Origin: Macrostomum lignano
Taxonomy: Eukaryota
Direction of reading: 5' to 3'
Assembly (NCBI GenBank): GCA_002269645.1
Contig: NIVC01001749.1
Coordinates: 1 to 64,000, forward strand
DNA: 64,000 nucleotides
The notes beneath the pieces are model-generated. The model made no database searches. It had not been told where the DNA came from and was given only the letters and a program-made list of their open reading frames with translations. A program made the position numbers and the translations under genes. Of this stretch, positions 1 to 64,000 are shown piece by piece (within the stretch, counting starts at the first letter, position 1; each line of letters begins with the position of its first letter).

Positions 1-11532
<11,532 letters not shown>

Positions 11533-11734
11533 ATTCGCGGGTCAGTTGTCAGCTTTAGATAGCGAAATCTCTTTGCAGGTATTTAACTGCGTATTGCATT
11601 CCGAGTGCCTTCAACCTGACTCTATCAGGTTAAGAAACTTAGCGGTCTTTTCTGAATAGCGAAATTCAACATTTGCGCGGTCAAGTCACTTAGCACGTTT
11701 AGACATCCCTATACCTAGCCCTGCCGAGGGTTTT

Positions 11735-11855
11735 GGATTGGGTTTAGGATAGGGTTTAGGATAGGGTTTAGGATAGGGCGGATTTAGGATAGGGCTTAGG
11801 ATTTAAGATAGGGTTTAGGATTTAGGATTGGAATTAGGATTTAGGATTGGGTTTG
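11735..11855. repeat. Degenerate telomere-like repeat (GGGTTTAGGATA / TTAGGA)
   Basis: Several 12-bp units, then degenerate 6-7-bp units. Confidence 0.7.
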
Positions 11856-12513
11856 GTTCGGCAATAAGAGACTGAAATTCTCAGTCAGTTTGTAGCGAAC
11901 AACGAAATAAAACATGAAAAAAAATGCGCAATCCTTTCAACTTTAGGTTCATTCTTTTTATCCCATTTATTTTTATGGGAGACCAAAGGAAGGGATCTGG
12001 GTGGGATGTCTCGGCACTTCTTGCCAACTGTTTTGAAAAGTTATTGACTGCAGAAGTGACGTCTCGATGCCGTTGATTTATTTTAATTTTTGTGAATATT
12101 AACTTTCCCCTCGTACAAGCGAACTGACCTTTTTTGTTTGATTTTTATTTAACTATTTTCTGTTGAGTTTTCTCCACGCCTGCCGATGAGTATGCTCCGC
12201 TGTACACTATGCAGTCGTCACCTTTGCTTGCCGCAGTGACCCAAAGGTTTTAGGGCACAGAGATACGAATAGAAGAGCATTATAGTTTGTATGGCTATCC
12301 TAACAGCTAAAAAAGAGCCTTATTTATTCATTGAGTTCGTTATCCTCTGCAGCTAACTTTGGCAAAAATTTTATTACGATAATACGTGCAATATCCTATA
12401 TATCTATATAAAAAAACTAAATACATGTTATACACGGTACACTTATCCTCAATATTAACTATAAAGTCGTCAAACGGCACAAAAGTTAATTGCAGTTTCA
12501 TTTAGCGATTTCA

Positions 12514-13050
12514 TTTAGCACCAGGGGCTTTAGCACCAGGGGCTTTAGCACCAGGGGCTTTAGCACCAGGGGCTTTAGCACCAGGGGCTTTAGCACCAGG
12601 GGCTTTAGCACCAGGGGCTTTAGCACCAGGGGCTTTAGCACCAGGGGCTTTAGCACCAGGGGCTTTAGCACCAGGGGCTTTAGCACCAGGGGCTTTAGCA
12701 CCAGGGGCTTTAGCACCAGGGGCTTTAGCACCAGGGGCTTTAGCACCAGGGGCTTTAGCACCAGGGGCTTTAGCACCAGGGGCTTTAGCACCAGGGGCTT
12801 TAGCACCAGGGGCTTTAGCACCAGGGGCTTTAGCACCAGGGGCTTTAGCACCAGGGGCTTTAGCACCAGGGGCTTTAGCACCAGGGGCTTTAGCACCAGG
12901 GGCTTTAGCACCAGGGGCGCCAGCACCAGGGGCTTTAGCACCAGGGGCGCCAGCACCAGGGGCTTTAGCACCAGGGGCTTTAGCACCAGGGGCTTTAGCA
13001 CCAGGGGCTTTAGCACCAGGGGCGCCAGCACCAGGGGCGCCAGCACCATC
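12514..13050. repeat. 15-bp minisatellite TTAGCACCAGGGGCT, ~35 copies
   Basis: Near-perfect copies; a GGGGCGCCAGCACC variant occurs at the right end next to the RT fragment. Confidence 0.95.
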
Positions 13051-13410
13051 CGGGGCGCCGGCGTCAGCCAGCAGGCAGTCAACGAAACGCCGAGTGCGGG
13101 CCGCGTCAACTTGTTGCTCCGTCAGCGTCCAGGCCTCGGCGATGTACAATAGAACGTTCTCGACCACCGCCTGGAACAACGCCGCCCTCTGGCGGTCAGG
13201 TAAGGCCTCAGACTACTGCAGGACCGCCCTCACAGAACGAAAGGCAGCCCAGACAAGCCCACGGCGACGCCGCAAATCTTCAACAGATGGCGCCAGGTGA
13301 CTATATGTACACCTGTTGCGAATCCCTCTAGTTTCGCTGATTAAGACCGGACAGTGGGCAAGCCTCAACTGCTGGACATCCTCAGCTAGTCTCTCAAGCA
13401 TTCAGTCAAT
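13040..13410 (-). mobile_element. RTE-like non-LTR retrotransposon RT C-terminal fragment (degenerate)
   Basis: Translation ...[53 protein letters not shown] matches the RTE pattern DI..R.GLAW.AF..L..VW...RLF.A.VESVLLYG.ETWTLT (family pattern from memory). Confidence 0.75.
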
Positions 13411-13723
13411 CACCCTGAACTGCGGAGTCACAGTAGAGAGAGAAACGGGGGTTAGAGAAGGCGATCGATAATTTTATTGCACCCGCACACCACCGTCCTT
13501 GTTGAACTGTATTTTTTGTTTTGTATATTTACGTTTGAAAATTCTGAATAGCTCATATTTCACTACAGCTGTATAAAGTTGCTTGTATTAATAGCTGTTT
13601 GTTATGTAAAAAAGCAACAGTGTTTCATAAAGCTGAATAATTGTTCTATAATACCAACAACAGCAAAACACATGAGTCCAATAAACGTTCAGTGTAGTTT
13701 TGATTGCTCATTTTGCGTCACAT

Positions 13724-14540
13724 TCAGTGCTTGTGATCCGAGTGATGGTGCCCCTGGTGACCAGGCTCGTGCTGATGATGGCCGTGACCGCCCTCGCCGT
13801 GCTGATGATGATGATGCTGCTTGCCAGCCTCCGACTGACAGCAGTCGTTTTTCTGGCAGCAATCGCCGGAGTTGCAATCGCTAGGCGGGCATTTGCACTT
13901 TTCGCCGCACAATTCGGCCGAATGCTTCTGCTGAGTGTCGCCGCATGGCTGGCAGGATTTGTGCTCGGCTTTGCGTGTCGAGGTGGCGCGGTGAATGTAC
14001 ATGTACATTCTATGTTCTAGGAAGGCTATGTACATTCGTTCATTTGCTGCGATGTCTATTTCTCCAACCCTCTAACCCCGCCTACCTGCGTACATTTCTC
14101 CAACCCTCTAACCCAGCCTAGCTTGCGAGCATTTATCTAGCCCTCTAACCCCGCCTAGCCTGCGTAAATTTCTCCAAACCCTCTAACCCCGCCTAGCCTG
14201 CGTAAATTTCTCCAAACCCCCTAACCCCGCCTAGCCTGCGTACATTTCTCCAACCCTCTAACCCAGCCTAGCCTGCGTACATTTATCTAGCCCTCTAACC
14301 CAGCTTAGCCTGCGTACATTTATCTAGCCTCTATCCCCGCCTAGCCTGCGTAATTCTAGCGTAAGTAAACTACTGTACACTCTCTAATTCGTGTACATTC
14401 TGCTAGATAATGCCTAACATCAGTACTTTCATCGACTCTATGTTGTACACTGTTGCTCTCCGTCTTCAATACGCCATCAATACGGCTGATCAAATGCCAT
14501 TTAAAATCGAAACAAGAGTGGATAAATATTACTTACACAT
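13724..14540 (-). CDS. 82-aa metallothionein-like Cys-rich protein with His-rich C-terminal tail
   Basis: Exon 1 CDS ATG-T (14540-14537) followed by GTAAGT; exon 2 13968-13724 after AAG. Joined product: MSEHKSCQPCGDTQQKHSAELCGEKCKCPPSDCNSGDCCQKNDCCQSEAGKQHHHHQHGEGGHGHHQHEPGHQGHHHSDHKH (10 Cys, 17 His, no F/W/Y). The acceptor has a weak pyrimidine tract. Confidence 0.7.
14055..14360. repeat. ~37-bp minisatellite in the metallothionein-like intron
   Basis: Unit ~TTCTCCAACCCTCTAACCCCGCCTAGCCTGCGTACAT. Confidence 0.85.
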
Positions 14541-14579
14541 CTTCACGGAGACTTGTTGAAACAATAATAGATAGCCCGA

Positions 14580-14690
14580 AGATTTGAATTCGAGAGCTCG
14601 AGAATTCGATCTTATAGATGCATGGCAGTCGTTTTCTGATATCCTTGATCGCTTTTATAGACAAGGGTATTGAATTTTAATTGGTCAAAA
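14580..14690 (-). promoter_or_regulatory. Core promoter of the metallothionein-like gene (CCAAT, TATA-like, Inr-like)
   Basis: Minus strand: CCAAT at 14684-14680, CTATAAGA at ~14617-14610, TCAAAT ~25-30 nt further on, ATG ~45 nt beyond that. Confidence 0.5.
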
Positions 14691-15065
14691 CACGCCACGG
14701 AAGATTTCCCAATTTTGGGTTTAGGAAAACAGTGCTCATTCGTCGCTCCCATATTCGTATAAGTCCAGTGAGCACTTGCTTCCCATCTATATGCTCCACC
14801 ATGCATCTGGGAGGAATAGGGTTGAGCTGATACAGATGGCGCATTCGAAAAATTCAGCGAAAAACCAACTGAAGAGAAGACCAGAGAGTGAGGGATCCCA
14901 GTTTTGTGAAGCGCATTTAGCAGCTAAAACATGCACATGCATAGCTCGTAGAGGCAGTCTGATATGGGCGATGCATGATATTGCGAATGCGCTGCTTTTT
15001 ATCTCAATGCACAGTTGGACAACCACCATTAAGTATGCATTCACTCCTGACCTTAGATGGTATGA

Positions 15066-15125
15066 TGTCTATCTATCTATCTACCTATCTATCTACCTAT
15101 CTATCTATCCATCTATCTATCCATC

Positions 15126-15173
<48 letters not shown>

Positions 15174-15226
15174 CATCTATCTATCCATCTATCTATCTAT
15201 CTATCTATCTATTTATCTATCTATCC

Positions 15227-15284
<58 letters not shown>

Positions 15285-15378
15285 CTATTTATCTATCTAC
15301 CTATCTATCTATCTATCTATCCATCTATCTATCCCTATCTATCTATCTATCTATCCATCTATCTATCTATCTTTCTCC

Positions 15379-15427
<49 letters not shown>

Positions 15428-15476
15428 CATCTATCCATCTATCTATCTATCTATCTACCTATCTATCTATCTGTCT
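15066..15476. repeat. (CTAT)n microsatellite
   Basis: Direct inspection. Confidence 0.95.
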
Positions 15477-15834
15477 AGTGTATGGAAATACATCGAAATG
15501 TATATAAAAATCTAAAAAGTCTGCTCACACTGAACTCAGAATTTGAAGTCACACTCTCCCACTCTACAATTCGATGCCATAGACGCCCCGGCCTCGAATC
15601 GTACGATTCGAAAACAGAAGCCGAAAGTTTATTAGGCTGGATATTAAGACGAAAGTCCAGAGGAAAAAGTGGACGAAGTACAATTCGTACTACGTACATG
15701 TAAAAGTTTTCTTAATTTATATGCAAAACTGCATGACAACCTTAGAAATGAAATTTTTTGACACATGCGTAAATAAAAAAATCTATTGGGAAATCAATCA
15801 TGTTGGCCTTGTCATCAGACAGAAGTCTACGCTC

Positions 15835-16265
15835 GTATGACTCAATGTGCCAAGCAGACAGATGAACAACTCTAGCTCACGGATAGTCTATGACTCAATC
15901 TGCCAAGCAAACGATGAACAACTCTAGGTCACGGATAGTCAATGACTCAATCTGCCTAGCAAACGATGAACAACTCTAGGTCACGGATAGTCAATGACTC
16001 AATCTGCCTAGCAAACGATGAACAACTCTAGGTCACGGATAGTCTATGACTCAATCTGCCAAGCAGACAGATGAACAACTCTAGCTCACGGATAGTCTAT
16101 GACTCAATCTGCCAAGCAAACAGATGAACAACTCTAGCTCACGGATAGTCTATGACTCAATCTGCCAAGCAAACGATGAACAACTCTAGGTCACGGATAG
16201 TCAATGACTCAATCTGCCTAGCAGACAGATGAACAGCTCTTAGCTCACGGATAGTTTATGACTCA
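15835..16265. repeat. 52/53-bp minisatellite, ~8 copies
   Basis: TGACTCAATCTGCC recurs at 15891, 15943, 15995 and onward. Confidence 0.92.
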
Positions 16266-17126
16266 AGTTAATAACCATGAAAACTTTTAAATAGAAAATG
16301 AAAGCATAACTTCTGTACCATAGCCAGTTGCTTTTTACTACAAATAGCGTCAAGAGTGCTGTGTACGGACGGCTAAGCTCATAAATCTCAGCCAACTCAA
16401 ATATAAATTTATTGCGTCAAAATTGGGCCTCAGCACAAGTGAAAACTCAAAGCAGCGTATTAATAGATACAATAGGTATTAAGCAAATGTTTAAACTATA
16501 CATGTGAACTAGGACAGCAGTTAGGACACCAGACTACATGAAATACAACAAAATAAATAACTATAATGCATATTTATATACACAAATAACAAAACAATGT
16601 ACAAATGCGAAATATACATATACTACAATACATAAAATTTAATATAATTTGAGCCATTTTAACTTTTTAGTATAGGGAACGCAGTTTCACTAGGAATTCC
16701 GTTTTAAAGGAGAGGACAAAATTGAGAAACGTTGAACTACACTACTAAGAGTAATTCGATAAATATAGATTGATAATTTAAACACTATTGTTTCTCTTAG
16801 AGATTCGAGCCATTTAAACTTAGAATAAAAATCATAATTTGTAGGCAAGAGAAATAAAAAACCAAGACTTAAAAATTAAAAAAAAATGTTGTGGAGCTAA
16901 CTTTATATACGAGTATAAAAAGCTACTTAAAGTAGAGCAAAGAGATAGTTGTCTCCGTAAATTGGTATATTGCGTTAAAAATAAAACACTGATTTCTAAG
17001 CTAAAGACTAGCAAGTAAAATGACCTAGATCTAGCGTTATAAGATCGATGCTTGCTACTCAATAAAAAAGTAGTATGAAAAGAATGTTACTGTATCATCC
17101 AGAACGAGTAAAAATGAGACTTTTTA

Positions 17127-20100
17127 CTACTTAGGCCGCTGACTGTACTTGTGCCGTATGGTTGTCTCGAGTTCAGCCAGTTGCTGTTCGTCGAGGGCCT
17201 CATTGAAGTTGTCGATGCTAGCTAGGATCTCCGGGTTGCTTTGGAATTCGTAGTACCTGGTTTGTTGGTCACAGGTAGTTGGTTAAGTTCGCGAGTTCGT
17301 GCATAATATAAAGATATACAGATCCAAAAATGGCGGGTAACCTTGGAGCTAAATGGTTGAACACTGAACAGATTGATCTGCCATTCAGGCGGTCCCAAGT
17401 TCGAATCCCAGAAGAGGCGAAATACAATAATTATGGGGCAGATTGTTATTTATGAGTTCGTATATAAAAGATAAGCTACGGGACGAGATTTAGCCCAGTG
17501 GTGTAACGAGAGATTCTGTTAACCGGTAGGTCGCAGGTTCGAATCCCGGTACAGGCAAAATATTTTCTAGAGTTAATAATGATTACATAGTTTGCACATA
17601 AAATGCCGAAAAATTACTATAAGTCACGTGACGAGATTTAGCCCAGTGGTGTAACGAGCGATTCTGTTAACCCGTAGGTCGCAGGTTCGAATCCCGGTAC
17701 AGGCAAAACAATTTTCTAGATTATTTACTACGACATGACAAACATCTCAAATCTCTAATCATAATCTCTAATTTCGACGGTCACGGGTTCGAATCCTAAC
17801 AGCAGCTTGAGTTATTTCTTAGGCACATACTGTTAAAATCACTTACATAGAATTGGCCGAGTAGCGCTTGAATTTGATGCAAAAGTCCAAGCAGTTATAG
17901 GACATCCAGTACTTCCAATAGTTGATCACTGGCCCAACAGCCCGTGCCCGCTCCACCGGATAACTGGCCGGCAATTGTCGGATCTCGTCGTTGCCAATGA
18001 CGCCCTCGTGAATTCTGGTCAGATATTTCAGCACCTCGCCAACGTGAGGCACCAGCGGTGGCTCCGTAGTGCTCATATTGCGAAAGTATTCCCGCGCAAA
18101 TGCGGACTGGTTGGCCAGCTTGCTAGTGAAGTCCTTCAGCTTGCGGCGAACTGAGCGGCCTGCGGTTGAGTGGGGTGTACTTTTATTTATTGCAAATTGC
18201 TACTACTGACACATCACTTATTAGTATCTCACCAGGCCACGGCAGGCGATCCAGGCTAACCAGACACAGCACAATAGCCAGGTGAGAATTGAAATTGTGA
18301 TGCCGCCGCAGCTCTTCGGCCACTTTGCAGAAGAAGCTCATGAAGCGCTGCCGGTCGCGCATTCGATCGGCTGGCCGGCCCAGCACCAGCGTCTTCGCCC
18401 AGAAGCCGAGGCGATTGAAAAAGTTTATAAACGCCTGCAGATTAACAAACTGTTCCCCGGATCTGGCGCGCACGAAGGCCAGGTACTCCTGGGGGATCGG
18501 GGATTACAGAGGGGATTAACACTGTATTCTGTGGATTAACTCACTGTATTCTGGGGATTAACTCACTGTATTCTGGGGATTAAAACACTGTATTCTGGGG
18601 ATTAACTCACTGTATTCTGGGGATTAACTCACTGTATTCTGGGGATTAACTCACTGTATTCTGGGGATTAACTCACTGTATTCTGGGGATTAACACACTG
18701 TATTCTGGGGATTAACACACTGTATTCTGGGGATTAACACGCTGTATTCTGGGGATTAACTCACTGTATTCTGGGGATTAACACACTGTATTCTGGGGAT
18801 TAACACACTGTATTCTGGGGATTAACACACTGTATTCTGGGGATTAACTCACTGTATTCTGGGGATTAACACACTGTATTCTGGGGATTAACTCACTGTA
18901 TTCTGGGAATTAACACGCTGTATTCTGGGGATTAACTCACTGTATTCTGGGGATTAACACACTGTATTCTGGGGATTAACACACTGTATTCTGGGGATTA
19001 ACACGCTGTATTCTGGGGATTAACACACTGTATTCTGGGGATTAACACGCTGTATTCTGGGGATTAACTCACTGTATTCTGGGGATTAACTCACTGTATT
19101 CTGGGAATTAACTCACTGTATTCTGGGGATTAACTCACTGTATTCTGGGGATTAACTCATTGTATTCTGGGGATTAACTCACTGTATTCTGGGGATTAAC
19201 ACGCTGTATTCTGGGGATTAACACACTGTATTCTGGGGATTAACACACTGTATTCTGGGGATTAACTCATTGTATTCTGGGGATTAACTCACTGTATTCT
19301 GGGGATTAACACGCTGTATTCTGGGGATTAACACACTGTATTCTGGGGATTAACACACTGTATTCTGGGGATTAACTCACTGTATTCTGGGGATTAACAC
19401 GCTGTATTCTGGGGATTAACACACTGTATTCTGGGGATTAACACGCTGTATTCTGGGGATTAACTCACTGTATTCTGGGGATTAACACACTGTATCATGG
19501 GGATTAACACGCTGTATTCTGGGGATTAACACACTGTATTCTGGGGATTAACACGCTGTATTCTGGGGATTAACTCACTGTATTCTGGAGATTAACACAC
19601 TGTATCATGGGGATTAACACACTGTATTCTGGGGATTAACACACTGTATTCTGGGGATTAACACACTGTATTCTGGGGATTAACACACTGGAATCTGGGG
19701 ACTAACACACTGTATTCTGGGGATTAACACACTGTATCCTGGGGATTAACTCACTGTATTCTGGGAGATTACCGCACTGTATTGTAGGGATTAAAACTAC
19801 ATTTATGGGATTAAGGCACTATAACCTTAGGTTTAACACACCTGGACTCTACTCTTGGGAGTAGAGCAATCTCACCTGAATATCGATTCTCCTATACAAC
19901 CTGGCATCCATCAAGGTGATTTGCTCGGCCACCTGTCTGGGACTGAATTCCACTATGTTGCGTCGTTTTATCGACAAAGAGGACGACAACGACAGAGTGG
20001 ATTTTGCTTTTTCGCTCTCTTCTTCGTCTCGCTGCTGCTGCTGCTGAATGCGAAGGCAGTGCAGAGCGCTGCCGAGGATCTGCACTTCGGCCAGATTACC

Positions 20101-23100
20101 GTCCGCTAGGAGACGCTCTTTGAGTTTAGCCAGCTGCTCCATCAATGGCGAGCAGGAGGCTGAGTCGGAGCCGGTGCTGGATGAGTTCAATCGATTCTCC
20201 CGGTCCTGCTGGGTCGATTCGTCCAACACGCGGATTAGGAAAGCAAAAGCCGACTTCCACAGGGTGTCCTTGTTGGCCTGGGTCTGGGGTTTGATATTAT
20301 TAGAGCGTTATAAATGGATTGCTAATCTATCCAATACACACACTGGTGCAGGAATAGAATGGATTGCTTATCTATCCAATACACAGTGATGCAGGGATAG
20401 AATGGATTGCTAATCTATCAAATACACACATTGATGAAGAAATAGAATGGATTGCCAATCCATTTCTAGCCAATATCACACTGATGCAGGAATAGAATGG
20501 ATTGCTAATCCATTGCTAAGCCAATATCACACTGATGAAGGATTAGAATGGATTGCTAATCTAGCCAATACACACTGATGAAGAAATAGAATGGATTGCT
20601 AATCCATTGCTAAGCCAATATCACACTGATGGAGGAATAGAATGGATTTCTAATCCATTTCTAGCCAATATCACACTGATGCAGGAATAGAATGGATTGC
20701 TAATCCATTGCTAAGCCAATATCACACTGATGAAGGAATAGAATGGATTGCTAATCCATTGCTAAGCCAATATCACACTGATGAAGGAATAGAATGGATT
20801 GCTAATCTAGCCAATATCACACTGATGAAGGATTAGAATGGATTGCTAATCTAGCCAATACACACTGATGAAGAAATAGAATGGATTGCTAATCCATTGC
20901 TAAGCCAATATCACACTGATGGAGGAATAGAATGGATTTCTAATCCATTTCTAGCCAATATCACACTGATGCAGGAATAGAATGGATTGCTAATCCATTG
21001 CTAAGCCAATATCACACTGATGCAGGAATAGAATGGATTGCTAATCTATTGAAACTCACCTTAAAGTGCAGGCACCGTTCCACAATCTTGGCCAGCAGCT
21101 CGGCAGGCTTAGCAAAGCAGGGGAAAGTGGCGGCGAAACTCTCGCAGAACAGAATATGGGGCCGGTCGTTGCCAGGCAGACAGGCATAGACTAGCAATGC
21201 GTCCAATGGTCCGCCTCGAACTAGAATGCAATCGTCTCCAGACGTATTACTATTAGTAGCATTAGCGGTACTGTTGGCATTGTCCCAGACTAGCAAATCG
21301 CTGAGATCTTCCTGGCAATGAGGCGGCAGCTGCGCAGCGGTGGCAGCAGCGACCGATTCATTTGATGATGCAGCCGGCTGCTGAGCGGCTTGTTGCTGAG
21401 GCTGCCTAACAGTCCTGCTGACTGTGGCGCTGCGCTGTACATACAGACCCGGCTGCAGTTCGCGCTGTTCAGACACCAGGCAGACGGTCTTGGTTCGTTC
21501 GCCGTTAACCAACGGCGTGTCGGCTTCGGGATCGTCTGGCTCGGCTGCCGACAGCAGCTGACGCCACCTGGCTCGGCACAGATCAAAGGATTCAATGGCC
21601 GAATGCCGGCTGAAGTCGATTGTCATCAGGTCGTCGCGATCAAAGCTGCCGCCGCTGCTTCTGCCGCTACTGTCGCCGAGTGCTTGCATGTACTGGGTAA
21701 CTGCGGTGTGGGTTTACGGGAGGGAACTTGTGCTGTAGAACTCAACAATTGTTTGGTACCTAGTAGTTTCCTGTCTAGATATCAAGTTTCGAGCTCCATG
21801 GCTGAGCGAGCTTAGGTTCTCCATCCAGATTTTAAGTTTAGAGCTTCATTGTTGAGCGAGCTTAGAAGGTTTCTTCATCCAGATTTTAAGTTTAGAGCTT
21901 CATTGTTGAGCGAGCTTAGAAGGTTTCTTCATCCAGATTTCAAGTTTAGAGCTCTAATGGTTGGGCGAGCTTAGAAGTTTTGTCTATCTAGATTTCAAGT
22001 TTAGAGCCCTATGGTTGGGCGAGCTTAGAAGTTTTCTCTATCTAGATTTCATGTTTAGAGCCCTATGGTTGGGCGAGCTTAGAAGTTTTGTCTATCTAGA
22101 TTTCAAGTTTAGAGCCCTATGGTTGGGCGAGCTTAGAAGTTTTGTCTATCTAGATTTCAAGTTTAGAGCCCTATGGTTGGGCGAGCTTAGAAGTTTTCTC
22201 TATCTAGATTTCAAGTTTAGAGCCCTATGGTTGGGCGAGCTTAGACGTTTTCTCTATCTAGATTTCAAGTTTAGAGCTCCATGGTTGGGCGAGCTACAAT
22301 TTTCCTCTATCTAGATTTCAAGTTTAGAGCTCCATGGTTGGGCGAGCTACAAGTTTCCTCTATCCAGATTTCAAGTTTAGAGCTCCATGCTTGAGCGAGC
22401 TACAATTTTCCTCTATCCAGATTTTATGTTTAGAGCTCCATGCTTGAGCGAGCTACAATTTTCCTCTATCCAGATTTTATGTTTAGAGCTCCATGCTTGA
22501 GCGAGCTACAATTTTCCTCTATCCAGATTTCAAGTTTAGAGCTCCATGCTTGAGCGAGCTACAATTTTCCTCTATCCAGATTTCAAGTTTAGAGCTCCAT
22601 GCTTGAGCGAGCTACAAGTTTCCTCTATCCAGATTTTATGTTTAGAGATTCATGGTTAAGCGAGCTAGAAGGTTCCTCTATCCAGATTTTATGTTTAGAG
22701 ATTCATGGTTAAGCGAGCTAGAAGGTTCCTCTATCCAGATTTTATGTTTAGAGATTCATGGTTAAGCGAGCTAGAAGGTTCCTCTATCCAGATTTTATGT
22801 TTAGAGATTCATGGTTAAGCGAGCTAGAAGGTTCCTCTATCCAGATTTTATGTTTAGAGATTCATGGTTAAGCGAGCTAGAAGGTTCCTCTATCCAGATT
22901 TTATGTTTAGAGATTCATGGTTAAGCGAGCTACAAGTTTTCTCTATCCAGATTTTAAGTTTAGAGCTCCATGCTTGAGCGAGCTACAAGTTTCCTCTATC
23001 CAGATTTCATGCTTAGAGATCCATGGTTGAGCGAGGAAGAAGTTTCCGACCTTTACGAGTAACAATTTAAAACTCTAGAATGCCTTCAATCCGCTTCAAT

Positions 23101-26100
23101 GGTTTATTCATGCTGTTCAAGCATGAATCCCTGTAGGCAGTTACTAGCTAAGCAAATTTATAGCTAAAACCAGTTTGCGCAAGTTCCAGCAGCTTCCAGC
23201 ATGCTAATGCCAGTACAGTACACTGTGCTTATACGGAATTGAAATTGCAATGTTTAATTATAATAGCAATAAATTATGCCGATAGCTACTAAAGTGCAAA
23301 TAGTCACAAGCACTAAAATTCTGGATACGATAAAAACGCGACATTGCGACTTTACACATAGATTGGGAGATGTTAGGCCTAGTATTGAGTCAACGAACGA
23401 CTAAGCAAGCCCAGCTAGAAATTAGGTAGGCACAAGGATACACCATAGTCACAGGACTTACAGAAGGTAGAGATGGCGAAGGGGTGAAAGGGAAAATGGA
23501 GATTAGATAGGGAAATGAGAGGAAGAGAAGGGGAGAGACTACTACTAAGGGGATTAACAATTCGAAAAAAAGTTTTTATGATGCTTTTAATAGGGCGATC
23601 ATTGATTTCTATGAAGATTGCATCATAACTACAGCATATGAGCAGAAAGGAGATGTGCGAATAAACAATCAGGGCAACCCACTACACACAATCAAGAGAA
23701 GCAAATTGGCTTTAGCAGCAACCAGATGATAACACGGCCTAGCAGATAGGAAAGAGACACAGACTTATACAAGACTAAACCCAATTAGTGTACCTGCAGT
23801 GCCCAAAGTCGCACTGGCGGACTATATAGGAAAAGCTATCGGATAGTTCGTAAAATGAAGTCAACTGTCTGTCTGTCCAACAACAAGAAAACTCTTCATA
23901 TAACACAGGCTCAAAATGATGTTATACACATAGGAGAACCCTGCGCAGTTCAGACACGCGATAATACGAGCAGAAAAGCTTTTGAGTGCGTGCCTTTGCA
24001 TGTCTATTGCATGTTCGCTTATTAGATGGACTCAGCGACTTCCTGTCACCCCGGTAAGGAAAAACTGCGACAAGCGACATCCGGCGTCCACAAAAAATGA
24101 CGACAATTTTCTTTTATCAAAAAAAGACCCAAACTTGAACTTTTTTAGTAGATTCCTTTGCGGCTCTTTCAGACGTTTCAGTTCGAGTCTGGAGACTCAA
24201 TTGATTTGAAGAGATTATTGAAAAAAGATAATACAGCTTAATTAGCAGTGCACGCAGGACAACTCGAGCACTTTCGGCGCTTTTCTGATCCCGAATTTTG
24301 GTACTTTTAAGCTCATTTTTTGCACTCATAAATTGCTCAGATGGTGTTCTTAAATGCCTGCCTTTGCCGCTCGTTGACTTTTTAGCAATCAAATATTCCG
24401 TTTTAAAATATTTCATACGAATGGTTGTTTTGGATTTTGGCACTACATATAGTAATTATGGCCCTACACACTAAAGTATTATTATATTGGCACTCTACAT
24501 ATGGTCGTCTTGACAATCTACATATAGTCATCTTGGCACTCGTCATATGGTCATTTTGGCACTATATATTGAAGTATTATCATCTTGGCACTCTACATAT
24601 GGTCATCTTTGCTCTTTAAATGTGTTCATCTTGGTACTGCATATTTTCAATAGCAACATTATGAACTCGAAACCAGTTCCGTTCTTTCAGCAGAAAAATC
24701 TACATCTCCAGAAATCGAAAACCATACGTCAAGCAAGTCAGCTGTTGCACCATACCATATCATCTCTGAACGTGCGCCTATCTATACAGTATGTAGTAAA
24801 AAAGGAAACGTATTCGGCAGAACAGGAAGTATCACTTATTCAGCTCTCTTTGGTAACGGCACAGTTCACTCTCTACCAAGAGGCTTACAGCTGAAGATAC
24901 GGAATGGTCGTAGACAGACAGACGCATCTGACACGCCTTGCCCTTAACTGACCCCTAAAAGTTAGCGCTAGAGGGGAAGGGAAACGCCGCCACCAAAAAG
25001 GAAATCAATTTCGCAAGCCGCAAAGGAAGATGAATAAATATAAAATGGGCGCGCTTTAATACTGCGCCCAATCAATGAATTAGTGCGTGAGCGAGCGTGT
25101 GTGCGTAATGCAAGTTTACTATAAATGTCAGTTCTACATAAGTATACGTCAGTGACTCATTGCCCTGGCAACGGCCATACACTTTTGGCGATAGACTTTG
25201 CATAGCATCTAGCCTTATTCTGGGCTATAGGTTACAGCGAAAATGATCGGACAGATCGAGAAAAACGTCATTTTTTATGACGGGCACAAAACATTCGGGT
25301 ATGAAATATTCTAAGCAGTCTCAAATACCAATGAATAGTCTCGCTCAGACAATAAACTCAATATTCGATGCACAGACGCAACAATTTCAATCTGATCCCA
25401 TGCAGTGACACAACATTCTCACTTTGATTCCATGCCGTGACACAATAGTCTCACTTTGATTCCATGCCGTGACACAATATTCTCCCTTTAGTTCGATGCA
25501 GTAACACAATATTCTCACTAAGTTCGATACAGTGACACAATATTCTCACTAAGTTCGATACAGTGACACAATATTCTCACTAAGTTCGATGCAGTGACAC
25601 AATATTCTCACTCTGATCCGATGCAGTGACACAATATTCTCACTAAGTTCGATGCAGTGACACAATATTCTCACTCTGATCCGATGCAGTGACACAATAT
25701 TCTCCCTTCAGTTCGATGCAGTGACACAATATTCTCACTCTGATCCGATGCAGTGACACAATATGCCCACTCTGATCCGATGCAGTGACACAATATTCTC
25801 ACTCTGATCCGATGCAGTGACACAATATTCTCCCTTCAGTTCGATGCAGTGACACAATATTCTCCCTTTAGTTCGATGCAGTGACACAATATTCTCACTA
25901 AGTTCGATGCAGTGACACAATATTCTCACTCTGATCGGATGCAGTGACACAATATTCTCACTCTGATCCGATGCAGTGACACAATATTGGCGCTTTAGTA
26001 CGATGCAGTGACACAATATTCTCACTCTGATCCGATACAGTGACACAATATTCTCACTCTGATCCGATGCAGTGACACAATATTCTCACTCTGATCCGAT

Positions 26101-29100
26101 GCAGTGACACAATATTCTCACTCTGATCCGATGAAGTGACACAATATTCTCACTCTGATCCGATGCAGTGACACAATATTCTCACTCTGATCCGATGCAG
26201 TGACACAATATTGGCGCTTTAGTACGATGCAGTGAAACAATATTCTCACTCTGATCCGATACAGTGACACAATACTCTCACTCTGATCCGATGCAGTGAC
26301 ACAATATTCTCACTCTGATCCGATGCAGTGACACAATATTGGCGCTTTAGTACGATGCAGTGAAACAATATTCTCACTCTGATCCGATACAGTGACACAA
26401 TACTCTCACTCTGATCTGATGCAGTGACACAATATTCTCACTCTGATCCGATGAAGTGACACAATATTCTCACTCTGATCCGTTACAGTGACACAATATT
26501 CTCCCTTTAGTTCGATGCAGTGACACAATATTCTCACTCTGATCCGATACAGTGACACAATATTCTCACTCTGATCCGATGCAGTGACACAATATTCTCA
26601 CTTTAGTTCGATGTAGTGACACAATATTCTCATTCATCCGATGTAGAGACACTTCTCTAGACACTCTTAAGCAACGTACAGACACGATAATCTCACTGTG
26701 ATCCAAAATTGAGATAGCGATAGTAGTATAATGTCTGTAGATAAAATATAGGACATTGCCCGATGCTACATAGCAGCCGGCAATCTCTACTGCAATGCTG
26801 CTATGATTAACGACACGCACAAGCATAGCAAATCATATTATGAGGGAAGTATTATGCAATGTGCGTATTGAGCAGTTAGTGGCCTCGACTGAGTACAAAA
26901 CACTACAAAGTACAAGAGATCGAGCAGAAAAAGTAGAGAAATTTTGTTCTCATATTTAACCGCACGCAATAAATCAATATTTGGGATCGGATAGGGGGCA
27001 TTTTTATAACGAATAAACTCGCTCTTTTTCCATCACTTCTTCTTGAGCATATTTGAGCATATATAAGCACGAACACAGTTCACCTTCTGAAAGAGCCATC
27101 TAGCCAGTCAGTCAGGCAGGTTTAACTTCCAGATCAGGCCACTTAACTCATAAGTCAAAGTGGATTTTTTTCTTGAAAAATAAGCAGGCAGCCCGCCAAG
27201 CAGAACGATATGAAATATTAATCTGGTCAAAGCTAAGCGATAAAAGTCACGCTTCAGCAGTATTGATGAAAATTCTGCTATTTTATTAAGGATTTGGGAG
27301 CCATTTATTTTTCAAAAAGGCTCGAGACAAAGGAATTATAAGGAACTCCATCATTTTGCTAGTTGCCAAGCTAAACCCAGGTTTTCGAAAAAATTCCGAA
27401 CCTTTAGTTGAGTCGCGGAAATCTCACTCCAGATGAAGCTTAAGACACGGAAATCTAACCCCCTAGATCCAATGCAGAGCCATGGAAATCTCACTTTAGA
27501 TCCATAGCAGAGACAAGGAAATCTCACCCTAGATCCATAGCAGAGACAAGGAAATCTCACCCTAGATCCATAGCAGAGACAAGAAAATCTCACCCTAGAT
27601 CCATAGCAGAGACACGGAAATCTCACCCTAGATCTAATGAATAGGCACGGAAATTCCATCCTAGATCCAATGGATGGACACGGAAATCTCACCCTTGACC
27701 CAATTAATAGACACGGAAATCCCATCCTAGATCCAATGGATGGACAAAGAAATCTCACCATAGATCCAACGCAGAGACACTGAAATCTCACCCTAGACCT
27801 ATAGCAGAGACAAAGAAATCTCACCCTAGACCCAACACAGAGATACGGAAATCTGACCCTAGATCAAATGCAGAGATACGGAAATCTCACCCTAGATCAA
27901 ATGCAGAGACACGGAAATCTCACCCTAGATCAAATGCAGAGACACGGAAATCTCACCCTAGACCCAATTAATAGACACGGAAATCCCATCCTAGATCCAA
28001 TGGATGGACACGGAAATCTCACCCTAGATCCAACGCAGAGACACTGAAATCTCACCCTAGACCTATAGCAGAGACAAAGAAATCTCACCCTAGACACAAC
28101 ACAGAGATACGGAAATCTCACCCTAGACCTATAGCAGAGACAAAGAAATCTCACCATAGATCCAACGCAGAGACACTGAAATCTCACCCTAGACCTATAG
28201 CAGAGACAAAGAAATCTCACCCTAGACACAACACAGAGATACGGAAATCTCACCCTAGATCAAATGCAGAGACACGGAAAATATCAAATAGACACAAAAC
28301 CATACTTTAAAGTTTCAGAAAAGATATTACATTACTTAGACTATTTAGCAACGGAAAATGTATTAGCGTAATTGAGAAAATTTCTCAGACCAAAGGTCGG
28401 AATCAGGCGCAATTACGTAAACAGGCATAAACTAAACTCAGAACTGACAGCGCAAATTACGAGAAACCAGATTCATTTCGTAGAGCTACTTTAGTAAAAA
28501 AGGGTAATGGATGGAGACAGATATACAGATAGCATATGGTAACTGGCAGAATCAGCCATGGCAGTAGGAAATGCGGCATGACTGAATGCGGTCAGATATA
28601 AACAGGTCAGTGGCAATATTTTCACATAACTTTTAACTCCGAAGCGCATTGGTTTATTAATAATTTTATAGTTTTGTGTCACAGGTCTATCTATATCTTG
28701 GGCTCTTGGTATCATATAATTCAATTATAATAAAACTGAAGCCTTTATTTATTTTAATGCGTTTCCGGCACTTATTTTCCATTGGTGAGCCACTCTATAA
28801 AATGAGATTCTGCAATTCTTATTGAGGCTTCGGGGGAGATTCTCAGTGAGGGTTCAGGGGCGATTCTCAGTGAGGGTTCAGGGGCGATTCTTAGTGAGGG
28901 TTCAGGGGCGATTCTTAGTGAGGGTTCAGGGGCGATTCTTAGTGAGGCTTCGGGGCAATTCTTAGTGAGGGTTCAGGGGCGATTCTCAGTGAGGCGTCAG
29001 GGGCGATTCTTAGTGAGGGTTCAGGGGCGATTCTTAGTGAGGGCTTGGGGGCGATTGTTAGTGAGGGTTCAGGGGCGATTCTCAGTGAGGCGTCAGGGGC

Positions 29101-31535
29101 GATTCTTAGTGAGGCTTCGGAGGAGATTCTCAGTGAGGGTTCAGGGGCGATTCTTAGTGAGGCTTCGGGGCGATTGTTAGTGAGGGTTCAGGGGCGATTC
29201 TCAGTGAGGCGTCAGGGGCGATTCTTAGTGAGGCTTCAGATGCGATTCTCAGTGAGGCGTCAGGGGCGATTGTTAGTGAGGGTTCAGATGCGATTCTTAG
29301 TGAGGCTTCATGGGCGATTCTTAGTGAGGCTTCATGGGCGATTCTTAGTGAGGCTTCGGGAGAGATTCTCAGTGAGGGTTCAGGGGCAATTCTCAGTGAG
29401 GGCTTGGGGGCGATTTTTAGTGAGGCTTCAGGGGCGATTCTTAGTGAGGCTTCGGGGGAGATTCTCAGTGAGGGTTCAGGGGCGATTCTCAGTGAGGCGT
29501 CAGGGGCGATTGTTAGTGAGGGTTCAGATGCGATTCTTAGTGAGGCTTCATGGGCGATTCTTAGTGAGGGTTCAGATGCGATTCTTAGTGAGGCTTCATG
29601 GGCGATTGTTAGTGAGGGTTCAGATGCGATTCTTAGTGAGGCTTCAGATGCGATTCTTAGTGAGGCTTCATGGGCGATTGTTAGTGAGGGTTCAGATGCG
29701 ATTCTTAGTGAGGCTTCAGATGCGATTCTTAGTGAGGCTTCATGGGCGATTGTTAGTGAGGCTTCATGGGCGATTCTTAATGAAGGTTCAGGGGCGATTT
29801 TCAGTAAGGGTTCAGGGGCGATTTGAGTGAGGGTAGAGTGAATGGGACGACGAGAAATTACCCAATGAAGTGCTCAACAATCAAGCTTACAGACACAACT
29901 CACCCAATCGAATCTGGTCATTGGCCGCAGTCTCAGGCCGTCTTAGCATAACACCTGATCCAGCATCAGTACCGTCTTCATCAGTTTTATTAGCTGATTT
30001 GTTAAGTCTGGGAGGCAGTGGAGGGGGCGGCGGTGACTCCTGATGGTCAGGAGCAGCAGATGTCGCAGCCACGGTCACCACGGGCGGTTCAGCCGACGAC
30101 ACCACAGTTCGAGTTCGCACAACTTTCTGACGCCGTCTTCTCAATATTCGACGCTTATAAAGTACACCGTCTACTTTAACGAACTCTTCGGTGACTTCCT
30201 CTTCAGTCTGAGTCGAGTCCTCCGATCGATTGTTTAATTCAGCTTCATCGTCGCCTTTGTCGTTGGGGGCGATGGCCAAGGTGGAGGACGCGTTAGCAAC
30301 CAGAGATGAGGCTCCGGAGGAAGAAGACGAATCAGACGAAGCGGCCGAAGACGCAGGAGAGGAAGACCGAAGCAATCGGCTAGTGTTTGCCGGCGCCGCG
30401 CAAGCAGACTCAGAGTCAGAGGGCTCCATAAAAACCAGAGTGGATCTCAGCTGACTACCGGCGGCGTCAACAAGTTCGTTCACTTTGTTTTCGTCTTCCG
30501 ATTCAGATCCGGCGACGTGCAGTCCTTCGAGCTCCGAAGGCAGCGAGCTGCGCAGCCGTTCGCGACTGAAAATCGACGGGGATGCGGCGAGGTGTTTGCC
30601 TGGCTGGAATATAAAACTCGAAATCCCCTATTCGAATTCCAAAATCTTCAAATCTTTCGAAATATTCAAATTTACATATTTAATCCCGAAAATCCTTATC
30701 TGGAATCCCAAAATCCCCATCTGAAATCCCCGAAATCCCTATCTGGAATCCCGACATCCTTATCTGAAATCCCGAAATCCCTATCTGGAATCCCGACATC
30801 CCCATCTGGAATCCCGAAATCCTTATCTGGAATCCCGAAATCCTTATCTGGAATCCCGATCCCGAAATCCCTATCTGGAATCCCGACATCCCTATCTGGA
30901 ATCCTAAAGTGCCCCATCTGGAATCCCGACATCTCTATCTGGAATCCCGACATCCCCACCTGGAACCGCGAAAACCCCACCTGGAATCCCGAAATCCCCA
31001 TCTGGAATCCCGAAATCCCACCTGGAATACCGAAATCCCTATCTGGAATCCCGAAATCCCTATCTGGAATCCCGAAATCCCTATCTGGAATCCCGACATC
31101 CCCATCTGAAATCCCTAAATCCTCATCTGGAATCCCGAAATCCCCATCTGGAATCCCGAAATCCCCATCTGGAATACCTAAATCCCCATCTGGAATCCCG
31201 AAATCCCCATCTGGAATACCGAAATCCCAATCTGGCATCCCGAAATCTCCATCCCCAATAGCCATACCTGTGAGTTTCAACTCTCGGTGACCGGCAGGCG
31301 TCAATGATGCTCTGAAATTAATTGGCAATAGGTAAGCGGGTAACTGATACTGTATATCCTATATACGTAACTGAAAAAATGAAGGAATTACGGAAATAGC
31401 TTGGGATCAGCAGGTACAGCCAAGGTAATCCTGACCAATTCACTTCTTGGCAGCCGTTTTCCGATCGCCTCTATCGTATTTGTTCAATGACTGAAGCTGT
31501 GCACGATACAGTCTGTCTTTACTTCCTTGCCGCAT
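17127..31535 (-). CDS. RAPGEF1: RAPGEF1/C3G-like Ras-family guanine nucleotide exchange factor (REM + CDC25 domains, Pro-rich SH3 ligand)
   Basis: Exons 30599-29904, 21700-21060, 20283-19876, 18488-18233, 18159-17847, 17256-17127 join in phase; 5' exons 31535-31444 and 31311-31268 are tentative. REM: LVRGGPLDALLVYA...LFCESFAATF...PAELLAKI (C3G-like). CDC25: FSPRQVAEQITLMDARLYRRI, FNRLGFW, HNFNSHLAIV, PPLVPHVG, VINYWK. SH3 ligand PPPPPLPPR. Confidence 0.75.
17482..17557 (+). pseudogene. tRNA-Asn(GTT)-derived element, copy 1
   Basis: A-box TAGCCCAGTGG, CTGTTAA anticodon-like loop, B-box GGTTCGAATCC at 17536-17546; acceptor, anticodon and T stems pair poorly. Confidence 0.6.
17630..17705 (+). 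pseudogene. tRNA-Asn(GTT)-derived element, copy 2
   Basis: Differs from copy 1 by 2 substitutions in 76 nt; B-box at 17684-17694. Confidence 0.6.
18497..19790. repeat. 22-bp minisatellite GGGGATTAACACACTGTATTCT, ~58 copies
   Basis: Fills intron 18489-19875 and starts a few nt from the acceptor. Confidence 0.95.
20320..21050. repeat. 51-bp minisatellite (with shorter variants) containing an 8-bp hairpin
   Basis: Unit contains AATGGATT-GCT-AATCCATT; period 51 (20741 to 20792). Confidence 0.92.
21790..23040. repeat. 53/54-bp minisatellite with blockwise variants
   Basis: Unit ~TCTAGATTTCAAGTTTAGAGCCCTATGGTTGGGCGAGCTTAGAAGTTTTGTCTA. Confidence 0.93.
25395..26640. repeat. 32-bp minisatellite GATGCAGTGACACAATATTCTCACTCTGATCC
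   Basis: Direct inspection. Confidence 0.94.
27470..28285. repeat. 33-bp minisatellite GGAAATCTCACCCTAGATCAAATGCAGAGACAC
   Basis: Period 33 (27847 to 27880). Confidence 0.92.
28825..29830. repeat. 24-bp minisatellite GGTTCAGGGGCGATTCTTAGTGAG
   Basis: Direct inspection. Confidence 0.94.
30680..31260. repeat. 21-bp minisatellite TCTGGAATCCCGAAATCCCTA
   Basis: Direct inspection. Confidence 0.93.
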
Positions 31536-32029
31536 GGCTGCTTGTCCCCCAATATTTTTATTGCTAAGCCAGTTCGAAGCCTCTCCCCTCTCCCAATCCT
31601 CATCCCCAAGCATCCAGACCCCCCACCCAAGAAAGCCTAACAAAGTGTGGAGAGTTGTTCGTTTCCCCCTCAAGCCGACCCTTCAGCAGCGCGCTTGCCC
31701 GTGCACAGCCAATAGACCGACTGCACCAATCCAAGCTGGCAACTGCACAGCGGCCAGATGTTGAGAGAGAGAGAGGGGGGGAATGCGAAGAAAAAATGCC
31801 CATAAAGGACTTTGGCCGATCCTGCATTTTCAGACACGTGTTTCGTACACGCTTCAAAAGAGAAAGGAATGTGAGCTTTGCTAAAGGAGAAAATTACACT
31901 GGTTCTGAGAAATGACGACACTAATGAGTAACCGGTAACTAGGCATTTACTAATATGGCCAATTTATTACGCGTAAATACGACGGTTAGATTAATAGGAC
32001 AGATAAGGTAGGTGTCAGCGGAGAAGGGG

Positions 32030-33482
32030 TGGCGGAGAGGGGGTAGTGGGATAGAGGTTAGTGAGATTGGGGGTAGCGGGTAGGGGTAACGGTAGGGGTA
32101 GTGAGACTAGGGGTAGTTTGATAGGGGGCAGCGGGTAGGGGGTAGCGGGATAGGGGTAGTGAGTCTAGGGGTAGTGAGATAGGGGGTAGTGGTTTAGGGG
32201 GTAGCGGGATAGGGGTAGTGAGATAGGGGGTAGTGGGTAGCGGGTAGCGGGATAGGGGTAGTGAGTCTAGGGGTAGTGAGATAGGGGGCAGCGGGTAGGG
32301 GGTAGCGGGATAGGGGTAGTGAGTCTAGGGGTAGTGAGATAGGGGGTAGTGGTTTAGGGGGTAGCGGGATAGGGGTAGTGAGATAGGGGGTAGTGGGTAG
32401 CGGGTAGCGGGATAGGGGTAGTGAGTCTAGGGTAGTGAGATAGGGGGCAGCGGGTAGGGGGTAGCGGGATAGGGGTAGTGAGTCTAGGGGTAGTGAGATA
32501 GGGGGTAGTGGTTTAGGGGGTAGCGGGATAGGGGTAGTGAGATAGGGGGTAGTGGGTAGCGGGTAGCGGGATAGGGGTAGTGAGTCTAGGGGTAGTGAGA
32601 TAGGGGGCAGCGGGTAGGGGGTAGCGGGATAGGGGTAGTGAGTCTAGGGGTAGTGAGATAGGGGGTAGTGGTTTAGGGGGTAGCGGGATAGGGGTAGTGA
32701 GATAGGGGGTAGTGGGTAGCGGGTAGCGGGATAGGGGTAGTGAGTCTAGGGTAGTGAGATAGGGGGTAGTGGGTAGGGGTAGCGGGATAGGGGTAGTGAG
32801 TCTAGGGGTAGTGAGATAGGGGGTAGTGGTTTAGGGGGTAGCGGGATAGGGGTAGTGAGATAGGGGGTAGTGGTTTAGGGGGTAGTGAGATAGGGGGTAG
32901 TGGGTAGGGGGTAGCGGGATAGGGGTAGTGAGTCTAGGGGTAGTGAGATAGGGGGTAGTGGGTAGGGGGTAGCGGGATAGGGGTAGTGAGTCTAGGGGTA
33001 GTTGGATAGGGGGGTAGCGGGTAGGGGGAAGTGGGATAGGGGGTAGTGGGATAGGGGTAGAGAGATAGGGGGTAGTGGGTAGGGGGTAGCGGGATAGGGG
33101 TAGTGAGTCTAGGGGTAGTTGGATAGGGGGTAGTTGGATAGGGGGTAGCGGGATAGGGGTAGTGAGATAGGGGGTAGTGGGTAGGGGGTAGCGGGATAGG
33201 GGTAGTGAGATAGGGGGTAGTGGGTAGGGGGTAGCGGGATAGGGGTAGTGAGTCTAGGGGTAGTTGGATAGGGGGTAGCGGGTAGGGGGAAGTGGGATAG
33301 GGGGTAGTGGGATAGGGGTAGAGAGATAGGGGGTAGTAGGTAGGGGGTAGTGGGATAGGGGTAGTGAGTCTAGGGGTAGTTGGATAGGGGGGTAGCGGGT
33401 AGGGGGAAGTGGGATAGGGGGTAGTGGGATAGGGGTAGAGAGATAGGGGGTAGTGGGTAGGGGGTAGTGGGATAGGGGGTAG
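32030..33482. repeat. G-rich minisatellite with ~160-bp higher-order period
   Basis: GGGG(G)TAG-based units; the marker ATAGGGGGCA recurs at 32121, 32281, 32440, 32600. Confidence 0.92.
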
Positions 33483-34054
33483 CGGTGCCCACTGAGAGAC
33501 CGATAAAAAATCAAATTGACCGATTAACAAAAGCGACAAATTTTTAAAACAACAAGCGCTACGAGTACACAGATAATAATATCCGAATAAAAGCTACTTC
33601 GTTATGAGTGAATATTAATTATGGTTGCAGACTGCACCTACTATCCTTAGCTACAAAAACATAATAAAATAAGGACCTAAGGTATAAGCAATTTAAAAAA
33701 CAGGGATTACGAGAATAAAGAAATAATAAATATATTCTAAAACTGACAACAAATTAAAATAAGAAACAGTGAATCAATATGAAATTATAATTCTTACCAA
33801 CAGTCGCCGTTAGAGAAATCTTAAAAGCTTCTCTGGAGAGAGAAAAAATGATATTCGCAATTCAAGACCCGTTTAATTAACCTATATACACTGTGCAGCG
33901 CAGATAGATGCTAGTCAGCCGGAGGTAGTCAGGCTAGTTGGGTTCATGAAATTCATACACACGCGTAAACAGCAGAAACGATCTACGCAATTAAAAGTAA
34001 ACATTGGTCTATCTAAGAAACGATGCCAAGAAAGCTCCAACACTTGACTTATTT

Positions 34055-34268
34055 GACCCGATAGTTCAGTAGCAACGCCAACGCCTCCCCCGCTTGAGCT
34101 TAAGTCCCGGGTTCGATTCCCTCACTTTTGTGTGTAGTGGAAAGACGGACAAAGCCTATGGTAACTTGCGAATTTGCAGAGCCTTTGGTAAAACAATTAG
34201 AGGAGGCATCACTGATGGCCTGCAACACAGGCTTGCATAAATGTGCAACACTAATAACTAAGTACTAA
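34055..34268 (+). mobile_element. Second tRNA-derived SINE-like element
   Basis: A-box-like TAGTTCAGTAG at 34062-34072; B-box GGTTCGATTCC at 34110-34120; 3' hairpin GCCTG-caaca-CAGGC; TAA-rich tail. Body differs from the 8968 SINE. Confidence 0.5.
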
Positions 34269-34859
34269 CAAGATGACGAGGCTTTTGGCCTTAATAATAC
34301 AGTTATAGTTACTCCTGCCGTATACCCAAAATTATGTTAATTTTGTTTAGGCAAGTCTTATTTAGGTCGCCATTACACAATATAAATATTCACGTTCAAA
34401 GGCATCATCTCCCAACTAGCGCTGAGGCAATTCTGCCCATTTCACTGACTCCTGACCACACACAGAGTGTACAAAGGCCTTCGCAACTTAGGGAGTTGGC
34501 CAAGCCCAAATGAATGTGGCTGTGAATGTCACCTTTGTTTTATTCACCAGGATGCCAACCGAAAAAAACTACCATTTAAGCGAATTGCGCTTACCGATAT
34601 TGTCTCGCGATAATCCGCCATTAGTCGAGTCCAATCGTTCAAGCTGTTGTCTTCTAAATCGAATTGATCACCAAATCTAACAGCCAGATGGATGCGGCGG
34701 TCTAGCGAGGAGCAGAGGCTTGCTAAGCTGGAGTTGGCGGCTAGTAACTGGGACTCGAACTGGCTCGACTGCCTGCGTGGGCGGCGGGGAATGAGTTCAG
34801 TTACTAGGTTTAGGAACAGTGATGAAACTGGTGGGATTCTTGGGCGACCTAGCCTGAGT

Positions 34860-35700
34860 ATTGGGAGGCTGGCCCAGCAGCTGAGGATCTGGAAGGCTGG
34901 CCTAGCAACCTAAAGATCTGGGAGGCTGGCCCAGCGACTGAGGATCTAAGAGCTGAGAGCTAAGAGCCCAGCAGCTGAGGATCTGGGAGGCTGGCCTAGC
35001 AATCTAAAGATCTGGGAGGCTGGCCTAGCAACCTAAAGATCTGAGAGGCTGGCCCAGCGACTGAGGATCTAAGAGGCTGGCCCAGCAGCTGAGGATCTGG
35101 GAGGCTGGCCTAGCAACCTAAAGATCTGGGAGGCTGGCCCAGCGACTGAGGATCTGGGAGGCTGGCCCAGCGACTGAGAATCTGGGAGGCTGGCTCAGCA
35201 ACTGAGGATCTGGGAGGCTGGCTCAGCAACTGAGGATCTGGTAGGCTGACCCAGCGACTGAGGATCTAAGAGGCTGGCCCAGCAGCTGAGGATCTGGGAG
35301 GCTGGCCTAGCAACCTAAAGATCTGGGAGGCTGGCCCAGCGACTGAGGATCTAAGAGGCTGGCCCAGCAGCTGAGGATCTGGGAGGCTGGCCTAGCAATC
35401 TAAAGATCTGGGAGGCTGGCCTAGCAACCTAAAGATCTGGGAGGCTGGCCCAGCGACTGAGGATCTGGGAGGCTGGCCCAGCAACTAAGGATCTGGGAGG
35501 CTGGCCCAGCAACTGAGGATCTGGGAGGCTGGCCCAGCAACTAAGGATCTGGGAGGGCTGGCCCAGCAACTGAGGATCTGGGAGGCTGGCCCAGCAACTA
35601 AGGATCTGGGAGGGCTGGCCCAGCAACTAAGGAACTGGGAGGCTGGCCCAGAAACTGAGGATCTGAGTGGCTGGCCCAGCAATTGATAATCTGGGAGGAT
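34860..35700 (+). repeat. 28-bp minisatellite family GGATCTGGGAGGCTGGCCCAGCAACTGA, locus 1
   Basis: Alternating subtypes; the same unit occurs at 43850 (inverted) and 58518. Confidence 0.94.
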
Positions 35701-38700
35701 GGCAATGCCCTTAATGTTTTATTTAAATGTAATAAACTGCATTCAATTTACTTTCTATATAAATCCTGACAAAGCAGTTTAACAGATGTTGTCATTTCGC
35801 CATGCTGACTTATTAGCAAGTACTGCACACTCTCCAACTGCGACTGGGCAGCCCTTGTTAGACAGACACGCTTCAGGTAGGTCAGAGTAGCCAGTATGGC
35901 ATTGCAGTGCTGCTCAAGTTTGGTCATGGCCTGAATGTTGCATTGAAAAATGGGAATAAACAATAGATTTTCTGGTTATATAGGTTTTTAAAAAGGTTAA
36001 AATAGGCTTACATATTTAGCATCATCACTCCAGGGAGCACTAGATCGTAGTAGCACAGGACTAGACATTCTCTCTTTAAATTAGTCTAAGTCCACACTGC
36101 AATAAGTGCCTTTTGGAATGACATAGAATAATTAACTCCTAATTGCTTCTTGAATTTGTCTCAAAGTTAAGCCAGAAACCTGAAATTAAAAAAACATACC
36201 ATTAGCTCAACATATTATTTATTGAATTTCTATAATATAAACATATACCAATACCTATATTAACTCTACCAAGGCCAATGGGAATATAGACCCATGGTAA
36301 GGCTGTGCCTAAATTTTATAGGCTTATATATAATATTAGTAATGCATTATTCAAAATATACATTTAATTATTCAAATAATTTGTTTACATTAAATAATAT
36401 AGGGCCTATTTATTATGGTATGATAAGTAGGTTATATGGATGCCACCAAATTTGTCAACATCTAACTTTTCAACTTACTATTCATGAATTTGGTTCACCT
36501 CTCATTGCATTGTTGATAATTTTGGTTATTTGACTATATACACTCATACACTATTAATTAGTATTATTACTATATATTAAAAATTGAAAGACAAATGATA
36601 TTTGAGAAGATACAAATGAAATAACAAAGGTGAATAGTTTTTATCTAATTTTATTTTTCACAAGTCAGCTTGTTAAAACCTAGGATTTGAAACCCAATGA
36701 ATGAACCCCATACATGCCTATGGCTACATATTATATGTAGCCATATTATATTATATTATATGTATATTATATATATTTAAAGCTAAAGTCAAGCTCATTC
36801 CAAGCCTTAAATTTATAAGAAAATAAAATTAAAATATCTAACTTTGTAATTATTTTTATGACAAACAGCTTAGTAGACAAATTGACTAGTACAGTAGGGG
36901 CCTACTGGTATGTGGAAGGGGGCCTACCTACATCCTGGCCCCTAGCATATATATAGCTAGGGGCCTTAGCATTAGGACTTTAGGAACTAAGGCCTAAAGG
37001 CCACAACTAAGGCCTAATAACAGCCTTTAGGTCTCTTTCGTGCCATTTCATGGCTAGGGCTACGGCTACTAGATAAGGGCGAAAGCCTAATAGATAATGT
37101 CTATGAGGCTCTGAAGTTTTTCGTGCATGCCGTGAATATTTGTTCTTTGTTCAATTAATTTGTTTGAAAATATAACAAAAGTGTCCTTAAACCTAGCCAA
37201 AGCCCCCCTCGAAATCAGATTTGAAAATTAGGAAATTAGGGGGCCTAAAGTTTTTTGTTCCTGTAGTTTTACTTTCAATAAAAGATAAAAACAAGAAGTA
37301 ATCGTTTGCTTGTGGGTCCGCGACGAATTCGAACCGCGGCGGTAACGATGCTAGCTTGCAGACAGGCTAGGTCTAGACCTATCCTTATAACTTATAAGTT
37401 ATAGGTCTTTCCACTGTTACTGCTCCTAGGCCTCTTACTAGTACTCTAGTCTATATGATAGGCCTATGTCTTCTAGGCCAGTCATTTTTTTACAATTTCA
37501 TTTTTTATTTCCTTTTATAGCATAGGGGGGGCCTAGGCGGCTAGGCCCTAACATTAATATTCATCATTACGGGGCCCATTATTAATTATTAATTTACAAG
37601 TACTAGTCACCAGTGCCAGTGGCAGTAGGCAGTAGCTAGGGTAGGCTCTAAATTAGTAGACCCTAGGAATTTTAGTAAGGGTCTTGTGACTTCACTTGCC
37701 AAATATGCATAGCCTACAGATGGCAAAGGGTAGGGTCCCTGTTGGAATAATTTTCCAGAACCTGCACATGCGTGACACGGGTACAAAAAACAGTCCAAAA
37801 TCTGCGACATGCGACATGGTGTTATGTTGTAGGGTGTTGCGTGGCAGTGTTGTGTGGCATGGCAAGGCCTAGGCTATGCGGCACGCCTCTGTGCACTATG
37901 CCACAAGAAAAAAACTGAAAGTGTGATGGACAGTTGGATGCAATTTGTAAGGTTATTCCAATAGAGCAAAGGGTTGAAAGGCAATGGGTAGAGTTCTAGT
38001 ATTGGAACCCATTTTCTAATGGCTATGGATCTAGCAGTGGTAGGCCTATTCCAATAGTACAATTTATGGGTATAGTATTGCTGGTGTAAGACCAAGATGG
38101 CCACACACCAAGATGGCCACAACATTGAATATCTTTGGCTCTGCTATCTTTTTATCATTAATTAGGCCCCTAGGCCTATCAACATAGTAGCTATTATTAT
38201 ATTAATTATGTTTAATCAATCACTATCTGTTTATTAAAAAACCATTGTTACTAGTAATGCTATATAAAAATTAAGATAAATATGCACTATATAGCTATAG
38301 CAAAACATTTTATTTTTAATGGGTTGTTGATACGTGATATTGAGATTTAGTTCAAGATAAGATCAAAATGAAACAATGAGATGCAAAACAAGATCAATTA
38401 AGCTAGTAAAAGTATATAGGGCCTATGCCAGCAAAAATGACATATAATAGGCTTATAATTTTAAAATTTAATGCAAAGCCAATGTAATAATAATTTTTTC
38501 TATTTCTTTATTAATTACCATGTTTTATACTAAAGATTAGGCTCCATTTAATATTTTGATAAAAAAAATTTTTTACTTGTTTAATAAGTTATGCAACTAA
38601 ATGCCTATTGCCCCTAGCATTATTGTCTCTTGTTAAGAAACAACTTATTAGTTTTAATATATTAACTAGTAATCTAGTGCCCCTTTTTAAGGTATACAAT

Positions 38701-39169
38701 AAGCAAAAAATAAAATTTATTTATATGAATCCTATTTGCCTTCAATATGCCTTGTTAACTAAAAAATTCCTATTATAAACATTTATATTATAGCAATTCC
38801 TCCAATAAGTTTTAATATCTTAGTAATTATATATAGGCCATATGTTTAATATCTAGTTGACCTAGGCAATTTGGTTAGATAATAAAAAGTCTAGCCAAGG
38901 TAAGTCATAAAAATGCCAACCCAAAAATATAGATAAAAGCCAATTAGTACCAATTAGATAACAAGACATTTAGCTGCAAAAAGTCATAGTTACTTTTGCT
39001 ATTATTTAAAATTATATTAATTTTTGCTTTAGTTTGTGTTTCTTTTATAAGATATTAGGTAAATTGCATTTTTTGATAAAAAATGCACTTTTTACAAATA
39101 CAAATGCAAAATGCAAGTAAAAGCTTCTATAGCTAGATGAACTTTCAAACTTAGATATATCTATTAGCA

Positions 39170-39450
39170 ATTTAACTTGAGCCTTGACATCTGTAAATTC
39201 CCTTTTGAAAGCCTTATATCTTAGCAATTCCCCTAGTAAGCCTTAATATCTTAGCAATTTTATAATGAGCCTTGATATCTTAATAGTCTTTTTCCCAATC
39301 TGAATCTTTATAAGCAATGCCTCCTATAAGCCTTGAAATCTTAAAAAGTCCCTATTAGCTTTGAAATCTCATCAATCCCTATTAACCTTAGCCCTTAAGC
39401 CTTGAAATCTTAGCAATTCTCTTTTTAAGCCTTGACATTTTAGCAATTCC
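39170..39450. repeat. Degenerate ~30-bp repeat GCCTTGAAATCTTAGCAATTC
   Basis: The motif recurs about 8 times with divergence. Confidence 0.65.
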
Positions 39451-40012
39451 CCCCCAAAACTATATAACACTTATTTTGTAACATTTTTGACATGGTTATT
39501 TTTTTAGAAGACATTTCTTTCATGTCTGACATGACACTTCTTGGTCTATATGGCTTTTATTTTATTTCTTGCATTGTGCTTCTTTAATGTTTTATATATA
39601 TTTTATAGGTCTAGATAGGCAAATGTTAATATTAAATTGCAATAAAAAGTTACTATATAATAAAAAGTATGTTTTTTTTAATTCTTTAATATACTTTTTT
39701 GTTCTAAAATAGTTACTTTTGATTTAACTTTATTATTAGATTGTGTTACCTTTAATAAAATAATTTTGCTTTATTTTATATTTTTCCAAAAATTTGAAAG
39801 TAAAACAACAAAATTTCTAACTACAATATTTTTATAGTTATTGCTGTAAGAGCAGTTGTTTTATATGGCCATATCTATAGCTATTGCAGGTTCCTATTTT
39901 ACTGCAGTCAATTATTGTAGGCATAAATTATACCAATTACCAAGCATTTTCATAAATCAATATTTTTTGCAGACATCTCAGAGCCTATTGATTCATCAAT
40001 CAACCAATTAGA

Positions 40013-43000
40013 ATGCAAGAATTGGAGGACTCATTCTGCTTAGCTCAGACACTGGGACCACCAACCGTTCAGCTGCAGTCTGCAGACTCAAGCAATCAAG
40101 CTACTGAGCAGCTTGCACCGCAGATTCCGCTCACACTGTGCCAGCGCTTGAAGCTCAGTCTAGATAGTGGCGAATTCTCCGATGTAGCCTTTCTAATTGG
40201 CGATGCTAAAATCCGATTCAATGCTCACCGTGTTGTACTAGCATCTGTCAGTCCAGTGTTCCGAGCTATGTTCAATAGCCCATTGAGTCGGCAGCTGCAG
40301 AGTCTAGATTCTAATCACAATAGCAAACTTATGACTGAAGCTATCCACGAGCTATCTGATATTGAGTCCAGCGCCTTTGAGAATCTATTAATATTTGCTT
40401 ATACAGACTGTACAGAAGGTGTTACCGATAGCAACGTATTTCAAACGCTGTACGCCGCTAAGAAATATCTTGTTGATGGTCTTGCTAACGCTTGCTGCGA
40501 GTACTTGCGTCAGCATTTAACTGTGGATAATGCGCTTACAGTGCTGGAGCATTGTATGTTTCTACAGGTGCGAAAAAGTGCAGTGAAAAATTACGCCAGG
40601 TCCTGAAACAGCGGAGCACCATCTTTAAATCCTAAAACCTGGCAGCACCAAATTTTAATCCCAAAATAAAACAAGGAGGCACCACCTTTCAGATCCTGAG
40701 ACAGGGATGCACCACCTTTCAGATCCTGAGACAGGGATGCACCACCTTTCAGATCCTGAGACAGGGATGCACCACCTTTCAGATCCTGAGACAGGGATGC
40801 ACCACCTTTCAGATCCTGAGACAGGGATGCACCACCTTTCAGATCCTGAGACAGGGATGCACCACCTTTCAGATCCTGAGACAGGGATGCACCACCTTTC
40901 AGATCCTGAGACAGAGAAGCAGCACCTTCAGATCCTGAAGTATGGAATTTCCATTTATTATGTCAAAATAGTGAGTGAAAATCACTTCAGATTCTAAAAT
41001 TAGGAATAACCACTCTGGATTATAAACAGAGTATTCTATTTAAATCCTAAATAGGAACGAATTGGTTCACTTTGCATTTATCAATCAATAAATATTTCAC
41101 TGTCCAGGTGCCTTCAGTTGTGCAACCATGTCTCCGTTTAATTTGTCACCAATGGGAACGAATCAGTTCGGATCTGCTCGGTTGCCATGGAAACACGTAT
41201 TCTCAAGATTTGATTGCCTGCGTTCTGTCCCAGGATGGTCTGCCATGCGACGAGGTGGAAATATTTGATTGGATTTTATGCTGGGCAAAGTCTCGTAAAA
41301 GTGCTAATGCTGATGCTGATGAAGAGGATAAACCGTCTGGTTCAATGTCATCATTGGGGACTGTCGGGGATTTAATCGATTATACACCGTTGCTACGATG
41401 CGTTAGATTTTCAAGAATGTCGCGACGCCAGATTGGCAGTCTAGTGGCGCCTACCGGGCTATTGACTGATGGACAATTGGTCAGAATTCTGACAGGACAG
41501 GACAGGGATAATCTAGGTGAGAGTGTGGCCTTGAATATTTATCTTGATCTCTAGCGGCACTCTGGGTGCCAGTGCATTGATCTCTAGTGGCACTTTTTGG
41601 GCCAGTGTATTGATCTCTAGTGGCACTTTTGTGCCAGTGCATTGATCTCTAGTGGCACTTTTGTGCCAGTGTATTGATCTCTAGTGGCACTTTTGTGCCA
41701 GTGTATTGATCTCTAGTAGCACTTTTGGGCCAGTGTATTGATCTCTAGTGGCACTTTTGGGCCAGTGTATTGATCTCTAGTGGCACTTTTGCTGTCAGTG
41801 CATTGATGTCTAATGGCAATTGATTGCCAGTCTCTTGTTCTCAAATGGCACTTTTAATGCTAGTGTATTGATCTCTAATGGCATATTTGATGTATAGTGG
41901 CAGCTCAATTTACTATCTCTCACACCTTCAGACCGAGACACCGTCGTTGAATTCAACGCTCAGCCGCGGTGCCCAAGCCTTCCTGGCGAACCCGAACAGC
42001 TGGTTCTGTGCGATCTGGCCGCGGCCGCCGCCGCTGTACGCGCTGCCGCTGCACCCTCCCAGGTGTCGGCCAGGTTGCCCATGGCCCTGCCGCCGTCAGT
42101 GACAGACGAATCGTCTTCGGCGTCCACGTTTGTGTCAGCATCCGGTCTGCTGAGCTTAGGTAATTGGCCCATTGTAGCTCAGGGTGAGACTGTGTGGTAG
42201 TGAGGGGGTAAAAGGAGAGAGTGAAAGAGTGGTTGAAAATGGAGTGAAACTCCGAAAATTTGAGACTGAGAGAGTGACACTGAGAGTGAGATTGAGTGAG
42301 TGACACTGCGAGAGTGAGAGAGTGACACTGTGAGAGTGAGATTGAGAGAGTGACACTGCGAGAGTGAGAGAGTGACACTGCGAGAGTGAGAGAGTGACAC
42401 TGTGAGAGTAAGAGAGTGACACTGTGATGGTGAGATTGAGAGAGTGACACTGCGAGAGTGAGAGTGACACCGTAAGAGTAAGAGAGTGACACTGTGAGGG
42501 TGAGAAAGTGACAATGTGAGAGTGAGAGAGTGACACTGCGAGAGTGAGAGAGTGACACTGTGAGAGTAAGAGTGACAATGAGAGTGAGAGAGTGACACTA
42601 TGAGAGTGAGAGAGTGACACTGAGAGTGAGAGAGTGACACTGCGAGAGTGAGAGAGTGACACTGTGAGAGTGAGATTGAGAGAGTGACACTGCGAGAGTA
42701 AGAGTGACAATGAGAGTGAGAGAGTGATACTGTGAGAGTAAGAGAGTGACACTGTGATGGTGAGATTAAGAGAGTAACACTGCGAGAGTGAGAGTGACAC
42801 CGTAAGAGTAAGAGAATGACACTGTGAGGGTGAGAAAGTGACACTGTGAGGGTGAGAAAGTGACACTGTGAGGGTGAGATAGTGACACTGTGAGAGTGAG
42901 AGAGTGACACTGCGAGAGTGTGAGAGTGACACTGTGAGAGTGAGAGAGTGACACTGCGGGAGTGAGAGACTGAAACTGTGAGAGTGAGAGTTTGAAACTG

Positions 43001-43766
43001 TAAGTGACAGTGTAGAGTGTGAAATTGTGAGACCTTGAGAGTGAAAGACTGAAAGTGAAAGATTCAGTGAATGAGGTATACCGAGAGTGAGACTGTGAAG
43101 GGATGAGAGGGTATGAAGGGTGAGTGGTAGTAAAGCTAATGTAACAGTGGGAGACAGAAAGCCAGAACATTTTCCATCACACCAATGTTGATCTGTTGCT
43201 TAAATCCCCCCTGCCCTATCGCAGCTGATCAGCAGTTCGCCATATTCGGCAGCATCGAGATGCGAACTAATCGCCGATTGTTATTAACCGGCTTTAATCT
43301 GTTCCGACAGCCGCCCAAATCCGAGTCGTCGAGTAGCCGATTGAGACAAGTTCAAGCACAGCAGCAGAATCCTAGCGGGTCAGAAATGTCCATAATGGCT
43401 GAAGTGACCTCAGTGGAAGATGTTGAGCACTGCCTGTTTAATAGCAGATTCGAACCCAATGAAGCTTCGCTAGAATGCAGTCAGACGGTTAGACAGGCTG
43501 TCAGCCTCACTGAGGTGACCTTTCCCAGGGCTCTGGTGCTGCTGCCAAATCAATGGTATCGATTGAGCATCCACGTCTGCGGTTCTGGGCAGCTGCCGCC
43601 GCCGCAGCTCTTGGGACCGTCGCAGTGTTGGCGCTCGCCCTGGGAGCTGGACGGCCGGCCCGTTGTTAGCGGCAACTGCGGCTGTGCTAAACTGGAATTG
43701 CGGCCACCGATGTTGGCTAGTGCTGCTGCCGGCTTCTTTCAGGCACTCTGCGTCTGCTGGGTTTGA
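40013..43766 (+). CDS. BTB-BACK-PHR domain protein (BTBD1/2/3/6-like)
   Basis: Exons 40013-40567, 41108-41516, 41932-42159, 43225-43766 join in phase (0,1,1). BTB: FSDVAFLIG...FNAHRVVLASVSPVFRAMF, FENLLIFAYTD, TLYAAKKYLV. BACK: DEVEIFDWILCW, LLRCVRFSRM. PHR-like: RLLLTGFNLF...VTFPRALVLLPNQWYRL. An in-frame TGA at 39989 supports the 40013 start. Confidence 0.85.
40680..40935. repeat. 30-bp minisatellite, ~8 copies (BTB intron 1)
   Basis: ACCACCTTTCAGATCCTGAGACAGGGATGC. Confidence 0.94.
41545..41900. repeat. 32-bp minisatellite (BTB intron 2)
   Basis: GCCAGTGTATTGATCTCTAGTGGCACTTTTGT. Confidence 0.9.
42250..43100. repeat. Degenerate GAGAGTGACACTGTGA-type repeat (BTB intron 3)
   Basis: Direct inspection. 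Confidence 0.88.
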
Positions 43767-43849
43767 GGGGTTTGCATGACATTTAGACTGTTTTGCAGTG
43801 CTAGGAGTTTTTAAACAGTTTTTGTTCTTGTATTAACCCTTTATAATTA

Positions 43850-44315
43850 GCCTCCCAGATCCTCAGTTGCTAAGCCAGCCTCCTAGATCCTCAGTTGCTA
43901 AGCCAGCCTCCCAGATCCTCAGTTGATGGGCCGGCCTCCCAGATCCTCAGTTGCTAGGCCGGCCTCCTAAATCCTCAGTTGCTAGGCCAGCCTCTCAGAT
44001 CCTCAGTTTCTGGGCCAGCCTCCCAGAGTGTCAGTCGCTGGGCCAGCCTCCCAGATCCCCAGTTGCTGGGCCAGGCCTCCCAGATCCTCAGTTGCTGGGC
44101 CAGGCCTCCCAGATCCTCAGTTGCTGGGCCAGCCTCCCAGATCCCCAGTCGCTGGGCCAGCCTCCCAGATCCCCAGTTGCTGGGCCAGCCTCCCAGATCC
44201 CCAGTCGCTGGGCCAGCCCCTCAGATCCGTAGTTGCTGGGCCAGCCCCTCAGATCCCCAGTTGCTGGGCCAGCCCCTCAGATCCCCAGTCGCTGGGCCAG
44301 CCTCCCAAATCCCCT
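43850..44315 (-). repeat. 28-bp minisatellite family, locus 2 (inverted)
   Basis: Reverse complement of the 34860 unit. Confidence 0.93.
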
Positions 44316-44859
44316 TTTCGCTGGACCGCTGCCTCAGATGAAGAATCGCACAATGACAAAGCACTGATTATTCTGACCACACACGCAACACAAGTTCAAG
44401 CGTCAACCTAGCAACTCTTAGCATGCACCCAAGGCACCTTTGCTCATTAGCGGTTCAGCTCGGCAACTCATTAGGTTCTTTTCTGTTTCGGGTTGGATAC
44501 CTGTTTGCCATTGGCTTTTACCAAGAATTGTGCATTGCTAGAAATCATTATACAGACTGTTGAGAGATTCGCCCGCCTTTTTTATATAGTATAGGGAAAC
44601 TGAAACTAAACGGGAGCTGTCAGTTTTTTACTGTTTATTTTTTGTTTCACTTTTTGTCGGCATTTGTTTAATTGAGAAAGACAGCTGTGTATAACAGTTT
44701 TTACGAGTATGTATTAGTCATTCGCTGTTTGCTATTTTTTCAATAAAAATTATTCAGACGTAAGCATAGCATCCAATTTTGCCGCCATTTTATAAAACTT
44801 TGTGCACTATGGTTCAAGTCTTGTTTCTATTGTTTTTTTTTCATAAAGTTTTTTGTTTA

Positions 44860-45680
44860 GAATCTGCCTCTCCGCTCCCTCCTTTCAGTCCTTGAGAATC
44901 TGCCTCTCCACCCCCAGTCCTTGAGAATCTGCCTCTCCACCCCCAGTCCTTGAGAATCTGCCTCTCCACCCCCAGTCCTTGAGAATCTGCCTCTCCACCC
45001 CCAGTCCTTGAGAATCTGCCTCTCCGCTCCCTCAGTCCTTGAGAATCTGCCTCTCCGCTCCCTCAGTCCTTGAGAATCTGCCTCTCCACCCCCAGTCCTT
45101 GAGAATCTGCCTCTCCACCCCCAGTCCTTGAGAATCTGCCTCTCCACCCCCAGTCCTTGAGAATCTGCCTCTCCGCTCCCTCAGTCCTTGAGAATCTGCC
45201 TCTCCGCTCCCTCAGTCCTTGAGAATCTGCCTCTCCACCCCCCTCAGTCCTTAAGAATCTGCCTCTCCGCCCCCTCAGTCCTTGAGAATCTGCCTCTCCG
45301 CTCCCTCAGTCCTTGAGAATCTGCCTCTCCGCTCCCTCAGTCCTTGAGAATCTGCCTCTCCACCCCCCTCAGTCCTTAAGAATCTGCCTCTCCGCCCCCT
45401 CAGTCCTTGAGAATCTGCCTCTCCGCTCCCTCAGTCCTTGAGAATCTGCCTCTCCGCTCCCTCAGTCCTTGAGAATCTGCCTCTCCACCCCCCTCAGTCC
45501 TTAAGAATCTGCCTCTCCACCCCCCTCAGTCCTTAAGAATATGCCTCTCCGCCCCCTCAGTCCTTAAGAATCTGCCTCTTCGCCCCCTCAGTCCTTAAAA
45601 ATCTGCCTCTCCGCCCCCTCAGTCCTTAAGAATCTGCCTCTCCACCCCCTCAGTCCTTAAGAATCTGCCTCTCCGCCCCT
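44860..45680. repeat. 29-bp minisatellite CAGTCCTTGAGAATCTGCCTCTCCACCCC
   Basis: Period 29 (44886 to 44915); probably inside a 5'-UTR intron of CDK11 (candidate GTAAGC donor ~44760). Confidence 0.93.
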
Positions 45681-45851
45681 ATCTAAATGATGGTTCCATT
45701 TCTAAACTATGCTGCAATAGACGATATTAGTAGTATATATACAAGCTCTACAATCGCACCTCTACGCGTCTTCCTGTCTCGCCGAAACTACAACGACAGC
45801 AGCAGCGGCGGCAGCGGCAGCAACGAAGAGGACAGCAATAATAAAGGCGGA

Positions 45852-48800
45852 ATGCGGCCGCCACCGCCTCAGCCGCAGCAGCGGCTTCGTCCAACCTCGG
45901 CAATCACGGTGGTTCAAGCACCGTCGGCATCTTCAGCGGCTGCCTCCAGCTCGCGCGGCCAGCAGCAGCAGCCGCCGCCACGCTCGCCTTCGTCTGCGTC
46001 GTCCTACTCTGAGGGTGAGGAGCGCCAGCCGGAGCCGATTCTTGTGCGCAGCGACGACAACTCCGAGTCTCCCCGATCCAGCCGGTCATCATCTGCATCG
46101 TCCGGTTCGGCCGCGTCCTCTGAGCAGCAGCAGCAGTCCTCTTCTCGACGCCAGAAGCACCGGCGCGACTCAAAGCGACGTCACGAGCGATCGCGCCGGC
46201 GTCAGGAGCAGCGCGGCGGCGGCGAAGCGCAACGTCGGAGCGACATCGGCAGTCGCGATCGTCAGGGGCATCGGTCGCGCGACCGGCGTCGGGACCATCG
46301 AGATCGCGATCGGGACTCCAGAACGTCCAGAGACAGTCGGAAGCGTCGGCATGGAAGGTCCCCAGCTCGATCCCCGTCGCCATCGGCAAAGCAGTCTCGT
46401 CCTTCGGCGTCGTCCGCCGAGCGTCAAGAGGAGGCGATGCGCCGACGATTAGAATTGAAAATCCGCGAGAAAGAGCGCTTAGAAAAGCAGCAGAGAAAGC
46501 AACAACAACAACAGCAGAAGCAGAAATTCGATGAACAGGCCAACGAGGACGACGATGTTGATGTCGGCAATTCGCCAATGGTGTCGATTGAGGAGCCGCC
46601 TCGGTCGGCAGGCAATGCAAATCATCCCACAGCCATCGCCAGCTCCCCATCGAACTCTTCAGTAGCTTCATCCAAATCCTCCGCTGGAGCGGGCTCATCC
46701 TCGCCAAGAGAGTCGCCTACTAAGCAGAAGCAGCCAGAACAACAGCAGGAGCAGAAAGAGGCGGAGCCGCCGAAGCCGCCCCGTCGAGTTTACCTGCCGG
46801 CTATCCAGGGCTGCCGCAATGTGGAAGAGTACCACTGCCTCAACCGCATCGAGGAAGGCACCTACGGCGTTGTTTACCGAGCCTGCGACAAAAAGACCAA
46901 AGAAATTGTTGCTTTGAAACGATTAAAAATGGAGAACGAACGCGAAGGCTTTCCCATTACATCGTTGCGCGAGATTAACACCCTGTTGAAAGCTCAACAT
47001 GAAAATATTGTTACTGTCAGGGAGATTGTGGTTGGCAGCAATATGGATAAGATCTACATTGTCATGGACTATGTTGCCCACGATCTCAAATCGCTGATGG
47101 AAATTATGACTAAACCGTTCAAGGTAAATGATAGACTCATCTGCCCCCTTATACAGACTGATCCGCCCTCTTACACTGACTCATCCGCCCTTTTTTACAG
47201 ACTCATCCGCTCCCTTATACTGACTCATCCGCCCCCTTATACAGACTCATCCGCCCCCTTATACTGACTCATCCGCCCCCTTATACTGACTCATCCGCCC
47301 CCTTATACAGACTCATCCGCCGCCTTATACAGACTCATCCGCCCCCTTATACTGACTCATCCGCCCCCTTATACTGACTCATCCGCCCCCTTATACTGAC
47401 TCATCCGCCCCCTTATACTGACTCATCCGCCCCCTTATACAGACTCATCCGCCCCCTTATACAGACTCATCCGCCCCCTTATACAGACTCATCCGCCCCC
47501 TTATACAGACTCATCCGCCCCCTTATACAGACTCATCCGTCCCCTTATACTGACTCATCCGTCCCTTATACAGACTCATCCGTCCCCTTATACTGACTCA
47601 TCCGTCCCTTATACAGACTCATCCACTACCCTTATACTGACTCATCCGCCCCCTTATACTGACTCATCCGCCCTCTAACACAGACTCATCCGTCCTCTAA
47701 CACAGACTCATCCGCCCTCTAACACAGACTCATCCGTCCTCTAACACAGACTCATCCGCCCTCTAACACAGACTCATCCGTCCTCTAACACAGACTCATC
47801 CGCCCTCTAACACAGACTCATCCGTCCTCTAACACAGACTCATCCGCTCCTTACAGACTCATCCGCCCCCTTACACAGACACAGCCGCCCCTCACCGTAG
47901 TCTTATCCACCCCTAGTTACAAAGGCATTCTCTCTGTCCCAATGGTGATAGTATACACCGCCTGCGCCCCGCAGATCGAGGAGGTGAAATGCCTGATGCT
48001 GCAGCTCCTTCGCGCCGTGGCTCACCTGCACGATAATTGGATTCTGCATCGTGATTTGAAAACCTCCAATCTGCTGCTCAGCCATCAGGGCATATTGAAA
48101 GTCGGCGATTTCGGCCTTGCTCGCGAGTACGGCAGCCCATTGAAAAAGTACACCACCGTTGTGGTGACCCTGTGGTATCGCTCAGTTGAGCTGCTGCTGG
48201 GCACTAAGCTCTACAGCACACCCATCGACTGCTGGAGCGTTGGCTGCATATTTGGCGAACTGCTGCTCAAAGAGCCGCTATTCCGGGGCAAAGGCGAGAT
48301 CGAACAGCTCAAACTGATATTCCGCGAGCTCGGCCGGCCGACGGAGAAGATCTGGCCGGATCTGCTGCAGCTGGCAGCGGCTAAACGGTTACTGGTTGAA
48401 CAACCGCTATTTGACGGAGATGAATACCGGTTTAACCGGTTGAAAAACCGGTTCCCGGCTGACAGGATGTCCGACGCCGCTTTCGGCCTTATCAACGGCC
48501 TGCTGACATTCGATCCGAGCAGGCGGCTCACGGCTGAACAGGCGCTGAAGCACGAGTACTTTAGCGAGCGCCCGGCCGCGATTGACCCGTCCCTGTTCCC
48601 CACCTGGCCGGCCAGGTCCGAGGGTCATCGGGCCGGAGCGTCGCACGGGCATCAGCAAAGTCAGCAGCAGCAGAACCGGCACAGTCCCAAGCCGCCGTCC
48701 GGTGGCAAGGCCTATTCTCGGCTAATCCGCGGCGGAGATGGCGACATTTTTAATAGCGGTGTAGCCGCCGATACGGCTAATCCGCCTGCGGCTCCTTCGG

Positions 48801-48922
48801 CTGCTGTTGCCGCTGCGGCTGCCGCAGCTGCCGCGGTTAGCGCTAAACTGCCTCCGCCGCCGGCGCAGTCTCAGCCACAGCCGCAGTTGCCGCCGGGTTT
48901 TAATTTGCGAGGCGGATTTTAA
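45852..48922 (+). CDS. CDK11: Cyclin-dependent kinase 11 (PITSLRE) with RS/RD-rich N-terminus
   Basis: Exons 45852-47123 (frame open from 45687, start uncertain) and 47975-48922, phase 0. YLPAIQGCRNVEEYHCLNRIEEGTYGVVYRA, GFPITSLREINTLLKAQH, HRDLKTSNLLL, DFGLAREYGSP, WPTWPARSE-like tail (FPTWPARSE). Confidence 0.93.
47130..47885. repeat. 22-bp minisatellite ACTGACTCATCCGCCCCCTTAT (CDK11 intron)
   Basis: Starts within about 10 nt of the 47124 donor. Confidence 0.94.
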
Positions 48923-51077
48923 ATAAATTAAAAAATGTAACTATAATATATATTTATAATTAATTTCTTTGCATTTGACAACTAAAGAGGGGATTGTAAA
49001 ACAGAAGTAAAGTTATACTTTTTCAAATAAAAGTTCAAATTGTAATTTTTCAAAAAGAAGTACGAATTGTACTTTCTAAAATCAAAGTACAAAATGTAAT
49101 TTTTTAAATAGAAGTACGAATTGTACTTTTTAAATCAAAGTTCAAAATGTACTTTTTTTCAAATAGAAGCACGTTGTTTTTTAAATACGAGTATAAAATG
49201 TCCTTTTCGAATAGAAGTACGAAATAAACTAAAAAAAAATTACGAAAATAGAAAAGTACAATACATTAATACCTTGATGTTGATTTTTTAATTTCAAGTA
49301 CTAAACAACGCGCAGGGTAAAAAACTATTTCCTGCTCCTGTTCCTGAGTACTACTCCTACGATTCCGCAAGCAATTATTGAGTGACATTGTTCAATAATA
49401 ATTGTTCAATTCTATCCGCAATAAAGCTTTGTTTGCTCGTAAATACGATTTTCTAATAATATACAAAATAAACGTTGAACTCAATTCATCTCCTCTTTTC
49501 CTGCTCTGGTATTGTCAGAATGCTCTGCTATAATGTTCTTGGTTAATTACGGATTAATTAGTTATAAAATAGTTCACTTCATTGAATTATAGTTTATGGA
49601 TACACACCAGCTTAGGTACAACACGCACATAGAAGTTCCACTTAAACTGTCTATGGCGTTCCTTCTAACGATCTTTGGACCTTGAGATAGTGCCCGCTTC
49701 AATTACATCTCACTGCACGCAGTTCAATGTCGCTATTTACTATAGATGATATTCCTGTAACCGCTCGAAGTAGTCGCACTTCCGAATATCACTATCAAAA
49801 CAGCAGTTAAAATTTAAAAAAGCAAATCAAGAAATCAACAAAAATTTCTTTTTTAAGGCACCAGCTGCTCGAACTCTTACCCGAGAGCATTTGTCCTAAT
49901 AGATGTTTATTTCTTTTTAATAATCGAACGGCCCGGTCACTTACCGCGGATCAATCGATCAGCCATTTAGTTCAATCTGACTGCTATTAGCATCCACTAT
50001 AAGTAGTATATAGCTCAGTGCAAGCATTTTAAATAGGATTCATTTTTATTAAGTTCGCGCAGACACAAATCTGCAACAAAAAAACTTGGAACAGACAGAC
50101 AAGCAAGAAAAAAACCATTAATTTGTGGCGCATTTTAAATCATTAATTTCAGTGTGTTTCCTCTGACCAACTATAATATTATTAGTAGGAGATATTTTAA
50201 ATTAATTGGAAGATCAAACAAGACAATAGAAAGATTTTATTCATTCAATTCCAATCCATTATCAAGTTAATAATTGAATCAAACTTGACACCTGACAATA
50301 CTCAGTCATAATAATAATTACGACAAAAAATTAATTTACTATGAAACTTGAGTAGTCTCAAGCAATGCTTAATATAATGTAACAACTAGTATATCAGGTA
50401 AATGAAAAGGAACATTAGTTAAGTCCTTACGCTACAAAAATAAGTTATTTTCAAGCCAAGAAAAAAAAACAAAAGAGCAGCGAGAGAAAAATTACTTTAG
50501 AAACATTAATATAATATTTATACTACATTAATCCTGCACCCCCGGAAACACACACAAAACGAACTCGCGAACAACACTTGTAACAAATTGAGACCAAAAA
50601 CACAAGTCTTAGATATCTTTTATTCGAATCCAACAGAACACCAAAACGTAACAGCAGCAAAATATGTCAAATTATAACGAGAATAAATAATAACAATAAT
50701 TAAAATATATAATTACTGAGTATGACGGGCACGCAGGAAATTTGAAAGCAAGAAAAACAAATTTATATCTTAAAGAATCCATACTAAAATTTATATAATT
50801 GTCGCTTCCACTATTAATTTATTTAGGAAATTTACTATTTCATTGCTATACATTTTATAGCGTATTTTCTGTCAGTAGACCTATAAGTAGGATAATCATC
50901 ACATGTATATCTTAATTTAATTGTGGAAATGAAAATTACGGGCGGAAATTTGGGGTTAGAAAATTATAATAGAATAATAATAGATCAAGGAGCATGAGTC
51001 ACAATAATGAGGATTTGGATACGGGGTCAGCCAGCCAGCAACACAAAAAACTCTACTTTTCAGTTCAGAGTTTGAGC

Positions 51078-54000
51078 TCAATCGTGCAGCGTGGCCGTGG
51101 ATTCCAGGGTGCCCACAAAAGTCCGCGTCGCCTCGCGTTGACTGCCGTCGGCGTGTTCGTCGTACCAGTTTTTGAATGACTCCTCTGACACCAGACGGTT
51201 GTCAAGAAAGACTGTGAATACTTCTGGCAGCAGTTCTGCCAGTGCGGAGTTTTGGTTGCGCGATTGAGAATCGAGTGCACTTGGCTAAGATTTAATAGAC
51301 TTTTAATTCAATTTAACAGTGGAGGGCAGCGGCTGTCACTGAACTGAAGGGGCCTCAGGGGGGGCAGCGGCTGTCACTGAACTGAAGGGGCCTCAGGGGG
51401 GCAGCGGCTGTCACTGAACTGAAGGGGCCTCGGGGGGGGGGGGGCAGCGGCTGTCACTGAACTGAAGGGGGCTCGGGGGGCAGCGGCTGTCACTGAACTG
51501 AAGGGGCCTCGGGGGGGGGGGCAGCGGCTGTCACTGAACTGAAGGGGCCTGGGGGGGGGTGCAGCGGCTGTCACTGGAACTGAAGGGGCCTCGGGGGGGG
51601 GGGCAGCGGCTGTCACTGAACTGAAGGGGCCTCAGGGGGGCAGCAGCTAATCTGACTCACCAACAGACGAGCCGTCAACCAGACAAGCGGCCGTCGCCTT
51701 CAGCGACCAGATCTCCTGGGAGAAGCCTTCAACAAACTGTTGCAACACCGAGCAGAGCCGCTTTAACAGGCCAGCGTCTAGTTGGCCGGCGCACAGACAG
51801 GCGCCGCAGACGCCGCGCATCAGCTCCCGGTTGAAGGCTTCGCAGTCCCTGTCGGCCCTGGCGACTCCCCTTTCCAGCAGGTCGATGACCGACTCAGCCA
51901 GTTTGTCGGCGTCGCCTTCGGGCAGGCCGGCCCGGACAACTTCTTGAACTCGTCCGGCCAGGCGTTCGAAACTGAGCCGAGAGGCGGCCGAGTCCGGATC
52001 GGGCAGCGGGGACTCGGTGAACTCCAGCTCCTTGCTGGTGACAAACGCGGCGGCCGATTCGGCGGACGTCTCCAGCACGGTCGGCCAGCAGACGCCGGCG
52101 TCGCGGAAATCTTGGCCAACCCGTTCGTGGCCGAGCCGGACGCTGGCCAGATGAGCGGCACGGGAGAGAATTTCGCCGCGTAGAGGCGACTTTTTGCCGC
52201 CAGCAAAGCAGAGAATGTCGGAGGGGATCAGCATCACCAGGCGGAGTACGCAGTCCAAATAGCTGGCAGATTTTTGCAGGAAAGAGGAAAATATTTCGCC
52301 CAGGTAGGAGCCGAGCAGAGGGAAGTCTGACTGCATGTCCTCGGCGTTCTCCATTAAATTGGAGAAGCTGCGGGATGTGGAGTAAGGGATAGGAATGTAA
52401 TTAAAGGTAGATACATAGACAGACACTAAAACACACAGACAGATACTTAGACACTAAAGCAGAGACAGACAGACAATGACAACAGACAGACACTAATGCA
52501 GACAGACAGACAGACACGCAGAGTAGCACACGGGAGAACAATATTAAGTGTAGCTCCCAACCTAAATCCCAGCAAGCAAAGCGCACCTGCTGAGACTCAA
52601 ACAGGAGAGCCAGCTCATGCTGCTGTCAGCAATCGCCTGTAGGAGAGCTCGCAAATTGTTTCATTTATCTGCGGTCTCGCTGGTGGCATTGCAAAGCCTG
52701 TGCAGACTACTTAGCTAAACATGAGTCAGTAGCATATGTGGCATATTCTACCTAAATCCCGGCAGATAGCGGTGAGAACTGCAGAGACTCAAACAGAAAG
52801 CCTGATAAATTTGATTTAGCAAGACGTTTAGGAGAGATTGTCGCAAATGTGTTCAGACTGGCTCAGCCAGCCTTTCCCTTGGGTGTTGGGAAAAGCAACC
52901 GAACCGGTCAGAAGTTGCGCTTTCGCTGGTTCGTCTTGCAAAATTTTTACACGCATTAGGAATCCTAATTGCATTGAGACGCCTACTTATTTGTTTTGGT
53001 CGAACTTAACAGAACTGTATTAGCATGAGTTGAATGCACTTCATTTCAGGTCAAACTGCTTTGCTGATTGTGCTATCAATTTTATTAAGCGGGTAACGCT
53101 TAAACAACGAGATGTCACGGTACAAGTTGCCAAAAAGCCGTCAAAGTCTAATAGTCAATTTGAAGCGTTTTATTGTTTGCGACTCTGAAACGACTCTGGA
53201 GCCGTAGAGTCGTATTTGAGGCGTGCTATAGTTGCTATAGAGTCACATCTTTTAGCGAAATTTTAGCGCCAACACAACGGTCTTTGGACGACTCCTTTTA
53301 TACGATTCTGCAACTCGCGTGACGCAATAGTCGCCTCCCTGTCGCATTTGAGCGGCTTTGAGTCGTTCGATTCTGGTCACGGTATCGTTTTCTAGGGGTC
53401 CTCCAACTCACTACTACTCATACAGCACACGCCAATAGTCCCTAATTTTATCGCAACACTCCAAAAAGCAAACATCACCACACGCAAAGTGTAGATTTAA
53501 TAACAAACGAACCCGTCAATAACAGTCCGAATATCGATAAGCCGACAATCCAACAACTCGAAGAACAGCCGACCGCCTTTTTCGCGCAATTCTTTACTAT
53601 TAGCGTTGAGCAAATGCTCGGCATTGATGTCAACAAACACTTTCAAATGCGGATGCGAGGCAATCTCTTGGAAGCAGGATTTAGTCTCGTCTAGAGAGAT
53701 AACGCCGGCGAGCCACTCTTCCATAATGTTCTTAGATTTGCGGCCAAGAGCCTCTTTGTCGAGAATGTTGGCAGTAGCCGAGGCCGAAGCGCCCAGGCGG
53801 GACGGCAACTCGTGAGTGGACATGGACCGGTGCATGCCGACCAAGGGAGCAGCTGACAATGCTGTCACGGCTTTGGGCGCTGGTCCGGGGGTCTGCTGTC
53901 TGGCTAGCTGGGACTGTTGAACTGGCTGCTGCTGGTCGCGGGTGCTGTGCGGCGAGCCTTCGCGACTGGCACCCCGGCTGCCGCTCGACTCGCGACTGTT

Positions 54001-55750
54001 GTTCCGGCGCCCGCCGGCGCCTCCGCTGACGCCGCCAGTCAGACTGAAAAGGATGAACAGGAAAAATTATAATGGATACATAAAAACTAGCAGAACTGTA
54101 CATTCAGAGACTGAAAGACAATGACTGGACACTAGGAAAGGCACACAAACGTCTAGACACAAGGCACAGACGGACAGACACTAAGACACCCAGACACTAA
54201 TACAGACAGACAGTCAGTCAGACAGACAGTCAGACAGACAGACAGACAGACAATGACAACAGACAGACGGACAATGACAACAGACAGAGACAGACAGACA
54301 ATGACAACAGACAGAAAGACAGACAGACAGTCAATGATAACAGACAGACACTAATGCAGACAGATAGACAGACATACAATGACAACAGACAACGACAACA
54401 GACAGACACTAATGCAGACAGACAGACAGACACGCAGAGTAGCACACGGGAGAACAATATTAAGTGTAGCTCCCAACCTAAATCCCAGCAAGCAAAGCGC
54501 ACCTGCTGAGACTCAAACAGGAGAGCCAGCTCATGCTGCTGTCAGCAATCGCCTGTAGGAGAGCTCGCAAATTGTTTCATTTATCTGCGGTCTCGCTGGT
54601 GGCATTGCAAAGCCTGTGCAGACTACTTAGCTAAACATGAGTCAGTAGCATATGTGGCATATTCTACCTAAATCCCGGCAGATAGCGGTGAGAACTGCAG
54701 AGACTCAAACAGAAAGCCTGATAAATTTGATTTAGCAAGACGTTTAGGAGAGATTGTCGCAAATGTGTTCAGACTGGCTCAGCCATCCTTTCCCTTGGGT
54801 GTTGGGAAAAGCAACCGAACTGGTCAGAAGTTGCGCTTTCGCTGGTTCGTCTTGCACTTTGGGGATCTCTATCTCTTCAACAACAAGGCTGACTCACCGC
54901 TGTAAAGCTGGTGATCGGCCCGCGCCAGCGCCGGCGCCAGCTCCGCGCGCCCGACTAATACTCGGCCGGGACGGTCCAAGCCGCATAGGAGCGGAGCCGC
55001 CGCTGCCACCGAGACCGCCGCTAGCTGACGCGTCGCCAGCAATGCCGGAAGACTCGCCACTATCCAGAATCAGCTTCCTAGTGTCCATCTTCTGCTGGCG
55101 CCGACTATTAGCCACCACTGGGGTCCATTCAGCGTCAGCCGATGTTGGCGGCAGCAGAGCTGAGTTGCCCGGCGACGCCGGCGGCCTGCCGTAGTTGCCG
55201 CGGCCGCCGCGACCGCCTCCTCCGCCTCCTCCGCCGCCAATGTTGCTAGCAGCCATGGCACGCCTGGCCTCCTCTTCGCGCTCCTTCTGTTCCAGCTCCT
55301 CCTTGGTCATGGGTCGCTCCTGAAGCCGGCGCTCCATTTCGCGCAGCTCCCAGCCGCGTTCGCGCATTTCAACAACGTCGATTAGTTTAAATCGGACCTT
55401 GGATTCGATGCTTTTATCGGCTATGATCTTTTTAATCTGACCGAACGAAGCGTCCAACTGGGTGGACTCGTTCTGCTTGCGATTTCCTGTCGGCGTTTCT
55501 AGTTTCTTACCAACAGTACGCAACAGCTCGCACAGGCATTCCAGCGATTCGACTAGAGTGCCTCGACTGTTGCTCTTTGAAGGCTGATGACAGCTAAGGA
55601 GGGCTGTTATACAGCTGTAGATTATATTAGCCGTCAGCACGCCTTTCATGTAGAGTTCGCCAATGAATCTGAAATAGTTGACGAAAGCGTGAAAAATTAT
55701 AGTTAACTAGGATCGCGACGGTAGTAGTAGTAGCAGTTTTAGTAGTAGTA

Positions 55751-55796
<46 letters not shown>

Positions 55797-58700
55797 CAGT
55801 AGTGGTAGTAGTAGTAGTAGTAGTAGTAGCAGTAGTAGTAGTAGTAGTAGCAGTAGTAGTAGTAGCAGTAGTAGTATGAATAGTAGTAGTAGTTTCAGTA
55901 GCAGTAGCAGCAGTGGAACAGTATATTACCAAGTGAATATAGATGCATTAGTATGTAGCTGCATATTACCTGTGCAGTATTACATAGCATTAGTAATTCC
56001 TATATATTAGCGTGACAAGCAGTAAAAACAGTGCGCAATTAACGACACGCTCGCCTGATTAAGAGATTAAAAAGGAATCATGATCTGCCAAACAAACCAG
56101 GGAGCCAAAAATGGAAAAAAACAGAAATACTTTGCTGCCATAAAGACCTAGAATAATACCGCATGTAGCATGTCTCTACACAATCAGAGCTTGTAGAGCG
56201 CGCATCCTCAGGCTGTTGGCATACTATTACTATACACTAATTAGAGTCAGTTAGCTGGGCGGAAACACTAATAACTCAGTGTACTACAGTCCTAGAGCTA
56301 GGAAACACGAACTGTAGCAATTTATAAGACCTAGCTACGCAGATTACGGGCTGCCAGAATTGAAATTGTTTGCAATTATTTTTAGCTTACCGAATATTTC
56401 CATAGTATTGATCCTTCACTTTCTTCACTTGTTCCTCTTTTTCTTCTTCTAACGATTTTTTCTTGTCTTCTTTCTCCTCCTTGCTAATAATTTGATCCCA
56501 ATAATCGGCTTTAGTCTCCATCTGGTCTAATAGAGGAGTTTCGAACATTAATTGGCACTTTTTCAACAGCAGCGAGCGGTGCGTGATGCACTTGTCGGGC
56601 AAAGTCTTGTCCGTGTTCACTTTTAACTGCAATAGGATTGCGAGGGTTGAGGTTTGCGAGGGTTGAGGTTTGTGAAGGTTGAGGTTTGTGAAGGTTGAGG
56701 TTTGTGAAGGTTGAGGTTTGTGAAGGTTGCGGTTTGCGAGGGTTGAGGTTTGCGAGGGTTGAGGTTTGTGAAGGTTGAGGTTTGTGAAGGTTGAGGTTTG
56801 TGAAGGTTGAGGTTTGTGAAGGTTGCGGTTTGTGAAGGTTGCGGTTTGCGAGGGTTGAGGTTTGTGAAGGTTCAGGTTTGCGAAGGTTCAGGTTTGCGAG
56901 GGTTGAGGTTTTCGAAGGTTGAGGTTGGTGAAGATTGAGTGTTGTGAGACAGGATTTGTGAAATCAGATGCTAGTGTTTGTAACTAACGCTTAATTCGTA
57001 TTCAACTCGAAATTAGTAACATACTTAATTACGACAAATTCATTCTATCAATAGTTTAAAAGACGCAGAATGAAAATTGAACCAACTTGAAGAAAGTCTG
57101 ATCACCGCCCACGCAAAAACATTCGTCAATATGCATCCAACATAAGTGCATGAGGAAACTAGACAACGTATTGAATAGGAACTTTGTTCGTGCGTACAAC
57201 AGTTGTCAAGTTTTTATCTTACAATATTATCATGCAATACTTTCTTACAAGTTTTAGAAAACACCAGAAAAACATTTATAGTTGGCTGGGTTTAACAGTG
57301 AAGAGAGAAGTAACTGCTGCAACATTGAACAGTGCAGCGTTGCGCCCACCCGCCCCAGAACAGAGGCCAATATATAGATAAGCTTGATTAGAATCGGGCA
57401 TATGGTGGGACAGGAGACAGAGAGACACAGAGACAAAAAAAGACGAAGTGGGCTTACAGAGTGGACACGCGGGGTTTGCAACAGAGAAAGACTGGCAGTC
57501 ATATAGCCGCGTGCCGCATACATACTTGGCCTCAGCTTGTCTATACAAGAGAATAGCAACAAAAGCTGTCAACAGCGCTTAAACTCGACCCAGCTGTGTG
57601 TACCGTAACTGTGTACCCTTAATTATATCTGCACATCATGCATAATGCCAATAGAGTCCTAACGTATTAGCTAATGTTTACATTGTGCAGCATGCATAAA
57701 TCCCAACTTACAAACGATAACCGCTTGCAGATCTCGGCAAACACAGACGAATAAGAGGTCTCTCGGGTGGCCTGCAAAAAAAGAAGAAGAGAGTTCCGGT
57801 TGTGTCAGTTTAAACATTATATTAAAACAACTTTTATTAACTCCGCTAGCGTTAGGAATGTAAAGAGCATGTTTAAGAGGTTTTTTCTAAATTCACGCTA
57901 ACAATATTTCGGTCAGTCTGTTAGCGATTTGTTAAACCAGTCTAATAATACTGGCATAGATAAACCAAACAGGGTTTTGACCCTAAAGCCAATTAAAGCA
58001 CAGCCAGGCAGCAGGACACATCATTTTATGCCTATACGCTGGCGAAGCATTAAATTTTGCTAGTCCAAAACAAATCAAATCAACAAAAAGGAAGACAAGC
58101 GACAGAAAGGTGAATGAAAGCGGAACAGGACAGACAGACAGGCAATGCAACTTGACCGATCTAGTCTGAGGACACACGTTTGGAGTTGCCTTTCCTATCG
58201 GTGAGGAACTCAGCTAACAGCTATTATCGATTTTTCCGCTCAAACCTAAACGGAATTGTGTGCTTTGCTTTTTTTATTAATTTGAGTCGCCATGCTTGAC
58301 TGGGAAGGACTCCGTCACGCCAGATTTATAGACGGAATGTGCAGATTTTGCTAACAATACCGAAAAAGGCTTAACAAAACATTCAGACAATTATTTCAAA
58401 GTTACCATTTTGTTATGATTTGACTACACGATTTTTTGTGTAAGACAGGGATAACAATCATCATTGTTTTGTTGGCCTTCTTCTTTGCACAACCACTGCT
58501 TTGCAAATGAGAAATGGGTATCTGGGAGGCTGGCCCAGCAACTGAGGATCTGGGAGGCTGGCCCAGCAACTGGGGATCTGGGAGGCTGGCTCAGCAACTG
58601 AGGATCTGGGAGGCTGGCCCGGAAACTGGGGATCTGGGAGGCTGGCTCAGCAACTGAGGATCTGAGAGGCGGCCCAGCAACTGGGGATCTGAGAGGCTGG

Positions 58701-61700
58701 CCCAGCAACTGAGGATCTGAGGGGCTGGCTCAGAAACTGAGGATCTGGGAGGCTGGCTGGCCCAGCAACTGGGGATCTGAGGGGCTGGCCCAGAAACTGA
58801 GGATCTGGGAGGCTGGCATTTCATAATCTAGATGTGAAAAAAATGACCCCAAAAACGGAGCAACAAATAGCAATTAACAATAAGCAAGCACCTTTTCAAA
58901 CATGATATCCACGCAGCACTTCAGACCGTCCTCGGTGCCAATATCGCACTTGGTCAGCTGTTGAAAGCAGGATTCGAAATTCTGCGGCGTCACCTTGTTC
59001 AAGATGGATCGAATGCTGCGCTCGATATCCTGCCGCCTATCAGTATCCGGGTCGTCAGTTTTCTTTTGCAAAAAGCCAGGCACGTAGGCGTTATCAGTGT
59101 GATGCAGGTCCACTTTTTCGCGGCTTCGAACTTCAATAACCATCTGCTTCGGCTGTTGATGCTGCTGTCTAGGCGTGTTGCCGCGACTAATCTGCTGTTG
59201 TTGCTGCTGCTGCTGTTGCCTAGGAAATGCGCCCGATTTGCTTTTATCCTTAGGCGTAGCCATGTGGCTAGGAACCGATTGCACGTAGGTAGGCATGAAG
59301 TTAACGCCTTGAATGCGTTGCTTGAAATGAGAAATTTGGGGGGGGGGTTGCTATGCATTGGTTAGCTGAAGTCATTAACAATTGTTTAGATGCTCCACGC
59401 ACTCTATATGCTTGCAGTTTGAAGGCTCAGTAGCGTTTCTGAATCTCTCATGTGCATATCAGACTGCGGATATCATCATTGCCGATCAAAACTATAAATC
59501 AAATTTTACAAACTAGTTAATTTCTCCATATAATATATAGTACTCATGGCTCAGTAGCGTTTCTGATTCATCATTTTTATTGATTAATCCGATCGCATGT
59601 GTCATCATAGCCGTGGAGATCATTGCTATTTGTATACATTAGGACAACTGTGCAACTGGCATGATGCACACTAAATGCTCATACTGCACATAAACAGAGA
59701 GTGGCACAGCTAGCACATGAAGTGGCACAGCTAGCACACAAAGTGGCACAGCTAGCACACAAAGTGGCACGGCTAGCACATGAAGTGGCACAGCTAGCAC
59801 ATGAAGTGGCACAGCTAGCACAGAAAGTGGCACAGCTAGCACACAAAGTGGCACAGCTAGCACACAAAGTGGCACAGATAGCACACAAAGTGGCACAGCT
59901 AGCACATGAAGTGGCACAGCTAGCACATGAAGTGGCACAGCTAGCACATGAAGTGGCACAGCTAGCACATGAAGTGGCACAGCTAGCACACAAAGTGGCA
60001 CAGCTAGCACATGAAGTGGCACAGCTAGCACACAAAGTGGCACAGCTAGCACATGAAGTGGCACAGCTAGCACACAAAGTGGCACAGATAGCACACAAAG
60101 TGGCACAGATAGCACACAAAGTGGCACAGATAACACACAAAGTGGCACAGCAAGCACACAAAGTGGCACACCAAGCACTAAAAAAATGGCGCTCCCTACA
60201 CGCCAACCCTATTAGAAAGAACTTGACCCACCAATCAGTGCCATAAAAAATAATAAGCACAAAGTTGAATTACTGGTACTTACCACTTCGGTCTTTCGCA
60301 ACAGTTCAGGAATATCGCAGGGCAGTGTACTAGGCTTCTGGGTAGATAATTGAGCATCCTGCAGTTTAAGCAGAAAATCTCTATCGTAAGTCTTTTTACG
60401 TTCAAGCGTAACTTTGTCCGATTCGCCTTTCTCAGGCTTGAATTCGTATTTTGGCGCTTTGCTAGCGGCTCCGGCGCCGCCTGAAGATGAAGCGTCAGCG
60501 CCAGCAGCAGCTGAACCGGCATTTCCAGCCTCAGCCAGAGAAGTCAACTGATTGTGACTGTGACTGTGATGCAGCACACTGACCGCATCGACTGACTGAC
60601 TGCGCAGAGTCGTGGGCGCCGGTCTCAACATATCGGCATCAAATTTAGGCAGTCGTTCGCCAACTTCATCTTTGACGCTTTCAGCTTCAGTAACCGGCGT
60701 GTCGGTTTTTCCAGCCTCATCCTTGACAACAGTGCCAGCATTGGCTGCCTCTGGATTTGGCGGCGAAGTTTTGCCATCTTTAGCCGAACGAACCTGGGCT
60801 AGCATGTCTTTTTGCACTACATAACGCTGCTCCTGTTCGCCTTTGTTATTCGCGGCGTCGCTTTGCTGCTGTTGCTGCTGCTGCTGCGGCTGAGGCGTGA
60901 CTTGCTGCTGCTGCTGGGGCTGCGGCTGCTGCTGCTGGGGCTGGGGCTGCTGCTGCTGGGGCGGCGGCTGCTGCTGCTGCGGCTGAGTGGGCTGTTTCGG
61001 TTTCAACTCAATTGCAGAATTAGTCCTCGGATCAATAAATGTTAGTATCTTCTTTTGTGTTACATCCGGCTGCTGCGGTTGCTGCTGGTTAGCTTGCTGT
61101 TGGGACTGCTGCTGCTGCTGTTGATGTCGCTGCTGCTGATGCTGCTGTTGCTGCTGATGCTGAGGCGGCGGCGGCAGCAGCGGCTGCGGCTGAGTAGAGG
61201 CCAGCGGAGGAATATTATAAGCGCCAGCATGGCTGGCATGGGGAGCGTACATTGGGGCTGGGTGCTGCTGATGAGCGGCTGGCACGTAGGCAGGCTGGGC
61301 GCCGTACATAGCGTGAGGCGGCTGCTGATAGTACATAGCCGGAGCCCCTGGCGGTGCAGCTCCAATCATGTGCTGCTGATGCGCGTGCGGATGGTGCTGG
61401 GGGCCGAACTGGTGCCCAGCCGGGAGGCCCTGCGCTGCGCCAGCCGACGTTGCCGGCCAGCCAGGCTGACCGTAGGGCGGCTTCAGTGGTTGAATAAAGT
61501 AAATACATTAGATTAGACTAGCATAGAAATCTTAATAACTGATAGGTACGAGTTCAAAAAATACCAAGCCGCATTGGCTGTCTTGCTAACAATTAAAAAC
61601 CTTTTGGTGTATTGATGTTTTGCTTCGTTGGCATTAGATATAAATAGATAGATAGATAGATAGATAGATAGATGGATAGATAGATGGAAAGATGGATAGA

Positions 61701-61756
61701 TAGATAGATAGATGGATAGATAGATAGATAGAGAGATAGATAGATGGAAAGATAGA

Positions 61757-61840
<84 letters not shown>

Positions 61841-63049
61841 TGAGGTTCCAGATATACGAATAGCCAGGATGTGTTTAGTCTAGATGCATATTTAATGGCT
61901 TTAAAAATTCTCGCTAACTGTTCAAATATAACTAAGACAGCAGTTGTCAATTTAAAAAAAAATGTATAGAGCAAAGCAAACACAAATTTGAAGCAGACGA
62001 AAAAGCGTACATCCACCTACATAGCATATAACTTGCTGGGTAACATCAGCTAATGCGAAAGACACAGACAACAATTTGCGTGCAGCGCTTCCAACCAATT
62101 AACCTCTATAGCTGGTTAGTAATTCCTTTAATAAAGTCGTAAGGAATAAAAGCTCTGGTAGCAATGGAAGCTTAAAATGATTTTTAACTGAAATACAACT
62201 TTGCTATTATAGGTCTAGAAGCATACAAGCTCACCAATACTGTACGCAGGCACGCACTCATACTCCAAACTCTAGTCGAAAATTCACGCGTGAAACATAG
62301 TATTCCCCATGTTCAATTAGATATTTATTAAAATTTTGGCTACAATTGTACACAATTCAACACAATATGAATTAGTAATAACAAAACTAAACATATACGA
62401 CAATATATAAATAAACATTATAACCACCTGATGCAATGGAGCACACATCTGCAATAGAGATAGGCGTACAATAAGAATAAAGAGGATTAAGTTAACGGCT
62501 TAAGATACGCGGGTGTTAAATGCTTAGTGAAAATATGCAAATAGAAAATATAATTTTACCCAAACTAGACAAGCTGCAGTCACCTTGGCCATTATTACTG
62601 TTTAAATCAACTATAAAACTAGTAGATAATAACTGCACCGAGTCTATTGCAATCATTTGGCTTACCACAATGGGCACGGGCACGCCACCCGGTTGCATTG
62701 CCTGATAGTACATAGCAGGCGCAGGATTCACTGGATTGCCACTAGAAGCATAGGATTGCGCTGGCAAATTATTTGGCAAATTGGCATTAGCTCCTTGCTG
62801 CTGATGATGCTGATGGTTTCCATGGTGCTGCATTCTGTGACCATTGCCTCGGTAATTGTTATTGTAGCTTGGCCTGCCACCCCGGTTACCGCCGTGATTA
62901 TAGCCGCCATTGTAGGCCTATGGGATTAAAGAGAGATTTAAAAGATATTTAAGTCATCGAACATCATTATACATGCTATATTATTAGCAGTATTATCATA
63001 ATAAAACTCAATATTATTAACTTACAACATTTGCTTGTCCATGATCCAT
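51078..63049 (-). CDS. EIF4G: Eukaryotic translation initiation factor 4 gamma
   Basis: Exons 63049-63026, 62917-62666, (62448-62428), 61480-60284, 59320-58892, 57771-57712, 56626-56391, 55668-54898, 54043-53513, 52367-~51661, 51284-51078. PABP-site-like KKILTFIDPRT; eIF4E motif YDRDFLL; MIF4G (IRSILNKVTPQNF, RSLLLKKCQLMFE, GNIRFIGELY, KVRFKLIDVVEMR); MA3 (LMENAEDMQSDFP); W2 (VFLDNRLVSEESFKNW). All junctions are in phase except the last. Confidence 0.92.
51320..51646. repeat. ~36-bp minisatellite with variable G run (last eIF4G intron)
   Basis: GGGGGCAGCGGCTGTCACTGAACTGAAGGGGCCTC. Confidence 0.92.
52546..52708 (-). ncRNA. Candidate H/ACA-like RNA A (copy 1; identical copy at 54462-54624)
   Basis: On the host sense strand: hairpin, ANANNA-type hinge (AGATAA/AAACAA), long 3' domain closed by AGCTCTC/GGGAGCT, then ACA plus 3 nt. 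Confidence 0.45.
52734..52910 (-). ncRNA. Candidate H/ACA-like RNA B (copy 1; near-identical copy at 54650-54826)
   Basis: Long 5' hairpin (GGTTCGGT/GGCTGAGCC and GCTTTTCCC/GGGAAAGGC); 3' domain paralogous to RNA A (CCTAAA/TTTAGG stem); ends in ACA-TAT. The H box is imperfect. Confidence 0.4.
54397..54856 (-). repeat. ~460-bp intronic cassette, copy 2
   Basis: Direct repeat of 52481-52940. Confidence 0.95.
55720..55918. repeat. (AGT)n microsatellite
   Basis: Direct inspection. Confidence 0.95.
56638..56935. repeat. 16-bp minisatellite GAGGTTTGTGAAGGTT
   Basis: Direct inspection; abuts the 56627 acceptor. Confidence 0.93.
58373..58473 (-). ncRNA. Box C/D snoRNA, snR38/SNORD1-like (guide for 28S Gm equivalent to yeast G2815)
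   Basis: Terminal stem AACAAAACA/TGTTTTGTT; C box ATGATGA (58464-58458); guide GTTATCCCTGT followed by D' variant CTTA; D box CTGA (58386-58383). The guide is complementary to the conserved 28S sequence ACAGGGAUAAC. Confidence 0.85.
58518..58817 (+). repeat. 28-bp minisatellite family, locus 3
   Basis: Same unit and orientation as 34860-35700. Confidence 0.93.
59424..59483 (-). ncRNA. Box C/D snoRNA candidate 1 (60 nt)
   Basis: GGC-a-ATGATGA-tatccgcagt-CTGA-tatgcac-ATGAGA-ttcagaaacgcta-CTGA-GCC layout: C, D', C'-like and D boxes with a GGC/GCC stem. Confidence 0.75.
59548..59612 (-). ncRNA. Box C/D snoRNA candidate 2 (65 nt)
   Basis: GGCT-ATGATGA-cacatgcgat-CGGA-...-ATGATGA-atcagaaacgcta-CTGA-GCC; shares the 12-nt D guide TCAGAAACGCTA with candidate 1. 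Confidence 0.78.
59700..60170. repeat. 21-bp minisatellite AAGTGGCACAGCTAGCACATG
   Basis: Direct inspection. Confidence 0.94.
61636..61840. repeat. (GATA)n(GACA)n compound microsatellite
   Basis: Direct inspection. Confidence 0.95.
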
Positions 63050-63757
63050 TGTTCCTGGTGCATTAATATTTCCTAGAGAATAATAATAATAGATTGGTAT
63101 TAATCAAATAAATCACACTAACGATGCATGTGCAACTGAGACAAGCTGACTCACCTTGAAATCCAGATGAAAAACTAGATTGAAATAACAGAGAAGGTTA
63201 AGGAAAATTTTCCATTTTAATTGAACAAAATGTTAACATATCAATTCATTCCAATTAACAGATGTTGTTCTGCCACAGTTACAACTGACTATGTACATGA
63301 TGGTACCCACAGTAAAATGCATACTTATAGTAGCTGCAAATATACCTAAACTGTAAATGTTATGACTAAAAGTATCAAAACACATGGACTTAGAAAATAG
63401 AATGTAGCAAGTATTACTAAAAAGAGGCAAAGTTGAGGAAAAATAATGAGGATTATTGAAAGTTATTTAATAAAATAACAGAATTCAGAAAGGTAACAAT
63501 ATCATTAGCATTTTGTTAAAACTAAGTTTCCACAACCAATGTAGGTAAATCAGAGAGGCTACTAAAAATAGAAATATTGTTTAAAGATGAGTATATTATC
63601 ATTGTATTGAAGAATTTAAAGGATTAGTAAAGCTACAGGACTAAATGAAATAGAAAAGAAATTAAAGTTCTCATGGAAAAATTCAGCATTTTTGTAAAAT
63701 TGTTCATTATCTAAATAGTCTATAAGGATAGCAACCTAGTTTTGTGAAGGAAAATAT

Positions 63758-64000
63758 AAGGCCAGTCTATGTTGGATACCTTTGTGAGTTGGTTCCTAAT
63801 TGGGGCAAAGCTAACCCATTAAAAAGTAGATACACTGCTATTAGGCCAGTCTATGTTGGATACCTTTGTGAGTTGGTTCCTAATTGGGGCAAAGCTAACC
63901 CATTAAAAAGTAGATACACTACTATTAGGCCAGTCTATGTTGGATGCCTTTGTGAGTTGGTTCCTAATTGGGGCAAAGCTAACCCATTAAAAAGTAGATA
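63758..64000. repeat. 84-bp tandem repeat, ~3 copies, truncated by the window end
   Basis: GCCAGTCTATG recurs at 63761, 63845, 63929. Confidence 0.92.

What the first reader, a model, noticed from the sequence alone, without database searches (positions are those of the whole stretch)
13724..14690. Hidden two-exon gene for a bipartite Cys-rich plus poly-His metal-binding microprotein
Seen: a 4-nt first coding exon (ATG-T|GTAAGT at 14540-14531) splices in phase to 13968-13724, giving an 82-aa protein. It has an N-terminal CxxC...CxC...CC...CC domain (10 Cys), a C-terminal tail with 15 His in 30 residues, and no aromatic residues. CCAAT and TATA-like elements sit at sensible spacing upstream, with AATAAA about 250 nt downstream. 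The ORF track misses it because of the tiny first exon. Established: small size, Cys clusters, lack of aromatics and a very short first exon typify metallothioneins; His-tract proteins such as Helicobacter Hpn bind Ni/Zn/Cu. Inference: a hybrid MT/His-tract chelator with two metal-selective modules. I do not know of such a form described in flatworms.
Basis: partly seen in the sequence, partly recalled or inferred. Interest (0 to 1): 0.78.

Follow-up and report, generated by a model that had tools for sequence, protein, structure and literature searches.

The report
Flatworm Cys-plus-polyHis orphan microprotein gene
The two-exon gene is real but already sits in GenBank as an unnamed Macrostomum lignano protein; its make-up suggests a small metal-binding protein of a form not described in flatworms, but nothing beyond composition supports that yet.

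Summary
ATGT|GTAAGT at 14540-14531 joined to 13968-13724 gives the 82-aa protein described: 10 Cys in the first 45 residues, 15 His in the last 30, no aromatic residues. The gene is not hidden. The window is Macrostomum lignano contig NIVC01001749.1, and the protein is identical to GenBank PAA64456.1 (Mlig034277.g1, "hypothetical protein"). That annotation came from RNA-seq transcript assembly and spans exactly 13724-14540.

A second genomic copy, g2, keeps the donor, the acceptor and the frame. It lacks the alternative unspliced ORF, so only the spliced model is shared.

The metallothionein/His-tract reading rests on composition alone:
- No Pfam metallothionein family matches, and no PDB sequence does.
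- No real homologue turned up among 1.84 billion representative proteins.
- Metal-response elements are not enriched upstream.
- I found no expression data.
- The two copies differ by three non-synonymous changes, one synonymous change and one His-codon indel, so they give no sign of purifying selection.

My best reading is a lineage-restricted, cytosolic, disordered metal-binding microprotein, with thiolate ligands in the Cys domain and imidazole ligands in the tail (about 0.5). The main rival is a young orphan ORF with no selected function. Interest is moderate.

The parts
14680..14684 (-). CCAAT motif, 144 nt upstream of the ATG
   Evidence: Identical in the second copy. Function not tested.
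14653..14659 (-). TATAAAA motif, 119 nt upstream of the ATG
   Evidence: Identical in copy g2. The g2 transcript model starts only 18-20 nt after its first T, so its role as the core promoter is plausible but not shown.
14537..14639 (-). Exon 1: a 5'UTR of at least 99 nt plus the coding ATGT at 14540-14537. It holds a 3-codon uORF at 14623-14612.
   Evidence: The 5'-partial CDS of paralogue PAA84756.1 reads through the equivalent UTR into MSDHKSC.... uORF. Purine at -3 of the ATG.
13969..14536 (-). Intron of 568 nt, GTAAGT...AAAG, containing a 37-nt x 8 minisatellite at 14058-14352
   Evidence: It differs from copy g2 by 13.6% plus 9 indel events. The donor fits the M. lignano GT[G/A]AG consensus (PMC8629364). 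The acceptor is AAG rather than the commoner CAG.
13724..13968 (-). Exon 2 coding part: residues 2-82 and the TGA stop. Cys domain at about 13968-13815, His-rich tail at 13814-13727.
   Evidence: 100% identical to PAA64456.1. GC 0.59, against 0.33-0.47 in the flanks.
13473..13723 (-). 3'UTR up to the AATAAA at 13478-13473
   Evidence: 0.4% divergence from copy g2. The poly(A) site itself was not seen.

Best explanation
This is a genuine, transcribed, cis-spliced two-exon gene of Macrostomum lignano, Mlig034277.g1 (PAA64456.1). It encodes a 9-kDa protein that is very hydrophilic, has no aromatic residues and has no signal peptide.

The likely mechanism, which is inferred and not shown, is as follows. 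The apo-protein is disordered in the cytosol. The ten cysteines (CxxC, CxC, CC, CC) would close around a small metal-thiolate cluster, roughly 3-4 Zn/Cd or more Cu(I), as in a single metallothionein domain. The 30-residue tail, half of it His, would add imidazole ligands for borderline ions (Zn, Ni, Cu(II), Co). The whole protein would then act as a buffer or sink for metal ions with two kinds of ligand.

It appears to be a lineage-restricted invention and not a member of any recognised metallothionein sequence family. Its His tail changes by CAT-triplet slippage.
For: Shown:
- The protein is identical to GenBank PAA64456.1, and the annotated span is identical.
- That annotation was built only from RNA-seq (StringTie, TACO, a mapped de novo transcriptome, TransDecoder) and excludes models overlapping repeats (PMC5730564).
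- The second copy's transcript-derived CDS runs from the 5'UTR exon across the same junction.
- The second copy has no ATG-started unspliced ORF, only a 63-aa TTG ORF.
- Composition and motifs are as described, with no hydrophobic segment.
- It is the only non-repeat Cys-rich reading frame in the 64 kb.
- Exon 2 has GC 0.59 and His codons are mixed (9 CAC, 8 CAT), so the tail is not a pure microsatellite.
- AlphaFold gives pLDDT 58.8 and pTM 0.29, compatible with a fold that depends on metal or is disordered.

From the literature:
- His ligands in a C-terminal insert tune metal selectivity in C. elegans MTL-1 (PMC11134313).
- Small His-rich proteins bind Ni in Helicobacter (PMC4671568, PMC5312948).
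Against: - No metallothionein family of Pfam matches, even at E<=10.
- No PDB sequence relative.
- Exhaustive HMMER of the Cys domain against 1.84 billion representatives finds only itself and one spurious repeat translation. Conservation of the Cys pattern across species is therefore untested.
- Cys is only 12% of the protein and 19% of the N-terminal domain, which is low for a metallothionein.
- His at 21% is atypical for a metallothionein.
- There is no TGCRCNC within 1.5 kb upstream, and no enrichment at either locus.
- The two copies differ in exon 2 by 3 non-synonymous and 1 synonymous substitutions plus a 3-nt indel. Exon 2 is no better conserved than the 3'UTR (1.6% against 0.4%).
- No expression, localisation or metal-response data were found for Mlig034277.
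Confidence: 0.5

Rival explanations
1. A young orphan gene with no selected function. The locus is transcribed and spliced, but the open frame is a by-product of GC-rich, stop-poor, partly triplet-repeat sequence. The protein is either not made or does nothing specific.
For: - No homologue anywhere.
- Between the two copies non-synonymous changes outnumber synonymous 3 to 1, with a CAT slippage indel.
- Exon 2 is not better conserved than the 3'UTR.
- A second sense frame is open across the whole exon and a long antisense frame is open too, so stop codons are scarce here.
- De novo ORFs with repeat-derived His motifs are reported as common in Drosophila (bioRxiv 10.64898/2026.08.19.745823).
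Against: - Ten Cys arranged in four classic metal-binding motifs within 39 residues, with no aromatic residue, is not what random GC-rich sequence gives. It is the only such non-repeat frame in the window.
- 9 of 10 Cys codons are TGC, and His codons are mixed, not repeat-derived.
- The ATG has a purine at -3, and the split codon keeps the frame in both copies.
- The two copies are too similar for dN/dS to tell either way.
Confidence: 0.27
2. A Ni/Zn storage protein or metallochaperone in the manner of bacterial Hpn, or of the HypB and SlyD tails. The His tract would be the main working part, delivering or storing an essential metal, not detoxifying.
For: The tail is 50% His. Small His-rich Ni-binding proteins exist. 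From my own knowledge, not tested here: Hpn and the SlyD tail also mix His runs with Cys pairs.
Against: No sequence relation to any of them. No client enzyme or partner gene sits nearby; the only annotated neighbour is a RasGEF gene. The Cys domain is larger than a chaperone's delivery motif.
Confidence: 0.12
3. A structural or material protein hardened by metal-His cross-links, as in His-rich jaw or glue proteins, for example in the stylet or the adhesive organs.
For: The tail is rich in His and Gly. His-rich proteins give zinc-dependent curing of mussel glue (PMC13022425, listed).
Against: No signal peptide or hydrophobic segment. The protein is very small, has no repeats and has no Tyr/DOPA chemistry. 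I have no localisation data.
Confidence: 0.05
4. A different product is made from this DNA. The candidates are the unspliced 103-aa ORF (13724-14035), an 86-aa protein in the other open frame started by the ATG of a trans-spliced leader at the 13968 acceptor, or the antisense 106-aa ORF.
For: All three frames are open in this window. The M. lignano spliced leader ends in ATG (PMC8629364).
Against: - Copy g2 has a 19-nt deletion and a 2-nt insertion just upstream of the acceptor and lacks the 103-aa ORF.
- Both annotated transcripts use the cis exon 1.
- The GT-AG orientation fixes the sense strand.
- I have no evidence of leader reads at this acceptor.
Confidence: 0.04

Closest known systems
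Metallothioneins, operational class. The closest in layout are single-domain forms with about 10 Cys, and C. elegans MTL-1 with its His-bearing C-terminal insert.
   Same: Small (9 kDa). No aromatic residues. Cys in CxxC, CxC and CC motifs. No signal peptide. Predicted to be unstructured without metal. In MTL-1, His residues in a C-terminal insert form a Zn-specific His3Cys site that shifts metal selectivity (PMC11134313).
   Different: No sequence match to any Pfam metallothionein family. Cys is 12% overall and 19% in the domain, which is on the low side. The tail has 15 His in 30 residues, against 3 liganding His in MTL-1. No MRE-type promoter signal. Metal binding is untested.
Helicobacter Hpn and Hpn-2 (small His-rich Ni-binding proteins)
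   Same: Microprotein size, very high His content, cytosolic. From my own knowledge, not tested here: Hpn also carries Cys pairs.
   Different: Bacterial and unrelated in sequence. Here the His are confined to the C-terminal 30 residues and follow a separate Cys-rich domain.
Repeat-derived His-motif de novo ORFs proposed as zinc chelators in Drosophila (bioRxiv 10.64898/2026.08.19.745823)
   Same: Lineage-restricted, disordered, His-rich. The His tract changes by repeat slippage; a CAT insertion distinguishes the two copies.
   Different: Those ORFs are reported to lack CxxC-type Cys motifs and to come from (CA)n repeats. This protein has an elaborate Cys domain and mixed CAC/CAT codons.

Membership tests
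Metallothionein (operational definition) | Low molecular weight (under about 10 kDa) | tested here: met
   82 aa, 9,066 Da.
Metallothionein (operational definition) | High Cys content, typically about 15-33% | tested here: inconclusive
   10 of 82 is 12% overall. 10 of 52 is 19% in the N-terminal domain.
Metallothionein (operational definition) | Cys arranged as C-x-C, C-C and C-x-x-C motifs | tested here: met
   C7xxC10, C26xC28, C38C39 and C44C45.
Metallothionein (operational definition) | No aromatic residues, and few or no His | tested here: inconclusive
   0 F/W/Y, so that half is met. 17 His is 21%, so the other half is not met.
Metallothionein (operational definition) | Metal-thiolate clusters and high metal content | not testable with these tools
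   Needs recombinant protein with ESI-MS, ICP or spectroscopy.
Recognised metallothionein sequence families (Pfam models) | Significant match to a family profile | tested here: not met
   hmmscan against Pfam-A at E<=10. The full protein hits only ZIP at E=7.8, and the Cys domain alone hits nothing. No PDB metallothionein at E<=10.
MTF-1-regulated metallothionein genes | Several MRE cores (TGCRCNC) in the proximal promoter | tested here: not met
   None within 1.5 kb upstream of the ATG. L001 has 1 against 4.4 expected, and L002 has 4 against 4.6 expected.
MTF-1-regulated metallothionein genes | Transcript induced by Cd, Zn or Cu | not testable with these tools
   No metal-exposure transcriptome of M. 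lignano was found. The gene id is absent from the supplements I searched.
Hpn-type His-rich Ni-binding proteins | Sequence homology to Hpn or Hpn-2 | tested here: not met
   No hit in the word-index search with the whole protein, tail included, or in the PDB search. The exhaustive search used the Cys domain only, so the His tail itself was not searched exhaustively.
Hpn-type His-rich Ni-binding proteins | His-rich throughout, with Ni binding | tested here: inconclusive
   The tail is 50% His but the protein is 21% overall. Ni binding cannot be tested here.

The most novel reading that the evidence does not exclude
Mlig034277 is the founding member of a flatworm (Macrostomorpha) metallothionein family with a bipartite build: a thiolate-cluster domain fused to a poly-His module that gives a second metal preference. 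This would be in a phylum whose parasitic members are reported to lack metallothionein genes (PMC3561135).
Probability: 0.25. Interest if true: 0.6.

Novelty: new variant of a known kind. Interest (0 to 1): 0.38.

Why it matters
Metallothioneins have barely been described at the molecular level in flatworms. Authors working on schistosomes state that parasitic flatworms appear to have no metallothionein genes and propose phytochelatin synthase as the main metal defence instead (PMC3561135).

M. lignano is being promoted as a marine toxicology model (PMC11641670, listed). It also has transgenesis and RNAi. A validated metal-binding microprotein, with its compact promoter, would therefore be a useful biomarker or reporter.

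It would also be a clean case for asking how a Cys cluster and a poly-His tract share out different metals. If instead it proves to be a functionless young ORF, it is an ordinary annotation entry.

Tried and rejected
- Homology. The word-index search of 5.8 billion proteins with the full protein gave only its own cluster. Exhaustive HMMER with the Cys domain gave itself plus P0003, a 1,067-aa translated repeat matched on 'CSTPPSDANS'. I rejected that as spurious.
- Families and structures. Pfam and PDB searches were empty. The single-sequence AlphaFold model was low-confidence, so I ran no fold search.
- Promoter. The MRE, ARE, HSE and GATA motif scan gave nothing usable.
- Literature. There were no hits for the gene id in full texts or in the held supplements of PMC5730564, PMC5816591, PMC5946080 and PMC12896417. 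PMC12801592 has no supplements held. No paper links M. lignano to a metallothionein gene.
- Selection. I considered dN/dS between the two copies, but four substitutions are too few. A Fisher test of exon against 3' flank gives p=0.22.
- Other copies. There are none in the window. The intron minisatellite is not dispersed elsewhere in the window.
- Orthologues. I could not search other Macrostomum genomes or transcriptomes. The similarity-searchable DNA collections here are viral, metagenomic or prokaryotic, and the assemblies that include eukaryotes can only be queried by exact protein.

Full report
**What is there**

On the minus strand the sequence reads ...GTGAAG ATGT|GTAAGTAATATT... at 14540-14531 and ...CGACACGCAAAG|CCGAGCACAAATCC... 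at 13968. Joining ATGT to 13968-13724 gives a 249-nt frame. It encodes:

MSEHKSCQPCGDTQQKHSAELCGEKCKCPPSDCNSGDCCQKNDCCQSEAGKQHHHHQHGEGGHGHHQHEPGHQGHHHSDHKH*

- Ten Cys, at residues 7, 10, 22, 26, 28, 33, 38, 39, 44 and 45.
- 15 His in the last 30 residues, and 17 in all.
- No Phe, Trp or Tyr.

The protein is 9.07 kDa with pI 6.5 and GRAVY -1.72. Its most hydrophobic 9-residue window scores below zero, so there is no signal peptide or membrane segment.

I scanned all six frames of the window for 40-residue stop-free stretches with at least 8 Cys or 12 His. Apart from this exon, only translated simple repeats turned up. tBLASTn finds no second copy in the window.

**It is an annotated gene, not a hidden one**

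A search of 5.8 billion proteins returned one cluster. Its representative is 100% identical over all 82 residues: NCBI PAA64456.1 / UniRef A0A267ESM6, [quoted passage not shown]. The encoding contig is NIVC01001749.1 of assembly GCA_002269645.1. The gene occupies 13724-14540 of that record, so the window is the first 64 kb of that contig. Only the ATGT|GT...AG|CC junction can produce Met-Ser-Glu from this DNA.

The GenBank annotation of this assembly was derived from RNA-seq alone. The pipeline used STAR mapping, StringTie, TACO, mapping of a de novo transcriptome, and TransDecoder. Non-coding and repeat-overlapping models were removed (PMC5730564). The junction therefore has transcript support, although I could not look at the reads myself.

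**A second copy confirms the splice**

The cluster's other member is PAA84756.1 (Mlig034277g2, 116 aa, marked partial), on contig NIVC01000363.1. Its sequence is SEDDCHASIRSHSRALEFKFSGYLLLFQQVSVR-MSDHKSCKPCGD... The first part is the in-frame translation of the 5'UTR exon, continuing across the same junction into exon 2. This shows that exon 1 is a UTR exon of at least 99 nt in which only ATGT is coding.

Divergence between the two loci, by segment:

| Segment | Substitutions | Indel events |
|---|---|---|
| Upstream (14840-14660) | 5.0% | 0 |
| TATA box to ATGT (14659-14537) | 5.7% | 0 |
| Intron | 13.6% | 9 |
| Exon 2 coding part | 1.6% | 1 |
| 3'UTR to AATAAA | 0.4% | 0 |

The donor and acceptor are identical in both copies. 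Just upstream of the acceptor, g2 has a 19-nt deletion and a 2-nt insertion. These remove the in-frame ATGs of the window's 103-aa unspliced ORF (13724-14035). In g2 the Cys/His frame has no ATG start without splicing; only a 63-aa TTG ORF remains. Only the spliced model is shared.

Both loci lie downstream of a RasGEF gene on the same strand. They are duplicates of a chromosomal block, in a genome known to be recently duplicated and redundantly assembled.

**What the two copies say about selection**

They say very little. Exon 2 differs by E3D, Q8K, G64R, one synonymous change and one inserted CAT (His) codon. Non-synonymous changes are therefore not depleted. The exon is no better conserved than the 3'UTR, and the difference between them is not significant (p=0.22). 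The His tail evidently changes by triplet slippage. It is not a plain microsatellite, though, since its codons are 9 CAC and 8 CAT interspersed with Gly, Gln and Glu.

**Tests of the metallothionein / His-tract reading**

- Composition fits a metal-binding protein. It is small, has no aromatic residues, and carries CxxC, CxC, CC and CC motifs plus a natural poly-His tract.
- No profile or sequence match. hmmscan against Pfam-A at E<=10 gives only a meaningless ZIP hit for the full protein, and nothing for the Cys domain alone. phmmer against all PDB sequences at E<=10 gives one chance hit at E=1.1.
- No homologue. HMMER with the 50-residue Cys domain read every one of 1.84 billion representative proteins. 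It found itself and one hit at E=4e-4, which is a translated repeat with no Cys pattern. The protein is an orphan as far as these databases reach. Other Macrostomum species are probably not represented in them.
- No MRE signal. The MTF-1 response element core TGCRCNC is absent from the 1.5 kb upstream of the ATG. It is at or below chance across both loci.
- Uninformative structure model. AlphaFold without an alignment gives pLDDT 58.8 and pTM 0.29. That fits a fold that is disordered or depends on metal, but it proves nothing.
- No expression data. I found no study that mentions the gene, and no metal-exposure expression data for this species.

**Most likely mechanism**

I commit, at about 0.5, to a cytosolic metal-buffering or sequestering microprotein:
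- The Cys domain would fold around a thiolate cluster. Ten thiolates suit roughly 3-4 divalent ions or more Cu(I).
- The His tail would supply imidazole ligands for Zn, Ni, Cu(II) or Co.

That His ligands in a C-terminal appendage can set metal preference in a metallothionein has been shown for C. elegans MTL-1, where a His3Cys site favours Zn (PMC11134313). Small His-rich proteins that bind Ni are known in Helicobacter.

Every step from sequence to metal binding here is inference. What is shown is the gene model and its transcription.

**Rivals**

- Young orphan ORF without selected function (0.27). In favour: no homologue, no depletion of non-synonymous changes, and scarce stop codons. A second sense frame is open through the whole exon and a long antisense ORF is also open. 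Against: the ordered Cys motifs and the frame-preserving split codon.
- Hpn-like storage or chaperone role (0.12). This is a variant of the main idea.
- Structural His-metal cross-linked material (0.05). This is unlikely without a signal peptide.
- Other products of the same DNA (0.04). This is contradicted by copy g2 and by the annotated transcripts.

**Comparison with what is known, and novelty**

The protein works like, or at least looks like, a metallothionein with an oversized His module. It is not a member of any recognised metallothionein sequence family, because that feature was tested and not met.

The gene model itself is already public. What would be new is the functional class in a flatworm. 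Schistosome researchers state that parasitic flatworms appear to lack metallothionein genes (PMC3561135), and I found no molecular description of one in M. lignano.

I rate it a possible new variant of a known kind, of moderate interest. It is cheap to test in an organism with RNAi and transgenesis, but it currently rests on composition alone.

Noticed in passing
window 13708-13968 (-): A second sense frame is open across the whole of exon 2. The M. lignano spliced leader ends in ATG (PMC8629364). Trans-splicing to the 13968 acceptor would start an 86-aa Ala/Ser/Thr/Ile-rich ORF (MPSTNPASHAATL...ECDAK, stop at 13710-13708). I have no evidence that this happens.
   Followed up: partly
window 13700-14020 (+); L002 5572-5925 (-): A hydrophobic 106-aa ORF lies antisense to exon 2 and is kept as 117 aa in the second copy. 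It is probably a by-product of the polar, GC-rich sense codons. The GT-AG intron fixes the sense strand as minus.
   Followed up: partly
window 14612-14623 (-): A three-codon uORF (ATG CAT CTA TAA) sits in the 5'UTR, out of frame with the main ATG. The second copy keeps it as ATG CGT CTA TAA.
   Followed up: no
window 14639-14659 (-): The 5'-partial CDS of copy g2 begins 99 nt before the ATG, so its transcript model starts only 18-20 nt after the first T of TATAAAA. An in-frame TAA lies inside the TATA box (14657-14655). That may be why g1 was called complete and g2 partial. The start site is unresolved.
   Followed up: partly
window 14058-14352: A 37-nt x 8 minisatellite lies inside the intron. 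It is also present, with copy differences, in the second locus, and is not found elsewhere in the window.
   Followed up: yes
window, whole (e.g. 5136-6405, 12514-13038, 15068-15477, 18511-19794, 25366-26652, 32034-33482): The window is densely packed with micro- and minisatellite arrays, some over 1 kb and strongly strand-skewed. GC skew is 0.73 at 32-34 kb. Many of the long 'ORFs' in the list are translations of these arrays.
   Followed up: no
window 13100-13400 (-): ORF fragments such as ...[15 protein letters not shown]... look like remnants of a retroelement reverse transcriptase just downstream of the gene's poly(A) signal. They were not checked against a family library. This stretch is nearly identical in the second locus as far as the alignment reaches.
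   Followed up: no
window >=17127 (-); L002 1-1694: A 955-aa RasGEF-domain gene ends 2.6 kb (g1) or 3.3 kb (g2) upstream on the same strand, so synteny is conserved between the two copies.
   Followed up: no
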